IMG/VR virus record: IMGVR_UViG_3300028393_000001
Coordinates: 59,963-123,962 of that record
From: a virus
Length of the DNA stretch: 64,000 nucleotides
Reading direction: 5' to 3' (one strand)
A model generated the notes under the pieces. The model did not search any database. It worked only from the letters and a program-made list of their open reading frames with translations, and had not been told where the DNA came from. Each line of letters begins with the position of its first letter. Within the stretch, counting starts at the first letter, position 1. Shown in pieces: positions 1 to 64,000 of the stretch. Both the position numbers and the translations under genes were made by a program.

Positions 1-2
1 AA

Positions 3-356
3 AATTTTCCTCAATATCATGCTTTCCTAGATAATTATTATAATGATGTTTATGGTACAATTGATCAAGTTGCCGAATATATTCGTGCCCTAGATAGTTA
101 TACACCAGCAAGTTTAAAGCGTTTTCAAGAGTTAACTTTTATTCAAGATCAAACTATGCAACAACCCCCTATGGGAATGTTTCAAGAATTGTTCAATGAT
201 AATGCAACAATGTTAAAGTTTTTAACTGATACGTTTGATGTAGCTACTGCGGAAAGACAGCAAGGAATTGCTAATTTTATTGCTGAAAGAATTGACGCGC
301 ATCAGAAACATCAGTGGATGATTCGCAGTATTTTAAAGAGCGTAGCTTCTCTATAA
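3..356 (+). CDS. dps: Dps/ferritin-like DNA-protecting protein (5' truncated by window)
   Basis: Frame is open from base 3: NFPQYHAFLDNYYNDVYGTIDQVAEYIRAL...HQKHQWMIRS, with Dps ferroxidase-type H, D..AE motifs. Confidence 0.85.
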   Translation, partial: NFPQYHAFLDNYYNDVYGTIDQVAEYIRALDSYTPASLKRFQELTFIQDQTMQQPPMGMFQELFNDNATMLKFLTDTFDVATAERQQGIANFIAERIDAHQKHQWMIRSILKSVASL

Positions 357-367
357 AAAGCTAAAAC

Positions 368-441
368 GGGCTTATAGTTAAACGGTATAACGGTAGCTTT
401 GCAAGCTTCAATTCGGAGTTCGATTCTCCGTTGGTCCACCA
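368..441 (+). tRNA. tRNA-Ala(TGC)
   Basis: GGGCTTA/TTGGTCC acceptor with G3:U70, loop TT-TGC-AA, GTTCGATTC T-arm, ACCA end. Confidence 0.9.
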
Positions 442-463
442 CTTACACACACAAGGACATAAT

Positions 464-691
464 ATGTTTTCACTAGATTTTTACATTGACTCTTTTCAAT
501 CAACAAAAAGAGCTTTAACCAATCAGGTCTTTACTGACCCTAAACTGAACAAGGCTGCAAATAAATTTATTGACGCACAAACTCAGTTTGCAAAAATGCT
601 TGCACAAAATACAGTAGATATGCTAAAGTATTCCGCCGACGCTGTTACTAACAAAGCATTTCCAAAGGCGACCAAAAATGACACCGTTTGA
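464..691 (+). CDS. hypothetical helical protein, possibly phasin-like
   Basis: ATG at 464 after AAGGA; amphipathic helical A/Q/K-rich sequence. Confidence 0.55.
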   Translation: MFSLDFYIDSFQSTKRALTNQVFTDPKLNKAANKFIDAQTQFAKMLAQNTVDMLKYSADAVTNKAFPKATKNDTV

Positions 692-902
692 AATTCGTGC
701 AGACCTGCTTAAACTAGCAGCAGATCACCTAGAAAAACAGTTTACAGCAAATGTAAAGTTTGCAACAGAATATAACAAGGCTATGTTCCAAGCAGGAACT
801 GCTGCTGCTACTGAAGCCTTAGTTAAAATGCCTACATACTTTACATCTGAAGATGTAATTAAAAAGGCAACAGAATTTTATAGTTTTGTTCAAACAAAAT
901 GA
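678..902 (+). CDS. hypothetical phage protein (MTPFEIR..LL.LA type)
   Basis: ORF track; overlaps neighbours in operon fashion. Confidence 0.7.
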   Translation: MTPFEIRADLLKLAADHLEKQFTANVKFATEYNKAMFQAGTAAATEALVKMPTYFTSEDVIKKATEFYSFVQTK

Positions 903-1042
903 AGTTATTTAAGTGCTTAAAACAATTCTTTGAGCCTAAAAATCCAATGCAAGATTTCATTGAGCGTCATAATCCTCAATCGGTTTATGATGTAGAACGA
1001 TTGCAAAAAGAGTACGACAATCTTATATTTAAACTTAAGTAA
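899..1042 (+). CDS. small hypothetical protein, 47 aa
   Basis: ATGA overlap with previous stop; MKLFKCLKQFFEPKNPMQDFIERHNPQSVYDVERLQKEYD... Confidence 0.6.
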   Translation: MKLFKCLKQFFEPKNPMQDFIERHNPQSVYDVERLQKEYDNLIFKLK

Positions 1043-1043
1043 T

Positions 1044-1241
1044 ATGCCCCTAGTAATTAAAGACCGTAAAGTAGTTTATCAGAAGCCAACTGTGGATGAA
1101 ATGCCTAAGATTGGTAAATATGTTAGCCTGAATCCAATCTTTCAAATGCATCGGGCACACGCTCATATTAGAAATCTATCAGAATCTATGAGTGTACTAC
1201 AACGTAGTTTAATTCCTGGTGCATTAGAGCAATTAAAATAA
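1044..1241 (+). CDS. hypothetical protein
   Basis: ORF directly follows the previous stop. Confidence 0.55.
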   Translation: MPLVIKDRKVVYQKPTVDEMPKIGKYVSLNPIFQMHRAHAHIRNLSESMSVLQRSLIPGALEQLK

Positions 1242-1242
1242 T

Positions 1243-1318
1243 TCCCTAGTAGCACAGCGGTAGTTGCACTTGACTGTTAATCAAGTTGTCCGTGGTTCGA
1301 TCCCACGCTGGGGAGCCA
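1243..1318 (+). tRNA. tRNA-Asn(GTT)
   Basis: TCCCTAG/CTGGGGA acceptor, CT-GTT-AA loop, GCCA end. Confidence 0.92.
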
Positions 1319-1368
1319 TAAAATAGGCCTAAACAGGCTAGTCCAGGTGCAAGTCCTGGAATTTGTAC

Positions 1369-1397
1369 TTGAATTTTCCTTAAAAATCAATTAAAAT
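1369..1397 (+). promoter_or_regulatory. sigma70-type promoter
   Basis: TTGAAT-17nt-TAAAAT upstream of the 1420 ORF. Confidence 0.6.
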
Positions 1398-1419
1398 AAT
1401 CCTTTAACTAGGAACACTT

Positions 1420-1884
1420 ATGATTAAACTAAACGACTTTTTAAACATTACCGAATATGAAACTGGACACCTTGAGGTTGTCCATCAACAAGACGTATAT
1501 GGCAAAACTGCTATTAGTCTTGAAGTCTATGGCTTTGAATTTAATAAACTAATATGCGTATATGATATAGTATCGCAAGAAGTCCTAGAAATCATAGCCA
1601 AAGACGATGCTGCTGGTAAAAGTTATGTGTGGCAAACTTCAGACATTAAAGGTTTAGGCAACTATCGCGACTACCTAATTGAGCTAGAAGCAGAAGAAGA
1701 TATTTTAGAAAAAGCTGAAGCTATTTTCTTTAATAAGCCTTATGATTCACGAATAGTTGTTCCTATTGATATTAAAGACGAAGACTTCCTCTTATACGCA
1801 AAAGCTGCACATAAACTAGACATTACTATTAATGAGTTTATGGAACAAGCCATTCAGGAAATGGTAGAAAAATATAAAGGATAA
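1420..1884 (+). CDS. hypothetical protein with C-terminal ribbon-helix-helix-like segment
   Basis: AGGA SD; C-terminal VPIDIKDEDFLLYAKAAHKLDITINEFMEQAI. Confidence 0.65.
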   Translation: MIKLNDFLNITEYETGHLEVVHQQDVYGKTAISLEVYGFEFNKLICVYDIVSQEVLEIIAKDDAAGKSYVWQTSDIKGLGNYRDYLIELEAEEDILEKAEAIFFNKPYDSRIVVPIDIKDEDFLLYAKAAHKLDITINEFMEQAIQEMVEKYKG

Positions 1885-1887
1885 CAT

Positions 1888-2085
1888 ATGAACGTAAACA
1901 GAGTTTCTCTTCAAAAGGAAGAAGTGTACCGCCAGTGGGAAATTAAAAAGTTAGACAAGCGGCACGAAGAACTTCGAATAGAAGAACAACGTGCTAAGTT
2001 AGATCTTATAGACAATGAGCAAGCAAGAGTTGAAATGAATCGTCGAATGAATCGTCCAGGACAAAATGTAGATAGGATGGCATAA
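1888..2085 (+). CDS. hypothetical charged helical protein
   Basis: ORF with AAGGA SD. Confidence 0.65.
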   Translation: MNVNRVSLQKEEVYRQWEIKKLDKRHEELRIEEQRAKLDLIDNEQARVEMNRRMNRPGQNVDRMA

Positions 2086-2306
2086 TGGCGAAACCTAAAC
2101 CAAAACGTAAACCCACGGGGGCTATCGACATTCAGCCAGAAGGTCCACACGTTCCGGCTATGCCTCCAGTACAAGGAAGTTCAATGATTAGTCCAGTAAG
2201 TCCCGTCGAGGCGGGTGGTGGAACGTATAACCGTCCACCGCCTAAGCCTCAACCTTCAAAACCAATGAAGACTCCTAAACCTAAACCTCCGATGCCTAAG
2301 GCTTAG
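2085..2306 (+). CDS. Pro/Lys-rich small basic protein
   Basis: TAATG coupling; KPKP and PPP runs. Confidence 0.6.
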   Translation: MAKPKPKRKPTGAIDIQPEGPHVPAMPPVQGSSMISPVSPVEAGGGTYNRPPPKPQPSKPMKTPKPKPPMPKA

Positions 2307-2307
2307 T

Positions 2308-2409
2308 ATGCCCAGTCCTCGTAGAACCAGTCAGATTTTAAAGGGGAAGAAGCCGCCTAAGCCCCGAAGCCTAAATGCAATGGCTAAAAGATCGGCGCGC
2401 AAAAAATAA
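2308..2409 (+). CDS. basic 33-aa peptide
   Basis: MPSPRRTSQILKGKKPPKPRSLNAMAKRSARKK*; fills the gap between the previous stop and tRNA-Ser. Confidence 0.45.
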   Translation: MPSPRRTSQILKGKKPPKPRSLNAMAKRSARKK

Positions 2410-2496
2410 GGAAGATGTGTTGCAAGGTGCAACAGAGGCTTGCTAAGCCTTCGTCTAGAAATAGGCCGATAGGTTCGATTCCTATATCTTCCGCCA
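2410..2496 (+). tRNA. tRNA-Ser(GCT)
   Basis: GGAAGAT/ATCTTCC acceptor, long variable arm, GCCA end. Confidence 0.9.
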
Positions 2497-2499
2497 CTT

Positions 2500-2574
2500 A
2501 GCCGTGTAGCTCAGAGGAAGAGCAAACGCTTGATAAGCGTTAGGTCGACATCTCGGAATTGTCCATGGCTACCA
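2500..2574 (+). tRNA. tRNA-Ile(GAT), non-canonical T-loop
   Basis: AGCCGTG/CATGGCT acceptor, AACGC-TTGATAA-GCGTT anticodon arm, T-loop CTCGGAA. Confidence 0.85.
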
Positions 2575-2598
2575 TAATTATCATTAGAAGGATATAAT

Positions 2599-2787
2599 AT
2601 GAAATACCAAAATTCAATGTGGGGCGATTACAGCCCTACTCCAGCGGTTGAACAGATCGGCGTGCAGATAGAAGCAGACAATCAACCTGAGATGGTTGTA
2701 ACAGCCCAACAAATGGCTACAGACCCCTCGTGTACTACAACAGAGGATATGATTGCAGCAATGGGTACAGTACCAGCACGCTCATAA
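2599..2787 (+). CDS. hypothetical acidic protein
   Basis: AAGGA SD, 62-aa ORF. Confidence 0.6.
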   Translation: MKYQNSMWGDYSPTPAVEQIGVQIEADNQPEMVVTAQQMATDPSCTTTEDMIAAMGTVPARS

Positions 2788-2801
2788 AGCTAATTTTAAG
2801 T

Positions 2802-2876
2802 GTCTCTCTAGTGTAATGGCAGCATCACAGATTCCAAATCTGTTAGGTCAGGGTTCGAGTCCTTGGGGGGATGCCA
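2802..2876 (+). tRNA. tRNA-Trp(CCA)
   Basis: ACAGA-TTCCAAA-TCTGT anticodon arm, GTTCGAGTC T-arm, GCCA end. Confidence 0.88.
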
Positions 2877-2896
2877 ACTTTTTAACAGGATATTTT

Positions 2897-3316
2897 ATGA
2901 AAAAATTTATTTCAATTGCCGTTATCTCTTTTGCTGGCGTTGTTAATGCCGGAGAAATTACAGCCTCCTACTTAACCGATAGCGGACGTGATGGATATGC
3001 CATTAGTACACAGGTCAAAGGCGTTACCCTTGGAGCCTCACACGTTGATCGTGTTTATGACCGCTTCTCAGTAGGTAAATCTTTTGATATTGCTAAAGTC
3101 GGACCACTACAACTAGCAGCAGGCGGAAGCGGAGTATATCAAAGTACTCTTGCTAAAAATGATAGTGGTTATGGCCTAGCAGCTCAGGTAACAGCAACTG
3201 CTGCGGTCAATAAAAACGTTGACGTAGTTGCTGGCGTACAGAAGTTCTGGGGACAGGACCGCGTGAGTGCTCAAAATGGTAACTCGGCTACTGTTGGAAT
3301 TAAAGTTAAGTTTTAA
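2897..3316 (+). CDS. small outer-membrane beta-barrel protein
   Basis: Start MKKFISIAV after AGGA; Sec signal ending VNA; alternating beta pattern; C-terminal VGIKVKF. Confidence 0.75.
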   Translation: MKKFISIAVISFAGVVNAGEITASYLTDSGRDGYAISTQVKGVTLGASHVDRVYDRFSVGKSFDIAKVGPLQLAAGGSGVYQSTLAKNDSGYGLAAQVTATAAVNKNVDVVAGVQKFWGQDRVSAQNGNSATVGIKVKF

Positions 3317-3319
3317 TTT

Positions 3320-3416
3320 AAATACACTACTTGCCACTTAATAAATATATGCGGAGACGTTCCGGACTGTGTCATTCCGCGGGTAACTGGGAGCACCCAG
3401 CATAGGTAGTGTGTTT
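3320..3416 (+). ncRNA. stem-bracketed structured RNA candidate
   Basis: AAATACACTACTT/AGGTAGTGTGTTT closing stem; internal GCGGA..TCCGC and CTGGG-AGCA-CCCAG helices. Confidence 0.5.
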
Positions 3417-3426
3417 TTTATTTTAT

Positions 3427-3715
3427 AGTTGTATGAAGTAGACAGAAAAGTGTCTTGGACGGGGGTGCGAATCCCCCCAGGTCCACCAGAAGTATATTCG
3501 ACCTCACACGCGGAGAGGTGAAATATAACAGAATATACTTCTGATGGGCCTGCATAGTTTCGACAGGGCAAAGAGTAGGAAAATGGACAACTCGGTAGGC
3601 GATGACCGTTAATCAAGCAAAACAAGTAAACGCAAACGACTCACAGTTCGCATTAGCAGCCTAAACACTGCTTAGGGTTTTGATAAGTTTTCCTCGTAAC
3701 AGAATAAACTTATCT
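3427..3715 (+). ncRNA. ssrA: circularly permuted two-piece tmRNA; tag ANDSQFALAA
   Basis: The acceptor 3' strand (T-arm, CAGGTCC-ACCA ending 3488) lies before the 5' strand (GGGCCTG..TTTCGAC from 3546) with G3:U70; tag ORF 3632-3664; outer ends approximate. Confidence 0.9.
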
Positions 3716-3722
3716 CAAATAC

Positions 3723-3798
3723 CGCAGAGTATGGAAGTGGTCATCCGTCTGGTCTCATAAGCCTGAAATCGTTGGTTCGAATCCAACCTCTGCATCCA
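3723..3798 (+). tRNA. tRNA-fMet(CAT), initiator-like
   Basis: C1:A72 mismatch, CT-CAT-AA loop, CCA end. Confidence 0.85.
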
Positions 3799-3816
3799 AT
3801 ACGAAAGGAAAATTGT

Positions 3817-4050
3817 ATGAAATTAAAATCTACTCCAGGTGCAATGGCAAATGCCAAGATACCTACATCCGTAAGCTACGGAGCAGATGCCCCCTCCTTA
3901 GATGCTGATATGGGTGTAGAGGATATTAGTCCTACAGGTACTGATATGGATGATATTCCACCAGGCAGTTTTGAGTTATTGACTCCAACAGTTAATAATA
4001 TTAAAATTACACACGAAGGTGATATGGGACGACTAAGTCCCCTAGAATAA
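3817..4050 (+). CDS. hypothetical protein
   Basis: ATG after AAGGA; the upstream start in the ORF track lies inside a tRNA. Confidence 0.65.
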   Translation: MKLKSTPGAMANAKIPTSVSYGADAPSLDADMGVEDISPTGTDMDDIPPGSFELLTPTVNNIKITHEGDMGRLSPLE

Positions 4051-4057
4051 AAGATGA

Positions 4058-4132
4058 GCGGGCATGGTGCTAGTGGTAACACATATCCTTGCCAAGGACA
4101 AGTTGCGAGTTCGATTCTCGCTGCCCGCTCCA
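4058..4132 (+). tRNA. tRNA-Gly(GCC)
   Basis: GCGGGCA/TGCCCGC acceptor, TCCA end. Confidence 0.92.
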
Positions 4133-4224
4133 TATATAAATATACTACTAAACCCGCTGAGTCAGGTTTAACTACTGGAGTTCTGAAAAGAAGGTGTCGT
4201 AAGAGTAGTATATTTATATATGGA
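4129..4224 (+). repeat. 21-bp perfect inverted repeat bracketing a 54-nt insert between tRNAs
   Basis: TCCATATATAAATATACTACT (4129-4149) / AGTAGTATATTTATATATGGA (4204-4224). Confidence 0.85.
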
Positions 4225-4313
4225 AGATAATGCAGCGGGGTTGGTCCTGCGACTGGCCTTGAAAACCAGGTTCTCTTAACAGGGATGGGGTTCGACTCCT
4301 CTGTCTTCCGCCA
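4222..4313 (+). tRNA. tRNA-Ser(TGA)
   Basis: GGAAGAT/GTCTTCC acceptor, CT-TGA-AA loop, long variable arm, GCCA. Confidence 0.9.
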
Positions 4314-4318
4314 ATATT

Positions 4319-4885
4319 ATGAAAAAAACAATATTATCACTATTTGATTACTCAGGTAATTGGCCTAGCCCTTATAAACGGGCAGGGTATGATGTGTATC
4401 AAGTTGACGTTAAACTAGGTATAGATATCTTAGAACTTCAACCCGAGGACATACCTGATAATGTCTATGGTATATTAGCTGCTCCTCCTTGTACAGATTT
4501 TGCAGGCTCAGGAGCACAGTACTGGAAAGCTAAAGACATAGACGGACGTACTGATAGTAGTCTAGCCCTAGTAGATAAAACATTAGAAATTATTTCTTGG
4601 TGTGACCCTAAATTTTGGGTGCTGGAAAATCCTGTAGGTAGACTAAGTAAACTTAGACCCAAACTAGGAGATCCCTGGTATTTTCAGCCTTGGCATTATG
4701 GTGATGCCTATACTAAGAAAACAGGGTTATGGGGTAATTTCAATAAAAGTTTAGTAAAACAGGAGGTAATTCCTGATCCTAATTCTTGGATAATGAAACT
4801 AGGTGGTAAATCGGAGAGAACAAAAGAATTACGCTCAATGACTCCTTTAGGATTTGCAGAGGCTTTCTTTAAAGCAAACCCATAA
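4319..4885 (+). CDS. short C5-cytosine methyltransferase (Dcm-like)
   Basis: ILSLFDYSG motif I variant, PPC catalytic motif, ENP motif VI, RSMTP..FA end. Confidence 0.8.
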   Translation: MKKTILSLFDYSGNWPSPYKRAGYDVYQVDVKLGIDILELQPEDIPDNVYGILAAPPCTDFAGSGAQYWKAKDIDGRTDSSLALVDKTLEIISWCDPKFWVLENPVGRLSKLRPKLGDPWYFQPWHYGDAYTKKTGLWGNFNKSLVKQEVIPDPNSWIMKLGGKSERTKELRSMTPLGFAEAFFKANP

Positions 4886-4893
4886 ATTTAGAT

Positions 4894-4922
4894 TTGAACT
4901 GTGAGTTAAAATTCTTTATAAT
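4894..4922 (+). promoter_or_regulatory. sigma70-type promoter
   Basis: TTGAAC-17-TATAAT; ATG 6 nt downstream. Confidence 0.7.
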
Positions 4923-4928
4923 ATCAGT

Positions 4929-5156
4929 ATGAAAAAGAAATTTAATATCCAATCTCTCTCGCCGCAAATGTCTACACCTAGAGTAACTCGCACGGATATT
5001 CCGAGCTTGTATACTCCTGGGGGTAACTGTACCCTAAAAGAAACACCTAAGTATACAGGCGACCAAATGATTGGTATTTCAATCATTCATAAGTCCTGCC
5101 TACAACCTATCTTTAGTCAACAAGAGGCTATTGATGCAGCAAGTATGCGACGTTAG
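4929..5156 (+). CDS. hypothetical protein
   Basis: ORF directly after promoter; KYTGD..IGI...HKS motif. Confidence 0.65.
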   Translation: MKKKFNIQSLSPQMSTPRVTRTDIPSLYTPGGNCTLKETPKYTGDQMIGISIIHKSCLQPIFSQQEAIDAASMRR

Positions 5157-5157
5157 T

Positions 5158-5439
5158 ATGGCTAAGTCGTTTGCAGAAATTAAAAAATCATTAGGCTTAC
5201 TAGACTTTATCCAGTTTGGTAAGTATCGTGGTTGTCGTGTAGACTCCATAGTTGCTATGGATGACGACTACCTTCGTTATATGCAAACACAAGGTATCAA
5301 GTTTGATGCTAGTGTAATGGATGCACTAACCAATAAGTTTTCAGCTGATTCTATAGAAGTAGGGTATGACCCTCGTGAAGTTCAAGAAGTAGATGAGCAT
5401 GGTTATGGCCCTATATATTTTGGCGACGTGCCTTGGTAA
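5158..5439 (+). CDS. FGKYxG-motif protein (exonuclease X C-terminal-like)
   Basis: IQFGKYRGCRVDSIVAMDDDYLRYM; ATG right after the previous stop. Confidence 0.65.
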   Translation: MAKSFAEIKKSLGLLDFIQFGKYRGCRVDSIVAMDDDYLRYMQTQGIKFDASVMDALTNKFSADSIEVGYDPREVQEVDEHGYGPIYFGDVPW

Positions 5440-5490
5440 ATTAATAATAAGGAGAGCTGTCATGACAAGTGACAAGAGTGACAAACTGCC

Positions 5491-5565
5491 GGGGGTATAA
5501 CTTAGCGGCTAAAGTAACTGGCTTTTAACCAGTAAATCAGGGTTCGATTCCCTGTGCCCCTACCA
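5491..5565 (+). tRNA. tRNA-Lys(TTT)
   Basis: ACTGG-CTTTTAA-CCAGT anticodon arm, ACCA. Confidence 0.92.
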
Positions 5566-5645
5566 TATAAAAATACACTGTCCTAGGCTGTGACCTAGTC
5601 CATCAGAAGTCCTCAGAGACAGAAGCAGTGTGTTTCTATATGGTA
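5561..5645 (+). repeat. 20-bp near-perfect inverted repeat bracketing a 45-nt insert between tRNAs
   Basis: TACCATATAAAAATACACTG / CAGTGTGTTTCTATATGGTA. Confidence 0.8.
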
Positions 5646-5716
5646 ATGTAGGACAATGGTAGTCCACCTCCTTCATACGGAGAATGCTAGTGGTTCGAGT
5701 CCACTCATTACCACCA
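5642..5716 (+). tRNA. tRNA-Met(CAT)
   Basis: GGTAATG/CATTACC acceptor, TT-CAT-AC loop, ACCA. Confidence 0.88.
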
Positions 5717-5722
5717 AGTTAT

Positions 5723-5795
5723 GTGTGAGAGCCAGATTAGTGATGGTGCTGATGTATTTCAGTGAAAGAGTGAGCGAACCCACTTCCACACACCA
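5723..5795 (+). ncRNA. degenerate tRNA-like element
   Basis: GTGTG/CACAC-ACCA acceptor, GCCA/TGGT D-arm, GCTGA/TCAGT arm with 6-nt loop, AGTG/CACT arm lacking TTC. Confidence 0.55.
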
Positions 5796-5798
5796 AGT

Positions 5799-6019
5799 TT
5801 TGTTAAAGTGTTAGCAAGAGAAATCACGCTGATTAGTATTCTTCGAAGGTACTAATCAGTAGAAAGTTGCGGGTTCGATTCCCGACTTATCGCCGTTTAC
5901 GGTGGAGGTATACAGGGGCGTATCAACTGGATGAATCCCAAGTAACGTACCGAGACCTTGCCGGCCTTGTATAATAAGGTGAATGGTTCCGATAATATGG
6001 GTGGAACTACTTTAACAAA
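5799..6019 (+). ncRNA. unknown ~220-nt multi-helix structured RNA
   Basis: Closing stem TTTGTTAAAGT/ACTTTAACAAA; internal CTGATTAGTA/TACTAATCAG, CGGG-TTCGATT-CCCG, TATACAGGG/CCTTGTATA and GTTCC/GGAAC helices. Confidence 0.65.
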
Positions 6020-6027
6020 TTAAATAC

Positions 6028-6101
6028 TGGGGGATAGTTAAACGGTATAACCGCGGATTTTGATTCCGCTATCCTAGGTTCGATTCCTAGTCCCTCTGCC
6101 A
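6028..6101 (+). tRNA. tRNA-Gln(TTG)
   Basis: GCGGA-TTTTGAT-TCCGC anticodon arm, GCCA. Confidence 0.9.
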
Positions 6102-6116
6102 CCTAAGTGTTTAGGC

Positions 6117-6190
6117 GTGGCCATGTTGTAACGGTTAGCAACAGAGATTGTGATTCTCTTAGTCTGGGTTCGATTCCCAGTGGTCACCCC
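6117..6190 (+). tRNA. tRNA-His(GTG)
   Basis: GTGGCCA/TGGTCAC acceptor, C73, TT-GTG-AT loop; no encoded G-1 and no full CCA. Confidence 0.88.
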
Positions 6191-6200
6191 TAAACACTTT

Positions 6201-6275
6201 CGGTCTTTAGTAAAATGGATATTACACAACGCTACGAACGTTGGAGTGGGAGTTCGATTCTCTCAGGATCGACCA
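6201..6275 (+). tRNA. tRNA-Arg(ACG)
   Basis: CAACG-CTACGAA-CGTTG anticodon arm, ACCA. Confidence 0.9.
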
Positions 6276-6281
6276 ATTAAT

Positions 6282-6355
6282 GCGGAGTTAGTTTAATGGT
6301 AAAACAGCAGATTTCCAATCTTCGGTCAAGGGTTCGATTCCCTTACCCCGCTCCA
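6282..6355 (+). tRNA. tRNA-Gly(TCC)
   Basis: GCGGAGT/ACCCCGC acceptor, TT-TCC-AA loop, TCCA. Confidence 0.9.
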
Positions 6356-6367
6356 GTCTAAAATACT

Positions 6368-6538
6368 ATGCTTAGTAAAAAAGAATTTCACGGCGACCAG
6401 TTCTATGCTTGGGCCGCCCAACAATATGAAGCTGCCCGAGTTTACTTAAAGAATTGTGGTAGACCCAAAGATGAATATGATCGTTGGCTTATTGAACAGG
6501 CCAAATTTGACGCAGTTCTCTTCAAAAGATTTATTTAA
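6368..6538 (+). CDS. small hypothetical protein, 56 aa
   Basis: MLSKKEFHGDQFYAWAAQQYEAARVYL... fills the inter-tRNA gap exactly. Confidence 0.55.
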   Translation: MLSKKEFHGDQFYAWAAQQYEAARVYLKNCGRPKDEYDRWLIEQAKFDAVLFKRFI

Positions 6539-6539
6539 T

Positions 6540-6614
6540 GCATCCTTAGCTCAGGGGTAGAGCGTCTCTTTTACACGGAGAGGGTCCGCGGTTCGAAACC
6601 GTGAGGATGTACCA
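6540..6614 (+). tRNA. tRNA-Val(TAC)
   Basis: GCATCCT/AGGATGT acceptor, TT-TAC-AC loop, ACCA. Confidence 0.9.
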
Positions 6615-6616
6615 AC

Positions 6617-6692
6617 GCAACTTTAGCTGATGTGGTCATAGCGCTGGTCTGAAGAACCAGTGAACTAGGTTCGATTCCTAGAGGTTGCACCA
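6617..6692 (+). tRNA. tRNA-Phe(GAA)
   Basis: CTGGT-CTGAAGA-ACCAG arm, ACCA. Confidence 0.9.
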
Positions 6693-6699
6693 GATATAT

Positions 6700-6775
6700 A
6701 TAGGCGTGCGCTGAACGGCGAGGCAGTGGATTGCAAATCCTCATAATGCAGGTTCGAGTCCTGTCGCCTATTCCA
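6700..6775 (+). tRNA. tRNA-Cys(GCA)
   Basis: ATAGGCG/CGCCTAT acceptor, U73, TT-GCA-AA loop. Confidence 0.9.
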
Positions 6776-6850
6776 GGTCTTAAAGTGTTCATGGACGCAC
6801 ACAACACTGTCACTGTTGAAGAAGGGGATCGTTACCCCTTGAGACCGCCA
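6776..6850 (+). tRNA. tRNA-Asp(GTC)
   Basis: CAACA-CTGTCAC-TGTTG arm, T-loop ATCGTTA, GCCA. Confidence 0.88.
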
Positions 6851-6856
6851 AATTTT

Positions 6857-6928
6857 TGCAATGCTCATTATGAGATTGCACCTGGGCATGTTGCCCAAAA
6901 GTTCTTGCTTATAAAAGGAGAAAATATG
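6857..6928 (+). promoter_or_regulatory. ROSE-like RNA thermometer
   Basis: Two upstream hairpins, then TTCTTGCT-TATAAA-AGGAGAA, which pairs the UUGCU motif with the SD of an sHsp gene. Confidence 0.65.
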
Positions 6929-7348
6929 ACAGAACTAACCGTGGGTCAAGTAAACTTTGGATCCAACCTCAATCGTGCTTTAATTGGTTTTGACCAACTA
7001 TTCAATAACTTAGAATATGTACAAACTACAAATTATCCACCGTACAACGTAATCAAATCTGATGAAGATAATTATATCATTGAAGTGGCTGTAGCTGGTT
7101 TCAAGAAACCGGAAATTAAAGTAGAAATTGACAATAATAAACTATCAGTAAAAGGTTCTAAAGAGAAAGAGGATACAAAAACGCAGTATCTTCACCATGC
7201 ACTTAGTGCTAGAAACTTTAATCATCAGTTTACTATTGCAGAAAATATGGTGATTAAGTCAGCCACTTTGGAAGATGGAATACTTCAAGTATTAATTAAA
7301 CGTATTGTTCCAGAATCCAAAAAAGTACGTACAATAGATATTCTATAA
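6926..7348 (+). CDS. small heat-shock protein Hsp20 (IbpA-like)
   Basis: IGFDQLF, NYPPYNVIK, IEVAVAGF, LEDGIL alpha-crystallin motifs; start after AGGAG. Confidence 0.95.
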   Translation: MTELTVGQVNFGSNLNRALIGFDQLFNNLEYVQTTNYPPYNVIKSDEDNYIIEVAVAGFKKPEIKVEIDNNKLSVKGSKEKEDTKTQYLHHALSARNFNHQFTIAENMVIKSATLEDGILQVLIKRIVPESKKVRTIDIL

Positions 7349-7361
7349 TCGTAATCTTAAT

Positions 7362-7394
7362 AAGAGGACTAAAGACAACTTTAGTCCTCTTTTT
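7362..7394 (+). terminator. intrinsic terminator
   Basis: AGAGGACTAAAG-ACAA-CTTTAGTCCTCT followed by T run. Confidence 0.85.
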
Positions 7395-7412
7395 AGTTTA
7401 AAAATTATATAC

Positions 7413-7441
7413 TTGAAATACTATTCAAATTTTGATATAAT
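7413..7441 (+). promoter_or_regulatory. sigma70-type promoter
   Basis: TTGAAA-17-TATAAT with extended TG. Confidence 0.75.
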
Positions 7442-7465
7442 TATATCTTACAAACACATTATATT

Positions 7466-7897
7466 ATGAAAAACCCTATGTTTCCCTTTCCAATGATTAC
7501 AGTCAAAAATGCTCGTGACGATGGCACTAATGTACAGGATGTTATTAACCATATTAAATTAGCTGAGGATAATCTTCGTAAAGAGATGTTGCTTAAAGCT
7601 AAACTTTGTGGTGTTGGTATTGTACATATTAAAAGTGCAGAAGGCGAGTGGCGTAAAGGCGGTATGACAGTTGCCTTTAAAAAGTCTAATCAATATAAGT
7701 ATGGCCGTATGGTAGAAGTAGCCGTGGCTGTTTGTAGCCCAGAAGATACTTTTAGCCGTAAAATCGGTACTCAAATGGCCCTAGAAAAATTCTTCTCACA
7801 AAAAGTAATTGAGTTGCCCTTGTTAGAATTTTATGGTCAGGAAGATATTAACATGGCAGTTAAAAAAGCATTTACAGCTATGTGGCACGCGATATAA
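7466..7897 (+). CDS. hypothetical phage protein
   Basis: AVAVCSPEDTFSRKIG motif; ORF downstream of promoter. Confidence 0.7.
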   Translation: MKNPMFPFPMITVKNARDDGTNVQDVINHIKLAEDNLRKEMLLKAKLCGVGIVHIKSAEGEWRKGGMTVAFKKSNQYKYGRMVEVAVAVCSPEDTFSRKIGTQMALEKFFSQKVIELPLLEFYGQEDINMAVKKAFTAMWHAI

Positions 7898-7902
7898 TTA
7901 AT

Positions 7903-7985
7903 GCGGGTGTGGTGGAATGGTAGACACAGGAGACTTAAAATCTCCCGCTTTATGCGTGCTGGTTCGACTCCAGTCACCCGTACCA
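7903..7985 (+). tRNA. tRNA-Leu(TAA)
   Basis: GCGGGTG/CACCCGT acceptor, CT-TAA-AA loop, variable arm, ACCA. Confidence 0.92.
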
Positions 7986-7990
7986 AAATC

Positions 7991-8065
7991 TCCTGTCTAG
8001 CATAATGGTAGTGCCGCGAACTCATAATTCGTACAGTCTGGGTTCGACTCCCGGGGCAGGAACCA
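7991..8065 (+). tRNA. tRNA-CAT (probably Ile2, otherwise Met)
   Basis: GCGAA-CTCATAA-TTCGT arm, ACCA; third CAT tRNA in the cluster. Confidence 0.8.
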
Positions 8066-8095
8066 AATTTTGTAATCTTAATAAGGAAAATCTAA

Positions 8096-8488
8096 GTGGC
8101 AATTAAACGTGGTAAATCAGCAGAAAGTCATTTTGCATCATATAAAACTTCAAAGCGTTGGGAATCTAATCGCAGGAAGAAGCTAGAACGTCAACTTAAA
8201 CTACAGCCTAACAATGAGCAAGTAAAGAAAGCCTTCTCTAATATTCATTACAGACGTAAAACTCCTGTAGTACGTGAATGGAGTGCCACTACGATTAGAA
8301 TGGCTAAAATAGTTAAACTATTTACAGGTAGGTTTGATCGAGATATTTTAAGCTCAAATAAAGATACAGCATCCTTAGCTATTCAGAAATCAGCATCTAG
8401 ACCAGAGCAACAAAAAAGTAAAATCCAGATTGCAGACAAAAACTTCTTCTCCATTGGTGCTCGCCTAAGTAGTGGCTCGCTTGCATGA
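8096..8488 (+). CDS. basic hypothetical protein
   Basis: GTG start after AAGGA. Confidence 0.7.
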   Translation: MAIKRGKSAESHFASYKTSKRWESNRRKKLERQLKLQPNNEQVKKAFSNIHYRRKTPVVREWSATTIRMAKIVKLFTGRFDRDILSSNKDTASLAIQKSASRPEQQKSKIQIADKNFFSIGARLSSGSLA

Positions 8489-8736
8489 GTTTTATTGACT
8501 GGTATTTACTATTCAGTTTAACAACAGCAGTATGTGCAGTATGGGAACTACTAGTTCCTGTAATGAATACAGAAAAAGAAGAAATGGGTAAGATTGACGC
8601 AGAAAAACTAATATATATAGTGTTTTTTATAATGTCAATTATATTAGCTCCTTTAGTATTTCTTAGTTGTATAATCCCCTCTATGAGCGATAGATTTAGA
8701 AGTTCGTTACATAGTGGGCTTTTTCCCAAAGAATAA
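8485..8736 (+). CDS. membrane protein (2 TM)
   Basis: Two hydrophobic segments; ATGA overlap. Confidence 0.7.
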   Translation: MSFIDWYLLFSLTTAVCAVWELLVPVMNTEKEEMGKIDAEKLIYIVFFIMSIILAPLVFLSCIIPSMSDRFRSSLHSGLFPKE

Positions 8737-8747
8737 AAAATTTGCAG

Positions 8748-8776
8748 TTGCACTGTAATGCTTAAACAGGTATAAT
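8748..8776 (+). promoter_or_regulatory. sigma70-type promoter
   Basis: TTGCAC-17-TATAAT. Confidence 0.75.
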
Positions 8777-8804
8777 ATATACTTAAACAGCCCAATAAAC
8801 AACT

Positions 8805-9080
8805 ATGAAAACACTAACATTTAAATACGCAAAAGCAGATGGTTCAGTTTCTTATCGCTCACTTCTAGTGATGGTATCCCCTAATACTATGTATGAGGGC
8901 CTGGATATTTCAGAACTAGAGTCAGCAGACCAAGCTGAATTTGAGTCCCTAATGAGTTCAGCGTACAATAATTATATTAATGAAATTAATACTCTAAAAG
9001 AAGAGTTTGACATTAAGCACAGTTATCGTCGTTTTGACCCCAAGAAAATGACTGAGATCAATGAATTGGAAAAAGTATAA
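8805..9080 (+). CDS. hypothetical protein
   Basis: FKYAKADGSVSYR...YRRF motif, ORF after promoter. Confidence 0.7.
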   Translation: MKTLTFKYAKADGSVSYRSLLVMVSPNTMYEGLDISELESADQAEFESLMSSAYNNYINEINTLKEEFDIKHSYRRFDPKKMTEINELEKV

Positions 9081-9081
9081 C

Positions 9082-9156
9082 GCCGGATTAGCATAGTGGT
9101 AGTGCTCCCGCCTTGTAAGCGGGAGGTCGTTAGTTCGATTCTAACATCCGGCACCA
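9082..9156 (+). tRNA. tRNA-Thr(TGT)
   Basis: GCCGGAT/ATCCGGC acceptor, CT-TGT-AA loop, ACCA. Confidence 0.92.
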
Positions 9157-9170
9157 CATATGTAGTAATT

Positions 9171-9440
9171 ATGGAACAAAAACGTAATCCTAGAAAATTT
9201 AGACTTTGGGATAGTAATGCACTACACGAAAATTTACAAGTATGTATACAGTATCAAACTGCAATTGAAGAAGCAGTAAAGCAGTCAACAATTGATGATA
9301 CTCCAGTATTAAATTCAACTATACCTACAAACTCACTATATGACATTGTTACTTGTTATATAGCAATGTATGAAAAAATATTAGCTGAAGATTTACTTCA
9401 GACTAATGGCACTCCCGTAAACAGAAACCAAATCCACTAA
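9171..9440 (+). CDS. hypothetical protein
   Basis: First ATG downstream of the tRNA. Confidence 0.6.
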   Translation: MEQKRNPRKFRLWDSNALHENLQVCIQYQTAIEEAVKQSTIDDTPVLNSTIPTNSLYDIVTCYIAMYEKILAEDLLQTNGTPVNRNQIH

Positions 9441-9452
9441 GGAAATTTAAAA

Positions 9453-9806
9453 ATGGCATGGACAGAAGAACAAAAACAGTCAGTTATCGAAGCATATAAA
9501 GCAGGTGACCCGACCCCCGAAAACTCAACAGAGTTGATTAAAGAAATTGCAGAAGAAATGGAACAGAGTGCAAACGGTGTTCGTATGATTCTAGTACAGG
9601 CAGGTGTATATGTGAAGAAAGAAGCTTCTACATCTATTGCCAAAGGCGGTACTTCTAAGTCTACAGGTACTCCTCGTGTTTCTAAGGACTCACAGATTGC
9701 AGAGTTGCGTGCTCTCATTGAAGCTAAAGGCGCTGAAGTGGATGACGAGATTCTTACAAAGCTGACTGGCAAAGCCGCAGCTTACTTCGCCAAAGTAATG
9801 GCGTAA
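9453..9806 (+). CDS. T5 D3-like protein
   Basis: EIAEE...NGVRMIL..AGVYVKK and LTGKAA motifs as recalled from T5 D3. Confidence 0.75.
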   Translation: MAWTEEQKQSVIEAYKAGDPTPENSTELIKEIAEEMEQSANGVRMILVQAGVYVKKEASTSIAKGGTSKSTGTPRVSKDSQIAELRALIEAKGAEVDDEILTKLTGKAAAYFAKVMA

Positions 9807-9808
9807 TT

Positions 9809-9833
9809 AATGGCAGCTTAGGCTGCCATTTTT
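9809..9833 (+). terminator. intrinsic terminator
   Basis: AATGGCAGC-TTAG-GCTGCCATT plus T run. Confidence 0.8.
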
Positions 9834-9845
9834 ATTTATACAATT

Positions 9846-10118
9846 ATGTTTATAGTATATTCAAAAGAAAACTGCCCCTACTGTGTGCAGTCTAAAGCCC
9901 TACTCAAGTCTAAGGGACTAGAGTACATAGAACTAATGCTAGACTTGGGCCAGTCCCACAAACCTGATACTGAGTATGTATTCTTACATGATTTAGAAAA
10001 AATATTACCAGGTGTGCAATCAGTGCCTCAAATCTTTGAACGTCTTGATGGAGCAGCTCCTGCAACTCAACACATTGGCGGTTTCAAAGAGTTAAAGGAA
10101 TACCTCAATAAATCTTAA
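9846..10118 (+). CDS. glutaredoxin
   Basis: CPYC, SVPQIF, HIGGF motifs. Confidence 0.92.
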   Translation: MFIVYSKENCPYCVQSKALLKSKGLEYIELMLDLGQSHKPDTEYVFLHDLEKILPGVQSVPQIFERLDGAAPATQHIGGFKELKEYLNKS

Positions 10119-10119
10119 C

Positions 10120-10148
10120 TTGTAATTTTTGCCTTAAAGTGTTATAAT
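10120..10148 (+). promoter_or_regulatory. sigma70-type promoter
   Basis: TTGTAA-17-TATAAT with extended TG. Confidence 0.7.
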
Positions 10149-10168
10149 TATTCTTTAACGGAGATAAT

Positions 10169-10327
10169 ATGAAACAGCCCGACCCTAAATTGCATATGCT
10201 TATTAGTTTTGCTAAAAGTGCGTGTCGCATTATTGCGGCAGTACTACTAGCTGTTGGTGTATTTAAGTCGGCTGGTTTAATGTTCTTGATTGCAGAAGCG
10301 CTAGGAATTGTAGAGGAGTTAGTATAA
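10169..10327 (+). CDS. small membrane protein, 52 aa
   Basis: GGAG SD; MKQPDPKLHMLISFAKSACRIIAAVLL...IAEALGIVEELV. Confidence 0.7.
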   Translation: MKQPDPKLHMLISFAKSACRIIAAVLLAVGVFKSAGLMFLIAEALGIVEELV

Positions 10328-10932
10328 TGGCAAGAGCAGCTAAAGAAAACGAACTGTTAACAGACGCTAACATCGAGCGAGTTATTGCAGGATTTGAGTC
10401 AACACCTAAGATGACTAAAAAAGATGCGTGTGCCATTTTAGGCATCGCATACAATACAACTCGCCTGGATTCCCTAGTTGAAAAATATTTGGAAAAGAAG
10501 GCACGAGATGCTCAACGTCGAGCAAACCTTCGCGGTAAGCCTGCAACTCAAGACGAAGTAGTATATGTAATTCAGGAATACCTAGAGGGTGCTACAATTG
10601 ATGCCATTAGCAAGGCTACCTATCGCGGTAGTAACTTTGTTAAACATATACTAGAGAAGTACGAGGTACCTATTCGACAAACCTCTCACGACTATTTCAA
10701 ACCTGAACTTATTCCAGACGGAGCTACGCGTGACCGCTTCCAGGTTGGAGAAGTCGTCTACTCGGCTAGGTATGACTCTGTGGCACGCATCGACGCAGAG
10801 CAACATGACCATCGGCACGGATGGATTTATCGAGTTTGGCTACTCTCTGAAAAGTGGAAACAGTCAGCGTATCAAGAGGCTTGTGAGTTAGCCTCCTTAG
10901 AACACTTACGAACAGCAGGAGTACGAGTATGA
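10327..10932 (+). CDS. T5 D2-like protein
   Basis: TKKDACAILG, QEYLEG, YRVWLLSE, ELASLEHL motifs as recalled from T5 D2. Confidence 0.8.
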   Translation: MARAAKENELLTDANIERVIAGFESTPKMTKKDACAILGIAYNTTRLDSLVEKYLEKKARDAQRRANLRGKPATQDEVVYVIQEYLEGATIDAISKATYRGSNFVKHILEKYEVPIRQTSHDYFKPELIPDGATRDRFQVGEVVYSARYDSVARIDAEQHDHRHGWIYRVWLLSEKWKQSAYQEACELASLEHLRTAGVRV

Positions 10933-10996
10933 AAGCACTTTGGGATAAGTTTAATAAGTGGTGTGAAAAATACTTTAAAGCTAATAAGGAGTATCA

Positions 10997-11293
10997 ATGA
11001 CAGAAGAACCATATTACGAAAAACTAGTTTATGAAAATGAAATCAAAGGCTATCAACTAAAATTAGTAGTCAATGAATTTCGTGGTAAGCAGTATATTCA
11101 CATACGCAAATACTTTCTTTCCTATGAGGGAGAGTATGTACCCTCTCGCGAAGGTGTAAGTATGGAGGCATCACTTCATAATATATTCTCCTTGTTAGAC
11201 GGATTAATGGAAATTTGCTCTAAGGAAGAATCCGCAGAGGCAATACTTACCTATTTTAGCGATAAAATTACTCACTTGAAGAATTTAGAATAA
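10997..11293 (+). CDS. PC4-like ssDNA-binding protein
   Basis: VNEFRGKQYIHIRKYF..P.REGVS PC4 motif, located before the ligase as in T5. Confidence 0.8.
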   Translation: MTEEPYYEKLVYENEIKGYQLKLVVNEFRGKQYIHIRKYFLSYEGEYVPSREGVSMEASLHNIFSLLDGLMEICSKEESAEAILTYFSDKITHLKNLE

Positions 11294-11304
11294 ACTGCTA
11301 TAAT
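11276..11304 (+). promoter_or_regulatory. sigma70-type promoter
   Basis: TTGAAG-17-TATAAT with extended TG; ATG 7 nt downstream. Confidence 0.7.
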
Positions 11305-11311
11305 ATACTTT

Positions 11312-12265
11312 ATGAACAAGATAAAAGCCTACTTAGATGAAGCCTCGATTGCCTACTACTCGGGTAGTCCTATTATTAGTGATGAAGCATTCGACAGATT
11401 AGCCGAAACCTCAGGCTATATGAAGGTAGGCGCTCGTCAACACGATAATATCGCAAAACACCTCTACCCTATGTACAGTTTGCAAAAGTACTACGAGGAT
11501 GAAGGTGTAGCCCCCATTCAAGGGGTCAAAGACATTACTGTAAGTGTTAAACTAGATGGCGCTGCTGTCAGCCTACTTTATGCGAACGGAGAGTTAGTTC
11601 AAGCTCTTACTCGTGGAGACGGCATTGAAGGCACAGATATTACAGAAAAATTCCTTGCCCGCCGAGATCTAGCCCCCTTAAAAGTACCCAGGCTTGATGT
11701 ATTTCAGGTTACTGGTGAAATTGTCGCGTCTAAGGAAATTCCAAATAGTCGTAACTATGCGGCAGGTGCTCTTAACTTAAAAGATATGAATGAGTTTAGG
11801 ACTCGTGCAGTATCTTTCTATGCTTACGGCGTATTTCCTTATGAGCAGCCTACCTTTGTCCGAGACATGGTTATCTTGACTACTCAAGGTTTTCAAACCA
11901 TAATAGCTAAAGAACTAGATAAAATCTATCCATGTGATGGATTAGTATTCCGAGTAAATGACAATCACGAATTTGAAAAACTTGGATATACTTCAAAACA
12001 TCCTCGCGGAGCATATGCAAAAAAAGAACGCCAAGCCGCTGTTGAGACAACTATCGTATCAGTAGAGTGGAATGTAGGTAAATCAGGTAAAGTAACCCCC
12101 GTAGCCCACTTAGACCCAGTTTATATTGGTGATAAGTTAGTGAGTAAAGCAACCTTAAACAATCCTGGGTTTATTGAAATGTTGAATATCTGCATAGGCG
12201 ACCGAGTAGGAGTTATACTAGGCGGAGAGATTATTCCATGCATTACCCACAAAGTAGAATCATAA
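11312..12265 (+). CDS. ligA: NAD-dependent DNA ligase subunit A (adenylation and OB domains)
   Basis: MYSL, KLDG, LTRGDG..G.DIT, RN.AAG, DGLV, ATL.N motifs. Confidence 0.93.
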   Translation: MNKIKAYLDEASIAYYSGSPIISDEAFDRLAETSGYMKVGARQHDNIAKHLYPMYSLQKYYEDEGVAPIQGVKDITVSVKLDGAAVSLLYANGELVQALTRGDGIEGTDITEKFLARRDLAPLKVPRLDVFQVTGEIVASKEIPNSRNYAAGALNLKDMNEFRTRAVSFYAYGVFPYEQPTFVRDMVILTTQGFQTIIAKELDKIYPCDGLVFRVNDNHEFEKLGYTSKHPRGAYAKKERQAAVETTIVSVEWNVGKSGKVTPVAHLDPVYIGDKLVSKATLNNPGFIEMLNICIGDRVGVILGGEIIPCITHKVES

Positions 12266-12308
12266 TAAATTCAATCATACACATTAGACCAGCACAGAAA
12301 AAATAGAC

Positions 12309-12337
12309 TTGCCAAGGCACTCTAAATACAGTATAAT
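12309..12337 (+). promoter_or_regulatory. sigma70-type promoter
   Basis: TTGCCA-17-TATAAT. Confidence 0.75.
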
Positions 12338-12358
12338 AACACATAAATTGATAATACT

Positions 12359-13114
12359 ATGCAAAAGATTGAAATTCCTACAACTTGTCCATGCTGTTCC
12401 TACAAGCTAGAAATAGTCAATGAACAACTGTTCTGTAGAAATCTATCCTGCGAGGCTCAATTAGGTAAAAAGCTAGAGCATTTTACAAAGACTTTAGGTA
12501 TCAAAGGTTTTGGCCCTAAGACTATTGAGAAACTTGGTTTAGCTGATATTACAGAACTTTTTTACTTAGATAAGGCTTCCGTTGTTGAAGCACTTGGAAG
12601 TGAGAAAGTAACAGATAAGCTCCTAGATGAAATCGAAAGAGCTAAAGGTGCAGATCTAGCCACCGTTTTAGCGTCATTTTCTATCCCTTTAGTGGGTGGA
12701 ACTGCTTCTAAGAAAATTGCTAGTGTAGTTAGTTCTATAGAAGAAATTACACAAGAAACCTGCAAACAAGCAGGCCTTGGAGATAAAGTTACTTCTAATC
12801 TATTGAACTGGATTAGTATGGATTATCCAGAAGTAAAAGAGTTCTTGCCATTCTCTTTTAAGTCCAGTGAAGTAAAACCTGTTAGTACAAGTGGCCCAAC
12901 TATTTGTATTACTGGTAAGTTATCCTCATTTAAAACAAAATCAGAAGCAACCAAGATATTGGAAGCAGCAGGTTTTATAGTAGTAGAGTCCGTAACAAAG
13001 ACTTTAAAGTATCTAGTAGATGAGGACAGCAAAGGAAGTACAAAGCGCAAAAAAGCAGAAGAATATGGCGTAACAATAGTAACAAATCTAACCGATTTTG
13101 TATCAAAATTTTAA
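12359..13114 (+). CDS. ligB: NAD-dependent DNA ligase subunit B (Zn finger, HhH, BRCT)
   Basis: CPCC..C...C, GFGPK HhH, ITGKL...K.KKAEEYGV BRCT. Confidence 0.9.
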   Translation: MQKIEIPTTCPCCSYKLEIVNEQLFCRNLSCEAQLGKKLEHFTKTLGIKGFGPKTIEKLGLADITELFYLDKASVVEALGSEKVTDKLLDEIERAKGADLATVLASFSIPLVGGTASKKIASVVSSIEEITQETCKQAGLGDKVTSNLLNWISMDYPEVKEFLPFSFKSSEVKPVSTSGPTICITGKLSSFKTKSEATKILEAAGFIVVESVTKTLKYLVDEDSKGSTKRKKAEEYGVTIVTNLTDFVSKF

Positions 13115-13128
13115 AAAAGAGAAAATAA

Positions 13129-13872
13129 ATGAGTGAAAAAGCTAAAAAATGGTCTGACGAAACTGTAGCCCAACTATTGTCGATTGTTGGTCATGATAGT
13201 CCAGTAAGCGTCGCGCGGGTTGAGCAAGCAGCCGAAGCATTGGGTGTTACAGAACGCTCAGTTGCATCTAAACTGCGTCAACTAGACCGTGAAGTTGCTT
13301 CTATGGCAAAAGAAAAGGTATCGGCCTTTACCCCCGAGCAAGGTGCTGCATTGTCTAGTATGGTTAGCAGCAATTCTGGTGTGTATACTTATAAAGATAT
13401 TGCTGAGCGTTTTGAGCACGGTACTTTCACTGCTAAACAAATTCAGGGCAAATTACTTGCTTTGGAATTGACTGGCAATGTTAAGCCTGCTGAAAAAGTA
13501 GAAGCAGCTCGTACCTACTCTGATGCTGAAGAAAGCACTTTCATCAAGATGGCTCAAGCAGGTAAGTACATTGAAGAAATCGCAGTTACCCTAGGTAAGA
13601 GCATTCCTTCTGTTCGTGGCAAGGCACTTAGCCTGACACGTAAAGGTCAAATTGACCGCATTCCGGCACAAAAAGATAGCCATGCTAAGAACACTGTTGA
13701 TCCAGTGACTGCACTTGGTATGAGCATTGTTAACATGACTGTTGCAGAAATTGCAGCTGCTGTTGATAAAACAGAGCGTGGTCTGAAAACACTTCTTACT
13801 CGTCGTGGTATTTCTGTTAAAGATTACGATGGTGCGGCAAAGAAGGCTAAAGCCGAAGCTAAAGCAGCTTAA
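13129..13872 (+). CDS. T5 D5-like DNA-binding transcription factor
   Basis: Repeated HTH-like units (RSVASKLR, KQIQGKLL, SVRGKALSL, RGLKTLLTRRG); T5 synteny. Confidence 0.85.
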   Translation: MSEKAKKWSDETVAQLLSIVGHDSPVSVARVEQAAEALGVTERSVASKLRQLDREVASMAKEKVSAFTPEQGAALSSMVSSNSGVYTYKDIAERFEHGTFTAKQIQGKLLALELTGNVKPAEKVEAARTYSDAEESTFIKMAQAGKYIEEIAVTLGKSIPSVRGKALSLTRKGQIDRIPAQKDSHAKNTVDPVTALGMSIVNMTVAEIAAAVDKTERGLKTLLTRRGISVKDYDGAAKKAKAEAKAA

Positions 13873-13892
13873 TTGTAACCTGTAGGTTATTC

Positions 13893-13928
13893 AAGGCCAG
13901 GAGTTAATTTTAGCTCTTGGCCTTTTTT
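13893..13928 (+). terminator. intrinsic terminator
   Basis: AAGGCCAGGAGTTA..TAGCTCTTGGCCTT plus T run. Confidence 0.8.
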
Positions 13929-13937
13929 ATTTGTAAT

Positions 13938-14237
13938 ATGAAAATAACAATTACTTACCACGATACAGAGTCGTTCACTGTGGAAGAAGTGGTTAAACAA
14001 GCAGAACATAATTACGGTAAATCTATTAAGGTAGATATTACCCCTGAATCAAATAAACCCCATGATTTAATATACTTCGGGTTACAACAAATTATAACAC
14101 ACCAACAGCTAGGACTATTATTTAATGATAAGTTCGGCTATCAAGCTAGCCTGCAAAAATTACGCAATGAGACTCTATATAAGTTACAAGAAATTTTAGA
14201 TCAAGTAATTATTGACAACGAAAGTAAGGTAGAGTAA
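13938..14237 (+). CDS. hypothetical protein
   Basis: ATG after terminator, coupled to the helicase start. Confidence 0.65.
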   Translation: MKITITYHDTESFTVEEVVKQAEHNYGKSIKVDITPESNKPHDLIYFGLQQIITHQQLGLLFNDKFGYQASLQKLRNETLYKLQEILDQVIIDNESKVE

Positions 14238-15619
14238 TGGATATTAGCGCAGTTGTCATTAATAAACTACTAACAGAAAAGAATTTAGATGTTTGGAGCA
14301 AATTAAAGCTCGCGTTCCTTGACCCTGCCTACTCCTCAGTATATAGTTTAATTACTAGATACTATGACAAGTATAGTACTATACCATCGTTCGATGACTT
14401 AGACGCTATTGCTAGAGAGGGGTTGGCGCAAAAGACGCTAGCAACCCTTCGTCTTATTGATGAAACTGACGTTACTGCAGAAGTTGCCCTAGATGCACTT
14501 ATAGATCAGTATACTCAGAATCAAACTATTATTTTATTGGATAAGTTTATTGACAAACTACCAGTTTATGATAGTACAGAAATCAAAGAAAATTTAGCGA
14601 GTATAGTACTAACCTTAGATGAAAAAACTTTAACAACTGAAGGCGTGTATACCATGAGCGATATCATGGTTTTTATACGACCAGATGAATTAGCTAAAAA
14701 TCGCGTACACTTAGGACTTAATAATACTTTCGATAGTGTGCTTGGCGGCGTAGCTAGACAAGAACTTATTTTAATTGGCGGAAAGCGTGGATCTGGTAAA
14801 TCTATTACTTGCAGTAATATTATGATTAATCAGTACGAGGCCGGTAATGCCTCCATATACTTTACAATTGAAATGGAAGCTCATGAAACCTTACAACGTA
14901 ACATGAGTATCTTAGCCAATGTAAATCACCAAAATCTTAAAAATAATACTTTAACAGATTCAGAACTATTACAAGTAGTTAAATCTAGAGCAGGTATGTA
15001 TGAAGATTCAGACAAATTAGTTATGGCATTTATTAAAGATAGAGATCAATATAAGTTTGAGGAAACCTTAGTACGAGAATACGCTCTTAAGGATCAAAAC
15101 CAGATGGTTATCATTGATGATAGAGCATTGACCCTAAGCTCTATCGATTTGCACTTAGGTAAGATGAAATCTCGTTTTGGCGATAAGTTTACTGTAGCAG
15201 TTATTGATTACTTAAATCAGATCGTTGTAGAGGGCGCATCACAGTTTGACTGGCAACCACAAGTTATTATATCTAAGAAGCTAAAAGAGTTTGCTCGTAA
15301 GTATGATATTGTAATGGTAAGCCCATATCAGATTGATGCTAGTGGCGAAACACGCTTTGCAAAAGGCATCTTAGATGCAGCAGACATTGCCCTACTAATG
15401 GAAGCAAACGCAAAAGAGGACGCAGCAATGAGTTTTGAGACAACAAAGATACGCGGCGCCAAAGAGATGCGATTTACTAGTGGCATGGATTGGGATAGCT
15501 TACGTATTAGTCCTGTTTCAATTGAAAAACCTGCTGTTAAAGAAGATAAACCAAAAAAGATTAAACGAGCAGGAACTAAAGTGGACGAACCTGCATCAGA
15601 CTTACCCTGGGATACATAA
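14237..15619 (+). CDS. DnaB-like replicative helicase (T5 D6)
   Basis: GGKRGSGKS Walker A, YFTIEM, VIDYL, SPYQ. Confidence 0.92.
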   Translation: MDISAVVINKLLTEKNLDVWSKLKLAFLDPAYSSVYSLITRYYDKYSTIPSFDDLDAIAREGLAQKTLATLRLIDETDVTAEVALDALIDQYTQNQTIILLDKFIDKLPVYDSTEIKENLASIVLTLDEKTLTTEGVYTMSDIMVFIRPDELAKNRVHLGLNNTFDSVLGGVARQELILIGGKRGSGKSITCSNIMINQYEAGNASIYFTIEMEAHETLQRNMSILANVNHQNLKNNTLTDSELLQVVKSRAGMYEDSDKLVMAFIKDRDQYKFEETLVREYALKDQNQMVIIDDRALTLSSIDLHLGKMKSRFGDKFTVAVIDYLNQIVVEGASQFDWQPQVIISKKLKEFARKYDIVMVSPYQIDASGETRFAKGILDAADIALLMEANAKEDAAMSFETTKIRGAKEMRFTSGMDWDSLRISPVSIEKPAVKEDKPKKIKRAGTKVDEPASDLPWDT

Positions 15620-16470
15620 TGAGCGATCCAGTATTAGACTTACTTAAAGATAAGGGAGTACCTTTTCAAATTTCTGGAAAAGACTATGTAACTAAATGTT
15701 TTAATCCAGAGCATGATGACACTAACCCTAGCTTTCGTATTGACCGAATGACTGGAATAGCTCACTGTTTTTCTTGTGGATTTAAGACAAATATATTTAA
15801 ATACTATGGTCTACTAACTAATAATGTTTCTGTAAGAGTAGCAAAATTAAAAGAAAAACTAAATATTTTAAAAGAGAGTAGTGCAGGACTAGATCCCCTA
15901 GAGGGAGCAAAACCTGTTACACAGTCTTTTAGAGGTATCTCTACTCAAACATTAAAATACTTTAAGGCTTTTGAAACAGATCAAGTAGAAAAAATGCTAG
16001 ATCGCATTGTCTTTCCAATTACAGATGTTAGAGGAAAAACTGTTTGCTATGTTGGGCGTCACTCAATGTCAAATGGTAATCCTAGGTATGTTAATTACCC
16101 TAGTGGTGCTACAATTCCCTTATTCCCAGCTAAGTTTGCGGAAAAGCATAGAACAGTAGTCCTAGTAGAAGGCATATTTGATATGCTAAATTGCTACGAT
16201 AAGGGTTTAAAGAATACAGTTTGTACCTTTGGTACTAGTAAATTACTAAACGATGTTCCACAAAAACTACTTAGCTATAAAGTAATGGGTATTGAGAAAG
16301 TATTTATTCTCTATGACGGAGACGATGCAGGACGCGAAGCAGCTAAGAAGATTAAGCCGTTGATAGAAGAAGCAGGTTTCATAACAGAAATCATTGATTT
16401 ACCTGAAGGACAAGATCCTGGGGTAATTACACAAGAGGATGTAAACTCTTTAATAGAATATACAAAATGA
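15619..16470 (+). CDS. DNA primase
   Basis: C..PEH.D..PS..HCFSCG Zn finger; VEGIFD and YDGDDAG TOPRIM. Confidence 0.93.
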   Translation: MSDPVLDLLKDKGVPFQISGKDYVTKCFNPEHDDTNPSFRIDRMTGIAHCFSCGFKTNIFKYYGLLTNNVSVRVAKLKEKLNILKESSAGLDPLEGAKPVTQSFRGISTQTLKYFKAFETDQVEKMLDRIVFPITDVRGKTVCYVGRHSMSNGNPRYVNYPSGATIPLFPAKFAEKHRTVVLVEGIFDMLNCYDKGLKNTVCTFGTSKLLNDVPQKLLSYKVMGIEKVFILYDGDDAGREAAKKIKPLIEEAGFITEIIDLPEGQDPGVITQEDVNSLIEYTK

Positions 16471-18752
16471 CAAAAATTTGCATTATAGATAAAGCCCCAA
16501 GTAGAAATAATTATAGTATCTACTTTAATTTTGATTTTGAACTATTTCACATGAGTCAAGTACCTATTACTAAACTCCTTAAGAAAGATGTGGACTTAGA
16601 TATTGACTTAGAGCCGTATGACTTTGTTATCCTAGTAGGGGCTGAAGCAGCAAAAGAATATGCTAAAGTTAGTTCTGTAACTAACTATGCCGGACAACTA
16701 ATGCATGATAAATTCATATGTATTAGCAACCCAGCGATGCTACACTTCAAGCCAGAAGGTAAGCCTGATTTTCAAAGATCAGTAGATCGTATTCATAAGT
16801 ACATTGAAGGCTCTATTAAGAATGCAAGTATTACTGGAGATTATTTGGGTATTGTAAATACTACCCAAGCATTAAAATTCTTACAAGAAGTTTTTGATAA
16901 TGCTGAAGGTTATGTAGCAATGGATACAGAAACAACAGCCTTATATCCTAGAGATGGATATGTGCTGGGATTGTCTATTAGCTATAAAGATAAGCATGGC
17001 GCATATATTAGCACTGAGTGTTTAGACGAAGAGTGTCTTGAAAAAGTACAGCAGATTGCTGATAAATATGAAATAGTTTTTCATAATATGAAGTTCGACA
17101 TTAAGATGATCGAATATCATTTAGGAATTAAATTCAATAGAGCACGAGTACATGACACAATGCTAATGCACTATGCATTAGACGAAAACGATAGTCACGG
17201 CTTAAAACCTTTGGCTCTTAAATATACTGAGTATGGTGATTATGATGCAGAATTAGATAGTTTTAAGAAGGAATACTGCTCTAGCAAGGGATTATTACTT
17301 GAAGATTTTACTTATGACCTAATTCCTTTTGATGTAATTGCAAAATATGCTGCAATTGATACAGCAGTAACTATTACTTTATTCCATAAATTCTGGCCTA
17401 ATGTTCAAAAGAATACTAAGCTATTATGGGTATATAAGAACATTTTAATACCTGGTACCCTATTCTTAATGGATATGGAAGAAGTAGGTATTCCAATTGA
17501 TCGTGAAAGAATGACTTCAGCCGAGGGTTTCTTAGACTTACAAATTGCAGAAGCAAAACAAGAAGTATATGCTTTTCAAGAAGTTAAAGACTTTGAAAAA
17601 GACGCAGGAATTATATTTAATCCAAACTCAGTACAACAACTTAGAAAAGTTTTGTTCGACTATGTTAAACTTACTCCCACCGGAAAGAAGACCGGCACCG
17701 GAGCTATTTCAACTGATGCCGAAGTGCTTGAAGAACTATCCGAAGAACACCCACTACCAGCAGCCATACTTAAAGTTAGACAGCTTGGTAAGATCAAGAA
17801 TACTTACATCAGTAAAATCCTACCAGAGTTAGACAAAGATGGCCGAATTCGTACAAATTTTAATCTTATTTTTACCACTAGTGGGCGTTTGTCTAGTAGT
17901 GGGAAATTTAATGCTCAACAGATTCCACGAGATAATTCAATCATCAAAGGATGTATTAAGGCACCTGAAGGTTACAAAATAGTATCACAAGACTTAACAA
18001 CAGCTGAAATGTACTATGCGGCCGTTCTTAGTACTGATAAGAATCTTCAACAAGTTTTTATATCAGGCGGCGACTTTCACAGTACTATTGCTAAAATGGT
18101 GTTTGATCTAGTTTGCGAGGTTGAAGATGTTAAGAACACTTTTGGTTCTATGCGTCAATCAGCAAAAGCAATTTCATTCGGAATCTTATATGGTTCTGGC
18201 CCTCAAAAAGTATCTGATACAGTATCAAAATCAACAGGTGAATACTATGGTATCGACAGAGCAAAACAAGATATTAAATCTTACTTTGAAAAATTCAATA
18301 AACTTAAAAAGTGGCTGGATAGCCGTAAAGAATTTATTCAAGCTAATGGTTACACTTATAGCTTTTTTGGCAGGAAGCGTCGTCTTATCAATGTGTTCTC
18401 CACAGATAAGGGAATTGCTGCCCACGAGGTACGTTCCGGAATCAATGCAGAAGTACAATCTTTAGCAAGTGATATGAACCTATTTGGCGCTATGGATACT
18501 GCTAATGAAATCAAAGCTAAAGGTATAGACGCTAAAATATTCATGTTAGTACATGACTCAATTGTAGCCTTAGTTAAAGACGAGTGTGTAGAAGAATATT
18601 GCGAAATATTGAAGAGAAATACTCAAAAAGATCGTGGTTGTTCTATACAAGGTTATCCAATTGGTGTAGATCAAGAAGTAGGACAGGATTATAGTTTTGG
18701 AAAATTTGATAAACAGTATCTCGTTGAAGGACATAGCTTATCCAGTATTTAA
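16467..18752 (+). CDS. family A DNA polymerase with 3'-5' exonuclease
   Basis: DTET, HNMKFD, YAAID exo motifs; SGRLSS, QDLTTAE, RQSAKAISFGILYG, VHDS. Confidence 0.96.
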   Translation: MTKICIIDKAPSRNNYSIYFNFDFELFHMSQVPITKLLKKDVDLDIDLEPYDFVILVGAEAAKEYAKVSSVTNYAGQLMHDKFICISNPAMLHFKPEGKPDFQRSVDRIHKYIEGSIKNASITGDYLGIVNTTQALKFLQEVFDNAEGYVAMDTETTALYPRDGYVLGLSISYKDKHGAYISTECLDEECLEKVQQIADKYEIVFHNMKFDIKMIEYHLGIKFNRARVHDTMLMHYALDENDSHGLKPLALKYTEYGDYDAELDSFKKEYCSSKGLLLEDFTYDLIPFDVIAKYAAIDTAVTITLFHKFWPNVQKNTKLLWVYKNILIPGTLFLMDMEEVGIPIDRERMTSAEGFLDLQIAEAKQEVYAFQEVKDFEKDAGIIFNPNSVQQLRKVLFDYVKLTPTGKKTGTGAISTDAEVLEELSEEHPLPAAILKVRQLGKIKNTYISKILPELDKDGRIRTNFNLIFTTSGRLSSSGKFNAQQIPRDNSIIKGCIKAPEGYKIVSQDLTTAEMYYAAVLSTDKNLQQVFISGGDFHSTIAKMVFDLVCEVEDVKNTFGSMRQSAKAISFGILYGSGPQKVSDTVSKSTGEYYGIDRAKQDIKSYFEKFNKLKKWLDSRKEFIQANGYTYSFFGRKRRLINVFSTDKGIAAHEVRSGINAEVQSLASDMNLFGAMDTANEIKAKGIDAKIFMLVHDSIVALVKDECVEEYCEILKRNTQKDRGCSIQGYPIGVDQEVGQDYSFGKFDKQYLVEGHSLSSI

Positions 18753-19248
18753 ATTAGGGTTAATTAAACCTGAAACTATGGATAAAGTAGTTTTCTACCT
18801 ATATCAATATGAGTCAGAAGATAATGAAACTATTGCAAAGTTAAAAATAGTAGACGATTTAAATATAGACAAAGATAGTTTAGCACTTAGAAGATTAAAA
18901 TTAAAATCTGAAGGTGCTAACCTATTCAAAATTAATAAAGCTGTATATTTTATTGGCGACTTAATTAAAATAGCTACACCACATACGTGGTTTATAGACT
19001 CTAATGGAAAAATATTTAAATATGCAAAAACTACTAAAGCTAAACTTAAATTTCATAAAATAAAAGCACTAATACCAATAAAAGGAGGCGGAGTAATAAT
19101 AGAAGTAGAAGATCTAAATACTAGATTTAAAGCTCTGTATACTCCCGAAAGCATGAATAGATACGCAGGAATCTTACATTATGGTAAATCTTTGATTTTA
19201 TATGGCTTTTATGATAAGGCGTATGAAGAAACTTGGAGAAAGATTTAA
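18697..19248 (+). CDS. conserved T5-like hypothetical protein
   Basis: Lies between pol and D10 as in T5; FIDSNG motif; start uncertain. Confidence 0.7.
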   Translation: MENLINSISLKDIAYPVFKLGLIKPETMDKVVFYLYQYESEDNETIAKLKIVDDLNIDKDSLALRRLKLKSEGANLFKINKAVYFIGDLIKIATPHTWFIDSNGKIFKYAKTTKAKLKFHKIKALIPIKGGGVIIEVEDLNTRFKALYTPESMNRYAGILHYGKSLILYGFYDKAYEETWRKI

Positions 19249-20543
19249 TGCCTAAAGCAATTATATCAAATAAAATTTACCTAGAAACCACAACTGAATT
19301 AGCACAGAAGTTAATTAAAACTCTTACTTATAAAATCCGTAGAAATATTCCTGGTGCTAAAAGTCATTTTATTCAATTTGACATAGTTAAGAATTATAAA
19401 GTAATGCCTAAGGGTGTTATGTCTATACCTGTGGGTAGAATAGATTTAATTCCTGAAGGGTATGAAATTACAGACAAAAGAATAATAAATGAGCTACCAT
19501 TTCCCAATCCTAAATTTCCACTAAGAGGAAGTCAGCTTGACGTATATAATAAGGTTGATGATACCTGCTTTATTAATGCAATGGTAGGTTGGGGTAAAAC
19601 TTTTACTGCCTTACATATTGCTAGAAAATTAGGTCAAAAAACACTTATAGTATGTCACAATACTATGCTGAGAGATCAATGGATAGAAGAAGTTGAGAAA
19701 TTATATGAAATGCCTGTTGGAGTTATTGGTTCTGGCAAATTTGATATAGATCACTCCATAGTAGTAGGAAACATACAGACTTTAGTAAAGTTAATACCAC
19801 AAATTGCAAAAGAGTTTGGCACAGTAATAGTTGATGAAGCCCACCACTGCCCGGCTAGTACTTTTACTGCTTTTATTGATAGTATGCATGCCCGTTATAA
19901 AATTGGGCTTAGTGGTACTATGCAACGTAAAGACGGTAAACAGATATTATTTAAAGACTTCTTTGGTACAAAACTATATCAACCCCCACAAGAAAACACT
20001 CTTACTCCCACAGTACAGGTTATTAAAACAGGTATTTCTCTTTCACCTGGAGAACCTTGGGTTAAAAAAATAAATAATCTATTATACGATCCAGACTATC
20101 AACATTTTATAGCTGCTGCTGCTAAAATACAGATTGATAAAGGCCACAAAGTCCTTGTTATTGCAGATAGGGTAGAATTTCTTAAACAAGTAGGAGAACT
20201 AATTGGTGAAACGTGTGTGTGCATTGTTGGTGGGACAACCTTTGAAGAAAGAATCCTACTCAAAGAACAAATTGAATCAGGAGAAAAAAGTTGCATTGCT
20301 GGAAGTAGACAGATTTTCTCAGAAGGTATATCAGTCAACATCCTTAGCTGTGTAATACTAGCTGTACCAATAGCAAATGACGGTCTATTAGAGCAGATTA
20401 TTGGACGAATAATGAGACAACATGAAAATAAGTTATCTCCATTAGTGGTAGATATGATGTTTAGTGGTGCAAGCGACAGAAAGCAAAACAAAGATCGCAT
20501 AGCATTTTATATGAGAAAGGGTTGGACGATACTAGGCTTATGA
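19248..20543 (+). CDS. SF2 DNA helicase (T5 D10)
   Basis: GWGKT, DEAH, LSGT, SEG, QIIGRIMR. Confidence 0.93.
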   Translation: MPKAIISNKIYLETTTELAQKLIKTLTYKIRRNIPGAKSHFIQFDIVKNYKVMPKGVMSIPVGRIDLIPEGYEITDKRIINELPFPNPKFPLRGSQLDVYNKVDDTCFINAMVGWGKTFTALHIARKLGQKTLIVCHNTMLRDQWIEEVEKLYEMPVGVIGSGKFDIDHSIVVGNIQTLVKLIPQIAKEFGTVIVDEAHHCPASTFTAFIDSMHARYKIGLSGTMQRKDGKQILFKDFFGTKLYQPPQENTLTPTVQVIKTGISLSPGEPWVKKINNLLYDPDYQHFIAAAAKIQIDKGHKVLVIADRVEFLKQVGELIGETCVCIVGGTTFEERILLKEQIESGEKSCIAGSRQIFSEGISVNILSCVILAVPIANDGLLEQIIGRIMRQHENKLSPLVVDMMFSGASDRKQNKDRIAFYMRKGWTILGL

Positions 20544-20552
20544 AAAATACAC

Positions 20553-20581
20553 TTGCAAACGTATTCCAATAATGCTATAAT
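20553..20581 (+). promoter_or_regulatory. sigma70-type promoter
   Basis: TTGCAA-17-TATAAT with extended TG. Confidence 0.75.
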
Positions 20582-20600
20582 ATGTATTCCAGCGATAATT

Positions 20601-20981
20601 ATGGCTTTGTTCTTTAACTTAAAAACTCTTGAACAACAATCAAATGGTGATAGTAGTAGTTTTATGGCAATGCTAGAGTATCATTACTCTAAAAGATTAC
20701 CTTATAAATATTCTAAACATAAACCTAGTAAAGTATCACTGGCTGGTAACTGTTTTATTTTAAATCCAGAGGCACTATTTGCGGACAAACCAACAGATAT
20801 ATTATTTAAAATCCAATATATCAAACTAGCTGCTAGGCGTGACTATAATTTATATAAACAGTACAATTATCGGGCACTACAAAAATCATACTACCCTGAT
20901 ATAGACTATACTTCAATCAAATACAATCCGTTATTAATAATAACAAATACAGAGATACTCTTTAAATACGAGGAAAATTAA
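20601..20981 (+). CDS. conserved T5-like hypothetical protein
   Basis: First ATG after promoter; QYIKLAARR and NPLL motifs. Confidence 0.7.
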   Translation: MALFFNLKTLEQQSNGDSSSFMAMLEYHYSKRLPYKYSKHKPSKVSLAGNCFILNPEALFADKPTDILFKIQYIKLAARRDYNLYKQYNYRALQKSYYPDIDYTSIKYNPLLIITNTEILFKYEEN

Positions 20982-20984
20982 AAA

Positions 20985-21632
20985 ATGGCATTAGCTTTTT
21001 CACAAACCAAAGGTAAAGCAATCAAAAAATCTTTTGATGCTTATGAATATAAGGACGGAGAAAACACTGTTCGAATTGTTGGAGGTATTTTACCTCGCTA
21101 TGTTTACTGGCTCAAAGGCACAAATGCTAAGGATATTCCAGTTGAATGCTTAGCATTTGACCGCGAAGCTGAAAAGTTCAACAACAAGGAATATGATCAT
21201 GTTCCTGACTACTTCTCAGATAAAAAATGTTCTTGGTCTTATAGCACAAATTGCATCGATCTAAAAGACGGTAAAGTCAAAATCTTAAACTTGAAAAAGA
21301 AATTGTTTGAACAAATTTGTCAAGCAGCAGAAGATTTAGGCGACCCTACTGATACAGATAGTGGATGGGATGTAGTATTTAAACGTGTTAAGACTGGCCC
21401 CCTGCCTTTCAACGTTGAATATACTCTTTCAGTTCTACGTTGCAAAAAGCGGGCACTTACTGAAGCTGAAATAGAGGCTGCAACAGCTTCTGAGAGTATC
21501 GATGTGAAATATCCTCGTCAAACTCCAGAAGAGGTAAAAGCCACACTGGAGCGTATCTTGAAGGGCCCTGCCGGAGAAGAAGCAGCAGACTCAACAACGG
21601 ATAACGAAGCAGTTAGCGATCTAGCACATTAA
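20985..21632 (+). CDS. T5 D11-like ssDNA-binding protein
   Basis: RYVYW, ECL.FDR..E.F, GDPTD...GWDV.FKR.KTGP..NVEY; acidic tail. Confidence 0.85.
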   Translation: MALAFSQTKGKAIKKSFDAYEYKDGENTVRIVGGILPRYVYWLKGTNAKDIPVECLAFDREAEKFNNKEYDHVPDYFSDKKCSWSYSTNCIDLKDGKVKILNLKKKLFEQICQAAEDLGDPTDTDSGWDVVFKRVKTGPLPFNVEYTLSVLRCKKRALTEAEIEAATASESIDVKYPRQTPEEVKATLERILKGPAGEEAADSTTDNEAVSDLAH

Positions 21633-21637
21633 TAAAT

Positions 21638-21672
21638 AAGCCCCTAAGTATTAGTAACTTAGGGGCTTTTTT
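21638..21672 (+). terminator. intrinsic terminator
   Basis: AAGCCCCTAAGT..ACTTAGGGGCTT plus T run. Confidence 0.85.
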
Positions 21673-21683
21673 CACTATAAATT

Positions 21684-22634
21684 ATGAAAGTTTTATTTAC
21701 AGCAGATATTCATATTAAACTAGGTCAAAAAAACGTCCCAATTGATTGGGCTAAAAGCAGGTATGATAAGTTTATAAAACAACTATCTACTCTACAACAA
21801 AACTGTGACCTTTTAGTATTAGGCGGCGATATATTTGATCGTATGCCAACAATGGATGAATTAGAAGTCTATTTTGACCTTATAGCATCCATTTCAATAC
21901 CTTGTATTATATATGCAGGGAACCACGAGGCATTAAAGAAAGACACAACATTCTTTACTAGCCTTAAGCGTAGTACTCAAAGACTTAACTCAAAAGTTAC
22001 AGTTATAGATGATTATTACTCTTTGGAGAATATGGACTTTATTCCATATAATAAATTAAAAGATTTTAATCCTAATGATTTTACTGGTAATATTCTTTTT
22101 ACTCATGTACGTGGCGAAATCCCTCCGCATGTAAAACCTGAAGTTGACTTAGATGTATTTAATCGCTGGGACGTAGTACTGGCCGGAGACCTACATAGTT
22201 ATGAGAATTCACAGAGAAACATTTTATATCCTGGCAGCCCTTGTACTACTAGCTTTCATAGAAATAGAGTTAATACAGGCGTCATCTGTTTTGATACTAC
22301 TACTCTTCAACATGACTGGGTACATCTCGAACTTCCTCAGCTAATACGTAAAACTATTAGGGCTGGAGATGAAATGCCTGGCACTGACTACGATCATACC
22401 ATATACGAAGTTGAAGGTGACATGAGCGAACTGGGCGCCATGGAGGACAATACGCTTATAGATAAAAAAGTAGTTCGTAGACAAACAGATACTGCTCTTA
22501 TACTTGATCCTAGTATGACACTAGCTGCAGAATTAACCGAATACTTACTATATATTTTGCAGCTTCCAGATAATACAGTTCAAGATATAGTACAAATCTT
22601 AAACAATAACTTAGATAAGATTACTACAGAATGA
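21684..22634 (+). CDS. Mre11/SbcD-like nuclease (T5 D12)
   Basis: ADIH, GDIFD, GNHE, GDLH, YPGS metallophosphoesterase motifs. Confidence 0.93.
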   Translation: MKVLFTADIHIKLGQKNVPIDWAKSRYDKFIKQLSTLQQNCDLLVLGGDIFDRMPTMDELEVYFDLIASISIPCIIYAGNHEALKKDTTFFTSLKRSTQRLNSKVTVIDDYYSLENMDFIPYNKLKDFNPNDFTGNILFTHVRGEIPPHVKPEVDLDVFNRWDVVLAGDLHSYENSQRNILYPGSPCTTSFHRNRVNTGVICFDTTTLQHDWVHLELPQLIRKTIRAGDEMPGTDYDHTIYEVEGDMSELGAMEDNTLIDKKVVRRQTDTALILDPSMTLAAELTEYLLYILQLPDNTVQDIVQILNNNLDKITTE

Positions 22635-24439
22635 TTATATTTAAAGAAATTAGATGGAGTAATGCTTTCTCATATGGACCTAATAATGTAATTAAATTAG
22701 ACAGTGCTCCATTAACACAAATTGTTGGTAAGAATGGACACGGCAAAAGTTCTATAGCTTTAATTCTTGAAGAAGTCCTTTACAACCAAAACTCCAAAAA
22801 AATAAAGAAAGCAGATATACTTAATAGATACACATCTGATAAAACCTACTCAATAGAGTTAGATTTTAATAAAGATGGTGCAGACTATACAGTAAAAACA
22901 TCAAGAACCAATGCATCTACCTCTGTAAAATTGCTAAGAGACAGTGTAGATATTAGCAGTCATACTGCCACTAACACCTATAAAGCCATAGAAACTATAA
23001 TTGGTTTTGATCATAAAACTTTTAGTCAAATAGTTTATCAAAGTAGTGTTTCTAGTTTAGAATTTTTAACAGCAACAGATACGGCAAGAAAGAAGTTTTT
23101 AATAGAATTATTAAATCTATCTATGTATACCAAAGCTTCTGAGTGTTTCAAAGAACTTACCTCAGATATGAATAAGAAAGTAGATGCTATTCAAGCCAAA
23201 CTTTCAACTGTACGTAGTTGGTTATCTAAATATGAAAAAGAAGATTTATCACTTAAAGAACTAGAAGAAGAAATAGAGCCGCCAACAGAACAAACTTCTA
23301 AATTAACTTTATTAAAACACGAATTATTAAATATAGAGACTACTAATAAAAAGATTGTGCAAAATAACACGTACAAACAGATTATTAATAGTATAGTACT
23401 TGATGACCCTGCTCCACCTTCTATAGATGATAGCTTCCTTAATGCTTTAAAAGTAGAATTATCTAGCAAAGACTCAAAACTTAGGGAAGGTACGACTTTA
23501 TCTAAAAAGTGTCTAGGTCCTACTATTAAGTGTCCAACTTGTTCTCAAGATATGGATAACAGCACTATGTTTACCCTAGTAGAACAATTCAAAATAGACA
23601 AAATATCCCTTGAAAAAGATATTAAAGGTCTAAATGCAAAAATAGAGACCTCTGAGAGTATTATTTCTAAGTATAAAGCACACCAGAAAAAAGTAATTGA
23701 GTGGGAAAAGTACTATGCTTTAATAGATAACGATCTAACTAGTGAGTTATTAAATAAAGACGAACTATCTAGTAAGATTATTGGATTAGAAAAATCTATA
23801 AATGAAGTTAATAGTGCGATTACTAAAATTAGAACTAAGAATAAGAGTGTTAATGAACATAACTCTAAGGTAATAGTTATTAGTAGTCAAATGGCTGATA
23901 TGAGAGAAGAATTAGCAGAATACTCTACAGAATTATCAAAATATACAGCAGAGTTATCTAATTTACAAGTATTAGTTAAAGCGTTCTCTACTACTGGATT
24001 AGTAGCATATAAGATCGAGTGTTTAGTCAAAGATCTAGAAAGTCTTACTAACGAATACTTAGCCGAGTTAGCTGATGGTAGATTTCAGTTAGCATTTAAA
24101 ATAGCTTCTTCGGATAAACTAAATGTTGTTATTATTGACAATAGTCATGACGTGGATATCCTTGCTCTTTCTAGTGGTGAGCGTGCTCGCGTTAATGTGG
24201 CTACTTTGCTTGCTATTCGTAAACTTATGCAGACTTTATCTAACTCGCGTACTAATCTTCTTATCCTCGACGAAACAGTGGAAAATCTTGATGCAGAAGG
24301 TAAAGAAAAGTTGATTGAAGTTCTCTTAAAAGAAGAAAGCTTAAATACTTTCTTAATATCTCACGGATTTACGCATCCTCTACTAGAAAAACTACAGGTG
24401 CTTAAACAGCGCAATATGTCAAGGATAGATAATGGTTGA
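22631..24439 (+). CDS. Rad50/SbcC-like ATPase (T5 D13)
   Basis: GKNGHGKS, CPTC hook, LSSGE, ILDE, ISH. Confidence 0.93.
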   Translation: MIIFKEIRWSNAFSYGPNNVIKLDSAPLTQIVGKNGHGKSSIALILEEVLYNQNSKKIKKADILNRYTSDKTYSIELDFNKDGADYTVKTSRTNASTSVKLLRDSVDISSHTATNTYKAIETIIGFDHKTFSQIVYQSSVSSLEFLTATDTARKKFLIELLNLSMYTKASECFKELTSDMNKKVDAIQAKLSTVRSWLSKYEKEDLSLKELEEEIEPPTEQTSKLTLLKHELLNIETTNKKIVQNNTYKQIINSIVLDDPAPPSIDDSFLNALKVELSSKDSKLREGTTLSKKCLGPTIKCPTCSQDMDNSTMFTLVEQFKIDKISLEKDIKGLNAKIETSESIISKYKAHQKKVIEWEKYYALIDNDLTSELLNKDELSSKIIGLEKSINEVNSAITKIRTKNKSVNEHNSKVIVISSQMADMREELAEYSTELSKYTAELSNLQVLVKAFSTTGLVAYKIECLVKDLESLTNEYLAELADGRFQLAFKIASSDKLNVVIIDNSHDVDILALSSGERARVNVATLLAIRKLMQTLSNSRTNLLILDETVENLDAEGKEKLIEVLLKEESLNTFLISHGFTHPLLEKLQVLKQRNMSRIDNG

Positions 24440-24884
24440 TAGTAGAGAAAAAGGCGCCAGGGCTGAAACATTAGCTAGAGACGCTCTTAGAAAACTATCT
24501 AAATTACAATGGGAAAGAACGCCAGGATCTGGCGCTCTTGACCCTAAACATTTGCTAAAAGGTGACTTGTACATACCTGGTGAGAAAAATCTTTATGTAG
24601 TAGAAGTAAAACATTACGCAGAAGATCATCTTACTAGTGCCTTATTAACCCATAAAAAGCCGCAATTTTTTGAGTGGTGGGAGCAGGCGGTAAGGCAGGG
24701 TAAGCAAGTAAAACAAAAACCTTTACTTATATTTAAATTTGATAGATCTAAGCTATTCGTAGGGTATGAGGATATACCTTCTGGCGTATACAACTATATG
24801 TTTGTAAATGCCCATGGGTACGAAGTATATATTAGTCTCCTAGAAGATTGGTATGAGAACGAGCAACCAAAATTTATCGCTTGA
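24432..24884 (+). CDS. PD-(D/E)XK nuclease/resolvase (T5 D14)
   Basis: SREKG.RAE, PGSGA, GD, VEVK. Confidence 0.85.
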   Translation: MVDSREKGARAETLARDALRKLSKLQWERTPGSGALDPKHLLKGDLYIPGEKNLYVVEVKHYAEDHLTSALLTHKKPQFFEWWEQAVRQGKQVKQKPLLIFKFDRSKLFVGYEDIPSGVYNYMFVNAHGYEVYISLLEDWYENEQPKFIA

Positions 24885-24909
24885 CAAAGGTCACTAGATT
24901 TGGTATAAT
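24881..24909 (+). promoter_or_regulatory. consensus sigma70 promoter
   Basis: TTGACA-17-TATAAT; ATG 6 nt downstream. Confidence 0.85.
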
Positions 24910-24915
24910 ATACAC

Positions 24916-25779
24916 ATGACAAAAACATTTGAACAACTAAACCAGTCTGACCCTAAATCGTTAATGATTTTGGATTCCCTAAACCTTGCCTTTCGCTATA
25001 AGCATTCAAAGGCAGTAGATTTTGCCACAGATTATATGCGGACTGTTGAAAGTCTCCAGAAATCTTACAAAACTAAAAAACTTATTATTGCAGGTGATAT
25101 GGGCGCTAGTTCATATCGCAAAGCTCTTTACCCTCTCTACAAACAGAATCGCAAAGATAAGTATGCGAATCAAACTGAGGAAGAGGCTGCTGAGTTTGAG
25201 GCATTCTTTGAAGAAGTACAAGTTATCCTTTCAACATACGAAGATGAAGGTAAGTTTCCTGTTGTGCGTTTCCCAAATGTAGAAGCAGATGATATTGCCG
25301 CTTACATAGTATCAAAACGTAAAAAGTATAGTATTAATCAAGTATGGTTAGTATCATCTGACAAAGATTGGGACTTGCTAGTAGCTCCTGGAGTTTCACG
25401 TTTCTCATACGTTACTCGCAAAGAGATAACTCATGATAACTGGGATACACATTACGAGTGTACACAAGATGAGTATATTTCTATTAAATGCCTTATGGGT
25501 GACTCAGGCGACAATGTTGTGGGCGTTCCTGGTGTGGGGCCAAAACGTGCGCTTCAGCTTGTCCAAGATTATGGTAGTGCTTATGACATTATCGCAGCTT
25601 TGCCTATCAGTAGTAAGTATAAATATATTACCGCACTTAATGAGTTCGGTAGTGAAGGTTTAATGCTAAACTACAAATTAATGGATTTAGTTACCCACTG
25701 CGAAGAAGCAATTGGTGAAGAAAATTGTAAAAATATTAACAAAGTAATGGACTTTTATTTAAATGAAGATATTAGTTAA
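24916..25779 (+). CDS. flap endonuclease / 5'-3' exonuclease (T5 D15)
   Basis: YKQNR, EADD, SDKD, GDSGDN..GVPGVG.K. Confidence 0.95.
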   Translation: MTKTFEQLNQSDPKSLMILDSLNLAFRYKHSKAVDFATDYMRTVESLQKSYKTKKLIIAGDMGASSYRKALYPLYKQNRKDKYANQTEEEAAEFEAFFEEVQVILSTYEDEGKFPVVRFPNVEADDIAAYIVSKRKKYSINQVWLVSSDKDWDLLVAPGVSRFSYVTRKEITHDNWDTHYECTQDEYISIKCLMGDSGDNVVGVPGVGPKRALQLVQDYGSAYDIIAALPISSKYKYITALNEFGSEGLMLNYKLMDLVTHCEEAIGEENCKNINKVMDFYLNEDIS

Positions 25780-26197
25780 AACAGATGATAGTAGAGCAGT
25801 GCCTTTTAGGGCACACCCTACAGATGCAGGTGCAGACTTAGTTTCTAATAAAGAGATAGCACTATATCCTGGTGAAACAAAATTAGTAGACACTGGTGTT
25901 GCGGTTAAAATTCCTGAGAATTATGTTGGTTTAGTATTTAACCGATCATCACAGGGTAAAATTCATGTAACTATACCTCATTCAGTTGGAGTAATTGACT
26001 CAGACTATCGTGGTAATATTAAAGTCCTATTACAAAATAACGGGGAAGACCCCTACTTTATCTCTCGTTATACAACCCGAATTGCACAGCTAGTAGTTGT
26101 ACCAATAGTTCTTCCTGATTTTAAAGGATGGGATTCAACTACTGAGCCTTGGGATGATACTACTAGAGGTGCAGGCGGATTTGGAAGTACTGGTTAA
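25763..26197 (+). CDS. dut: trimeric dUTPase
   Basis: DAGAD, RSS, GVIDSDYRG, RIAQ, RGAGGFGSTG. Confidence 0.96.
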   Translation: MKILVKTDDSRAVPFRAHPTDAGADLVSNKEIALYPGETKLVDTGVAVKIPENYVGLVFNRSSQGKIHVTIPHSVGVIDSDYRGNIKVLLQNNGEDPYFISRYTTRIAQLVVVPIVLPDFKGWDSTTEPWDDTTRGAGGFGSTG

Positions 26198-26214
26198 TTA
26201 AAAAAGGAAATAAA

Positions 26215-26469
26215 ATGATTAAACTTAAATATAAAGAAGATGGTAGTATTACACTTAAAGGTCTAAATGAGTATCACTTAGACCTTATTGCAGTTTTGGT
26301 TAATAGCGTGCGACTGGGCGACGAAACCCCTAGTTCTCAAGCCGCTTTTGACTTATGTGAGTTCTTTGAACAGGAACAATTCCCTGAAGAAGAAATCGAA
26401 TTAGTAGTTGTTAATAATAAAAACGACAAACACATTGAAGATTTTACCTTAGAAGTAAATCAGTTATAA
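26215..26469 (+). CDS. hypothetical acidic protein
   Basis: AAGGA SD, ORF. Confidence 0.65.
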   Translation: MIKLKYKEDGSITLKGLNEYHLDLIAVLVNSVRLGDETPSSQAAFDLCEFFEQEQFPEEEIELVVVNNKNDKHIEDFTLEVNQL

Positions 26470-26483
26470 TCAGAAAGAAGTAA

Positions 26484-26663
26484 ATGAGCCATTATACAGT
26501 AATAGTAGAAGAAGATCCAGAAACAAAGGATTTACTACTCCAACTTCCTGAAGAAGTTTTAGCAGAACTAAAATTAGTTGAAGGAGACGTTCTTAATTGG
26601 GAAGATGCAGGTGGTGGTTCATTTATTTTAACTAAAAAGTTAAAAACTTTAGAAGGGGAATAA
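26484..26663 (+). CDS. AbrB/MazE-like small DNA-binding protein, 59 aa
   Basis: DLLLQLPEEVLAELKLVEGDVLNW...GSFIL swapped-hairpin pattern; coupled to nrdJ. Confidence 0.65.
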   Translation: MSHYTVIVEEDPETKDLLLQLPEEVLAELKLVEGDVLNWEDAGGGSFILTKKLKTLEGE

Positions 26664-28627
26664 TGACGGTCTCAACAAGAGCACAAGTAATTACACGCAG
26701 AACATACAACAGACCTTTATCAGATGACGGAAAAACTTTTGAAACTTGGCAGGAGACAGTTTCAAGAGTAATAGACCACCAACAATGGTTATGGGAACGA
26801 GCAGCCCGTAGAGAATTAACAGACCTAGAGTTTGCTGAACTATATGATTTAGAACAGCTAATGTTAGATCGTAAAGTTTCTATGAGTGGTCGTTCCCTTT
26901 GGCTTGGTGGAACAACAGTTGCACAAAAACGAGAAGCCTCACAATTTAATTGTAGTTTCACAGAAGTTGAAACAGTATACGATGTAGTAGATTGTTTATG
27001 GTTACTTCTACAAGGTTGCGGTGTTGGGTTTAAACCCGTAGTTGGAACACTAAATGGTTTTTCGAAACCTATTAAAAATATTAGAGTAGTACGCAGTACT
27101 CGTACCGCAAAAGGCGGAAGTGAACATAATACAGAAACTTGGGATAGTGATACTAAAACGTGGACTATTCAAGTAGGTGATTCAGCAGAAGCTTGGGCAA
27201 AGTCAGTAGGTAAACTAATGGCAGGTAAGTATCCTGCAAAAGAGTTAGTTTTAGACTTCAGTCAACTACGTCCTGCTGGCGAAAGATTAAAAGGATATGG
27301 TTGGATTTCTAGTGGCGATAGTGCTATTAGTACTGCCTACCTAGCTATTGCTAAAATTCTTAATGGTAGATCTGATAGCCTTCTTACAAGAATGGATATC
27401 ATGGATATTATTAACTGGCTTGGTACTATCCTATCTAGCCGCCGTTCTGCTGAAATTGCTCTTTTTGAGTATGGGCAACCTGAGTGGGAAGAATTTGCTA
27501 CAGCTAAAAAAGATTGGTGGCTGCATAATAACTCGCATAGGCAGCAATCAAACAATAGCTTAGTTTTTAAGGAAAAACCCTTATATGTTGACTTACGAAA
27601 AATCTTTGATCTTATGGAAGACGCTGGAGGATCCGAGCCAGGGTTCATTAATGCAGTGGAAGCTACTAGAAGAGCACCATGGTTTGCAGGATGCAATCCC
27701 TGTGTCGAAATCCTACTGGGAAATAAGTCCTTCTGTAATCTCACTGAAACCGACATCGGCAAATTTAAAGGGGATACCGCAGGATTACACGAAGCTATTA
27801 GGCTTGCCGCCCGTGCAAACTACAGGCAAACTTGCGTTAATTTAAATGACGGAATCCTTCAGGAGAGTTGGCATCTCAATAATTATTTCCTTCGTCTGTG
27901 TGGAGTTGGCCTTACTGGTATTGCCAAACGCCCTGATATGGGCGGTTATGATTACGAATACCTCAAGCGTACTGCTACCGCTGCTGCCATTGGTATGGCT
28001 GACGAGCTTGACCTTCCTAGCCCAAAAAACATAACCTGTGTTAAGCCTTCGGGAACTCTTTCAAAGATCATGGATACTACCGAGGGAATTCACAAGCCTT
28101 TAGGTAAGTACATTTTTAATAATGTTCAGTTTAGTAAGTATGACCCAGTAGTTGATAAACTACGGGCTGCTAACTATAATGTTATTAATCATCCTACCGA
28201 TGACTCAGGTGTATTAATTACTTTTCCAGTAAGATGGGATGACGTTCCCTTTCACAAAGTGAACGGCAAAGAGGTAAATTTAGACTCCGCAATAGAACAA
28301 CTAGAAAAATACAAATTAATCCAGACCAGCTGGACTCAGCAGAACACTTCTGTAACTATCTCCTATGGCTTAAATGAAGTAGAAGAAATTATTAAGTGGC
28401 TGCTAAATAACTGGGATTGTTATGTAGGTGTTAGTTTTATTTATCGTACTGACCCTAGTATGACAGCTAAAGATCTTGGGTACTTATATCTTCCACAAGA
28501 AGTAGTAAGTGAACAAGATTATAACGACTACGTTAAACTTCTTCAACCCGTTAGTCTAGAGGATACAAATAGTTTCGATGAAATTGTAGCTGAAGACTGC
28601 TCAACTGGAAGTTGTCCCATTAAATGA
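26663..28627 (+). CDS. nrdJ: class II (B12-dependent) ribonucleotide reductase
   Basis: RTY.R, FNC, CNPCVEI, CNL, TCVKPSGT, C-terminal CSTGSCPIK; no NrdB partner here. Confidence 0.92.
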   Translation: MTVSTRAQVITRRTYNRPLSDDGKTFETWQETVSRVIDHQQWLWERAARRELTDLEFAELYDLEQLMLDRKVSMSGRSLWLGGTTVAQKREASQFNCSFTEVETVYDVVDCLWLLLQGCGVGFKPVVGTLNGFSKPIKNIRVVRSTRTAKGGSEHNTETWDSDTKTWTIQVGDSAEAWAKSVGKLMAGKYPAKELVLDFSQLRPAGERLKGYGWISSGDSAISTAYLAIAKILNGRSDSLLTRMDIMDIINWLGTILSSRRSAEIALFEYGQPEWEEFATAKKDWWLHNNSHRQQSNNSLVFKEKPLYVDLRKIFDLMEDAGGSEPGFINAVEATRRAPWFAGCNPCVEILLGNKSFCNLTETDIGKFKGDTAGLHEAIRLAARANYRQTCVNLNDGILQESWHLNNYFLRLCGVGLTGIAKRPDMGGYDYEYLKRTATAAAIGMADELDLPSPKNITCVKPSGTLSKIMDTTEGIHKPLGKYIFNNVQFSKYDPVVDKLRAANYNVINHPTDDSGVLITFPVRWDDVPFHKVNGKEVNLDSAIEQLEKYKLIQTSWTQQNTSVTISYGLNEVEEIIKWLLNNWDCYVGVSFIYRTDPSMTAKDLGYLYLPQEVVSEQDYNDYVKLLQPVSLEDTNSFDEIVAEDCSTGSCPIK

Positions 28628-28644
28628 GGTATTAAAATTTAGTA

Positions 28645-28673
28645 TTGTATAAATCATGTCCTTGTGTTATAAT
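28645..28673 (+). promoter_or_regulatory. sigma70-type promoter
   Basis: TTGTAT-17-TATAAT with extended TG. Confidence 0.65.
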
Positions 28674-28704
28674 AATTTTTATATTATTTAATTGGGCATG
28701 ATTT

Positions 28705-29400
28705 ATGGCTTCAGGTATTTACTTATTAAGATTTTCAAACGGTAGTATATATATTGGGCAGTCAGTTAATATTTATGGACGGTATAAGGCACACTGTAAT
28801 AAATTAATTAAAGGTACTCATATAAATTCAAAAATGTCTATAGCGTATACTAAATACGGAATACCTTCTCTAGAAATTTTAATAGAGTGTCTTAAAGATG
28901 AACTAGATGCTAATGAAATAGCTGCAATTGAGGTTTTTGATAGTATTAATAATGGATTAAATATATCTCCTGCAGCAGGAGAGTTTCCTATATTAAATGG
29001 AGAATATAATGGCTCATCTAAGTATAGAGATAGCGATATTATACTAATAGTAGAATATCTGGTTGCAAATTTAGAGCAGCCACTTAAACTATCAGCTTCT
29101 ATATTAGGTATGCATTATTCTACAATTAAAAATATTGCTAATGGTACATCTCATAGATGGTTAATGGAAAGAATACCTGAAAGTTATAATAAATTAATAG
29201 CATTTAAAGGTAAACGTAGTATAAATACTAGTAAAGGAAAAGGGCTTAATTATAATATACTAAGTCCAGATAATATAATATATCCTATAACAAATATAAT
29301 TACTTTTTCCAAAGAACATTCCCTTAATGCAGGTGCATTAGGGGAAGTATTAAGAGGTAATACTCTTCAACATAAAGGCTGGAAATCTCCGCCTATTTAA
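28705..29400 (+). mobile_element. free-standing GIY-YIG homing endonuclease gene
   Basis: SGIY...IYIGQS.....R...H, later E and GLN; C-terminal HTH/NUMOD-like segment ending HKGW; AT-rich; own promoter. Confidence 0.85.
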
Positions 29401-29432
29401 TTAATAAAAATAAATGGAACCACAAAAATAAT

Positions 29433-29606
29433 ATGACAACAGAAGAAAATACTACTCCACAAACATACTCCTTCTTATTCACACAGGAAGAAGCAAATAT
29501 TATTCTTAATGCTTTAGCAGAACTACCTTTCAAGGTATCTAATCCATTAATTGCTAATATGATTAAACAATTCCAAGAGCATACGCAATTAGCTAACGAA
29601 GAATAA
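29433..29606 (+). CDS. small hypothetical protein, 57 aa
   Basis: FTQEEANIILNALAELPFKVSNPLI motif. Confidence 0.65.
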   Translation: MTTEENTTPQTYSFLFTQEEANIILNALAELPFKVSNPLIANMIKQFQEHTQLANEE

Positions 29607-29645
29607 AAAATAAAGCCCCTAAATCTTGCGATTTAGGGGCTTTTT
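29605..29645. terminator. bidirectional terminator at the strand switch
   Basis: A run, AAAGCCCCTAAATC-TTGC-GATTTAGGGGCTTT, T run between convergent genes. Confidence 0.88.
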
Positions 29646-29649
29646 GCAT

Positions 29650-29904
29650 TTAAGCTTTTACAAATGTTTCAAATTCTTCTATGAGCATACTAATTGCTTC
29701 TTTGCCTGTTTCAGATTTAAAGTAAGCATCCATTTTATCCAAATTTTTGGAAATAAATACTTGCTGGGGTTGGGTTAGTGCTTTCCCAAAACTTTGATAA
29801 GTGCTTTCAAATAATGATAACATTTTTTGAGCTTGTGCCATATTATTATTAATATTAGGCATTATCATTTGAGGGGAAATAAGTTTAAGTAATTGTTCCA
29901 GCAT
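29650..29904 (-). CDS. hypothetical helical protein, last gene of the accessory operon
   Basis: GGA SD; 84-aa ORF. Confidence 0.7.
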   Translation of the reverse strand: MLEQLLKLISPQMIMPNINNNMAQAQKMLSLFESTYQSFGKALTQPQQVFISKNLDKMDAYFKSETGKEAISMLIEEFETFVKA

Positions 29905-29955
29905 TATTTTTCCATATAAAAAGGTAGATGTTCTAATTTGTACATAATTTATCCT

Positions 29956-30426
29956 TTAATTATTATTTGCCATTATATTCCACTGTGTGCCGTCAAATAT
30001 TACTATAATTCCTTTATTTATTTCTAAATTTTGTGTTGAATTACCATCTATTTTTTGACCGCTAGTACCAGTAACACTAATATTACCGGTAACCTGAGTT
30101 TTTATTGCATATGTTTTACCTAATACACCCAATGGTAGGGTAATTGTAATATCTTTTTTAGTTGCAGCGATAAAGTAATCGTTAGCAGTAGCAGTATAAT
30201 TAATAGAAGTTAATTTTACAGTCTGTAAATTGTTAGTAGTTGCGCTTAATACACCTAAAGATGTAATGGACAAACCGCTACCGACTTGAATAATGCCTAA
30301 ACTAGTAGTAGTTGCTATATCAGATTCCAGCGAATAATCAAATACGCCAGAACTACTTTCACTAGGTACAGCTGGGACTCTTTTTAGTCCACGCCCAGGT
30401 TGGACTGGTGGTCTACTATAAGCCAT
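29956..30426 (-). CDS. fibre-type beta-domain protein (paralog 4)
   Basis: IATTTSLGIIQVGSGLSI fibre motif followed by YTA..NDY..ITLP...GK.Y.IK..IDG..FDG.QW domain. Confidence 0.75.
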   Translation of the reverse strand: MAYSRPPVQPGRGLKRVPAVPSESSSGVFDYSLESDIATTTSLGIIQVGSGLSITSLGVLSATTNNLQTVKLTSINYTATANDYFIAATKKDITITLPLGVLGKTYAIKTQVTGNISVTGTSGQKIDGNSTQNLEINKGIIVIFDGTQWNIMANNN

Positions 30427-30432
30427 AATAGT

Positions 30433-30831
30433 TTAAGTTAATAACCACTGTACACCATCATAGATAAGTGTTAGTGAACCATAAGGTGTGTTAATTGTAG
30501 CGTTTACAGCACCATCAATGGTACCTGCAGTTGGAACAATAGTAATAGGTGTAGCAACACTAGCTAGACCTAAACCATCTTTGATAATAAAAGTTTGCCC
30601 TGCTACGCCAGCCGGTAGGTTTACTGCTACTGGAACTGGTCCAGGTACTTGTACTGCAATTGCAGCATCTGCACTTAAGACTGCTATGGGTGTTGCTACT
30701 GCAATTCGGATTGCTGTAATTACTACACCACCAGCACTAATAGTAATTCTATTTGCTCCAGTGCCTGTAGTAGGTGTGACTATGATACCAGTACCTGCAA
30801 TAATACTGGTAGGATTATTTGTATATGACAT
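30433..30831 (-). CDS. fibre-type beta-domain protein (paralog 3)
   Basis: IIAGTGI motif followed by VNLP...GQTF.IKD..ITI..TIDG..YGSLTLIYDG.QW. Confidence 0.75.
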   Translation of the reverse strand: MSYTNNPTSIIAGTGIIVTPTTGTGANRITISAGGVVITAIRIAVATPIAVLSADAAIAVQVPGPVPVAVNLPAGVAGQTFIIKDGLGLASVATPITIVPTAGTIDGAVNATINTPYGSLTLIYDGVQWLLT

Positions 30832-30845
30832 ATGTGTCCTTAAAA

Positions 30846-31319
30846 TTAAGTTATGCTCCAGTTGGAGCCATTAAATACTACTGTAATACTACCAAATGGT
30901 ACATCAATAGTAGCTGTGCCGATATCAACATTTTGTGCTGTTCCTTGTATTGTAATAGGTGCATTATTTGCATTTCCACTACAATCCTTAATTACGTATA
31001 CTGTACCTAATATGCCTGTAGGTAATGTAATTGTTACTGGTGCTACGCTTAATACACATAGAAAATAGTCTGTGGCTAAAGCAGTATAAGTTGCTGTTGT
31101 TACATCAGTAACAGGCACTACGCCAGGTGTACCTGGTGGTCCTGGAGGCCCTGGAGGTCCAGGCGGTCCAACGGGTCCAGGTGGTCCAACTACTAGACTA
31201 TTATTAATAAATAAGTCTTTGTCAGGAATATATGGAAATATTGGATAAATAGGAGGAAACATTTGCATTTGCATTTGTCCCTCTGGTCCTTGGTTCTGCA
31301 TTTGTTGTGGAAAAAACAT
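30846..31319 (-). CDS. collagen-like (GPP) protein with beta-domain (paralog 2)
   Basis: Seven G-X-Y triplets, then TITLP...G.VY.IKD..ITI..FGSITVVFNG.NW. Confidence 0.8.
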   Translation of the reverse strand: MFFPQQMQNQGPEGQMQMQMFPPIYPIFPYIPDKDLFINNSLVVGPPGPVGPPGPPGPPGPPGTPGVVPVTDVTTATYTALATDYFLCVLSVAPVTITLPTGILGTVYVIKDCSGNANNAPITIQGTAQNVDIGTATIDVPFGSITVVFNGSNWSIT

Positions 31320-31333
31320 AAAGTTTCCTTAAT

Positions 31334-31367
31334 AAAAAGCCCCCTCGACTTATGGTTGAGAGGGCTT
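31334..31367 (-). terminator. intrinsic terminator
   Basis: AAGCCCCCTCGAC/GTTGAGAGGGCTT stem with a minus-strand U run. Confidence 0.75.
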
Positions 31368-31383
31368 AAAACTACACCAAATA

Positions 31384-32451
31384 TTAACGAATAGAAGTAT
31401 TTGTGTTAGTTGGGTTAGCTGTTAGTGTACCAGAACCAACATTAATTGCACCATTTGTAATGTTTTGGCCTAATCCGTAGATTAGATTAGCCAATGATGC
31501 GTATTGCTGTTGTTGCTGTGCTTGTTGTTGCATTTGATTAATGTTATTTGTAGTAGTAACGTTAATACCAGCTGTAGCTGCTTGTAGACGACCATCGCCA
31601 CGTAGTTCAATAATTTCTGCATTTGCATCAGTTAGTTGACGATTTAATGTTTGTTCGTATTGACTTACAATCAGTGCACGAGTAGTAGTACCATCAGCAG
31701 TAATAGCACGTTCTGTGTTATTAAAACCAACTAACATATTTGTGTTAACTTGATTTAGTTGTTGCATTACTGCAACTGCATTTGCATTAACAGCATCTTT
31801 TACGCCATCAATACGATTAACTAAACTACCTGTAGTAGAGTTAAATTGATTTGTCAAACCAATTGTTTGGTTAGCTTGACTAGCTTCCATTGCTGCTTGA
31901 CCTACTGCTACTGCTTTGTCAACTTGACCAATACTTTGCATTAATTGCATATTAGCCGTAGCTTGACCAGTTACGGCACTTTCGCCGCCATTGCCATTAC
32001 CACCAAATAAACCACCACCGCCTTGGCGTAGGAGGCTTCCTAAGATTAATCCACCAATCAATCCGCCACCACTACCAAAACCTAGACCACCATCTCCGCC
32101 GCCACTCATCATCATTCCTGCTGGGTTTAGAACTTCTGCCATTTTTTTCTTCCTTGTTTCATTATCAAAATAATTTGTTCCTGTTGACTCTATTGCAAAA
32201 GGAACCTCTATGTTACTGACTGTATCTCCGTACATTATAGTTACAGTACCTGTAACCCCTGGAGCATCCTTGATTTCAAAATATACTGGTTTTCCTGCAG
32301 GCCCCCAGAACTTATCTACTGGTGTAGTTAAGTTTCCGTCAACATACGCAACCACTTGTATATTATCAGGTTTGCTGACAGTTATCATACCGTCAGTGGG
32401 TATAATAACTGTGTTAGTAATCCCAGTAATGGGTTTTACTATTGACCACAT
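31384..32451 (-). CDS. Gly-rich hydrophobic / Q,N-rich coiled-coil protein with internal start at 32142
   Basis: Both ATGs carry SDs; GGLIGGLILGSLL segment followed by a long heptad region. Confidence 0.8.
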   Translation of the reverse strand: MWSIVKPITGITNTVIIPTDGMITVSKPDNIQVVAYVDGNLTTPVDKFWGPAGKPVYFEIKDAPGVTGTVTIMYGDTVSNIEVPFAIESTGTNYFDNETRKKKMAEVLNPAGMMMSGGGDGGLGFGSGGGLIGGLILGSLLRQGGGGLFGGNGNGGESAVTGQATANMQLMQSIGQVDKAVAVGQAAMEASQANQTIGLTNQFNSTTGSLVNRIDGVKDAVNANAVAVMQQLNQVNTNMLVGFNNTERAITADGTTTRALIVSQYEQTLNRQLTDANAEIIELRGDGRLQAATAGINVTTTNNINQMQQQAQQQQQYASLANLIYGLGQNITNGAINVGSGTLTANPTNTNTSIR

Positions 32452-32496
32452 TATATTTCCCTTCTCTTAATTTGTAATCTTACGATTACTGCATCC

Positions 32497-33024
32497 CTAG
32501 TTATCCCTATGATAACTAGGTAATTTTTCATTAATTATAGACCAATTGATAGTATTCCAGATATTATCAATATAGCCCCCTTTATTTGCGTGGTAATCTA
32601 AAGCCCATGAGTGTTCCCACCAATCTATTAATACAACAATGTCATTAAATATTGCATGATTTTTTATTGTACGTATTTTACCATCACTAGAAAGATATAC
32701 CCATCCGCTGCCTTGTATTTCAAAAGCAGCCTTTTTAATTTCTTGTTTAAATTTACTAAAATCTTCGTAGTAATGATTAATAAAGTCTAAGCTTTTGCCA
32801 AAAGGCTGATTAGTTTCCGAATATGGTTGTAGTTGTTGAAAAAAGATATTATGTAAAAAAGCACCTGCTTCATTAAATACAGGGTCGCCCTCATTATTAT
32901 TAAATCTTGTTACGTAACCACGAGCTAAGTTCTCGTAATGGTAATCTAAAGTTTCCGCACTCATAGCAGGACTTAATTCAGTTACACTATATGGAAGCGG
33001 GGCTAATACTAATATCTTATTCAT
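32497..33024 (-). CDS. Fe/Mn superoxide dismutase
   Basis: LPY...L.P..S.ETL.YH, HN.FF, GSGWVYL, DWWEH. Confidence 0.9.
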   Translation of the reverse strand: MNKILVLAPLPYSVTELSPAMSAETLDYHYENLARGYVTRFNNNEGDPVFNEAGAFLHNIFFQQLQPYSETNQPFGKSLDFINHYYEDFSKFKQEIKKAAFEIQGSGWVYLSSDGKIRTIKNHAIFNDIVVLIDWWEHSWALDYHANKGGYIDNIWNTINWSIINEKLPSYHRDN

Positions 33025-33317
33025 AGCGTACTCCACTCTATACTATTATATATAAAAGTTATGCTACCAAAATTTTTATTAATAACTTTAGTTAATTTTC
33101 CGTCTATAGTATTAGACTCACTACTAACCGTAATATTATTTATTTTTGCTCTACCACTAAAATCTTTAACTATATATAATTTTCCAGGTTTAGAATCAGA
33201 TGGTAATATAATCTCTACGCCTTCATCTGTAGCTAAAAAATGCTCTTCGCTGGTAGGGGTATATGGGGAATCGGTAACAAAACTAGTTGATATTATTCCA
33301 GAGGACTTTTGAAACAT
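33021..33317 (-). CDS. stand-alone fibre-type beta-domain protein (paralog 1)
   Basis: ILP....GK.Y.VKD.SG.A..NNITV...TIDG...FGSITFIYN..EW. Confidence 0.75.
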   Translation of the reverse strand: MFQKSSGIISTSFVTDSPYTPTSEEHFLATDEGVEIILPSDSKPGKLYIVKDFSGRAKINNITVSSESNTIDGKLTKVINKNFGSITFIYNSIEWSTL

Positions 33318-33371
33318 CGGATTACCTTTATTTTATAGATACCAAAACTTTTTGTACCAATTTATTTTACA

Positions 33372-33400
33372 ATTATATACTTTATACCAAAAAAGTGCAA
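33372..33400 (-). promoter_or_regulatory. sigma70-type promoter of the accessory operon
   Basis: Minus strand TTGCAC-17-TATAAT. Confidence 0.7.
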
Positions 33401-33433
33401 TACCAAAAATTTGTGCTATAAAATCCAAGCATG

Positions 33434-33474
33434 AAAAAGCCCCTATAAGTATTACTACCTATAGGGGCTTTTTT
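33434..33474 (-). terminator. intrinsic terminator after phoH
   Basis: AAAAAGCCCCTATA..TATAGGGGCTTTTT. Confidence 0.85.
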
Positions 33475-34144
33475 AATTTCTATAAGCCATTATGATTTGT
33501 TTACATAGTTTACTTCGTACTATATCTTCATCTAAAAATCTGATTATTTCAATGCCAGGAATACCTTCAAGTCTATGAACTGCGTCATCTAATCCTGAAT
33601 CTTCGATGTCACTTTGTTCAGAGTCTCCTGAAAAAATCATTTTAGTATTTTTACCGATTCTGGATAAAATCATTTTCATCTCAGTAACGGTGGCGTTCTG
33701 AGCTTCATCTACTAATACAATTGCATTATCAAATGTTGCTCCTCTCATAAAACCAAGTGGTCTTGGTTCAATAGTCTTAGTTTTTAACGCGTACTCATAA
33801 AATCCTTTACCTAAAGCCCTAGCAAATACACTATCAAAAGGATCTAAATAAGGTGCATACTTTTCTTCCAGTGTTCCGGGTAAGAAGCCTAAACCTCTAC
33901 CTGTTTCAACATTTGGTCTTGTTAGTATTATCTTATCTACTCTACGATGAAATAATTCTGAGGCAGCATAACTAGCTGCTACATAGGTTTTTCCAGTTCC
34001 TGCACTACCTACTCCAAATATAATATCATTATGTTTAATAGCATCTAGATATTCTCCTTGGATAAAGTTTAATGGTTGTACTTCTTTAAAAGAAGCACTA
34101 TAACTTTCACCTTCATTTCTTCGACTCTTTTTACCAGTAGCCAT
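33473..34144 (-). CDS. phoH: PhoH-like ATPase
   Basis: GSAGTGKT, LGFLPG...EK..PY, MRG.TF, DEAQN, GD..QSD. Confidence 0.95.
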   Translation of the reverse strand: MATGKKSRRNEGESYSASFKEVQPLNFIQGEYLDAIKHNDIIFGVGSAGTGKTYVAASYAASELFHRRVDKIILTRPNVETGRGLGFLPGTLEEKYAPYLDPFDSVFARALGKGFYEYALKTKTIEPRPLGFMRGATFDNAIVLVDEAQNATVTEMKMILSRIGKNTKMIFSGDSEQSDIEDSGLDDAVHRLEGIPGIEIIRFLDEDIVRSKLCKQIIMAYRN

Positions 34145-34169
34145 ATGTTCTCCAAAAATGATTAATAAA

Positions 34170-34358
34170 TTACTTCTTTTTTACAGGAATTTTTGTTCCT
34201 TGATGTTTTTTATGTAACTTTTTAACCTTTTTGGCGGGTTTTTTAAATTTTGCGGTTTGTGTTGTAGTACTTACAGGTTTTTCTGGTACTGAGGCAGTTG
34301 CCAAACCAGAACTTACTAAAAACACTAATGAAAGCAGAGTTAAATATACTTTACTCAT
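34170..34358 (-). CDS. small secreted Lys-rich protein
   Basis: Signal peptide ending ATA; KKVKKLHKKHQGTK tail. Confidence 0.6.
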   Translation of the reverse strand: MSKVYLTLLSLVFLVSSGLATASVPEKPVSTTTQTAKFKKPAKKVKKLHKKHQGTKIPVKKK

Positions 34359-34365
34359 AACAGCC

Positions 34366-34704
34366 TTATAAAATTGGATCATTTGAATTTGGAATGACCT
34401 TACCAATCCTACTTGGAGTAGTAGGAGTAACTGAGCTAGCAGGCATACTAGTTCCAGTTATTTTTTCTTGTGTACGACCATAAGCCGCAATACCAAGCAC
34501 AGCACCCATAGCAATATGAAATAAGCCTGCGCCTTGCAAGGTTAATGGTTGCCATTGTGTAGAAATTTGTCCGTGCCCTATTTGTTGTAGTAAACTCCAT
34601 AATATAGGAAATACCATAAAATCACAACTACATACAGCCATGTACATCCAGCCCATAGCTGGTCTCCATTTAGCAGTAACCCAATGTTCTTTATCATCTT
34701 CCAT
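34366..34704 (-). CDS. putative holin (3TM/GTA holin-like)
   Basis: WRPAMGW.Y...C and MGAVLG..AYGRT.EK motifs; within the lysis cluster. Confidence 0.75.
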   Translation of the reverse strand: MEDDKEHWVTAKWRPAMGWMYMAVCSCDFMVFPILWSLLQQIGHGQISTQWQPLTLQGAGLFHIAMGAVLGIAAYGRTQEKITGTSMPASSVTPTTPSRIGKVIPNSNDPIL

Positions 34705-34712
34705 AAATACTC

Positions 34713-34829
34713 CTATCTATGTCTATCATTTAACCAGTCTTTAAACATTACCCAAAATATCATTACTAAAGGTACGCATCCTAATAAAAATAAGGCATCA
34801 TTAAATGTAATAATTATATTAAAATGCAT
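34713..34829 (-). CDS. 38-aa single-TM peptide
   Basis: GAGG SD; MHFNIIITFNDALFLLGCVPLVMIFWVMFKDWLNDRHR fills the gap. Confidence 0.5.
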   Translation of the reverse strand: MHFNIIITFNDALFLLGCVPLVMIFWVMFKDWLNDRHR

Positions 34830-34832
34830 AAA

Positions 34833-35450
34833 TTATCCTCCACTTTTTGCGGCTGTTTCAATTTGTTTCTTCTGCTCTTGTTCTCTAGCCCACTGTTGTT
34901 CTCTAATAATTTTTGCACGTTTTGCTTGTGCAATTTCAAACTCTTTTTGTTGTTCGGTCATACTATAAAACTGTACACCTAACATAATAAACGCAGACAA
35001 CACTAACCCAAATCCCACTGTATACATAGTCATCATAAAGTACTTAGCCATTTTTTCTTTATGTAACTGTTTAGCTTTTGCTATTGCTTCTTCGCCCGCA
35101 CGTTTTTCTTTTATTAGTCTAGTACGCTCAGCAATCATCTCTTGCCAAATTTGAGGTTTACCTAGCTGCCAATAAATCATATCCTTTAAAGCTCTTTCAT
35201 CCTCACGTAGTTGATTACTACGCATAGCAAACTCAAGTGCTTGACGCCCAAGTTGAGCATCAGTTTTTCCAATAGATTCATGCTTAGCCTTAATACTAGC
35301 CATATGAACTTGATCAGCAGATTCGAAAAAATGCCCTACTTGCCCAATAATGCTATTAACATCCTTGCCCATAGCAATTGCTTGCTTAATACCGCTAATT
35401 GCTGACTGCGCTGCTGAAAAAGCAAGACTTATAGTAATTGGATCAATCAT
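34833..35450 (-). CDS. membrane-anchored coiled-coil protein
   Basis: MIDPITI..A N-terminus, one TM near the C-terminus. Confidence 0.7.
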   Translation of the reverse strand: MIDPITISLAFSAAQSAISGIKQAIAMGKDVNSIIGQVGHFFESADQVHMASIKAKHESIGKTDAQLGRQALEFAMRSNQLREDERALKDMIYWQLGKPQIWQEMIAERTRLIKEKRAGEEAIAKAKQLHKEKMAKYFMMTMYTVGFGLVLSAFIMLGVQFYSMTEQQKEFEIAQAKRAKIIREQQWAREQEQKKQIETAAKSGG

Positions 35451-35647
35451 TTTTTAATAGTATCTTTACAGCATACTAACTCCATCTTACAAACTTTTCC
35501 TGCCTTGACATATTCATTAACACCATATGTTTTTCTACCTGTTTCACAAATTTCTTTAAGTACTAATTCAGTATTAGGCCAAGGCTTATATGAATCAGCA
35601 CTAGATGCTAAACAGATAACCGTAAGTGCTAAAAGAATATATCTCAT
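35447..35647 (-). CDS. small secreted Cys-containing protein
   Basis: Signal peptide, ATGA overlap. Confidence 0.55.
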   Translation of the reverse strand: MRYILLALTVICLASSADSYKPWPNTELVLKEICETGRKTYGVNEYVKAGKVCKMELVCCKDTIKK

Positions 35648-35650
35648 AGA

Positions 35651-36238
35651 TTACTCCTCAAATATTTTCTTTTGTTTACGATACCACTCTTGCCAACCTT
35701 TTACTTGCTCTACTACTTGGTAATAGGTTCCGTAATTTTCGTTAACTGTGGAGATAAAGTCACTTGCTTTAACATCGGAGGTTCCTTGAGCAACTCCTCC
35801 GGTACTTCCGGGAACTTCCTCTTTACTGGCGGCGTTGACGAGCACGACTGCAGCATTAGTAAGCTTGCAATTATTATCCAAGTCTTTAGCAACATTTTGT
35901 GTGATGTATTGCTGATTTGCATTAGTATCCTCCTTGATCTTTATAGTTTTAGTTAATATTTTAGTTACTATTACTGTATTAACTTCACTAGATTTAGCCT
36001 CTGCTTGGGCAACTTTAATTTGTTCTTCTACTATCTTAGCCTGCCAAGATTCCTGATTACTTATACCACCTTCTAAGTAAACTCCAAATACACATAGTAC
36101 TAAAGCTGTAAACTTTAAAGGTAGGTTATAAGCGGCTGGTATAATATTAGTTAAAATAGTTGTAATTAGTATAGTTAATATACTTAGTAGTACAGTTAAG
36201 TGAACTACCCAGTCTGGTAAAAAATTAATTATCCACAT
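35651..36238 (-). CDS. Rz-like inner-membrane spanin
   Basis: N-terminal TM segments, coiled coil, Cys; contains an embedded lipoprotein ORF. Confidence 0.75.
   Translation of the reverse strand: MWIINFLPDWVVHLTVLLSILTILITTILTNIIPAAYNLPLKFTALVLCVFGVYLEGGISNQESWQAKIVEEQIKVAQAEAKSSEVNTVIVTKILTKTIKIKEDTNANQQYITQNVAKDLDNNCKLTNAAVVLVNAASKEEVPGSTGGVAQGTSDVKASDFISTVNENYGTYYQVVEQVKGWQEWYRKQKKIFEE
35713..35895 (-). CDS. Rz1-like outer-membrane lipoprotein spanin (embedded)
   Basis: MLLKTWIIIASLLMLQSC lipobox followed by a Pro-rich mature part, in an alternate frame of the i-spanin. Confidence 0.75.
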   Translation of the reverse strand: MLLKTWIIIASLLMLQSCSSTPPVKRKFPEVPEELLKEPPMLKQVTLSPQLTKITEPITK

Positions 36239-36239
36239 A

Positions 36240-36692
36240 TTAACGTTTTCCAAACACTTTGTATTCAAGTAGGTCAAGGCGGCTGTCCAAATCTGCACGG
36301 GCCAAGGCCGAGTCTTCACGGATTTTTGCTCTGCCCAATGCTGATTCTTCTCTCAGGGCAGCAAAATCTTTTACACGCTCTAAAGTCATTGCTGCTCGGG
36401 CCAGTGCTGCTTCTTCCTTGATCTTTTCCATCTCAATGGTAGTGCCTTGAGGCGGAATGGCCTTGTTCTCAGCACTCACTACCACATTGATTTTGCTTTG
36501 AAGAATAGTAAGGTCGTGGCTGGCACTACTTAAAGCTGTCATTAAGTATACTATACATGAAAACATTATGGGTATACCCGCAAAGGTTATCTTTTCAACT
36601 AATGCACCTTTACTAACAGCTGCAGCTTGTGCATCTCGTAGTTCTTTTACTTCTTTTAGTAGTGTTTCTATATCATGTTCTTGTGTCGACAT
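36240..36692 (-). CDS. single-TM coiled-coil protein
   Basis: TM segment, repeated EExALARA units. Confidence 0.7.
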   Translation of the reverse strand: MSTQEHDIETLLKEVKELRDAQAAAVSKGALVEKITFAGIPIMFSCIVYLMTALSSASHDLTILQSKINVVVSAENKAIPPQGTTIEMEKIKEEAALARAAMTLERVKDFAALREESALGRAKIREDSALARADLDSRLDLLEYKVFGKR

Positions 36693-36693
36693 A

Positions 36694-37308
36694 TTATACT
36701 CCTAATACCTCTAGGGCGTGCTCGTAATGTTTAACGCGATCTTCTAGTCCAATGTAACCACCATTAATACGTTTAGTCATTGCCTTAATATCACCTGAGT
36801 CAGCTAGAGTGTTTAAATCATTTGTTTCCCAGAACCAGCAAGCACTTTGTACGCAACCTTCAAATGTTTGAAGAAACTCTACTATCTCTTCCATGCTAGA
36901 GGATAAACTATCAGCAAACGCTTTATAGTTATCGTGGCCAGTTAACTGAATAAGACCTCTACCGCAGTAAGCATAGCCATCACCAGAATGCTCATCGCCA
37001 TTCCCCATACGACCACCATACACACGATTAGCAATAGCTTCTTGATTATGTGCATATTGTTCCGCCAATTCTTGATTAGGGAAGTACTTGGGAAAAACTT
37101 TCATAAGACTTTCAGCCTTATAGTTTAAATTTTCTTTAATTGCTGTAAAGCTAGCTGACTCGTGTGCGCACTGAGCTAAAAAAGCTGCAACACGTTCTGG
37201 TGAGTCAATTTCATATTCAGGAAGAATAGTATTTAGGCATTCTAGCCAATTATCTAGGTGTTTATTACTAGGTATAATTTGTTCTAGTTGATCTCTAGTT
37301 ATTTGCAT
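36694..37308 (-). CDS. glycoside hydrolase family 19 endolysin
   Basis: AFLAQ..HES, ENLNY, GRGLIQLTG..NY, TKRINGG..GL.DR. Confidence 0.93.
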   Translation of the reverse strand: MQITRDQLEQIIPSNKHLDNWLECLNTILPEYEIDSPERVAAFLAQCAHESASFTAIKENLNYKAESLMKVFPKYFPNQELAEQYAHNQEAIANRVYGGRMGNGDEHSGDGYAYCGRGLIQLTGHDNYKAFADSLSSSMEEIVEFLQTFEGCVQSACWFWETNDLNTLADSGDIKAMTKRINGGYIGLEDRVKHYEHALEVLGV

Positions 37309-37712
37309 TATGCTTTCCTATCATTCATTATTTGATCACGTTTTTGCTCTGCCCAGCTTGCTCCTCCGTCTCCACCCCAAAGATCCCAAGCTACTCTACC
37401 CTTACTAGGAAATCCTTCTTCTCCACTTGAAAATCCTGTGGCCTGCTTATCTACTGCATGACGACTAAAAAAGGAATGCATACGTAGGACTGTGCTCTCA
37501 GTTAAATTTTCTTTATTTTTTAACTGATTAGCACGAGCTAATCCTACAGCTGTGCCTCCGGGATGGCCTTCTTCATGCCACTTTAAAGCACGACGTGCTG
37601 CTGTGGCCATTCCATCTGTTGGAGTGTATGTTTTATCACTTTTAAGTAGATTATCTTGAGCAAAATCTACTAAACTTTGTAAGTCTTCTAATTCTTTTTG
37701 GATATTTCTCAT
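37308..37712 (-). CDS. conserved phage protein
   Basis: GGT.VG.ARA.QL...RM.SFFSRH...AW.LWGGD.G motif. Confidence 0.75.
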   Translation of the reverse strand: MRNIQKELEDLQSLVDFAQDNLLKSDKTYTPTDGMATAARRALKWHEEGHPGGTAVGLARANQLKNKENLTESTVLRMHSFFSRHAVDKQATGFSSGEEGFPSKGRVAWDLWGGDGGASWAEQKRDQIMNDRKA

Positions 37713-37855
37713 TTTTGCTCCTCTTGTTGCTCTGTGGTACCTTGCCTTAGTACCTCAACGGCTTGTCTATCCAAAACTACTTTATCTTTAGTAGCTCTAA
37801 TATTTTCATTTAAGTCCCGTAATTGGGCTAGTAAAGTTTCATAACTATCAGTCAT
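37709..37855 (-). CDS. small coiled-coil protein, 48 aa
   Basis: Overlapping start/stop with both neighbours. Confidence 0.55.
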   Translation of the reverse strand: MTDSYETLLAQLRDLNENIRATKDKVVLDRQAVEVLRQGTTEQQEEQK

Positions 37856-38298
37856 CACATCTCCGACATTCGCATAGAGTCTGGGTCAACTTCTACAGCT
37901 GTTTCTTCACAATCTTCTTCATCAGATTCCCAACTATCGCAAGTTCTTAGGGCTGAGCATGTAATATTCCAACGAGTACAAATAGCAGAAGGCATTCCCT
38001 GAATATCTGCCCACTTAGGCTCTACTGGTAGCTCTGATGGAAGTAAGGTACCTCCTTCACCTGAGGCTATACACTCAAGCATGTAGGGACTATTGTCATA
38101 GTGTCCACAATTCATGCATAATTGTGAACGGGCTACGCCTTCTTCTACACCCCAAAGGGTCATTTTATCTCCCCAGTATAATGTACTAGGTTGACGTGGA
38201 TCTGCAGGGCCCAAATTAGCAAGTTTGATTGCCATTAAATGGTTAGAGAGATTAACCTCTTTGTACTGGGCCTCTATTGGGCAATCTTCATTATGCAT
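37855..38298 (-). CDS. Cys-rich putative metal-binding protein
   Basis: CMNC...C...C.....C....TCDSW; acidic tail. Confidence 0.7.
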   Translation of the reverse strand: MHNEDCPIEAQYKEVNLSNHLMAIKLANLGPADPRQPSTLYWGDKMTLWGVEEGVARSQLCMNCGHYDNSPYMLECIASGEGGTLLPSELPVEPKWADIQGMPSAICTRWNITCSALRTCDSWESDEEDCEETAVEVDPDSMRMSEM

Positions 38299-38437
38299 TT
38301 TTATTTTCCATAAAAAGTTTATAAAATAGTAGGATACTTAACTATGATAAGTACCCTACTAACTCTAAGTTATTAAAGCAATTTATTTAAAAATTGCTAT
38401 TTTTAAAAGTTTGTACTATGGTAGTATGTTTTTAATT

Positions 38438-41400
38438 TTAATCAAAGAAAAAGAAATTAAAGAATTTTCCTGGTGTGCTGATAGCAAATACCCAACCAAG
38501 ATTATTACTTACATTAGTTGAATTATTTCCAGCGTACCATGAACCTGTACCAGAACTTGTAGCGTTAGAATCTCTAATACTTAAATAATCCGTATTAGTT
38601 ATTCCTGTATTTCTAGTTAAAGTAAATTGTGTACCAGGTATTGTACTATTAATTGTAACAAGATTACCAGAAGTTCCGGATGCTGTAAAATTATTAACAG
38701 TTTGTGTTGAACCTGCTTCAAAAGATATTGTACTTGGTTTTGTCGTTGCAGTTATATCTGCAAACGTATTATTTCCTAGAACAGTTAGTGCACCGGACCC
38801 ACCTTGATTCAATGTTGAATAATTTCCCCCACTACCAGTAAATGTCTTTGCCGATGCACTTGACATATTTAATGTTAGACCTGTAATTATAATTGGAGAA
38901 CTGGTAGAAGAAATCCAAGAAGTTAATGGTGATGTGGGAACAGTAAATGAAGTGGTGTATAATGCTGCACCTTTAGTTATGCGGAAATTACTAATATAAC
39001 CACCAAAACCAAGTCTATATGTAGAATCCGCCCAAGCACCTATATTTAAATTACCGCCTTGTTGTCCCATAGTACCAGAACCTGTTTGTGGAGTACCTGG
39101 TACACCATTAAGATATCCTGTAAATATATTTCCTTGTCTAACTAATGCAAAATGATACCAAGTGTTTGGTGTTATAACGGTAGGATAATTTTCAATTGCA
39201 ACCGCAGTTGGACCAATACCATCACCTATAAACCACTGTATTTTTCCTTGATCTGCTCCGCTTCCTTGTATAAATGCACCATATGATTCATTAACAAAGT
39301 TTACTGTTCCATCCTTCCCGAATAAAGCACCATCTGTTGTTATATTATTTTTATTGAACCAACATTCAATTGTCCAATTTGGCGCACCTGTTGCTAAATC
39401 TAGTACACTACTATTTGGACCAGGTATACTTAAATATTGAGTAGTACCATCTAATAAAATACTACCTATACCAGAAAGTGGGGTCAAAGAATTAAACGTA
39501 GCCGAATTATTATTTGTTACAGTTAATGCATTACTACTACTATCAGTTGTAAAATTATCTGCATTTTGTGTACTTAATAATAAACTAGTTGAAGAACTTA
39601 TTACTGAAGTAAACGCAGTACCTGAACCTGTAATATTATAAGTAGAAGAACCTGTCAAACTAGCTGTAGCATTAGGAAAAGTTGTACCAGAAAAATTAGA
39701 ACTAGTTAAAGTAAATGATGAAGTGTTAAATGTTCCAGACATTAATGTAATTGTTCCAGAAACTATCATTGCGTCAGCAAGTGTAATTGTACCAATTGTG
39801 TTGAGTGTTAATCCAGAAATTGTTTTGCCTTGATTAGTAAATGTGCCTGTACCAGAAGCAATAATACTCATTACAGTAAATGTTCCTGTTGATGATAATG
39901 TTAAATTACCTACTATATTCAATGTAGTTGTAGTTATAGCAAAACTTGTTGTACCAAAATTCAAATTATTAAACCAGCTACCTGTTATAAATGTTATAAC
40001 AGAGGAACCAGTTGTTAATGTTAAATTTGGAGCTGATGTAGCAGAACCACCGGCTGTTGCTCCTAATTGAATTGTTCTTGTTACAGATGCATCGGTTTGG
40101 AAGCCTCCTGTACCTGTACATGTAAGTCCGGTTACATTACTCATTTGCAAGGCATATGCTAATCCTGTAGGATAATTTAATATAATATTATTTGAACCAA
40201 ATGAAATTACACGAGTGTTTGCGTTTGATGAAAAGAATTGGCCTATTGTTAAATTACTACCAAGAGTTAATGTACCAGCTGTTAATGAATATCCACCTGT
40301 ATTAGTTGAGGCATAGGCTTTATTAAAAGTAACTGATCCAGCTGTATGATTAAATGATGGTACTGCACCTAGTACAGCTGTACCACTATATGTAAATGTT
40401 CCTGTTGCATTTACAAAGCTAACAGATGGTATTATAGTTCCATTAGAAAAATTAAATGTGCCTGAGTTAGTAAATGTTGTACAAGTAATGGTACCAATGT
40501 TGCTTAATGTACCTGCTGTATATGTTGCTGTGCCTGAACAAGTCAAATTGAAAGTAGCGAAATCAATAGTTCCACTAGTTTGTGTATAGGTAGTACAACT
40601 TAAAGCACTCGCTAATGTAGTAATTGTAGGGTCTCCTACTACATTAATAATAGTAAATGCCGCTATTGTTTTTCCATTAGGAGTAATAGTTCCTGTTCTA
40701 AACATTGTTACCGATAAACCAGTATATGTACTAGTACTAGATAATAATAAACTATTAACGTTTACACTGGTTGTTGGGATAGTAAACGCAGTAGTACCAA
40801 AATTAAGTATTTTAAACCAACTACTAGTAGTCAATGTTTGTATTGCAGTACCAGATCCAGTAAACGTTAAGTTTGGTTCCATTCCACCAGCAGTAGTTAC
40901 CCCAAATTGAAACGTTCTAGTTATATCTGCGGCCGCAGTAAATCCGCCGGTGCTAGTATTGTCCCATGTAAAACCGGTAGTAACCGCCATTGATAAATTT
41001 ACTGCAGTTGCAGTAGTAGTTGCCAACACAATATTGTTTGTGCTAAATGAAATCGCCCTTGTATTTACATTAGATGAGCTGAATATACCTGTTGTTAAAT
41101 TACTGCCTAATGTTAATGTACCGGCTGTTAATGTATAAGTACCGGTGGCGGTTAAGGCATAAGCTTTATTAAAAGTAACTGATCCAGCTGTATGTGTAAA
41201 TGCTGGTACTGCACCTAGTACAGCTGTACCACTATATGTAAATGTTCCTGCTGTTGTATTTACAAAACTAACAGATGGTGTTATAGTTCCACTAGAAAAA
41301 ACAAATGTACCTGAGTTAGTAAATGTTGTACATGTTAAAGTACCAATATTTGATAGTGTACCACCATTGTAAGTTGCTGTGCTAGAACAAGTAAAATTAA

Positions 41401-44400
41401 AACCAGCAAAATCCAATGTGCCCAATGTGACTGCCAATGTTGTGGATGCTCCAGCACTTCCAAGTGTGATTGTAATACCAAGTGTATTAACTATAAATGG
41501 TCCAAGCGATGCACTATTGAATATATACGTACCGCTAACTAACGGATTAATTGTTGTACTAGTATAAACACCACCTGAAGAAAGTGTGAGATTACCAACA
41601 ATGTTTAAGGTTGTTGTTCCTGGATTAAATATTGTTGTTCCAAAATTTAAGTTCTTAAACCAACTGGCTGTTGTTAGTGTCGCAACAAAAGCACCTGTTG
41701 TGAATGTAAGATTTACTGCGGTTGATAGCGACCCACCAGTAGTTCCGTAAGTAAGTGTTCTTGTGTTAGCCATATCAGCCACGGTGAATCCACCGGGCCC
41801 GGTATAGGTAAATCCTGTCACAATAGCCATACTCAATACAGTTGTTGCGGTAGTTGTATGTGTGAGATTGATATTTCCTGCCGACAAGCTACCAAAATTA
41901 ATTGAACGTGTGTTAGCGTTTGATGAAAAGAATATCCCAGTATTCAATGTTACACCATCAGCAAGTGTTAGGGTACCTGCTGTTAATGCATATGTACCAG
42001 TGACGGTTAAACCAAGTGATTGATTTAATGTAACAGTACCAGCAGTGTGTGTGAATGTTGCTACTGAACTTAAAACGGCCGGACTATTATATGTAAATGA
42101 TCCTGTTGTTAATACAAAGCTGGTTGATGGTGTAATTGTTCCGCTAGAGAAAGTAAATGATGGTCCATTAACGGTAAAGGTTGTACAAGTGATTATTCCT
42201 ATATTACTTAAAGTACCTCCAGCGTATGTTACGGTACCAGTATCAGTTAAAGTAAATGTGGCAAAATTCATTGTACCCAAAGTTTGAGTATATGAAGTAC
42301 ATCCAAAAGCACCTGCTAGTGTGATAGTACCTGACGTATTAACAGTAAAAGCACCTATTGTTTTACCATTAGGTGTAATAGTACCAGTACCAACAGCATT
42401 AATAGCAAGAGCAGTGAATATACCAGCACCAGAAGATAATGTTAAGTTACCTGCTATATTTAATGTTGATGCGGCCGCAGTAAAAGCAGTAGAACCAAAA
42501 TCTAAATTTTTATACCAATTATTATTTGATATTGTAACAACTGCCGTACCAGAACCAGTCAATGATAAGTTAGGAGCATTTGTTAATGAACCGCCTGTTA
42601 GACCGGCTGTAACTGTTCTAGTAATAGATGCATCGGTTTGAAAACTACCAGTTCCTGTCCAAGTAAAATTAGTAAGTGTTGCTATATTCAATACAGTTAT
42701 AGCAGCAGTAGTGTGCGCCAATACAATATTACCTATACCAAACTGAATTGCTCTTGTATTTGAGTTACTAGAGCTGAATATACCAGTTGTTAATGTAAAT
42801 CCATTAAGGTTTAATGTTCCAGTAGTTAATGTAGTTGTAGCTGTGATTAAAATAGGAAATGCTGTTTGTAATGTAATTGTTCCTACAGTATTAATAGTTA
42901 ATCCACCTAAACCAGTAGATGTTGTTAGAGCAGCACCATTAATATTAAGATTACCTGTGCCTGTCATTGTTACACTCAATAAAGTGTAACTACCAGTGCC
43001 TGATAATATTAAACTACCAGAACAAGTTATACCTGTTGATGGTACAGCAAATGTTGTAGTACCAAAATTTAAGTTATTAAAAAAGCTTGAATTTATTGTA
43101 GCAACAGAGGCACCTGTTGTAAAAGTAAGATTTGGATTGACTGTCGTTACCGCCTGAACAAAACTACGAGTAACACTCATGTCCGCAACAGTAAAGCCGC
43201 CTAGACCTGGGCAAGTAATATTAGTTCCTTGAATATTCAAAACTGTTGTTGCAGCTGTTGTATGCGTAAGGTTTATATTTCCTGCAGTTGTTGTGCCAAA
43301 CGTAATCGAACGGACACTGTTACTATTTGAACTAAAAATACCTGTTGTCAATGTTACACTATCAGCAAGTATTAGGGTACCAGCTGTTAATGTATAAGTG
43401 CCAGTAGCGGTTAAGGCATAAGCTTTATTAAAAGTAACTGATCCTGCTGTATGTGTGAATAGTGTTACTGCACTTAATACAGCTGTATTGCTGTAAGTAA
43501 ATGAACCACTAGTTAATACAAAGCTGGTTGATGGTGTTATAGTTCCACTAGAAAAAACAAACGCTGGTCCATTAACTGTAAATGTTGTACATGTTAAAGT
43601 TCCAATATTTGATAGTGTACCACCAGTGTATGATACGGTACCAGTATCAGTTAAATTAAAACCAGCAAAATTAATTGTACCCGATGTTTGTACATATGAA
43701 GTACAACCAAAAGCGCCGGCTAGTGTTACAGTACCCAACGTATTAACGGTAAATGCGGCTACTGTTTTACCATTAGGTGTAATAGTACCTGTGCCAGCCA
43801 TTGTAAATCCCTGAGAAATGTATGTACTACCAGCTGCTAGGGTTAAATTACCTGTTATATTTATAGATGAACCACTAAGTGCACCAGTATTTCCAGTAAA
43901 ATCTAAATTATTAAACCAACAACCAGGACCAAATTGCGGAGGACTAGCAGCTCCACCTGTAATAAAAAGATTAGGTGCAGATGTTATAGAACCACCAGCA
44001 GTTATTCCAGAATCAAATGATCTTATAGTACTCATTATTGTACTAAATCCACCAGTACCTGTTGGTGTAAAGTTAGTAAGGTCTGTTATATTTAACACGG
44101 TATTACTAGCGGCAGTAGTTGCAAGAAAAATATAATAAGTATTAAATGCAATTGATCGAATATTTGTAGTAGGAGAATAAATAATACCTGTTGTTAAATT
44201 GGCACCCAATGTTATTGATCCTGCACTTAGAGTATACTGACCAGTAGCAGTTAATGAATATGCTTTATTAAAAGTAACTGATCCAGCGGTATGTGTAAAT
44301 AGTGGTACTGCACTTAGTACAGCAGTACCACTATATGTAAATGAACCTGATGTTAATACAAAACTGGTTGAAGGTGTTATAGTTCCACTAGAAAAAACAA

Positions 44401-47400
44401 ATGTAGCTCCGTTAACAGTAAATGTTGTACATGTTAAAGTACCAATATTTGATAGTGTACCACCAGTAAATGTTACCGTACCAGTATCAGTTAAATTAAA
44501 ACCAGCAAAATTCATTGTACCCAAAGTTTGAGTATATGAAGTACATCCAAAAGCACCTGCTAGTGTGATAGTACCTGACGTATTAACAGTAAAAGCACCT
44601 ATTGTTTTACCATTAGGTGTAATAGTACCTGTGCCATTCATTATTATTCCAAGAGCGGTATAAGTACCTCCAGTTGCTAAAGTAAGATCTCCGTATACAC
44701 TTACTACTGTACTGGCTGGAATTGATGTGCTTCCACTAAAATTTAAATTGTTAAATAAACTATTTATTGATAGTGTGGGTATACTTACTCCACTATAAAT
44801 TGATAAATTAACTGGTGTACCCGATACTGTATTAGTAAATGTAGGTGCTGAACTAACAAATACACTTGCTCCTGTATTAGTAATAGTAAAATTATTAATG
44901 CTACTATCTGACGACCCACTACCAAAAGATGTATTTAATAATAATGATGTTTGGGAACCTGTAATAGCACCAGTATTAACCCCACCAAATGGGTTTGCTG
45001 TTTGAGTAGAAGTAAAAAGTCCAGTTGGAGTAGTAAAATTACCTGTATATACTGCTACCCCTGTTACTAATCTTATATTAGAAATATAACCAGCAAAATA
45101 ATCTAAAAATCCAGGATATTGGAAAGATCCGATAATAGTTTTTCTAGCAGTGACTGTTTTTGTAATAGTTGCCGAGTTATCCAATACACCATTAACAAAT
45201 AGTTTAACAAGTCCTGACTGTCTTGTCACTGCCACATGATACCATGTACCCAGAGAGATAGCTATACTACCCTCAACATATGCCTGACTTGAACTATCTC
45301 TTAGTTGAAATCCGATGGTGCCTCCTGAACGTGTAAATAGTTCCCAATATGAGGTGCCGCTGGACTCAGCATTAGTTAACAATGTCCCATCTGTTGCTGA
45401 TGTTTTATAAAACCAACACTCAGCAGTAAAATCACCAGTACCCCAAGAACTTGCCCCAACTGGTGCTGTTAAATATTGACTAGTACCATCTAACAACACA
45501 CTGCCAGGAGTAGCATTAGCTGATCCAGAAGTAAATGTGCGATCCACACTCATTGCGGAAACAAATCCACCTGTTCCTGTAACAGTTAATCCTGAAGAAT
45601 ATGCCATATCCAATACATTTATAGATGTAGTAGTATGTGCAAGTATAATATTACCTGTACCAAATGCAATAGTTCTAAAAAGAGTATTATTTGAGCTAAA
45701 AATTCCTGTTGTTAGGGTAAATCCTGCAAGATTTAGTGTTCCAGTTGTTAATGTTACTGTAGAGTTAACAGCTACTGTTAATGGAGCAGCTAAAGTAACT
45801 GTACCTGTAGTACAATTAATTGTAAATGATGGTAAAGTTGAATTACCAGCACTATTAATAGTTCCTGTACCAATAAAAGTTACTGTTAAATTTGTAAAAT
45901 TTCCACCAGAAGACAGAAGTAAACTATTAAGTTTTAAATTTGTTGTAGGTACAGTAACTGCTCCCGTACCACTTAAATCTAGTATATTAAATAAAGAGCT
46001 TGTTACTAATGCAGGAACAGAACTGCCAGTTAATCTAAGAGATGGTGCATTAGATGTTGAACCACCAGAAACACTACCAAAATTAAATCCTCTGGTAATA
46101 GTCATATTTGAATAAAATCCACCAGTACCTGATGCAGTAAAAGTAAAATTATTAGCCTGGTTCATAACTAATACAGTTGTTCCTGCATTTGGAGATGTTA
46201 ATTCTATAGTATATGAACCAAATTGTATTGAACGTATATTAGTATTATTAGAAGAAAAAATCCCAGTACTTACATTTGCTCCTAATTGAAGCACACCTGT
46301 TACTAAAGTAAATTGTGATGTTGCGGATAAATTACCACTTTGCCAGTAAACTGTTGTATTTGATGAGTTTACTATAATATCTGGTTGAAATGTGCCACCA
46401 ATTAATAATGTTTGAGTAACAGCGTTTCCTAAAAAAATTACTCCTATAGCGCTGCCTGATACTGTGGAATTTACGCCTGTTTTAATATCTCCGTAGACAT
46501 TGAAATTATTTAAAATATTTAACGTCATTGATAAATTTCTTGACGACATGTCTAATGTACCAATGGAATAGTTACCATTAATAGTGATTGTATTTCCCGT
46601 AGTAAGGCCTGTATTATCTACAATACATACATCTTGGGGTAATGGAAAATTATTAACACTTGGTGTTCCACCAGATGATTCTGCCCAAGCAATTGCATTC
46701 CAGGTACCTCCAGCTGTAAGACTCCAATAGAGTGTTCTTGCAACAAAAGTTATATTTGTATTATTACCTAAGTTACCAAGTCTTGTTCCTGTAAAAGGAG
46801 AAGCCGTACCAGTAGCATTTATATCTTTAAAATCAATATCAGTTAAAGACAATGTAGCAGCTGACAATGTAATTTGAGTACCAGTTGTACTAGATTGTAA
46901 TAATAAACGACCAGACGATAATGTACTTGTATTGCTTAATATGCCATTAATTGTTTGAGTTCCAGTGATTGATACTGTAACAGTTCCTGTTGTTGTTGGA
47001 TTGGTGAAATTTAAATTATTATATGTGTTTGTTCCAGTAATAGTTGTTATACTATCTGGTGATTGTGCTGGAGTAAATGATACATTATAAAATGTTTTAT
47101 TACTACTACCATTGTTTATTATAGTTGACGAAGAAACTCCACTTAAATTAATTTGTGAAGTTCCTGCATTAAATGTAGTATTTTCATAAGTTTGAAAATA
47201 ACCACTTAGATTAATTGTAGAAGAACCTAAATTAAATATAGTAGGAAAACCAAGTGAAGTAGCAATATTAGTACATGTAATATTATAATTATTTGTATTA
47301 AATGTTCCCCTAAAACAAAATATATTTGTACATGAAAGTGCTGAACCTAAATTATAAGTAACATTACTACCATTACCAATATAAATACTACCAGGAATTG

Positions 47401-50400
47401 TTTTACCATTTGTTGTTATAGTTTTTGTACCAGTGCTAGCATATAAGTTAAGACTACCAGTCATAGCTGTAAAAGTCATACTAGCAGATAATGTATAATT
47501 ACCATAAATATAATGACTTACTTGTGCTGCCAGAGTACCAGTAAATCCTGTAAAATCAACATTATTAGCTGAATCATTAGCATTTGTTATAAAACTTAGT
47601 GTTGAGGCACCAGTAAAATTAAAACTAATTGATTGAGCTTCTGATAGTGGTCCAGGAGATACACTAACTGTTCCTGATGGAGAGGTTACATTAACAACAG
47701 GAGTTCCTGTGATTGTTAAAGTTGTAACTGTACTAGTATCCCAAATATTACCTGTACCATTAACAGTTATAGAATTAGAACCAAAATTGAGTGTTCTAGG
47801 TCCACCAGCATCATTACTATTAAAAGAACCAGTTGTTATATTATAACCATTAAGAGACAGTGTTCCATAATATAATTGAACACTACTTAATGAGGTCATA
47901 ACTAGATCTGCACCTAATTGAACTGTTGCAGCAGCAATCAGAATTGAAGCTTGAATAGTTCTTGAAATCGTTATAGTTCTAAGTGTAAGATCTAGGGGAC
48001 TTGGACTAGTGCCAAATTGGATTTGTCCAGTTAATGAAGTAACAGTTCCGCCAGTGGCTGGTATGGTGCAATCTCCCAAAATATTCAATGTCAATGGCAC
48101 AGTAAAAGTACATGTTAATCCTGTTAAATCTAAAGTATAAAGACTACCAGATAATGCAACAGTATCTGTGGCACCAGAATTAATTTGAATACCAACACAC
48201 GAATTACATTTAACATCAAGTAATGGGGTGTATGATTTAATTGACGATGCTAATTTAATAGTTCTTGTTCCAATAGAACCACTATATGTACTAAGTATTT
48301 TTATTGTTCCTAAAGACCAATCACGATTAGAAGAACTTGTATCCCATATTGTTGTATTATTACCTGTTAATTGAATTAATGAAGATGTACTGAAATCAAT
48401 AAAACGTGTAGTAGTTGTACCTGATGCAATATATGCACCAGTTGTTAAAGTGTAATTATTAAGCGATAATGTTCCATCTGCATGTGCGTATGTACTTACT
48501 GTAAGTGAATTATTTAAAGTAACAGTACCTGCCGTATGCGTGAAAACAGGTGTTGTTAACGTACCGCCAGTATATGTAAATGTTCCTGCCGTGTTCATTA
48601 CAAAACTAACAGAAGAATTAATTGTTCCACTAGAAAATGTCAAATCACCAATACAGTTAAACGTTGTACAACTTATAGTTCCAATATTACTTAGTGTACT
48701 TGCGGTATATGTTGCAGTACTTGAACAAACTATATTAAATCCAGCACAATCTAAGTTACCTGACGTTTGTGCATAGGTAGTACAACTTAAAATACCTGCA
48801 AGCGTTATGGTTCCTGTTCCGCCTGTAATAACTTGAAAAGCGGCGATTGTTTTACCATTGGGAGTAACTGTAACAGTACCGCCTGCTTTTGTTAACATAT
48901 TTAAACTTAAAGCGGTAAATGTACCACCGGTAGATAATACGAACTCATTGACATATACAGCAGAAGCAGATACCATTGTAAACGCGGTTGTTCCAAAATC
49001 AAGTTTATTAAAATTACCACCTGAAATTGTTGCGGAAGTAGTACCAGTACCTGTAAATGTTAAGTTTGGTGCATTTGTTCCAAGACCGCCGCTAGTATTT
49101 CCAAAACTAAATGTTCTTGTAACCAATGCATCTGCTGTAAATCCGCCAGTACCTGTCCAAGTGAAACCGCCGGCAATTGCCATAGCCAATACTGTTTGCG
49201 CTGCGGTAGTATGAGCCAAAACAACATTATATGTTCCAAACGCAATTGAACGAGTACCTGCACCAGAAGAACTGAATATACCTGTTGTTAAATTAGCACC
49301 TAGTGTTATGGTACCAGCTGTTAATGTATAAGTGCCGGTAGCGGTTAAAGCATATGCTTTATTAAAAGTTACGTTACCAAATGTATGTGTAAATGTAGGT
49401 ACAGCACTTAATACAGCTGTACCGCTGTAAGTAAATGTTCCTGCCGTGTTCATTACAAAACTAACACTAGGTGTAATTGTTCCACTAGAAAATGTCAACT
49501 CACCAGTACAGTTAAATGTTGTACAAGTAATGGTTCCAATATTGCTTAATATTCCTGAGTTATATGTGGCTGTTGAACTACACGTTAAGTTGAATGTAGC
49601 AAAGTTAATTGTACCAGCTACCGGGGCATTCATTATGAATGATGTTACACTCAGTGCAGCCGACAATGTGACTGTGCCAGAACCATTAACGCTAAATGCT
49701 GCTATAGCTTTACCATTAGGTGTAATAGTACCTGTACCAGCTGCTGTTATTGATAAGTTGGTATATGTACCGCCAGCTGCTAAAGTTAGATTACCAGTGA
49801 CGTTTACTGTTGATATTGCTGGAGTTGCAGTTGATCCAGTAAAATCTAAATTATTAAACCAACTAGCCGTAGTAATAGTTGGTATAGCTGCGCCAGCAGT
49901 TATTGCTAGATTGGGCGATGTTGTTATAGAACCGCCTGTTGTTGATCCGCATGTAAATGATCTTGTAACAGAACCGTTTGCTGTAAAACCACCAGTACCT
50001 GACCAAGTAAAGTTGGTCAAATCTGCCATACTCAATACTACAGTAGCAGCAGTTGGATGTACTAAAACAATACTGAATGTACTAAAAGCAATTGAACGAA
50101 CTCCAGTACCAGTAGAACTGAATATACCTATTGTTAAATTACTGCCTAGTGTTAGTGTACCTGCTGTTAGGGTATAAGTGCCGGTAGCGGTTAAAGTATA
50201 CGCTTTATTAAAAGTTACGTTACCAGCTGTATGTGTAAATGTAGGTACTGCACTTAATACAGCTGTACCGCTGTAAGTAAATGTTCCTGCTGTATTTACA
50301 AAACTAGTTGAAGGTGTGATTGTTCCACTAGAAAAATCAAATGTGCCTGAGTTAGTAAATATTGTACAAGTAATAGTTCCAATATTGCTTAATGTACCGC

Positions 50401-53400
50401 TAGTATACGTAGCTGCGCCTGAACAAATTATATTAAATCCAGCACAGTCTAAATTACCTGCAGTTTGAGTAAATGTACTAGTAGTTACTGGGCCCGTCAA
50501 TGTTGAGATTGTAATAAGTCCAACATTCTGAAAGCCGGCAATCGTTTTGCCGTTAGTTGTGATGTTTTTAACAACAGCGCCATCATGTTGGTTACCAATT
50601 CTTAAAGTTACACCAGTGTATGTTCCACCAGTTGATAAAATTAGTCCACTTACAGTTATTTGACCTGTTGTAACAGAACAAGTAGTTGTTCCAAAATCAA
50701 GATTATTAAAGTCGCTATTAGTTAATGTTTGAGTTTGATTACCACTACCAGTATATGTTACATTAAAACCCCCTAAAGTACCACTAGCTGTAGATCCAAC
50801 TGCAATTGTTCTTGTAACTGATGCATCTGTTAAAAATCCACCTGTACCTGTCCAAGTAAAATTTGTACCATTTACAACGTTTAATACAGTTTGTGCTGCT
50901 GTAGGGTGATTCAATACAATATTGTTTGTACCAAACGCAATAGAACGTACACCAGTACCAGCAGACGTAAATATACCTGTTGTTAAGTTGCCGCCTAATG
51001 TTAATGTACCTGCTGTTAGGGTATATGTTCCTGTAGTAGTTAATGAATAATTTGTATTAATTGTTACTGAGCCTGCTGTATGCGTAAACGTTGGTACTGC
51101 TGATAAACCACCGGCTGCAGAAAAATTAACTGTAAGAGAACCTGAAGTTATAACAATACTTGTTGAAATTATCCAAGAACAGCCTGCAGCTATACTATAT
51201 GTACTACCTGCAATTGTAAGTGTAGTACATTGAACCTGTCCATTGTTGGATAATGTTCCACCATTGAGTGTACATGTGCTACTACAAATAAGTATACAAT
51301 TACTTTCTGTAACTACTGTACCAGCTGTTACAGCTAAGGTAGTACATCTATTAGTGTTACCATTAAGAAATGTTGTAGTTACAAGAACATTATTAACAAT
51401 CACAGGACCTATGCTGATACCAGCATATATAGTACCTGTACCAACCATATTTGAAGTTAGTGCAGTGAGCACACTTGTAGTTGAAGAAGTTGTTAAATTA
51501 ACTAAATTTATAGTTGTTGCAGCAATAGTAAAAGCAGTAGTACCAAAATTAAGTTCACCAAACCAACTACCTGTTGTCAGTGTAGGAGCTGATATACCAC
51601 TAGCCAAATAAAGGCCAGGTGCATTTGTTGCAGTACCACCAGTAGTTCCAAATGTAAATGTTCTGGTAACTGCCATTATTGAATGGAAACAGCCAGTTCC
51701 TGAGCCAAAAGTACCTGAAGTAGTATATGTAAAACCAGTAACTGTAGCCATATTTAATACAACAGTCGCAAGCGTAGTATGTTGTAAAGAAATAGTACCA
51801 GTTCCAAAATAAATTGCTCTTGTGTTTGTATTTGATGAACTAAATGCACCTGTTAATAAACCAAAATTATTAAGGTTTAATGTACCAGTTGTTAATGTGG
51901 TTGTACCTGTAAGAATTGTTGCAAACGCTGATGATAAAGTAACTGTTCCTGCAGTATTAATATTTAGTGCAGCTAAACCACCTGATGATAATCCAGAACT
52001 AGTAAGGGTACCAGTTGCTATCATGTTTACGGTTACTGCATTATAACTACTACTAGCTGATAGATTTAAATTTCCAGTAATATTTAATGTTGCTGCTGCA
52101 GGGATGCCAGCAGTTGTACCAAAATCTAAATTATTAAAATAACTACCTGTTGTAATTGTTGGGATAGCTGCACTTGTACCTGTAAAGGTTAAATTTGGTG
52201 CAGTTACTAAGGCTCCACCAGTTGTACCAAATACTAGAGTTCTAGTTACAGCCATGTCTGTAATGAAGTTTTGAGTTCCTGTGAACGTATAACCTGTAAC
52301 AATAGCCATATTTAGCACAGTTGTTGCAGCTGTGCTATGTGTTAAAGTAATAGTACTAGTCCCGAACTGAATAGCTCTTGTATTTGTATTTGATGAACTA
52401 AATGCACCTGTTAATAAATTAAAACCATTTAGGTTTAATGTACCAGCCGTTAGTGTAGTTGTACCAAGTACCGTCACTGCAAATGCTGATAGTAAAGTAA
52501 CTGTTCCAGTAGTATTAATATTTAACCCAACCAGTGCGCCAGCAGATGTTCCAGAACCAGTAAGAGTACCAGTTGCTATCATGTTTACGGTTAATACACT
52601 ATAATTACCACTAGTTGATAGATTTAAATTTCCGGTAATATTTATGGTAGTTGGTCCGGCCACCGAATTGGCAGTTGTAGTAAAATCTAAATTATTAAAA
52701 TAACTACCTGTTGTAAGTCCGATACTACTTGTGCCACCTCCTGTAAAGGTTAAATTTGGTGCAGTTACTAAGGCTCCACCAGTTGTACCAAAAGTAAATG
52801 TTCTACCCCCTGCCGTATCTGAAATAAAGTTTTGAGTTCCTGTGAACGTATAACCTGTAACAATAGCCATAGTTAATACAGGAACGGCACCTCCTGTTAA
52901 AGTAACACTATAAGTACCAAATGCAATTGAACGAGTATTTACATTACTAGAATTTAATATACCAACTGATAAATTACCGCCTAATGTTAATGAACCAGCA
53001 GTAAGTGTATATGTACAATTAGTTGGTAATGTCCATGCAATAGTTGACGATACTGTACCATTAGTTTGTATAAATGCAGGGCCTGTTAGTGTACCTCCAC
53101 TATTTGTGTATATACCAGAAGTAATAGTAAAACTTGAACTACTAGAAATAGTACCTGAAGTATGGGTAAATGTTGGCCCATTTAATGTAAATGTTATACA
53201 CTGAAGTGTACCACTTGTAATATCTAAACTACCACTGTTCCATGTAGCTGTGTTTGAGCAAATTAGAGAACTTGCAGCACCAAGTACCAAAGAGCCTTGT
53301 GTTACTGTTAATGTGGTACATCTACTTGTATTGCCTGCTTGAGCGGTAGTAGTTGCACCAACCGTATTTATAATTAATGGTCCTATAGTATTTTGTGTAT

Positions 53401-54298
53401 TAATTGTTCCGGTTCCTACCATATTGGCTGTTAAGCTGGTAAGAACACATGTAGAATTATTGTAAATATTAACTAAATTAAGAGTTGTTGCTATAGCTGT
53501 ATATGCTGTTGTGCCAAAATTAATTTCATTAAACCAACTACCCGTTGTCAATGTTGCAACTGCAACACCACTAACTAAATAAAGTTTTGGAGCATTTATT
53601 GCCGAACCACTAGTAGTTCCAAACGTAAATGTTCTGGTAACCGACATTGTGGATTGAAAACCCCCTGTTCCTGATCCAAAAGTACCGCTACTTGTATATG
53701 TAAAATTGGTTACATCCGCCATGCTCAACACAGTTTGTGCAGCTGTAGTATGAGCTAAAATAATATTATTGGAACCAAATGCAATTGAACGTGTATTAAT
53801 GATACTAGAACTGAATATACCAGTAGTTAGATCAAAACCATTAAGAGATAATGCACCGTTAGTTAATGTAGTAGTCTGTGTTGCACCAGTTGTTAATGCG
53901 CTAGTCAAACTCCAGCCACCACCTACTCCATTGAATGTAATAGGAGCATTTATTGTTGTTCCGCCAGTACCAATTGTTTTACCAGTTATTGTACTGTTAA
54001 ATGTTATTGCACCAGTACTAGTCCAAGTCATAGCTATCAATGACATAGAACCTGAAATTGCAAGTGTAGGTGTTGTACCTATTGCAAACGTGACAGTGCC
54101 TGCCGATACCGTAATATCTTGGCAAGTTAAAGCTCCCGTCATTGTAACTGTATAAGTACCTGGTTGGTCAAATATAACATTGTCAGCTGCAGTAGGAACA
54201 CTTGCACCGCCTGTTACTGCACCTGATGTAGTAGCCCAGTTAGTAGTTAAAGTAGTATTCCATGTACCTGCACCGCCTCTCCAATATCTATCTGCCAT
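38438..54298 (-). CDS. giant 5286-aa T/G/S-rich repeat protein with two LamG-like domains (fibre/adhesin)
   Basis: Uninterrupted 15.9-kb ORF with AGGAG SD; long repeats; FT.ECWF..WYH.A..R..GYISN.R LamG motifs twice. Confidence 0.85.
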   Translation of the reverse strand: MADRYWRGGAGTWNTTLTTNWATTSGAVTGGASVPTAADNVIFDQPGTYTVTMTGALTCQDITVSAGTVTFAIGTTPTLAISGSMSLIAMTWTSTGAITFNSTITGKTIGTGGTTINAPITFNGVGGGWSLTSALTTGATQTTTLTNGALSLNGFDLTTGIFSSSIINTRSIAFGSNNIILAHTTAAQTVLSMADVTNFTYTSSGTFGSGTGGFQSTMSVTRTFTFGTTSGSAINAPKLYLVSGVAVATLTTGSWFNEINFGTTAYTAIATTLNLVNIYNNSTCVLTSLTANMVGTGTINTQNTIGPLIINTVGATTTAQAGNTSRCTTLTVTQGSLVLGAASSLICSNTATWNSGSLDITSGTLQCITFTLNGPTFTHTSGTISSSSSFTITSGIYTNSGGTLTGPAFIQTNGTVSSTIAWTLPTNCTYTLTAGSLTLGGNLSVGILNSSNVNTRSIAFGTYSVTLTGGAVPVLTMAIVTGYTFTGTQNFISDTAGGRTFTFGTTGGALVTAPNLTFTGGGTSSIGLTTGSYFNNLDFTTTANSVAGPTTINITGNLNLSTSGNYSVLTVNMIATGTLTGSGTSAGALVGLNINTTGTVTLLSAFAVTVLGTTTLTAGTLNLNGFNLLTGAFSSSNTNTRAIQFGTSTITLTHSTAATTVLNMAIVTGYTFTGTQNFITDMAVTRTLVFGTTGGALVTAPNLTFTGTSAAIPTITTGSYFNNLDFGTTAGIPAAATLNITGNLNLSASSSYNAVTVNMIATGTLTSSGLSSGGLAALNINTAGTVTLSSAFATILTGTTTLTTGTLNLNNFGLLTGAFSSSNTNTRAIYFGTGTISLQHTTLATVVLNMATVTGFTYTTSGTFGSGTGCFHSIMAVTRTFTFGTTGGTATNAPGLYLASGISAPTLTTGSWFGELNFGTTAFTIAATTINLVNLTTSSTTSVLTALTSNMVGTGTIYAGISIGPVIVNNVLVTTTFLNGNTNRCTTLAVTAGTVVTESNCILICSSTCTLNGGTLSNNGQVQCTTLTIAGSTYSIAAGCSWIISTSIVITSGSLTVNFSAAGGLSAVPTFTHTAGSVTINTNYSLTTTGTYTLTAGTLTLGGNLTTGIFTSAGTGVRSIAFGTNNIVLNHPTAAQTVLNVVNGTNFTWTGTGGFLTDASVTRTIAVGSTASGTLGGFNVTYTGSGNQTQTLTNSDFNNLDFGTTTCSVTTGQITVSGLILSTGGTYTGVTLRIGNQHDGAVVKNITTNGKTIAGFQNVGLITISTLTGPVTTSTFTQTAGNLDCAGFNIICSGAATYTSGTLSNIGTITCTIFTNSGTFDFSSGTITPSTSFVNTAGTFTYSGTAVLSAVPTFTHTAGNVTFNKAYTLTATGTYTLTAGTLTLGSNLTIGIFSSTGTGVRSIAFSTFSIVLVHPTAATVVLSMADLTNFTWSGTGGFTANGSVTRSFTCGSTTGGSITTSPNLAITAGAAIPTITTASWFNNLDFTGSTATPAISTVNVTGNLTLAAGGTYTNLSITAAGTGTITPNGKAIAAFSVNGSGTVTLSAALSVTSFIMNAPVAGTINFATFNLTCSSTATYNSGILSNIGTITCTTFNCTGELTFSSGTITPSVSFVMNTAGTFTYSGTAVLSAVPTFTHTFGNVTFNKAYALTATGTYTLTAGTITLGANLTTGIFSSSGAGTRSIAFGTYNVVLAHTTAAQTVLAMAIAGGFTWTGTGGFTADALVTRTFSFGNTSGGLGTNAPNLTFTGTGTTSATISGGNFNKLDFGTTAFTMVSASAVYVNEFVLSTGGTFTALSLNMLTKAGGTVTVTPNGKTIAAFQVITGGTGTITLAGILSCTTYAQTSGNLDCAGFNIVCSSTATYTASTLSNIGTISCTTFNCIGDLTFSSGTINSSVSFVMNTAGTFTYTGGTLTTPVFTHTAGTVTLNNSLTVSTYAHADGTLSLNNYTLTTGAYIASGTTTTRFIDFSTSSLIQLTGNNTTIWDTSSSNRDWSLGTIKILSTYSGSIGTRTIKLASSIKSYTPLLDVKCNSCVGIQINSGATDTVALSGSLYTLDLTGLTCTFTVPLTLNILGDCTIPATGGTVTSLTGQIQFGTSPSPLDLTLRTITISRTIQASILIAAATVQLGADLVMTSLSSVQLYYGTLSLNGYNITTGSFNSNDAGGPRTLNFGSNSITVNGTGNIWDTSTVTTLTITGTPVVNVTSPSGTVSVSPGPLSEAQSISFNFTGASTLSFITNANDSANNVDFTGFTGTLAAQVSHYIYGNYTLSASMTFTAMTGSLNLYASTGTKTITTNGKTIPGSIYIGNGSNVTYNLGSALSCTNIFCFRGTFNTNNYNITCTNIATSLGFPTIFNLGSSTINLSGYFQTYENTTFNAGTSQINLSGVSSSTIINNGSSNKTFYNVSFTPAQSPDSITTITGTNTYNNLNFTNPTTTGTVTVSITGTQTINGILSNTSTLSSGRLLLQSSTTGTQITLSAATLSLTDIDFKDINATGTASPFTGTRLGNLGNNTNITFVARTLYWSLTAGGTWNAIAWAESSGGTPSVNNFPLPQDVCIVDNTGLTTGNTITINGNYSIGTLDMSSRNLSMTLNILNNFNVYGDIKTGVNSTVSGSAIGVIFLGNAVTQTLLIGGTFQPDIIVNSSNTTVYWQSGNLSATSQFTLVTGVLQLGANVSTGIFSSNNTNIRSIQFGSYTIELTSPNAGTTVLVMNQANNFTFTASGTGGFYSNMTITRGFNFGSVSGGSTSNAPSLRLTGSSVPALVTSSLFNILDLSGTGAVTVPTTNLKLNSLLLSSGGNFTNLTVTFIGTGTINSAGNSTLPSFTINCTTGTVTLAAPLTVAVNSTVTLTTGTLNLAGFTLTTGIFSSNNTLFRTIAFGTGNIILAHTTTSINVLDMAYSSGLTVTGTGGFVSAMSVDRTFTSGSANATPGSVLLDGTSQYLTAPVGASSWGTGDFTAECWFYKTSATDGTLLTNAESSGTSYWELFTRSGGTIGFQLRDSSSQAYVEGSIAISLGTWYHVAVTRQSGLVKLFVNGVLDNSATITKTVTARKTIIGSFQYPGFLDYFAGYISNIRLVTGVAVYTGNFTTPTGLFTSTQTANPFGGVNTGAITGSQTSLLLNTSFGSGSSDSSINNFTITNTGASVFVSSAPTFTNTVSGTPVNLSIYSGVSIPTLSINSLFNNLNFSGSTSIPASTVVSVYGDLTLATGGTYTALGIIMNGTGTITPNGKTIGAFTVNTSGTITLAGAFGCTSYTQTLGTMNFAGFNLTDTGTVTFTGGTLSNIGTLTCTTFTVNGATFVFSSGTITPSTSFVLTSGSFTYSGTAVLSAVPLFTHTAGSVTFNKAYSLTATGQYTLSAGSITLGANLTTGIIYSPTTNIRSIAFNTYYIFLATTAASNTVLNITDLTNFTPTGTGGFSTIMSTIRSFDSGITAGGSITSAPNLFITGGAASPPQFGPGCWFNNLDFTGNTGALSGSSINITGNLTLAAGSTYISQGFTMAGTGTITPNGKTVAAFTVNTLGTVTLAGAFGCTSYVQTSGTINFAGFNLTDTGTVSYTGGTLSNIGTLTCTTFTVNGPAFVFSSGTITPSTSFVLTSGSFTYSNTAVLSAVTLFTHTAGSVTFNKAYALTATGTYTLTAGTLILADSVTLTTGIFSSNSNSVRSITFGTTTAGNINLTHTTAATTVLNIQGTNITCPGLGGFTVADMSVTRSFVQAVTTVNPNLTFTTGASVATINSSFFNNLNFGTTTFAVPSTGITCSGSLILSGTGSYTLLSVTMTGTGNLNINGAALTTSTGLGGLTINTVGTITLQTAFPILITATTTLTTGTLNLNGFTLTTGIFSSSNSNTRAIQFGIGNIVLAHTTAAITVLNIATLTNFTWTGTGSFQTDASITRTVTAGLTGGSLTNAPNLSLTGSGTAVVTISNNNWYKNLDFGSTAFTAAASTLNIAGNLTLSSGAGIFTALAINAVGTGTITPNGKTIGAFTVNTSGTITLAGAFGCTSYTQTLGTMNFATFTLTDTGTVTYAGGTLSNIGIITCTTFTVNGPSFTFSSGTITPSTSFVLTTGSFTYNSPAVLSSVATFTHTAGTVTLNQSLGLTVTGTYALTAGTLTLADGVTLNTGIFFSSNANTRSINFGSLSAGNINLTHTTTATTVLSMAIVTGFTYTGPGGFTVADMANTRTLTYGTTGGSLSTAVNLTFTTGAFVATLTTASWFKNLNFGTTIFNPGTTTLNIVGNLTLSSGGVYTSTTINPLVSGTYIFNSASLGPFIVNTLGITITLGSAGASTTLAVTLGTLDFAGFNFTCSSTATYNGGTLSNIGTLTCTTFTNSGTFVFSSGTITPSVSFVNTTAGTFTYSGTAVLGAVPAFTHTAGSVTFNKAYALTATGTYTLTAGTLTLGSNLTTGIFSSSNVNTRAISFSTNNIVLATTTATAVNLSMAVTTGFTWDNTSTGGFTAAADITRTFQFGVTTAGGMEPNLTFTGSGTAIQTLTTSSWFKILNFGTTAFTIPTTSVNVNSLLLSSTSTYTGLSVTMFRTGTITPNGKTIAAFTIINVVGDPTITTLASALSCTTYTQTSGTIDFATFNLTCSGTATYTAGTLSNIGTITCTTFTNSGTFNFSNGTIIPSVSFVNATGTFTYSGTAVLGAVPSFNHTAGSVTFNKAYASTNTGGYSLTAGTLTLGSNLTIGQFFSSNANTRVISFGSNNIILNYPTGLAYALQMSNVTGLTCTGTGGFQTDASVTRTIQLGATAGGSATSAPNLTLTTGSSVITFITGSWFNNLNFGTTSFAITTTTLNIVGNLTLSSTGTFTVMSIIASGTGTFTNQGKTISGLTLNTIGTITLADAMIVSGTITLMSGTFNTSSFTLTSSNFSGTTFPNATASLTGSSTYNITGSGTAFTSVISSSTSLLLSTQNADNFTTDSSSNALTVTNNNSATFNSLTPLSGIGSILLDGTTQYLSIPGPNSSVLDLATGAPNWTIECWFNKNNITTDGALFGKDGTVNFVNESYGAFIQGSGADQGKIQWFIGDGIGPTAVAIENYPTVITPNTWYHFALVRQGNIFTGYLNGVPGTPQTGSGTMGQQGGNLNIGAWADSTYRLGFGGYISNFRITKGAALYTTSFTVPTSPLTSWISSTSSPIIITGLTLNMSSASAKTFTGSGGNYSTLNQGGSGALTVLGNNTFADITATTKPSTISFEAGSTQTVNNFTASGTSGNLVTINSTIPGTQFTLTRNTGITNTDYLSIRDSNATSSGTGSWYAGNNSTNVSNNLGWVFAISTPGKFFNFFFFD

Positions 54299-54301
54299 AG
54301 A

Positions 54302-54502
54302 CTACTCCTGAGTAGGCATTGCATTAATTACTGCATACCAATTATTATATCTATCCTGTTGCATATCTGAAATTTGTTGCTGATTTAGTTGACCATACTC
54401 TGTCTCAGTAAACCATAAGGCGTCTCTAAAAGTATTAGTACCATCGGTTTTTTCAAAAATTATTTGTACTTTACCATCAGTTATGTTTATAATATCATTC
54501 AT
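54302..54502 (-). CDS. small hypothetical protein (possible fibre chaperone)
   Basis: F.DAL......M.Q.R..NW motif, between fibre genes. Confidence 0.65.
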   Translation of the reverse strand: MNDIINITDGKVQIIFEKTDGTNTFRDALWFTETEYGQLNQQQISDMQQDRYNNWYAVINAMPTQE

Positions 54503-54513
54503 AATTATCTTCC

Positions 54514-55629
54514 TTAAAATCCAAAATTCTTAGCAATTAATTGCCACTTTGATATATCTGAGCTATAAATAAACCCCATATAGTCGTACTTATTTCCTCC
54601 TGATGTTACACTAGGAAGTGTTGAATCAGTTGATCCACTAAATGCAGCATTCCAGGAGAATGTCTGTACGTTAGTAGATTTAATTTTAAGGATAAGTTTT
54701 TGTCCATTCACAGGAGTACCTGTAACGGCATTTATACTAAGTGTGCCAGTTGCTTGAGTATTAGTTTGAAAAGCTGTATCAGTTGTATCACAATTAATAG
54801 TAATAGAAACTCCATCTATTATGGTTGCTACTCTATTACCTAATGTAACTGTAACGTCACTTCCAACTGTACTAGATGATATATTTTGACCAGTAAAATT
54901 TATACTAGTTAATGAGGTTGTTAAGTCTGTTCCTCTATTTTTAACTGTAATAGGTGATACTTTTAAATTTTTAACGTATAAGTCGCCTCCGCTAAAACGG
55001 AAATCTGTACCATCATAAAAAAGATAACGATTATTACCTGAAGGAGTAAAATAAATTGCAGCAGTATTAGCACCACTACGGTATAAGGTTATATCACCAC
55101 TACTGGCAAGACCAATTACACCTGTACTATTAACTGTAAAACCTGTACCAACATAAGAATTTGAAACATTTAAAGAATTAGCAGTTGTAGACGTAGCTGC
55201 AGTACCATCAATACTAACACCAGTTAGTGTTTGTGATCCAGTAGTTCTACTAAGAGAAATACTTGTAGTACCTATAAATACTACATTAGTAGTAGCCAGT
55301 TTATTATTAAAAGTTGTCCAATCAGTACTACTTAACACACCTCTATTACTAGCTGAAGCAGTAGGGATATTTAAAGTAATAACTGGTGTAGTTGTACTAT
55401 CAGCTACGGTTGAGGTAACATCAGTCCCACTTGATCCAATAGTCAAGGCTGCAACTGATGTTACTGTTCCGTTTCCACCACCAAAAGAACCAATAGTGGT
55501 TCCGTCAGCTTTTTTGTAATAAAGTACACCATCTTGGTAATTTAAAGCGAGTTCTCCAAACGCCAAATCACCGATAGCCGGCACGCGAGCAGCTATCGAT
55601 GATTTTTTAAGTATGACTTGAGTTGTCAT
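54514..55629 (-). CDS. tail fibre-like protein
   Basis: LKKSS....P...L..GELALN..DG.LYYK N-terminal motif; GVLSSTDWTTFNNK. Confidence 0.8.
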   Translation of the reverse strand: MTTQVILKKSSIAARVPAIGDLAFGELALNYQDGVLYYKKADGTTIGSFGGGNGTVTSVAALTIGSSGTDVTSTVADSTTTPVITLNIPTASASNRGVLSSTDWTTFNNKLATTNVVFIGTTSISLSRTTGSQTLTGVSIDGTAATSTTANSLNVSNSYVGTGFTVNSTGVIGLASSGDITLYRSGANTAAIYFTPSGNNRYLFYDGTDFRFSGGDLYVKNLKVSPITVKNRGTDLTTSLTSINFTGQNISSSTVGSDVTVTLGNRVATIIDGVSITINCDTTDTAFQTNTQATGTLSINAVTGTPVNGQKLILKIKSTNVQTFSWNAAFSGSTDSTLPSVTSGGNKYDYMGFIYSSDISKWQLIAKNFGF

Positions 55630-55678
55630 TGTGGCTCCTAAAAAGGTTTTACTTAACTATAGAGTTAAGTTTATAATT

Positions 55679-57343
55679 TTAATATATTCCGCCGTCAACT
55701 GCTTTAATGGTTACGGTACCTGCTGTAACTGTAAAATCTGTTGTAGCAAAAGATGCTAGACCCAATACTGAGGTAGTAGCCGTTGGAATAGCGTTAGCTG
55801 TAACAGCAGTAACTAGACCTTTTGCATTTACAGTAATTGCTGGTACACTAGTTGAAGTACCAAAACTACCTACATTACTATTAACAGTTGCTAGGGTAAG
55901 TGCTAAGCTTGTTGTTCCTGAGCCAGTAGCATCACCAGAGGCTGTAATTGTCTGGTTATCTGTTAGGTATGCTACTGTAGAGGCCGCAGTTACTAAACCT
56001 TTAGCATTAACAGTAACATTATTAAATGTACCTGTGTTACTATTAACTGTAGCTAGGGTAACTGTTGCAGATACATTTGCTGTACCATCTACTGCGGTTA
56101 GTGTAGCTGTAGCATCGCCTGTTAAGCTTAGGTTACGAGCTGTTTCCCACTTATTTGTAGAAGAGGCAACACCGGTTATTGTACCGACAATATTACCGTA
56201 GATTGAACCGGAAGTGCGAATATCTTTATTAAATGACCAGCTATTATCAGCCGAAACATAGAGTATGGTAGCAGGGGTTGTAGGACCAACAACTGTTAGA
56301 CCAGCACCGTTAGCAGCAGCAGCCGTGGTAGCGTCTTTAGCTAAGATAATATTTAGGTCAGCTACAGCTATTGCTGTTGAATTAATTGTTGTTGTAGTAC
56401 CCTGAACTGTTAAGTTACCTGTAATTGTAGCATTACCGCTTACACTAATATTAGTGCTCGTAATGTCATCACTTGTAAGGGTACCATTTACTGTTACATT
56501 ATTAAATGTTACGTTATCTGTTATGCCGACAGCTTGTCCGATTGCAAAGCTAACTTGATTATTTGTAACTGTAGTATTTACACCAGTTCCGCCAGCAAAA
56601 GTTAAAGTATCAGTACCAACAGCTACTGTATCAGTTCCTGTGGTGCCGGCAATTGAAAGACTGCTTGAGATTGCAGCAGTAGTTACTGAAGTTACTAAAC
56701 CTTTAGCATTTACAGTAACTACTGGAATTGCTGTTGTCGAACCAAATGTACCTACATTAGAGTTAACCGTAGCTAGAGTAAGTGCAAGAGCTGATCCACT
56801 GTTAGTGCCGGTGGCATCGCCACTTGCTGTAATACTAGTAAGATAACTTACATTAGAAGCTGCAGTTACTAAACCTTTACCATTTACTGTGACGTTATTG
56901 AAGGTACCTGTGTTACTATTAACTGTAGCAAGTGTTGCTACAGCAGTTACATCCCCAGTACCATCAATTGATGGAGATGTATATGTAACATCACCTGTTA
57001 AACTAAGGGTACGCGCTGTAACCCATTTAGTAGCAGAACTAGCAACACCTGTTAAATTGGCTGTAATTGTACCAGCTGCAAAATTACCACTACTATCACG
57101 CTTGACTAAGGTTGAAATAGTGTTTAAATTAGTAGCCGCTGTAACCATATCGGTAAAATATTTACCACCAATTACTACGTGATTTACAGCATTTCCACTA
57201 GTTTCAGTTCCGGTACCAATGTACAGCCTATCTCCACCATTTGAACCATTATCAACTAATGCGGAATACGCTAATTCACCTGCACCTAATGTGCTTGGAT
57301 TACCCGAGGTTTCTGATCTTTTGATCTTAATTGTTGACGCCAT
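55679..57343 (-). CDS. tail fibre-like protein
   Basis: IKIKRS....P..L..GELAY N-terminal motif; repeated LATVNSN.G.F..VTVN.KGLVT; DGG.Y end. Confidence 0.8.
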   Translation of the reverse strand: MASTIKIKRSETSGNPSTLGAGELAYSALVDNGSNGGDRLYIGTGTETSGNAVNHVVIGGKYFTDMVTAATNLNTISTLVKRDSSGNFAAGTITANLTGVASSATKWVTARTLSLTGDVTYTSPSIDGTGDVTAVATLATVNSNTGTFNNVTVNGKGLVTAASNVSYLTSITASGDATGTNSGSALALTLATVNSNVGTFGSTTAIPVVTVNAKGLVTSVTTAAISSSLSIAGTTGTDTVAVGTDTLTFAGGTGVNTTVTNNQVSFAIGQAVGITDNVTFNNVTVNGTLTSDDITSTNISVSGNATITGNLTVQGTTTTINSTAIAVADLNIILAKDATTAAAANGAGLTVVGPTTPATILYVSADNSWSFNKDIRTSGSIYGNIVGTITGVASSTNKWETARNLSLTGDATATLTAVDGTANVSATVTLATVNSNTGTFNNVTVNAKGLVTAASTVAYLTDNQTITASGDATGSGTTSLALTLATVNSNVGSFGTSTSVPAITVNAKGLVTAVTANAIPTATTSVLGLASFATTDFTVTAGTVTIKAVDGGIY

Positions 57344-57352
57344 TTTATGTCC

Positions 57353-57688
57353 TTAATATTGGCCACATTCAAAGGCCTGTTTTTCTAAAATTCTACTGGC
57401 TTTCCATTTTAGGTCAGAAGAACCGTATATTAGTAGTGCACCATCTGGTACACCTGATGAAAAGTCTACATCTAGTAGAGTTGAAACTGAGGTAGCTGCA
57501 GACTGACCAGCAGGGCCTTGGGGTCCCGGAACAGTAGATGCTGCTCCAGCTACACCTGGAGGACCTTGTGGTCCCTGAGTGGATGAAATTACAGGTTCCC
57601 TTACCTTAGTAATATAGGAAACTATATTAGTTGTATAATCTGTTACAGATTGTATAGTATTATTTGCTACGACAATATAATCAGTCAT
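57353..57688 (-). CDS. short collagen-repeat structural protein
   Basis: QGPQGPPG..PGPQGPAG; L.DVD...DG.LL.Y....W. Confidence 0.75.
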   Translation of the reverse strand: MTDYIVVANNTIQSVTDYTTNIVSYITKVREPVISSTQGPQGPPGVAGAASTVPGPQGPAGQSAATSVSTLLDVDFSSGVPDGALLIYGSSDLKWKASRILEKQAFECGQY

Positions 57689-57689
57689 C

Positions 57690-58280
57690 TTATCTTATTG
57701 CCTCCCTAGTTAAGGATATTATACCAGTACAAAAAGGTGTTACCTGTCCTCCACTAGAGGTAAGATTTAAACCGTAAACAGCAGTAGTAAAAGAAAAGGT
57801 ACTAGTAGTGGCTGCAGGTATATTTAATGTTATAGTCTTATTAGTATTGTTAATAACTATTTGACCATTTGTGGTACTAAGTTCTTGAATTACAGTAGTA
57901 CTATCAATACTTTCACGTATCTGCATACGTCCAGTGTATCCTGTTAAGTTAATAGGAGTATTGTACTCTAATATACCTCCACCAGTATAGGCTTTAAATC
58001 CTATACTATTTATGTCATTAATAGTAACAGTATTAGTAGTTAAACTAGATACTTGATAATATTCCTCATTATTGTTTAAATCCGTCATACCTAGTATATT
58101 AGTAAATTTTACACGCCAATTTAATGGTACACCATGAGCTGGCGCAGTTACTACTATAGGAGCAGATCTACTTGCATCTGTAATAGGTATATAAGTTTTA
58201 TATTCGGATTCCCAACGTAATTCTTCATTAAACGTCGTCCCTTGATATATAGTAAAATTTATTCTTGCAGGTGTTGTCAT
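57690..58280 (-). CDS. virion/baseplate-associated structural protein
   Basis: IYQG.TF, INLTGYTGRMQIR motifs with an inserted AHG..V.F....GMT.LN beta domain. Confidence 0.7.
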   Translation of the reverse strand: MTTPARINFTIYQGTTFNEELRWESEYKTYIPITDASRSAPIVVTAPAHGVPLNWRVKFTNILGMTDLNNNEEYYQVSSLTTNTVTINDINSIGFKAYTGGGILEYNTPINLTGYTGRMQIRESIDSTTVIQELSTTNGQIVINNTNKTITLNIPAATTSTFSFTTAVYGLNLTSSGGQVTPFCTGIISLTREAIR

Positions 58281-58630
58281 TACACTCCTCCTGTATTAAC
58301 GCTATGCGACATTACTATATGTAATCTAGCAATCTCTTTATTAAGATTAGATATTTCTAGTTGCAGTTTCTGATTTTCTAAGGTAAGGTCAGTTAACTGC
58401 TGACTCAAACGAATGAGCTCTGCCTGTAATTTTCCAACTTCAGTGGAAAAGGCAGTATTTTGTACATTCATGCGCTCTAATTCGGTTTGCATAATTTTTA
58501 ATAAATTACTCTCTGCCGAATTGCTTTTCCAGTTTTTGATTATCAGCTGTATTCCAACTGCTAAACTTATTGTGGCTAATATAAAAGCTGTAAATAAACT
58601 TGACGTGTTATTTAAATCTATAATTTCCAT
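58280..58630 (-). CDS. single-TM coiled-coil protein
   Basis: N-terminal TM, leucine heptads; AAGGA SD. Confidence 0.7.
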   Translation of the reverse strand: MEIIDLNNTSSLFTAFILATISLAVGIQLIIKNWKSNSAESNLLKIMQTELERMNVQNTAFSTEVGKLQAELIRLSQQLTDLTLENQKLQLEISNLNKEIARLHIVMSHSVNTGGV

Positions 58631-58692
58631 AAGGCGTTCCTTTAAATATGTAATTTAGGCACAAATTTTAGACGCCTATATGATTTTGTTCT

Positions 58693-58721
58693 ATTATATC
58701 ACGTTGGCACTACTATGTCAA
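58693..58721 (-). promoter_or_regulatory. consensus sigma70 promoter
   Basis: Minus strand TTGACA-17-TATAAT with extended TG. Confidence 0.85.
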
Positions 58722-58724
58722 GAT

Positions 58725-58769
58725 AAAAAAATTCCCGCCCCCCTATTTCTAAGGAGCGGGATATTTTTT
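58725..58769 (-). terminator. intrinsic terminator
   Basis: TCCCGC..GCGGGA stem flanked by A and T runs. Confidence 0.7.
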
Positions 58770-58783
58770 ATAATTTGTTAATA

Positions 58784-59794
58784 TTAGAATGTTATTGACC
58801 AAGTACCTACAGTTTTCCATGCATATATTCTAAAATCAGTATCAGTATATTCTATAGGTGAGCCTGTGTAGGAAGCAGGTGCTGGGTAATCTTTTGGATA
58901 CTTTATAATGACAACGCCAGAACCACCAGCACCACCGTTTCTAGCATAAGAACCACCACCACCACCACCAGAGCTATTGGATGCGGCCCCCTGAGTACCG
59001 GCGCCTGCGCTGTATACCATTACACTTGTACTAGGGTAGGCAGCAGGTCCCTCATAATATTCTCCCTGGCCACCACCTCCAAGCCCTCCAATACCTTTAT
59101 AATTACTACCATAATAAATATAAGTGGCACTACCGCCACCACCACCACCAAAATAAGGATTACCATATCCACCAACATTCATCTGGCCAACTTTAAGTGT
59201 GTCGTTAGCTGTGCGGTCCAGCCAAGCAACGTAGGTACCGGCTCCACCTGCGCCACCTGCAGCGTTCGCTGTTCCAATACCACCTCCACCACCACCTCCA
59301 CCAGCACTACCACCTGTTGCAACAGATCCGCCATTTATACCAGTACCAGCTCCATAACCACCATTATTACCTTGACCAGAAACTCCAAGTCCGCGTCCCA
59401 AGTAGGAGCCAGAAGAGGCACCACCACCAGAGCCACCATTTGCACCACTTGTAGTGGTTGTAGCATTGCGCCCGGCTCCTCCACCTCCGCCAAATGCGGT
59501 AATTATTGAAAATACTGAATTATCGCCATTTGTACCAGTACCAGCTGTATAACCACCAGACCCGCCCGCGCCTACAATAACAGGATATTCAATACCAGAA
59601 TCAATAGCAAATGAGGTACCTTGAAGTACACCACCACCACCACCACCAGCGCCGGATGCTACTGTTGCTGTAGCAGCATAGTTAGTGCCACCTCCTCCAC
59701 CTCCTCCAGCAACTACTAGATAGTAAACACTAGGAGTTTTGTTTGAACTTGAACTAAGAGCAGTAATTATTGAAATTGATGAAAGTCTTGACAT
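58784..59794 (-). CDS. glycine-rich domain protein (fibre-associated)
   Basis: YLVVAGGGGGG...GGSGVVIIKYP signature. Confidence 0.8.
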   Translation of the reverse strand: MSRLSSISIITALSSSSNKTPSVYYLVVAGGGGGGGTNYAATATVASGAGGGGGGVLQGTSFAIDSGIEYPVIVGAGGSGGYTAGTGTNGDNSVFSIITAFGGGGGAGRNATTTTSGANGGSGGGASSGSYLGRGLGVSGQGNNGGYGAGTGINGGSVATGGSAGGGGGGGGIGTANAAGGAGGAGTYVAWLDRTANDTLKVGQMNVGGYGNPYFGGGGGGSATYIYYGSNYKGIGGLGGGGQGEYYEGPAAYPSTSVMVYSAGAGTQGAASNSSGGGGGGSYARNGGAGGSGVVIIKYPKDYPAPASYTGSPIEYTDTDFRIYAWKTVGTWSITF

Positions 59795-59795
59795 A

Positions 59796-62700
59796 TTATG
59801 CGTACGAAGTTAAGCCGCCTATTACAGTCCATGTACTAGGGGTTGTTTGAATAAAGGATAGAGACATCAAATTAACTCTACTAGCTGTACCATTGGGAGT
59901 TACAGCATTCTGCCATTTTATTGTCTGCGCTACTGTATTAATTGTTATACTAGAAGGTAAATAAACTGTTCCTCCTTGTACCATTATTAAAGTAACATTA
60001 CTTATGTAACCCGCAGTAGTTGGTATATTGGTAAAATTTGCAACAAAAGTTGCAGTAATACTAGGAAAATAAAAAATAGATGATTGACTATAATCTAATT
60101 GTACTGAACCAGAAACTATTGTTGGAGTAGTATAACTTTCTTGAAATGCCCCTGATGTAACTATACCTGTAAAAGTAGGAGAAGCTTTTGGCGCTCTTAA
60201 ATTTATTGCAGTATTAGTTGCTGTACTAACTGGTTTATCTAAGTCAGAAGTATTATCTACATTAGCTAAGTTAACCATTGATTTAGTAATATTACTTGTA
60301 TAGGCAACTGTACCACCCGTACTAAAATTAACTGAACTTGCATCAGTACCTGTAAATGTTAAGGTATTACTTACAGTAAGAATTTTATCATTAGCAATAG
60401 TTAGGGTAGAACCAGATGCTGGGGCAGTAATTGTTACTTTATTAATTGTAGTAGCTGAGGCAACACCCAGCGTTGGTGTTACTAATGCTGGACTTGTAGC
60501 AAATACTAATGAGCCAGTGCCTGTTTCATCTGATATAATACTCAGTAATTCTGAGGAAGTAGTAGCAGCAAATGCTGATAACTTATTACTTGTATAAGCA
60601 ACTGTACCACCAGTACCAAAAGCAACTGAACTTAGATCAGTACCTGTAAATGTTAGGGTATTATTTACAGTAAGAATTTTATCATTAGCAATAGTTAATG
60701 TAGAACCAAGTGAGGGAGTAGTAATTGTTACTTTATTAATTGTAGTAGCTGAGGCAACACCAAGTGTTGGTGTTACTAATGCTGGACTTGTAGCAAACAC
60801 TAATGATCCAGTGCCTGTTTCATCTGATATAATACTAGCTAATTCTGCTGAAGTAGTAGCAGCAAATGCTGATAGTTTACTACCTGTATATACAACAGTA
60901 CCACCAGTACCAAAAGCAACTGAACTTGCATCAGTACCTGTAAATGTTAGGGTATTACTTGCTGTTAATGTTTTACCCTCTGCAATAGTTAGGGTAGAAC
61001 CAGTCGCTGGAGCAGTAATTGTTACTTTATTAATTGTAGTAGCTGAGGCAACACCCAGCGTTGGTGTTACTAATGCTGGACTTGTAGCAAATACTAATGA
61101 GCCAGTGCCTGTTTCATCTGATATAATACTCAGTAATTCTGAGGAAGTAGTAGCAGCAAATGCTGATAACTTATTACTTGTATAAGCAACTGTACCACCA
61201 GTACCAAAAGCAACTGAACTTAGATCAGTACCTGTAAATGTTAGGGTATTACTTGCTGTTAATGTTTTACCCTCTGCAATAGTTAGGGTAGAACCAGTCG
61301 CTGGAGCAGTAATTGTTACTTTATTAATTGTAGTAGCTGAGGCAACACCAAGTGTTGGTGTTATTAGTGTTGGACTTGTAGCAAACACTAATGATCCAGT
61401 GCCTGTTTCATCTGATATAATACTAGCTAATTCTGCTGAAGTAGTAGCAGCAAATGCACTAAGTTTATTGCTTGTTGTGGCTAATGTGCCACTAGTTGGC
61501 AGTATTAGTGATGTAATACCTGTTACAGTAAATGTTGTATCAAATGCACCGCTAGTAGTTAAATTACCTCCTAAAGTAATAGTCTTATTAGTGTTAGCTA
61601 CGCCAGTGCCGCCGTATTGACCAGAAATAATTGTACCTTGCCAAGTACCGGTACCTATTGTAGCAACACTAGTTAGGCTGGAAGTAATAACACCTGAACC
61701 AAGTGTTGTTCCACTTAATACATCAATACCAGCAATCTTAAATGTTTTACCAGCTACAACATTAAAAGGTTCTGAAGAAGTCCAGCCATTTGAGGCACTC
61801 CAAGTAATATATTTATCCGTTGTACCTTTAAGAGTAATACCACCACCTATGGCAGTTACATCTGTTGGGCTAGCTGTGTCGCCTAAGGTAATATTAATAT
61901 CATCTACAGAAACAGTAGTAGCATTAATAGTTGTTAGTGTACCATTAACAATAAAGTTACCACTAATTGTTAAATCATTATTAATTGTTGTAGTACCAGA
62001 ACTTGCACCAATGCTTAATGCTGTTGCAGCACCGAAGGCATTAATAGTAGTTGCAGTTGTATTCAATAATGCAAAATTTGTACTTGGCGTAGTTAATGAT
62101 GTAGTAATTGTTGGACTTGTACCAAATACTAATGAGCCAGTGCCTGTTTCATCTGATATAATACTAGCTAATTCTGAGGAAGTGGTACCAGCAAATGCTG
62201 ATAACTTATTACTTGTATAGGCAACTGTACCACCCGTACTAAAATTAACTGAACTTGCATCCGTACCTGTAAATGTTAAGGTATTACTTGCTGTTAGTGT
62301 TTTACCCTCTGCAATAGTTAGTGTAGAACCCGTTGCTGGAGCAGTAATTGTTACTCTGTTAATTGTAGTAGCTGAGGCAACACCAAGTGTTGGTGTTGTT
62401 AGTGTTGGGCTTGCTGAAAACACTAATGATCCGGAACCTGTTTCATCTGATATAATACTAGCTAATTCTGAGGAAGTAGTAGCAGCATGTACTGATAACT
62501 TATTACCTGTATAGGCAACAGTACCACCTGTACTAAAATTAACTGAACTTAGATCAGTACCTGTAAATGTTAGGGTATTGCTTGCTGTTAATGTTTTACC
62601 CTCTGCAATAGTTAGGGTAGAGCCAGTTGCTGGAGCAGTAATAGCTACTTTATTAATTGTAGTAGCTGAGGCAACACCAAGTGTTGGTGTTACTAATGTT

Positions 62701-63998
62701 GGAGAAGTTAAAGTTGCAGAATTTAAAGTTGGACTTGTAGCAAATACTAGTGCTCCACTACCTGTCTCATCGCTAATTACACCGGCTAATTCTGAGGAAG
62801 TAGTAGCAGCAAATACTGATAATTTACTACCTGTATATACAACAGTACCACCTGTACTAAAATTAACTGAACTTAGATCAGTACCTGTAAATGCTAGAGT
62901 ATTATTTATGGTAAGAGTTTTATTATCAGCAATAGTTAGTATAGAACCAGATGCTGGGGTAGTAATTGTTACTTTATTAATTGTAGTAGCTGAGGCAACA
63001 CCAAGTGTTGGTGTTACTAATGTTGGAGAATTTAAAGTTGGGCTTGCTGAAAACACTAATGAGCCAGAGCCTGTTTCATCACTAATTATACCTAGTAGTT
63101 CAGCTGATGTAGTAGAGGCAAATGCTGATAACTTATTAGCTGTATAGGCAACAGTACCACCCGTACTAAAATTAACTGAACTTGCATCCGTACCTGTAAA
63201 TGTTAAGGTATTACTTGCTGTTAGTGTTTTACCCTCTGCAATAGTTAGGGTAGAGCCAGTTGCTGGAGCAGTAATAGCTACTTTATTAATTGTAGTAGCT
63301 GTGGCAACACCCAGCGTTGGTGTTACTAATACAGGGCTTGTAGCAAGAACATTAGTACCAGTACCAGTAACTGTGGTAAATCCATCAAATGATGCGTACC
63401 AAGATGCTGCCGAAGTCCCTGTAATTGCTGTTACTGTAAAAGTAGCAGAAGTGCTTGGCGGTACTAATAAGATAGTGTTTAATCCACTACTTTGTACAGT
63501 TATGCTACCAGTACTATTATTTACAATTTGATATTGTTGGCCAGTTATTAATGTACTTGTAATTGGAAGTACTACAATTTGTGTTGCAGTACCCGTAAAA
63601 TATTGTTGATAATTACTGGAATTAGTTAACGTAGTAGTTAATGTATTAGTTATAGTAGTACTATACCCATTAATAGTACTTTTACTTGAAATTATATTTG
63701 CACTAATATCCGCTGCTGATAGAGTGCCAGTAAACGTTGGGCTTGCTGAAAACACTAATGATCCCGTACCTGTTTCATCACTAATTATACTAGCTAATTC
63801 TGAGGAAGTAGTAGCAGCATGTACTGATAACTTATTAGCTGTATAGGCAACAGTACCACCCGTACTAAAATTAACTGAACTTAGATCAGTACCTGTAAAT
63901 GTTAGGGTATTGCTTGCTGTTAATGTTTTACCCTCTGCAATAGTTAGGGTAGAGCCAGTTGCTGGAGCAGTAATAGCTACTTTATTAATTGTAGTAGC
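59796..63998 (-). CDS. long repeat tail fibre-like protein (start lies beyond the window)
   Basis: Frame is open to the window end; ~98-aa repeats SDETGTGSLVFATSP...TPTLGVASATTIN. Confidence 0.85.
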   Translation of the reverse strand, partial: ATTINKVAITAPATGSTLTIAEGKTLTASNTLTFTGTDLSSVNFSTGGTVAYTANKLSVHAATTSSELASIISDETGTGSLVFSASPTFTGTLSAADISANIISSKSTINGYSTTITNTLTTTLTNSSNYQQYFTGTATQIVVLPITSTLITGQQYQIVNNSTGSITVQSSGLNTILLVPPSTSATFTVTAITGTSAASWYASFDGFTTVTGTGTNVLATSPVLVTPTLGVATATTINKVAITAPATGSTLTIAEGKTLTASNTLTFTGTDASSVNFSTGGTVAYTANKLSAFASTTSAELLGIISDETGSGSLVFSASPTLNSPTLVTPTLGVASATTINKVTITTPASGSILTIADNKTLTINNTLAFTGTDLSSVNFSTGGTVVYTGSKLSVFAATTSSELAGVISDETGSGALVFATSPTLNSATLTSPTLVTPTLGVASATTINKVAITAPATGSTLTIAEGKTLTASNTLTFTGTDLSSVNFSTGGTVAYTGNKLSVHAATTSSELASIISDETGSGSLVFSASPTLTTPTLGVASATTINRVTITAPATGSTLTIAEGKTLTASNTLTFTGTDASSVNFSTGGTVAYTSNKLSAFAGTTSSELASIISDETGTGSLVFGTSPTITTSLTTPSTNFALLNTTATTINAFGAATALSIGASSGTTTINNDLTISGNFIVNGTLTTINATTVSVDDINITLGDTASPTDVTAIGGGITLKGTTDKYITWSASNGWTSSEPFNVVAGKTFKIAGIDVLSGTTLGSGVITSSLTSVATIGTGTWQGTIISGQYGGTGVANTNKTITLGGNLTTSGAFDTTFTVTGITSLILPTSGTLATTSNKLSAFAATTSAELASIISDETGTGSLVFATSPTLITPTLGVASATTINKVTITAPATGSTLTIAEGKTLTASNTLTFTGTDLSSVAFGTGGTVAYTSNKLSAFAATTSSELLSIISDETGTGSLVFATSPALVTPTLGVASATTINKVTITAPATGSTLTIAEGKTLTASNTLTFTGTDASSVAFGTGGTVVYTGSKLSAFAATTSAELASIISDETGTGSLVFATSPALVTPTLGVASATTINKVTITTPSLGSTLTIANDKILTVNNTLTFTGTDLSSVAFGTGGTVAYTSNKLSAFAATTSSELLSIISDETGTGSLVFATSPALVTPTLGVASATTINKVTITAPASGSTLTIANDKILTVSNTLTFTGTDASSVNFSTGGTVAYTSNITKSMVNLANVDNTSDLDKPVSTATNTAINLRAPKASPTFTGIVTSGAFQESYTTPTIVSGSVQLDYSQSSIFYFPSITATFVANFTNIPTTAGYISNVTLIMVQGGTVYLPSSITINTVAQTIKWQNAVTPNGTASRVNLMSLSFIQTTPSTWTVIGGLTSYA

Positions 63999-64000
63999 TG
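60300..64000. repeat. ~294-bp tandem coding repeats, at least 9 copies
   Basis: Anchor GCTG(A/T)GGCAACACC at 60454, 60748, 61042, 61336, 62371, 62665, 62989, 63298, plus a partial copy at the window end. Confidence 0.9.

Follow-up and report, generated by a model that had tools for sequence, protein, structure and literature searches.

The tRNA genes of this lake phage are interspersed with hairpins of a family that lacks a catalogue entry and is present in many phage tRNA arrays, and whose closing helix is selected at the RNA level in the tRNA sense. Judged from sequence, these clamp hairpins most likely mark the places where a long tRNA transcript is cut. The preferred reading, held tentatively and at a little under even confidence, is that the stems are RNA clamp helices, probably cut by RNase III, in the polycistronic stable-RNA transcript of a T5-like phage. 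The window analysed is a stretch of 64,000 nucleotides from IMG/VR record IMGVR_UViG_3300028393_000001, and its relevant features, with the six inverted repeats termed E1 to E6, are the following:

3320..3416, + strand: E1 hairpin, closed by a 14-bp helix around a 69-nt interior that holds two small hairpins, directly upstream of the tmRNA acceptor piece
3427..3717, + strand: permuted (two-piece) tmRNA with tag ANDSQFALAA (Rfam, ARAGORN)
3478..3552, + strand: E2, tmRNA intervening sequence (repeat search, fold, Rfam)
4058..4132, + strand: tRNA-Gly(GCC) (ARAGORN, Rfam), whose discriminator and CCA form the base of E3
4129..4224, + strand: E3 clamp hairpin, 21 perfect bp and a 54-nt loop, clamp-family member
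4222..4316, + strand: probable class II tRNA-Ser(UGA) (manual cloverleaf reading), whose first GG closes E3
5491..5565, + strand: tRNA-Lys(UUU) (ARAGORN, Rfam), whose ACCA forms the base of E4
5561..5645, + strand: E4 clamp hairpin between tRNA-Lys and tRNA-Met, 43-nt loop (repeat search, fold)
5642..5716, + strand: tRNA-Met(CAU) (ARAGORN, Rfam), whose first GG(UA) closes E4
5717..5798, + strand: tRNA-like remnant between two copies of the direct repeat CCAAGTTWTGT (5714-5724 and 5791-5801)
5799..6019, + strand: E5, multi-domain RNA of ~220 nt with an 11-bp closing helix
6105..6199, + strand: E6, leader-trailer helix (repeat search, fold) around tRNA-His at 6117-6190 (ARAGORN, Rfam)

The six inverted repeats proposed in the initial annotation are all real by repeat search, stem scan and folding. 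A repeat search of the window recovers five of them, namely E2 (arms 3478-3499/3531-3552, 22 nt, 91% complementary), E3 (4129-4149/4204-4224, 21 nt, 100%), E4 (5561-5580/5626-5645, 20 nt, 90%), E5 (5799-5809/6009-6019, 11 nt, 100%) and E6 (6105-6123/6181-6199, 19 nt, 89%); E1 is missing from that list and is found in the stem scan as 14 bp, G·U pairs included, that close the minimum-energy fold. Fold z-scores against 200 shuffles are -7.20 for E2, -5.56 for E6, -5.45 for E3 and -5.20 for E4, each with 0/200 shuffles as good, and -3.05 for E5 (1/200) and -2.40 for E1 (4/200). The stem scan counts 173 stems of at least 12 bp in the genome versus 77-112 in ten shuffles, and because chance often yields stems of 12-14 bp, length by itself lends no significance to E1 or E5. 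CCA...TGG helices of at least 15 bp number 44, versus 2-8 in five local shuffles, over 498,081 bases made up of the genome's own tRNA region and 46 related loci. The pairing of an upstream CCA with a downstream TGG, claimed for three cases, is present in E2, E3 and E4, and the enclosed elements are also as described: the tmRNA segment in E2, tRNA-His in E6, and loops of 69, 54, 43 and 197 nt in E1, E3, E4 and E5. Approximately two turns of double-stranded RNA are formed by E3 (21 bp), E2 (8+13 bp), E4 (9+11 bp) and E6 (11+7 bp), while E1 (14 bp) and E5 (11 bp) are shorter than the approximately two-turn helix length of an RNase III substrate. Similar stems lie upstream of the window at genome positions 55632-55775, 56076-56224, 56379-56474 and 59470-59558 (stem scan).

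The six repeats are not one family: E3 and E4 are clear members, E1 is decayed, and E2, E5 and E6 are separate. Related arms had been suggested for most of them, and this kinship is strong for E3 and E4, weak for E1 and E2 and absent for E5 and E6 under covariance model R1, which was built from 74 elements, all from other phages, among the matches listed. E3 scores 50.9 bits (E 1.8e-9) and E4 51.2 bits (E 1.5e-9), and the upstream stem at genome 56379-56474 scores 34 bits; E5 and E6 give no match to R1 at E 10. The proposed modular cassette survives similarly in part, in the common clamp and exchangeable interiors of E3 and E4, but does not extend to all six, E2, E5 and E6 being unlike. R1 finds 15 places in 11 of 46 related loci. 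The two-arm pattern occurs in at least 117 IMG/VR stretches versus 3 in 185,579 prokaryote (GTDB) genomes, all three on MAG contigs of 1.5-8.4 kb; it fixes 24 of the 34 arm positions, so that conservation at those positions is circular. Of the 119 elements among the matches listed, 82 have their start precisely at the CCA of a tRNA called by ARAGORN, and 33 end where a called tRNA begins. By model score and distribution, E3 and E4 are thereby placed in a large, uncatalogued, phage-specific hairpin family common in phage tRNA arrays. Rfam 15 yields nothing over E1, E3, E4 or E5 at E 5 and no match to the hairpins of 15 other loci at E 1, and the clamp hairpins have neither an Rfam 15 family nor a paper found in literature searches. 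The earlier remark that no description as a system was known thus holds for Rfam 15 and the literature searched, yet stable RNAs of T5 are annotated in NC_005859.

The arms of the family are AU-rich and the loops have approximately 50% G+C, a contrast that counts against the preferred reading; within the window there is no enrichment of the arm words AATACACT (7 versus 6.2 expected) or AGTGTGTTT (22 versus 32 expected). The E4 helix, of 9+11 bp, includes one U·G wobble and, at arm position 8, an A·C mismatch, and among the matches listed its arms recur with the same flanking tRNAs in many IMG/VR contigs. The tRNA-Ser(UGA) candidate that closes E3 is not called by ARAGORN and scores 36.9 bits with the Rfam tRNA-Sec model, below the gathering score; in 7 other contigs, hairpins of the family are followed by a near-identical RNA, and the candidate is also matched in loci L028 and L004. 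A near-relative contig covering 4057-4314 carries 5 differences, and all 4 among those listed fall in the E3 loop.

Selection on the clamp helix acts at the RNA level and in the tRNA sense. Among the matches listed, 96.3% of arm cells are paired in 74 unique elements, and the free or degenerate arm positions covary, with both-side changes in 54 cells versus a shuffled mean of 17.0 and 0/500 shuffles as high. At arm position 7 the pairs in these 74 are AU 47, UA 17, GC 4, GU 4 and other 2. Outside the mismatch position 8, which was left out of the count, G·U pairs number 36 versus a single A·C when read in the tRNA sense, again among the matches listed. Compared pairwise within the same scope, over 35 distinct tRNA-Lys sequences upstream of the hairpins, the tRNAs have a mean identity of 0.71, the free arm positions one of 0.78 and the loops one of 0.48.

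E1 scores 9.8 bits with R1 (E 5) and is best described, from its position and interior, as a decayed clamp-family member at a conserved pre-tmRNA site. The same position in five relatives (L013, L023, L025, L014 and L006) is occupied by full R1 members of 37.5-45.3 bits on the sense strand, and the start of the E1 interior matches L014 by 96% over 25 nt. Since its upstream neighbour is an ORF and not a tRNA, E1 has no CCA/UGG base. A near-relative DNA contig shows 0 differences in 3320-3485 versus 6 in the preceding 117 nt of ORF sequence. The adjoining tmRNA matches RF04321 at 3427-3664 (136.8 bits, gathering score 47) and RF01850 at 3374-3717 (116.9 bits, gathering score 84), and E2, which lies between the acceptor piece's CCA and the coding piece's 5' G, is the intervening sequence already known from permuted tmRNAs. 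In it, an 8-bp acceptor stem is followed by a single C·A mismatch and then by a 13-bp helix spanning CCA/UG, and E2 is the only one of the repeats flanked by tmRNA that passes the Rfam gathering scores. The suggestion that the stems explain how the tmRNA became permuted finds no support: E2 reaches a non-significant 15.4 bits (E 0.26) with R1, and none of the tmRNA intervening helices of relatives reaches E 0.01.

E6 is a separate, covarying leader-trailer helix, distinct from the clamp family. Beyond a C·C mismatch of -1 with 73, the acceptor stem runs on into its 11-bp helix, AGG of the leader pairs with CCU at 74-76, and the TTAGG-N-[tRNA-His]-C-CCTAA architecture recurs with covarying distal arms in 9 other contigs. 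Close by, a near-relative contig carries a joint 4313->6203 at a tRNA border. The 5' half of E5, formed by a long hairpin and a T-arm-like hairpin, appears to resemble the stable RNAIII of T5 in sequence: the long hairpin shares with it a 13-nt identical strand, present in no other locus compared, and approximately 50 nt of similar sequence around this strand. The 3' half is replaced in relatives (joint 5884->6010 with 114 letters between, in two DNA runs), and blastn of E5 against the phage collection found nothing. The remnant upstream of E5 receives no ARAGORN or Rfam call, folds at z -0.94 and -1.25, and is absent from near relatives, whose contigs have joints 5724->5824 and 5715->6022.

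In the preferred reading, a clamp would pair the 3' trailer of one module, from its CCA onwards, with the next module's leader and its two initial G's. The helix would be the selected part, with E3, E4 and the decayed E1 sharing conserved AU-rich arms around interchangeable interiors of 30-60 nt. A double-strand-specific RNase of the host, RNase III, would cut the 18-22-bp helix a few nucleotides in from its CCA/UGG base, the two cuts being offset by 2 nt, after which exonucleases and RNase P would complete the neighbouring tRNA ends and the interior would be released as a small hairpin RNA, mostly disposable filler and sometimes a structured RNA. E2 may follow the same principle in its known tmRNA form, E6 may do so for a single tRNA-His, and E5 could be an RNAIII-like RNA with its own closing stem. 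The enzyme is suggested by analogy, as the annotated ends of T5 RNAIII (NC_005859) lie inside its helix and leave 2-nt 3' overhangs on both products, with a similar stagger in RNA2H, which points to RNase III; with helices of 18-22 bp, the RNase III-type cut put forward initially is plausible. The phage encodes no RNase III gene, so the host enzyme would act. Most tRNAs in these arrays lie 0-10 nt apart without a hairpin (2, 7 and 0 nt between Val, Phe, Cys and Asp, for example), and a clamp is therefore not needed for ordinary tRNA separation. The sequence needs of RNase III are loose, and the strong conservation of the arm sequences is left unexplained by cleavage with this enzyme.

A possible though less probable explanation is that the hairpins are passive folding insulators, which sequester the spacer so that the tRNAs fold alone and are removed by RNase P (at G+1) and by RNase E or 3' exonucleases (after CCA), with no role for RNase III. 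The helix ends exactly at both tRNA-processing cut sites, as this would predict, and G+1 is preceded by an AU-rich leader (...AUAU), U at position -1 and A at position -4 being suited to bacterial RNase P; however, pairing of the CCA and the leader should hinder RNase P. Insulators would also not need conserved arms across tRNA-Lys genes only 71% alike, and most neighbouring tRNAs in the same arrays manage without such a spacer. Further points in favour are that the 3' end of T5 RNAIII coincides with the annotated 5' end of tRNA-His, and thus could be made by RNase P, and that permuted tmRNA transcripts are, according to PMC11915505, 'cleaved by tRNA processing enzymes'.

It is rather unlikely that the clamp serves as an expression scaffold that releases and stabilises diverse interior RNAs acting alone, for example as regulators or decoys. 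The same arms do carry 38-42 unrelated loop clusters among 74 unique elements (among the matches listed), but within this scope the loops, taken together, are no more stably folded than shuffles (mean z -0.43, 1/38 below -2) and have no common motif. The E3 loop evolves roughly as fast as coding DNA in its vicinity (4 differences in 54 nt versus 119 in 1325, among the differences listed for a near relative), no loop has a complementary target in the phage genome (best matches 11-12 nt, E 0.26 or worse), and no Rfam family matches any loop checked. Most of the loops have the look of fast-evolving filler and not of conserved cargo. At least one interior type elsewhere departs from this: it recurs behind 5 different tRNAs, its loop-loop helix covaries (AU 4 / GC 4 at one pair), it has nothing meaningful in Rfam at E 10, and this covariation identifies it as a conserved structured kissing-loop RNA. 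Together with the E1 interior, unchanged in the near relative, it shows that 'filler' is not general, and both favour a scaffold, as do T5 RNAIII, RNAIV and RNA2H, annotated stable RNAs closed by extended stems. RNA library X19, seen like the DNA runs as assembled contigs with their depth, holds E1 and E3 at high depth, a hint of abundance that also favours the preferred reading: a contig identical to 3292-3440, all of E1, at 17,446, and contigs over the E3 loop at 23,468-48,351 versus 193-817 for five ORF contigs. A broader form of the idea, equally doubtful, is that the clamp is a natural tRNA-punctuated scaffold in many phage lineages, whose AU-rich helix with its A·C mismatch would release swappable 30-60-nt RNAs, some of kissing-loop type and serving as regulators or anti-defence decoys, in cassettes that move between phages and tRNA junctions.

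Improbable is a DNA-level origin, with the hairpins being miniature inverted-repeat mobile elements or tRNA-shuffling recombination sites and their RNA folding incidental. Conserved terminal inverted repeats with variable interiors, phage specificity, the same hairpin type behind different tRNAs, and tRNA borders that are polymorphic in near relatives by presence/absence or by replacement (4313->6203, 5715->6022, 5884->6010) would fit such modules, but the G·U excess in the tRNA sense is unlike a DNA-level or strand-neutral element, 82 of the 119 elements listed abut the tRNA CCA exactly, and no transposase is associated. The copies in this genome differ in arms and interiors and so give no sign of recent transposition, and the CCA/TGG ends, being inverted, do not form a direct target duplication. 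A MITE or DNA transposon was rejected on its inverted CCA/TGG ends, unlike copies, tRNA-CCA sites and strand-biased wobble. Chance palindromes in AT-rich spacers are hardly credible, since the frequency of 12-14-bp stems and the lack of arm-word enrichment stand against z-scores of -5.2 to -7.2 for E2, E3, E4 and E6, 44 clamp helices versus 2-8 in shuffles, covariation in clamp and E6-type arms and R1 matches at E 1e-9, which refute chance for E2, E3, E4 and E6 and leave it only the 11-bp stem of E5.

Among known systems, the species 1 and 2 RNAs of T4 (rnaC, rnaD) are likewise small stable RNAs, function unknown, at the end of a phage tRNA cluster, but folded with 10-nt flanks they show no CCA...UGG clamp and no long terminal stem. 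RNase III processing helices include the leader-trailer stems of rRNA operons and the early-mRNA sites of phage T7. Like the clamps, they form approximately 20 bp of double-stranded RNA from sequences flanking a stable RNA, with an internal mismatch that separates a lower from an upper stem, and E6 brackets a whole tRNA as the rRNA stems bracket 16S and 23S. In contrast, the clamp arms are much more conserved in sequence than RNase III needs, their context is tRNA arrays, and they are known from sequence alone. The intervening sequence of permuted tmRNA (RF04321, RF01850) resembles a clamp in that a helix connects a CCA end with the 5' G that follows and is lost in the course of maturation, but there both flanks are one molecule and stay paired, whereas those of E3 and E4 are two different tRNAs. 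In T5, rnaI, rnaIII, rnaIV and rna2H of the tRNA region are annotated as 'stable RNA with unknown functions' (NC_005859). T5 scores 13.1 bits or less with R1, no match, so that its arms and the clamp arms are not of the same sequence family, and its interiors of 100-170 nt contrast with the 30-60 nt of E3 and E4. Both phages have a T5-like genome (124 kb, terminal repeats, split NAD ligase, DnaB, primase, PolA) with small non-tRNA RNAs interleaved with tRNAs, and the closing stems of T5 RNAIV and RNA2H extend past the annotated ends. T5 RNAIII has RNAI on one side and tRNA-His on the other, and its 20-bp helix, which pairs GCCA with TGGC, brings the CCA terminus of RNAI together with the TGG that opens tRNA-His, the same CCA…UGG clamp.

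All six long inverted repeats that the initial annotation had placed in the tRNA cluster are present where it put them (E1 to E6, listed below). The stems of E2, E3, E4 and E6 comprise 19-22 bp and fold with z values of -5.2 to -7.2, a stability that none of 200 shuffles matched. By stem length alone, E1 (14 bp, z -2.4) and E5 (11 bp, z -3.05) do not stand out. Stems of at least 12 bp number 173 in the whole genome, versus 77-112 in shuffles. The proposed pairing of the upstream RNA's CCA with the UGG at the beginning of the downstream RNA is found in E2, E3 and E4, and an inter-tRNA helix of this type is here termed a clamp hairpin. The further proposal that the six repeats form one family holds in part. 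R1, a covariance model of the clamp family, was seeded with 74 unique elements that adjoin tRNAs in other phages. An unfiltered search with R1 over the window, the 9 kb upstream of it and the tRNA region of T5 places E3 and E4 in the family (E about 1e-9) and leaves E2, E5 and E6 outside.

Inverted repeats of the cluster and further regions scored with R1
3320-3416: E1, 9.8 bits, E 5
3478-3552: E2, 15.4 bits, E 0.26
4129-4224: E3, 50.9 bits, E 1.8e-9
5561-5645: E4, 51.2 bits, E 1.5e-9
5799-6019: E5, no match
6105-6199: E6, no match
Genome 56379-56474: 34 bits, E 1.3e-5
T5 tRNA region: at most 13.1 bits

E2 is a known feature, the permuted tmRNA's intervening sequence. R1 has 15 hits at E ≤0.01 in 46 related loci, spread over 11 of them, and in L013, L023, L025, L014 and L006 these include a hairpin directly upstream of the tmRNA. 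E1 occupies this same pre-tmRNA site, contains the arm core and has 25 nt of its interior in common with L014, while the CCA/UGG base is missing because an ORF precedes the element. We read E1 as a decayed member of the clamp family.

The virus record extends over 123,962 bp with direct terminal repeats, the window covering bases 59,963-123,962 of it, and encodes T5-like replication proteins (a split NAD-dependent ligase, a DnaB-like helicase, a primase and a PolA-type polymerase). ARAGORN identifies 20 genes within the first 9 kb of the window, including the permuted tmRNA, and Rfam agrees on the tmRNA and most tRNAs of the cluster, which reaches upstream of the window to approximately genome position 55,300. 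Other features of the cluster are as follows.

2500-2571: tRNA, Rfam 48.6 bits, missed by ARAGORN
4222-4316: class II tRNA downstream of E3, missed by ARAGORN, sub-threshold match to the Rfam tRNA-Sec model (36.9 bits)
4319-4885: 188-aa methylase-like protein, weak match to part of the C5-cytosine methylase fold (PF00145, 23.3 bits)
5717-5798: tRNA-like remnant of 82 nt before E5, between direct repeats CCAAGTTWTGT
6117-6190: tRNA-His of a second class, locked in a leader-trailer helix
6776-6850: tRNA-Asp(GUC) called by ARAGORN, with the Rfam tRNA model not reaching E 5
6926-7348: small heat-shock protein gene (Hsp20), E 4.6e-20, within the tRNA cluster

The RNA at 4222-4316 is a putative tRNA-Ser(UGA) with a C31·A39 mismatch, an identity that derives from a cloverleaf reading of the sequence together with the sub-threshold Rfam score and conservation. 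The cloverleaf is absent from its minimum free energy fold. In 7 further contigs a nearly identical RNA lies behind a clamp hairpin, and Pseudomonas phage PHB09 contains an unannotated 84% match. The ATG of the adjacent methylase-like gene lies 3 nt past the CCA of a tRNA, and the protein is kept in 44 IMG/VR contigs, within tRNA clusters. The T-loop of tRNA-Asp(GUC) reads GATCGTTA, the usual type being TTCGAAT, and tRNA-Asp(GUC) with this odd T-loop also occurs in relatives, such as L227.

The methylase-like gene was used to gather 44 IMG/VR relatives (63-82% protein identity), in which the architecture of E1-E5 is conserved and the interiors, compared by blastn, are not. E2, E3, E5 and the tRNA-like remnant had no blastn match in the 44 loci, and the matches of E1 and E4 extended over merely 22-25 nt; thus relatives whose neighbouring methylase is 63-82% identical have no sequence-level orthologues of the interiors. 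Helices of at least 15 bp joining CCA to TGG number 44 in 498,081 bases, made up of the tRNA region of this genome and 46 related loci, versus 2-8 in five local shuffles, and many of them come after a called tRNA. A loose arm consensus is common to these helices and to the tmRNA intervening helices of the relatives, and a two-arm IUPAC pattern was derived from the arms. This pattern matches at least 117 stretches in IMG/VR and, in 185,579 prokaryote genomes, 3 stretches, all on MAG contigs of 1.5-8.4 kb. Among the matches listed, the CCA of an ARAGORN tRNA is the exact starting point of 82 of 119 elements (Lys-UUU 42, Gln 14 and Glu 10 being the upstream types), and 33 of 119 end where a called tRNA begins. 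An upstream tRNA precedes 71 unique elements, of which 26 are followed immediately by a tRNA and 21 more by one within 120 nt. Behind several of these elements lies the uncalled tRNA-Ser(UGA)-like RNA that also follows E3. The carrier contigs among these matches measure about 4-364 kb and contain as many as 38 tRNAs, and their 35 distinct upstream tRNA-Lys sequences have a mean identity of 71% (minimum 50%), so the clamp element spans diverse phages.

Counts of the arm words within the window are at chance level, so they do not form a genome-wide motif, and matches to a regular expression for both arm words are confined to this genome and L039. A one-arm pattern returned 109 stretches of IMG/VR that were rejected as nearly all chance matches in AT-rich viruses, the partner arm being present in L063 and L114 only. 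Comparison by blastn with a set of cultured phages from which close relatives may be missing gave tRNA-sized matches only, an R1 scan of PHB09, Ralstonia phage RSP15 and T4 returned nothing significant, and the first 12 kb of phage N4 contain no annotated tRNA. RSP15, a cultured phage of a betaproteobacterium, displays a 20-bp CCA...UGG hairpin right after tRNA-Phe (L278 6749-6863, fold z -5.11) with arms unlike those of the R1 family (15.2 bits), and is a possible laboratory system for clamp hairpins.

Because the two-arm pattern fixes 24 of the 34 arm positions, evidence of selection can come only from those that it leaves free or degenerate. The expectation that conserved arms would covary in other phages was borne out at these pattern-free positions, where the pairs covary in the 74 unique elements among the matches listed. 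At arm position 7 of these matches, AU occurs 47 times, UA 17, GC 4, GU 4 and other combinations 2, and positions 11, 12 and 14 alternate among AU, GC and GU. Changes on both sides of a pair fill 54 cells, where shuffles average 17.0 and none of 500 reaches the observed count; arm pairing is lost on sliding the partner arm. Outside position 8, G·U outnumbers A·C by 36 to 1 in the tRNA sense among the matches listed. A palindrome acting at the DNA level is disfavoured by this excess of G·U and by the covariation, which fit an RNA structure on the transcribed strand. Position 8 itself is unpaired in 44 of the 74 elements among the matches listed, mostly as A·C (40/74), a mismatch that E4 also carries. 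The helix family and RNA-level selection on the clamp helix are solid conclusions.

The proposal that each loop encloses structured cargo looks wrong for most of them and holds for some. The 74 unique elements among the matches listed fall into 42 loop clusters (38 under a looser rule); the loops have no common motif, approximately 50% G+C and folds no better than shuffles (mean z -0.43), with z below -2 in 1 of 38 loops. A near-relative DNA contig over tRNA-Gly, E3 and tRNA-Ser shows 5 differences, of which the 4 listed all lie in the 54-nt loop; 119 of 1325 positions differ in coding DNA nearby. E1 and the tmRNA start are unchanged in a contig that differs at 6 positions over the final 117 nt of the ORF before them. 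Judged by loop variability and folding, most interiors seem to vary freely, but some are genuine structured RNAs. One loop type, present in 8 elements behind 5 different tRNAs (L180, L188, L202, L239, L246, L248, L225 and L181), combines conserved hairpins and a covarying loop-loop helix (AU 4, GC 4) with the conserved motifs GGGAGA and UGAAG, and matches no Rfam family, including those of small self-cleaving ribozymes. The loops have no antisense targets beyond chance in the phage genome, and a role of the interiors is putative. A GOLLD RNA (L159 70-535, 208 bits) and a group I intron (L181 4941-5132, 60.5 bits) adjoin clamp hairpins and tRNAs in contigs of other phages. In L168, L159, L186, L193, L196 and L242 clamp hairpins are in tandem or flank 80-100-nt RNAs with a GG start, a CCA end and no tRNA call, and some interiors contain T-arm-like fragments, as if from decayed tRNAs.

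E6 encloses a tRNA-His of a distinct class. Leader-trailer helices of at least 11 bp occur in 10 of the 2013 tRNAs of the loci, versus 1.65 expected with permuted trailers, and 7 of 58 tRNA-His have one of at least 8 bp. Most tRNA-His in these arrays have G-1 and CCA encoded. The second class (6117-6190 here, and L114, L161, L190, L236, L241, L243, L251 and L026) is preceded by TTAGG-N and followed by C-CCTAA, with CCU encoded where CCA is expected and U, C or G at position -1, G-1 not being encoded. Ten such tRNA-His were picked for having the helix, which makes their percentage paired circular; their distal arms differ in sequence and all pair, with changes on both sides in 10 of 18 pairs. 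No Thg1 gene was found in the phage genome.

The remnant preceding E5 is absent from near-relative contigs, which marks it as a recent duplication or insertion. The 5' half of E5 has a long hairpin whose 5' strand is identical over 13 nt (5834-5846) to rnaIII of T5 (NC_005859); contigs from two DNA runs have 114 other letters in place of the 3' half. The 13-nt run occurs in none of the other loci compared, and the alignment around it is similar. This hints at conservation of RNAIII-like RNAs across very distant T5-like phages.

The T5 record annotates stable RNAs among the tRNAs. Folded with 8-nt flanks, RNAIII is enclosed by a 20-bp helix in which GCCA of the RNAI end is paired with TGGC of the tRNA-His start. 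The annotated 5' and 3' ends of RNAIII lie inside this helix, with an offset that leaves 2-nt 3' overhangs on both products; RNA2H has the same offset and RNAIV roughly so. Staggered cuts with 2-nt 3' overhangs are the geometry of RNase III, by which the RNAIII ends, as annotated, may have been produced. For the 3' end, RNase P is an equally plausible source. Under RNase III cleavage, transfer of the T5 geometry to E4 would position the 5'-arm cut next to the A·C mismatch. No RNase III gene was found in the phage genome, so the enzyme that we infer to act on the clamp helix would be that of the host.

In X19, an RNA library available as assembled contigs, a contig identical to 3292-3440 has a depth of 17,446 and contigs over the E3 loop reach 23,468-48,351, versus 193-817 for ORF contigs. 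This suggests that the E1 and E3-loop stretches belong to abundant RNA, a hint only, as contigs show no ends. Four runs were compared, all as contigs, in which uncovered parts carry no meaning. A contig joint 5566->5626 (side 20), seen in one run, was set aside as too weak.

Annotations of phage tRNA clusters usually show tRNAs with empty spacers between them. Some of these spacers are a conserved, phage-specific RNA element absent from catalogues and present in more than 100 environmental phage contigs, the smallest being fragments of about 4 kb and the largest 364 kb. No Rfam 15 family covers the clamp hairpins, and a literature search that included the arm sequences found no description of them, older T5 work being mostly beyond its reach. 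A model like R1 would improve phage genome annotation. Should RNase III cleave the helix, tRNA arrays would mature by a hitherto unrecognised route, one open to direct test in T5 and E. coli. Functional interiors would make the element a natural small-RNA expression scaffold, akin to engineered tRNA-guide arrays. Among the closest known items are T5 RNAIII, which has the same clamp as E3 and E4 with other arms, and the tmRNA intervening sequence, to which E2 corresponds exactly. RNase III leader-trailer helices are also close, as are the T4 species 1 and 2 RNAs (rnaC, rnaD), which however lack the clamp. The clamp element links T5 stable RNAs of unknown function, the intervening sequence of two-piece tmRNA, tRNA-His leader-trailer helices and inter-tRNA hairpins, four subjects handled separately until now.
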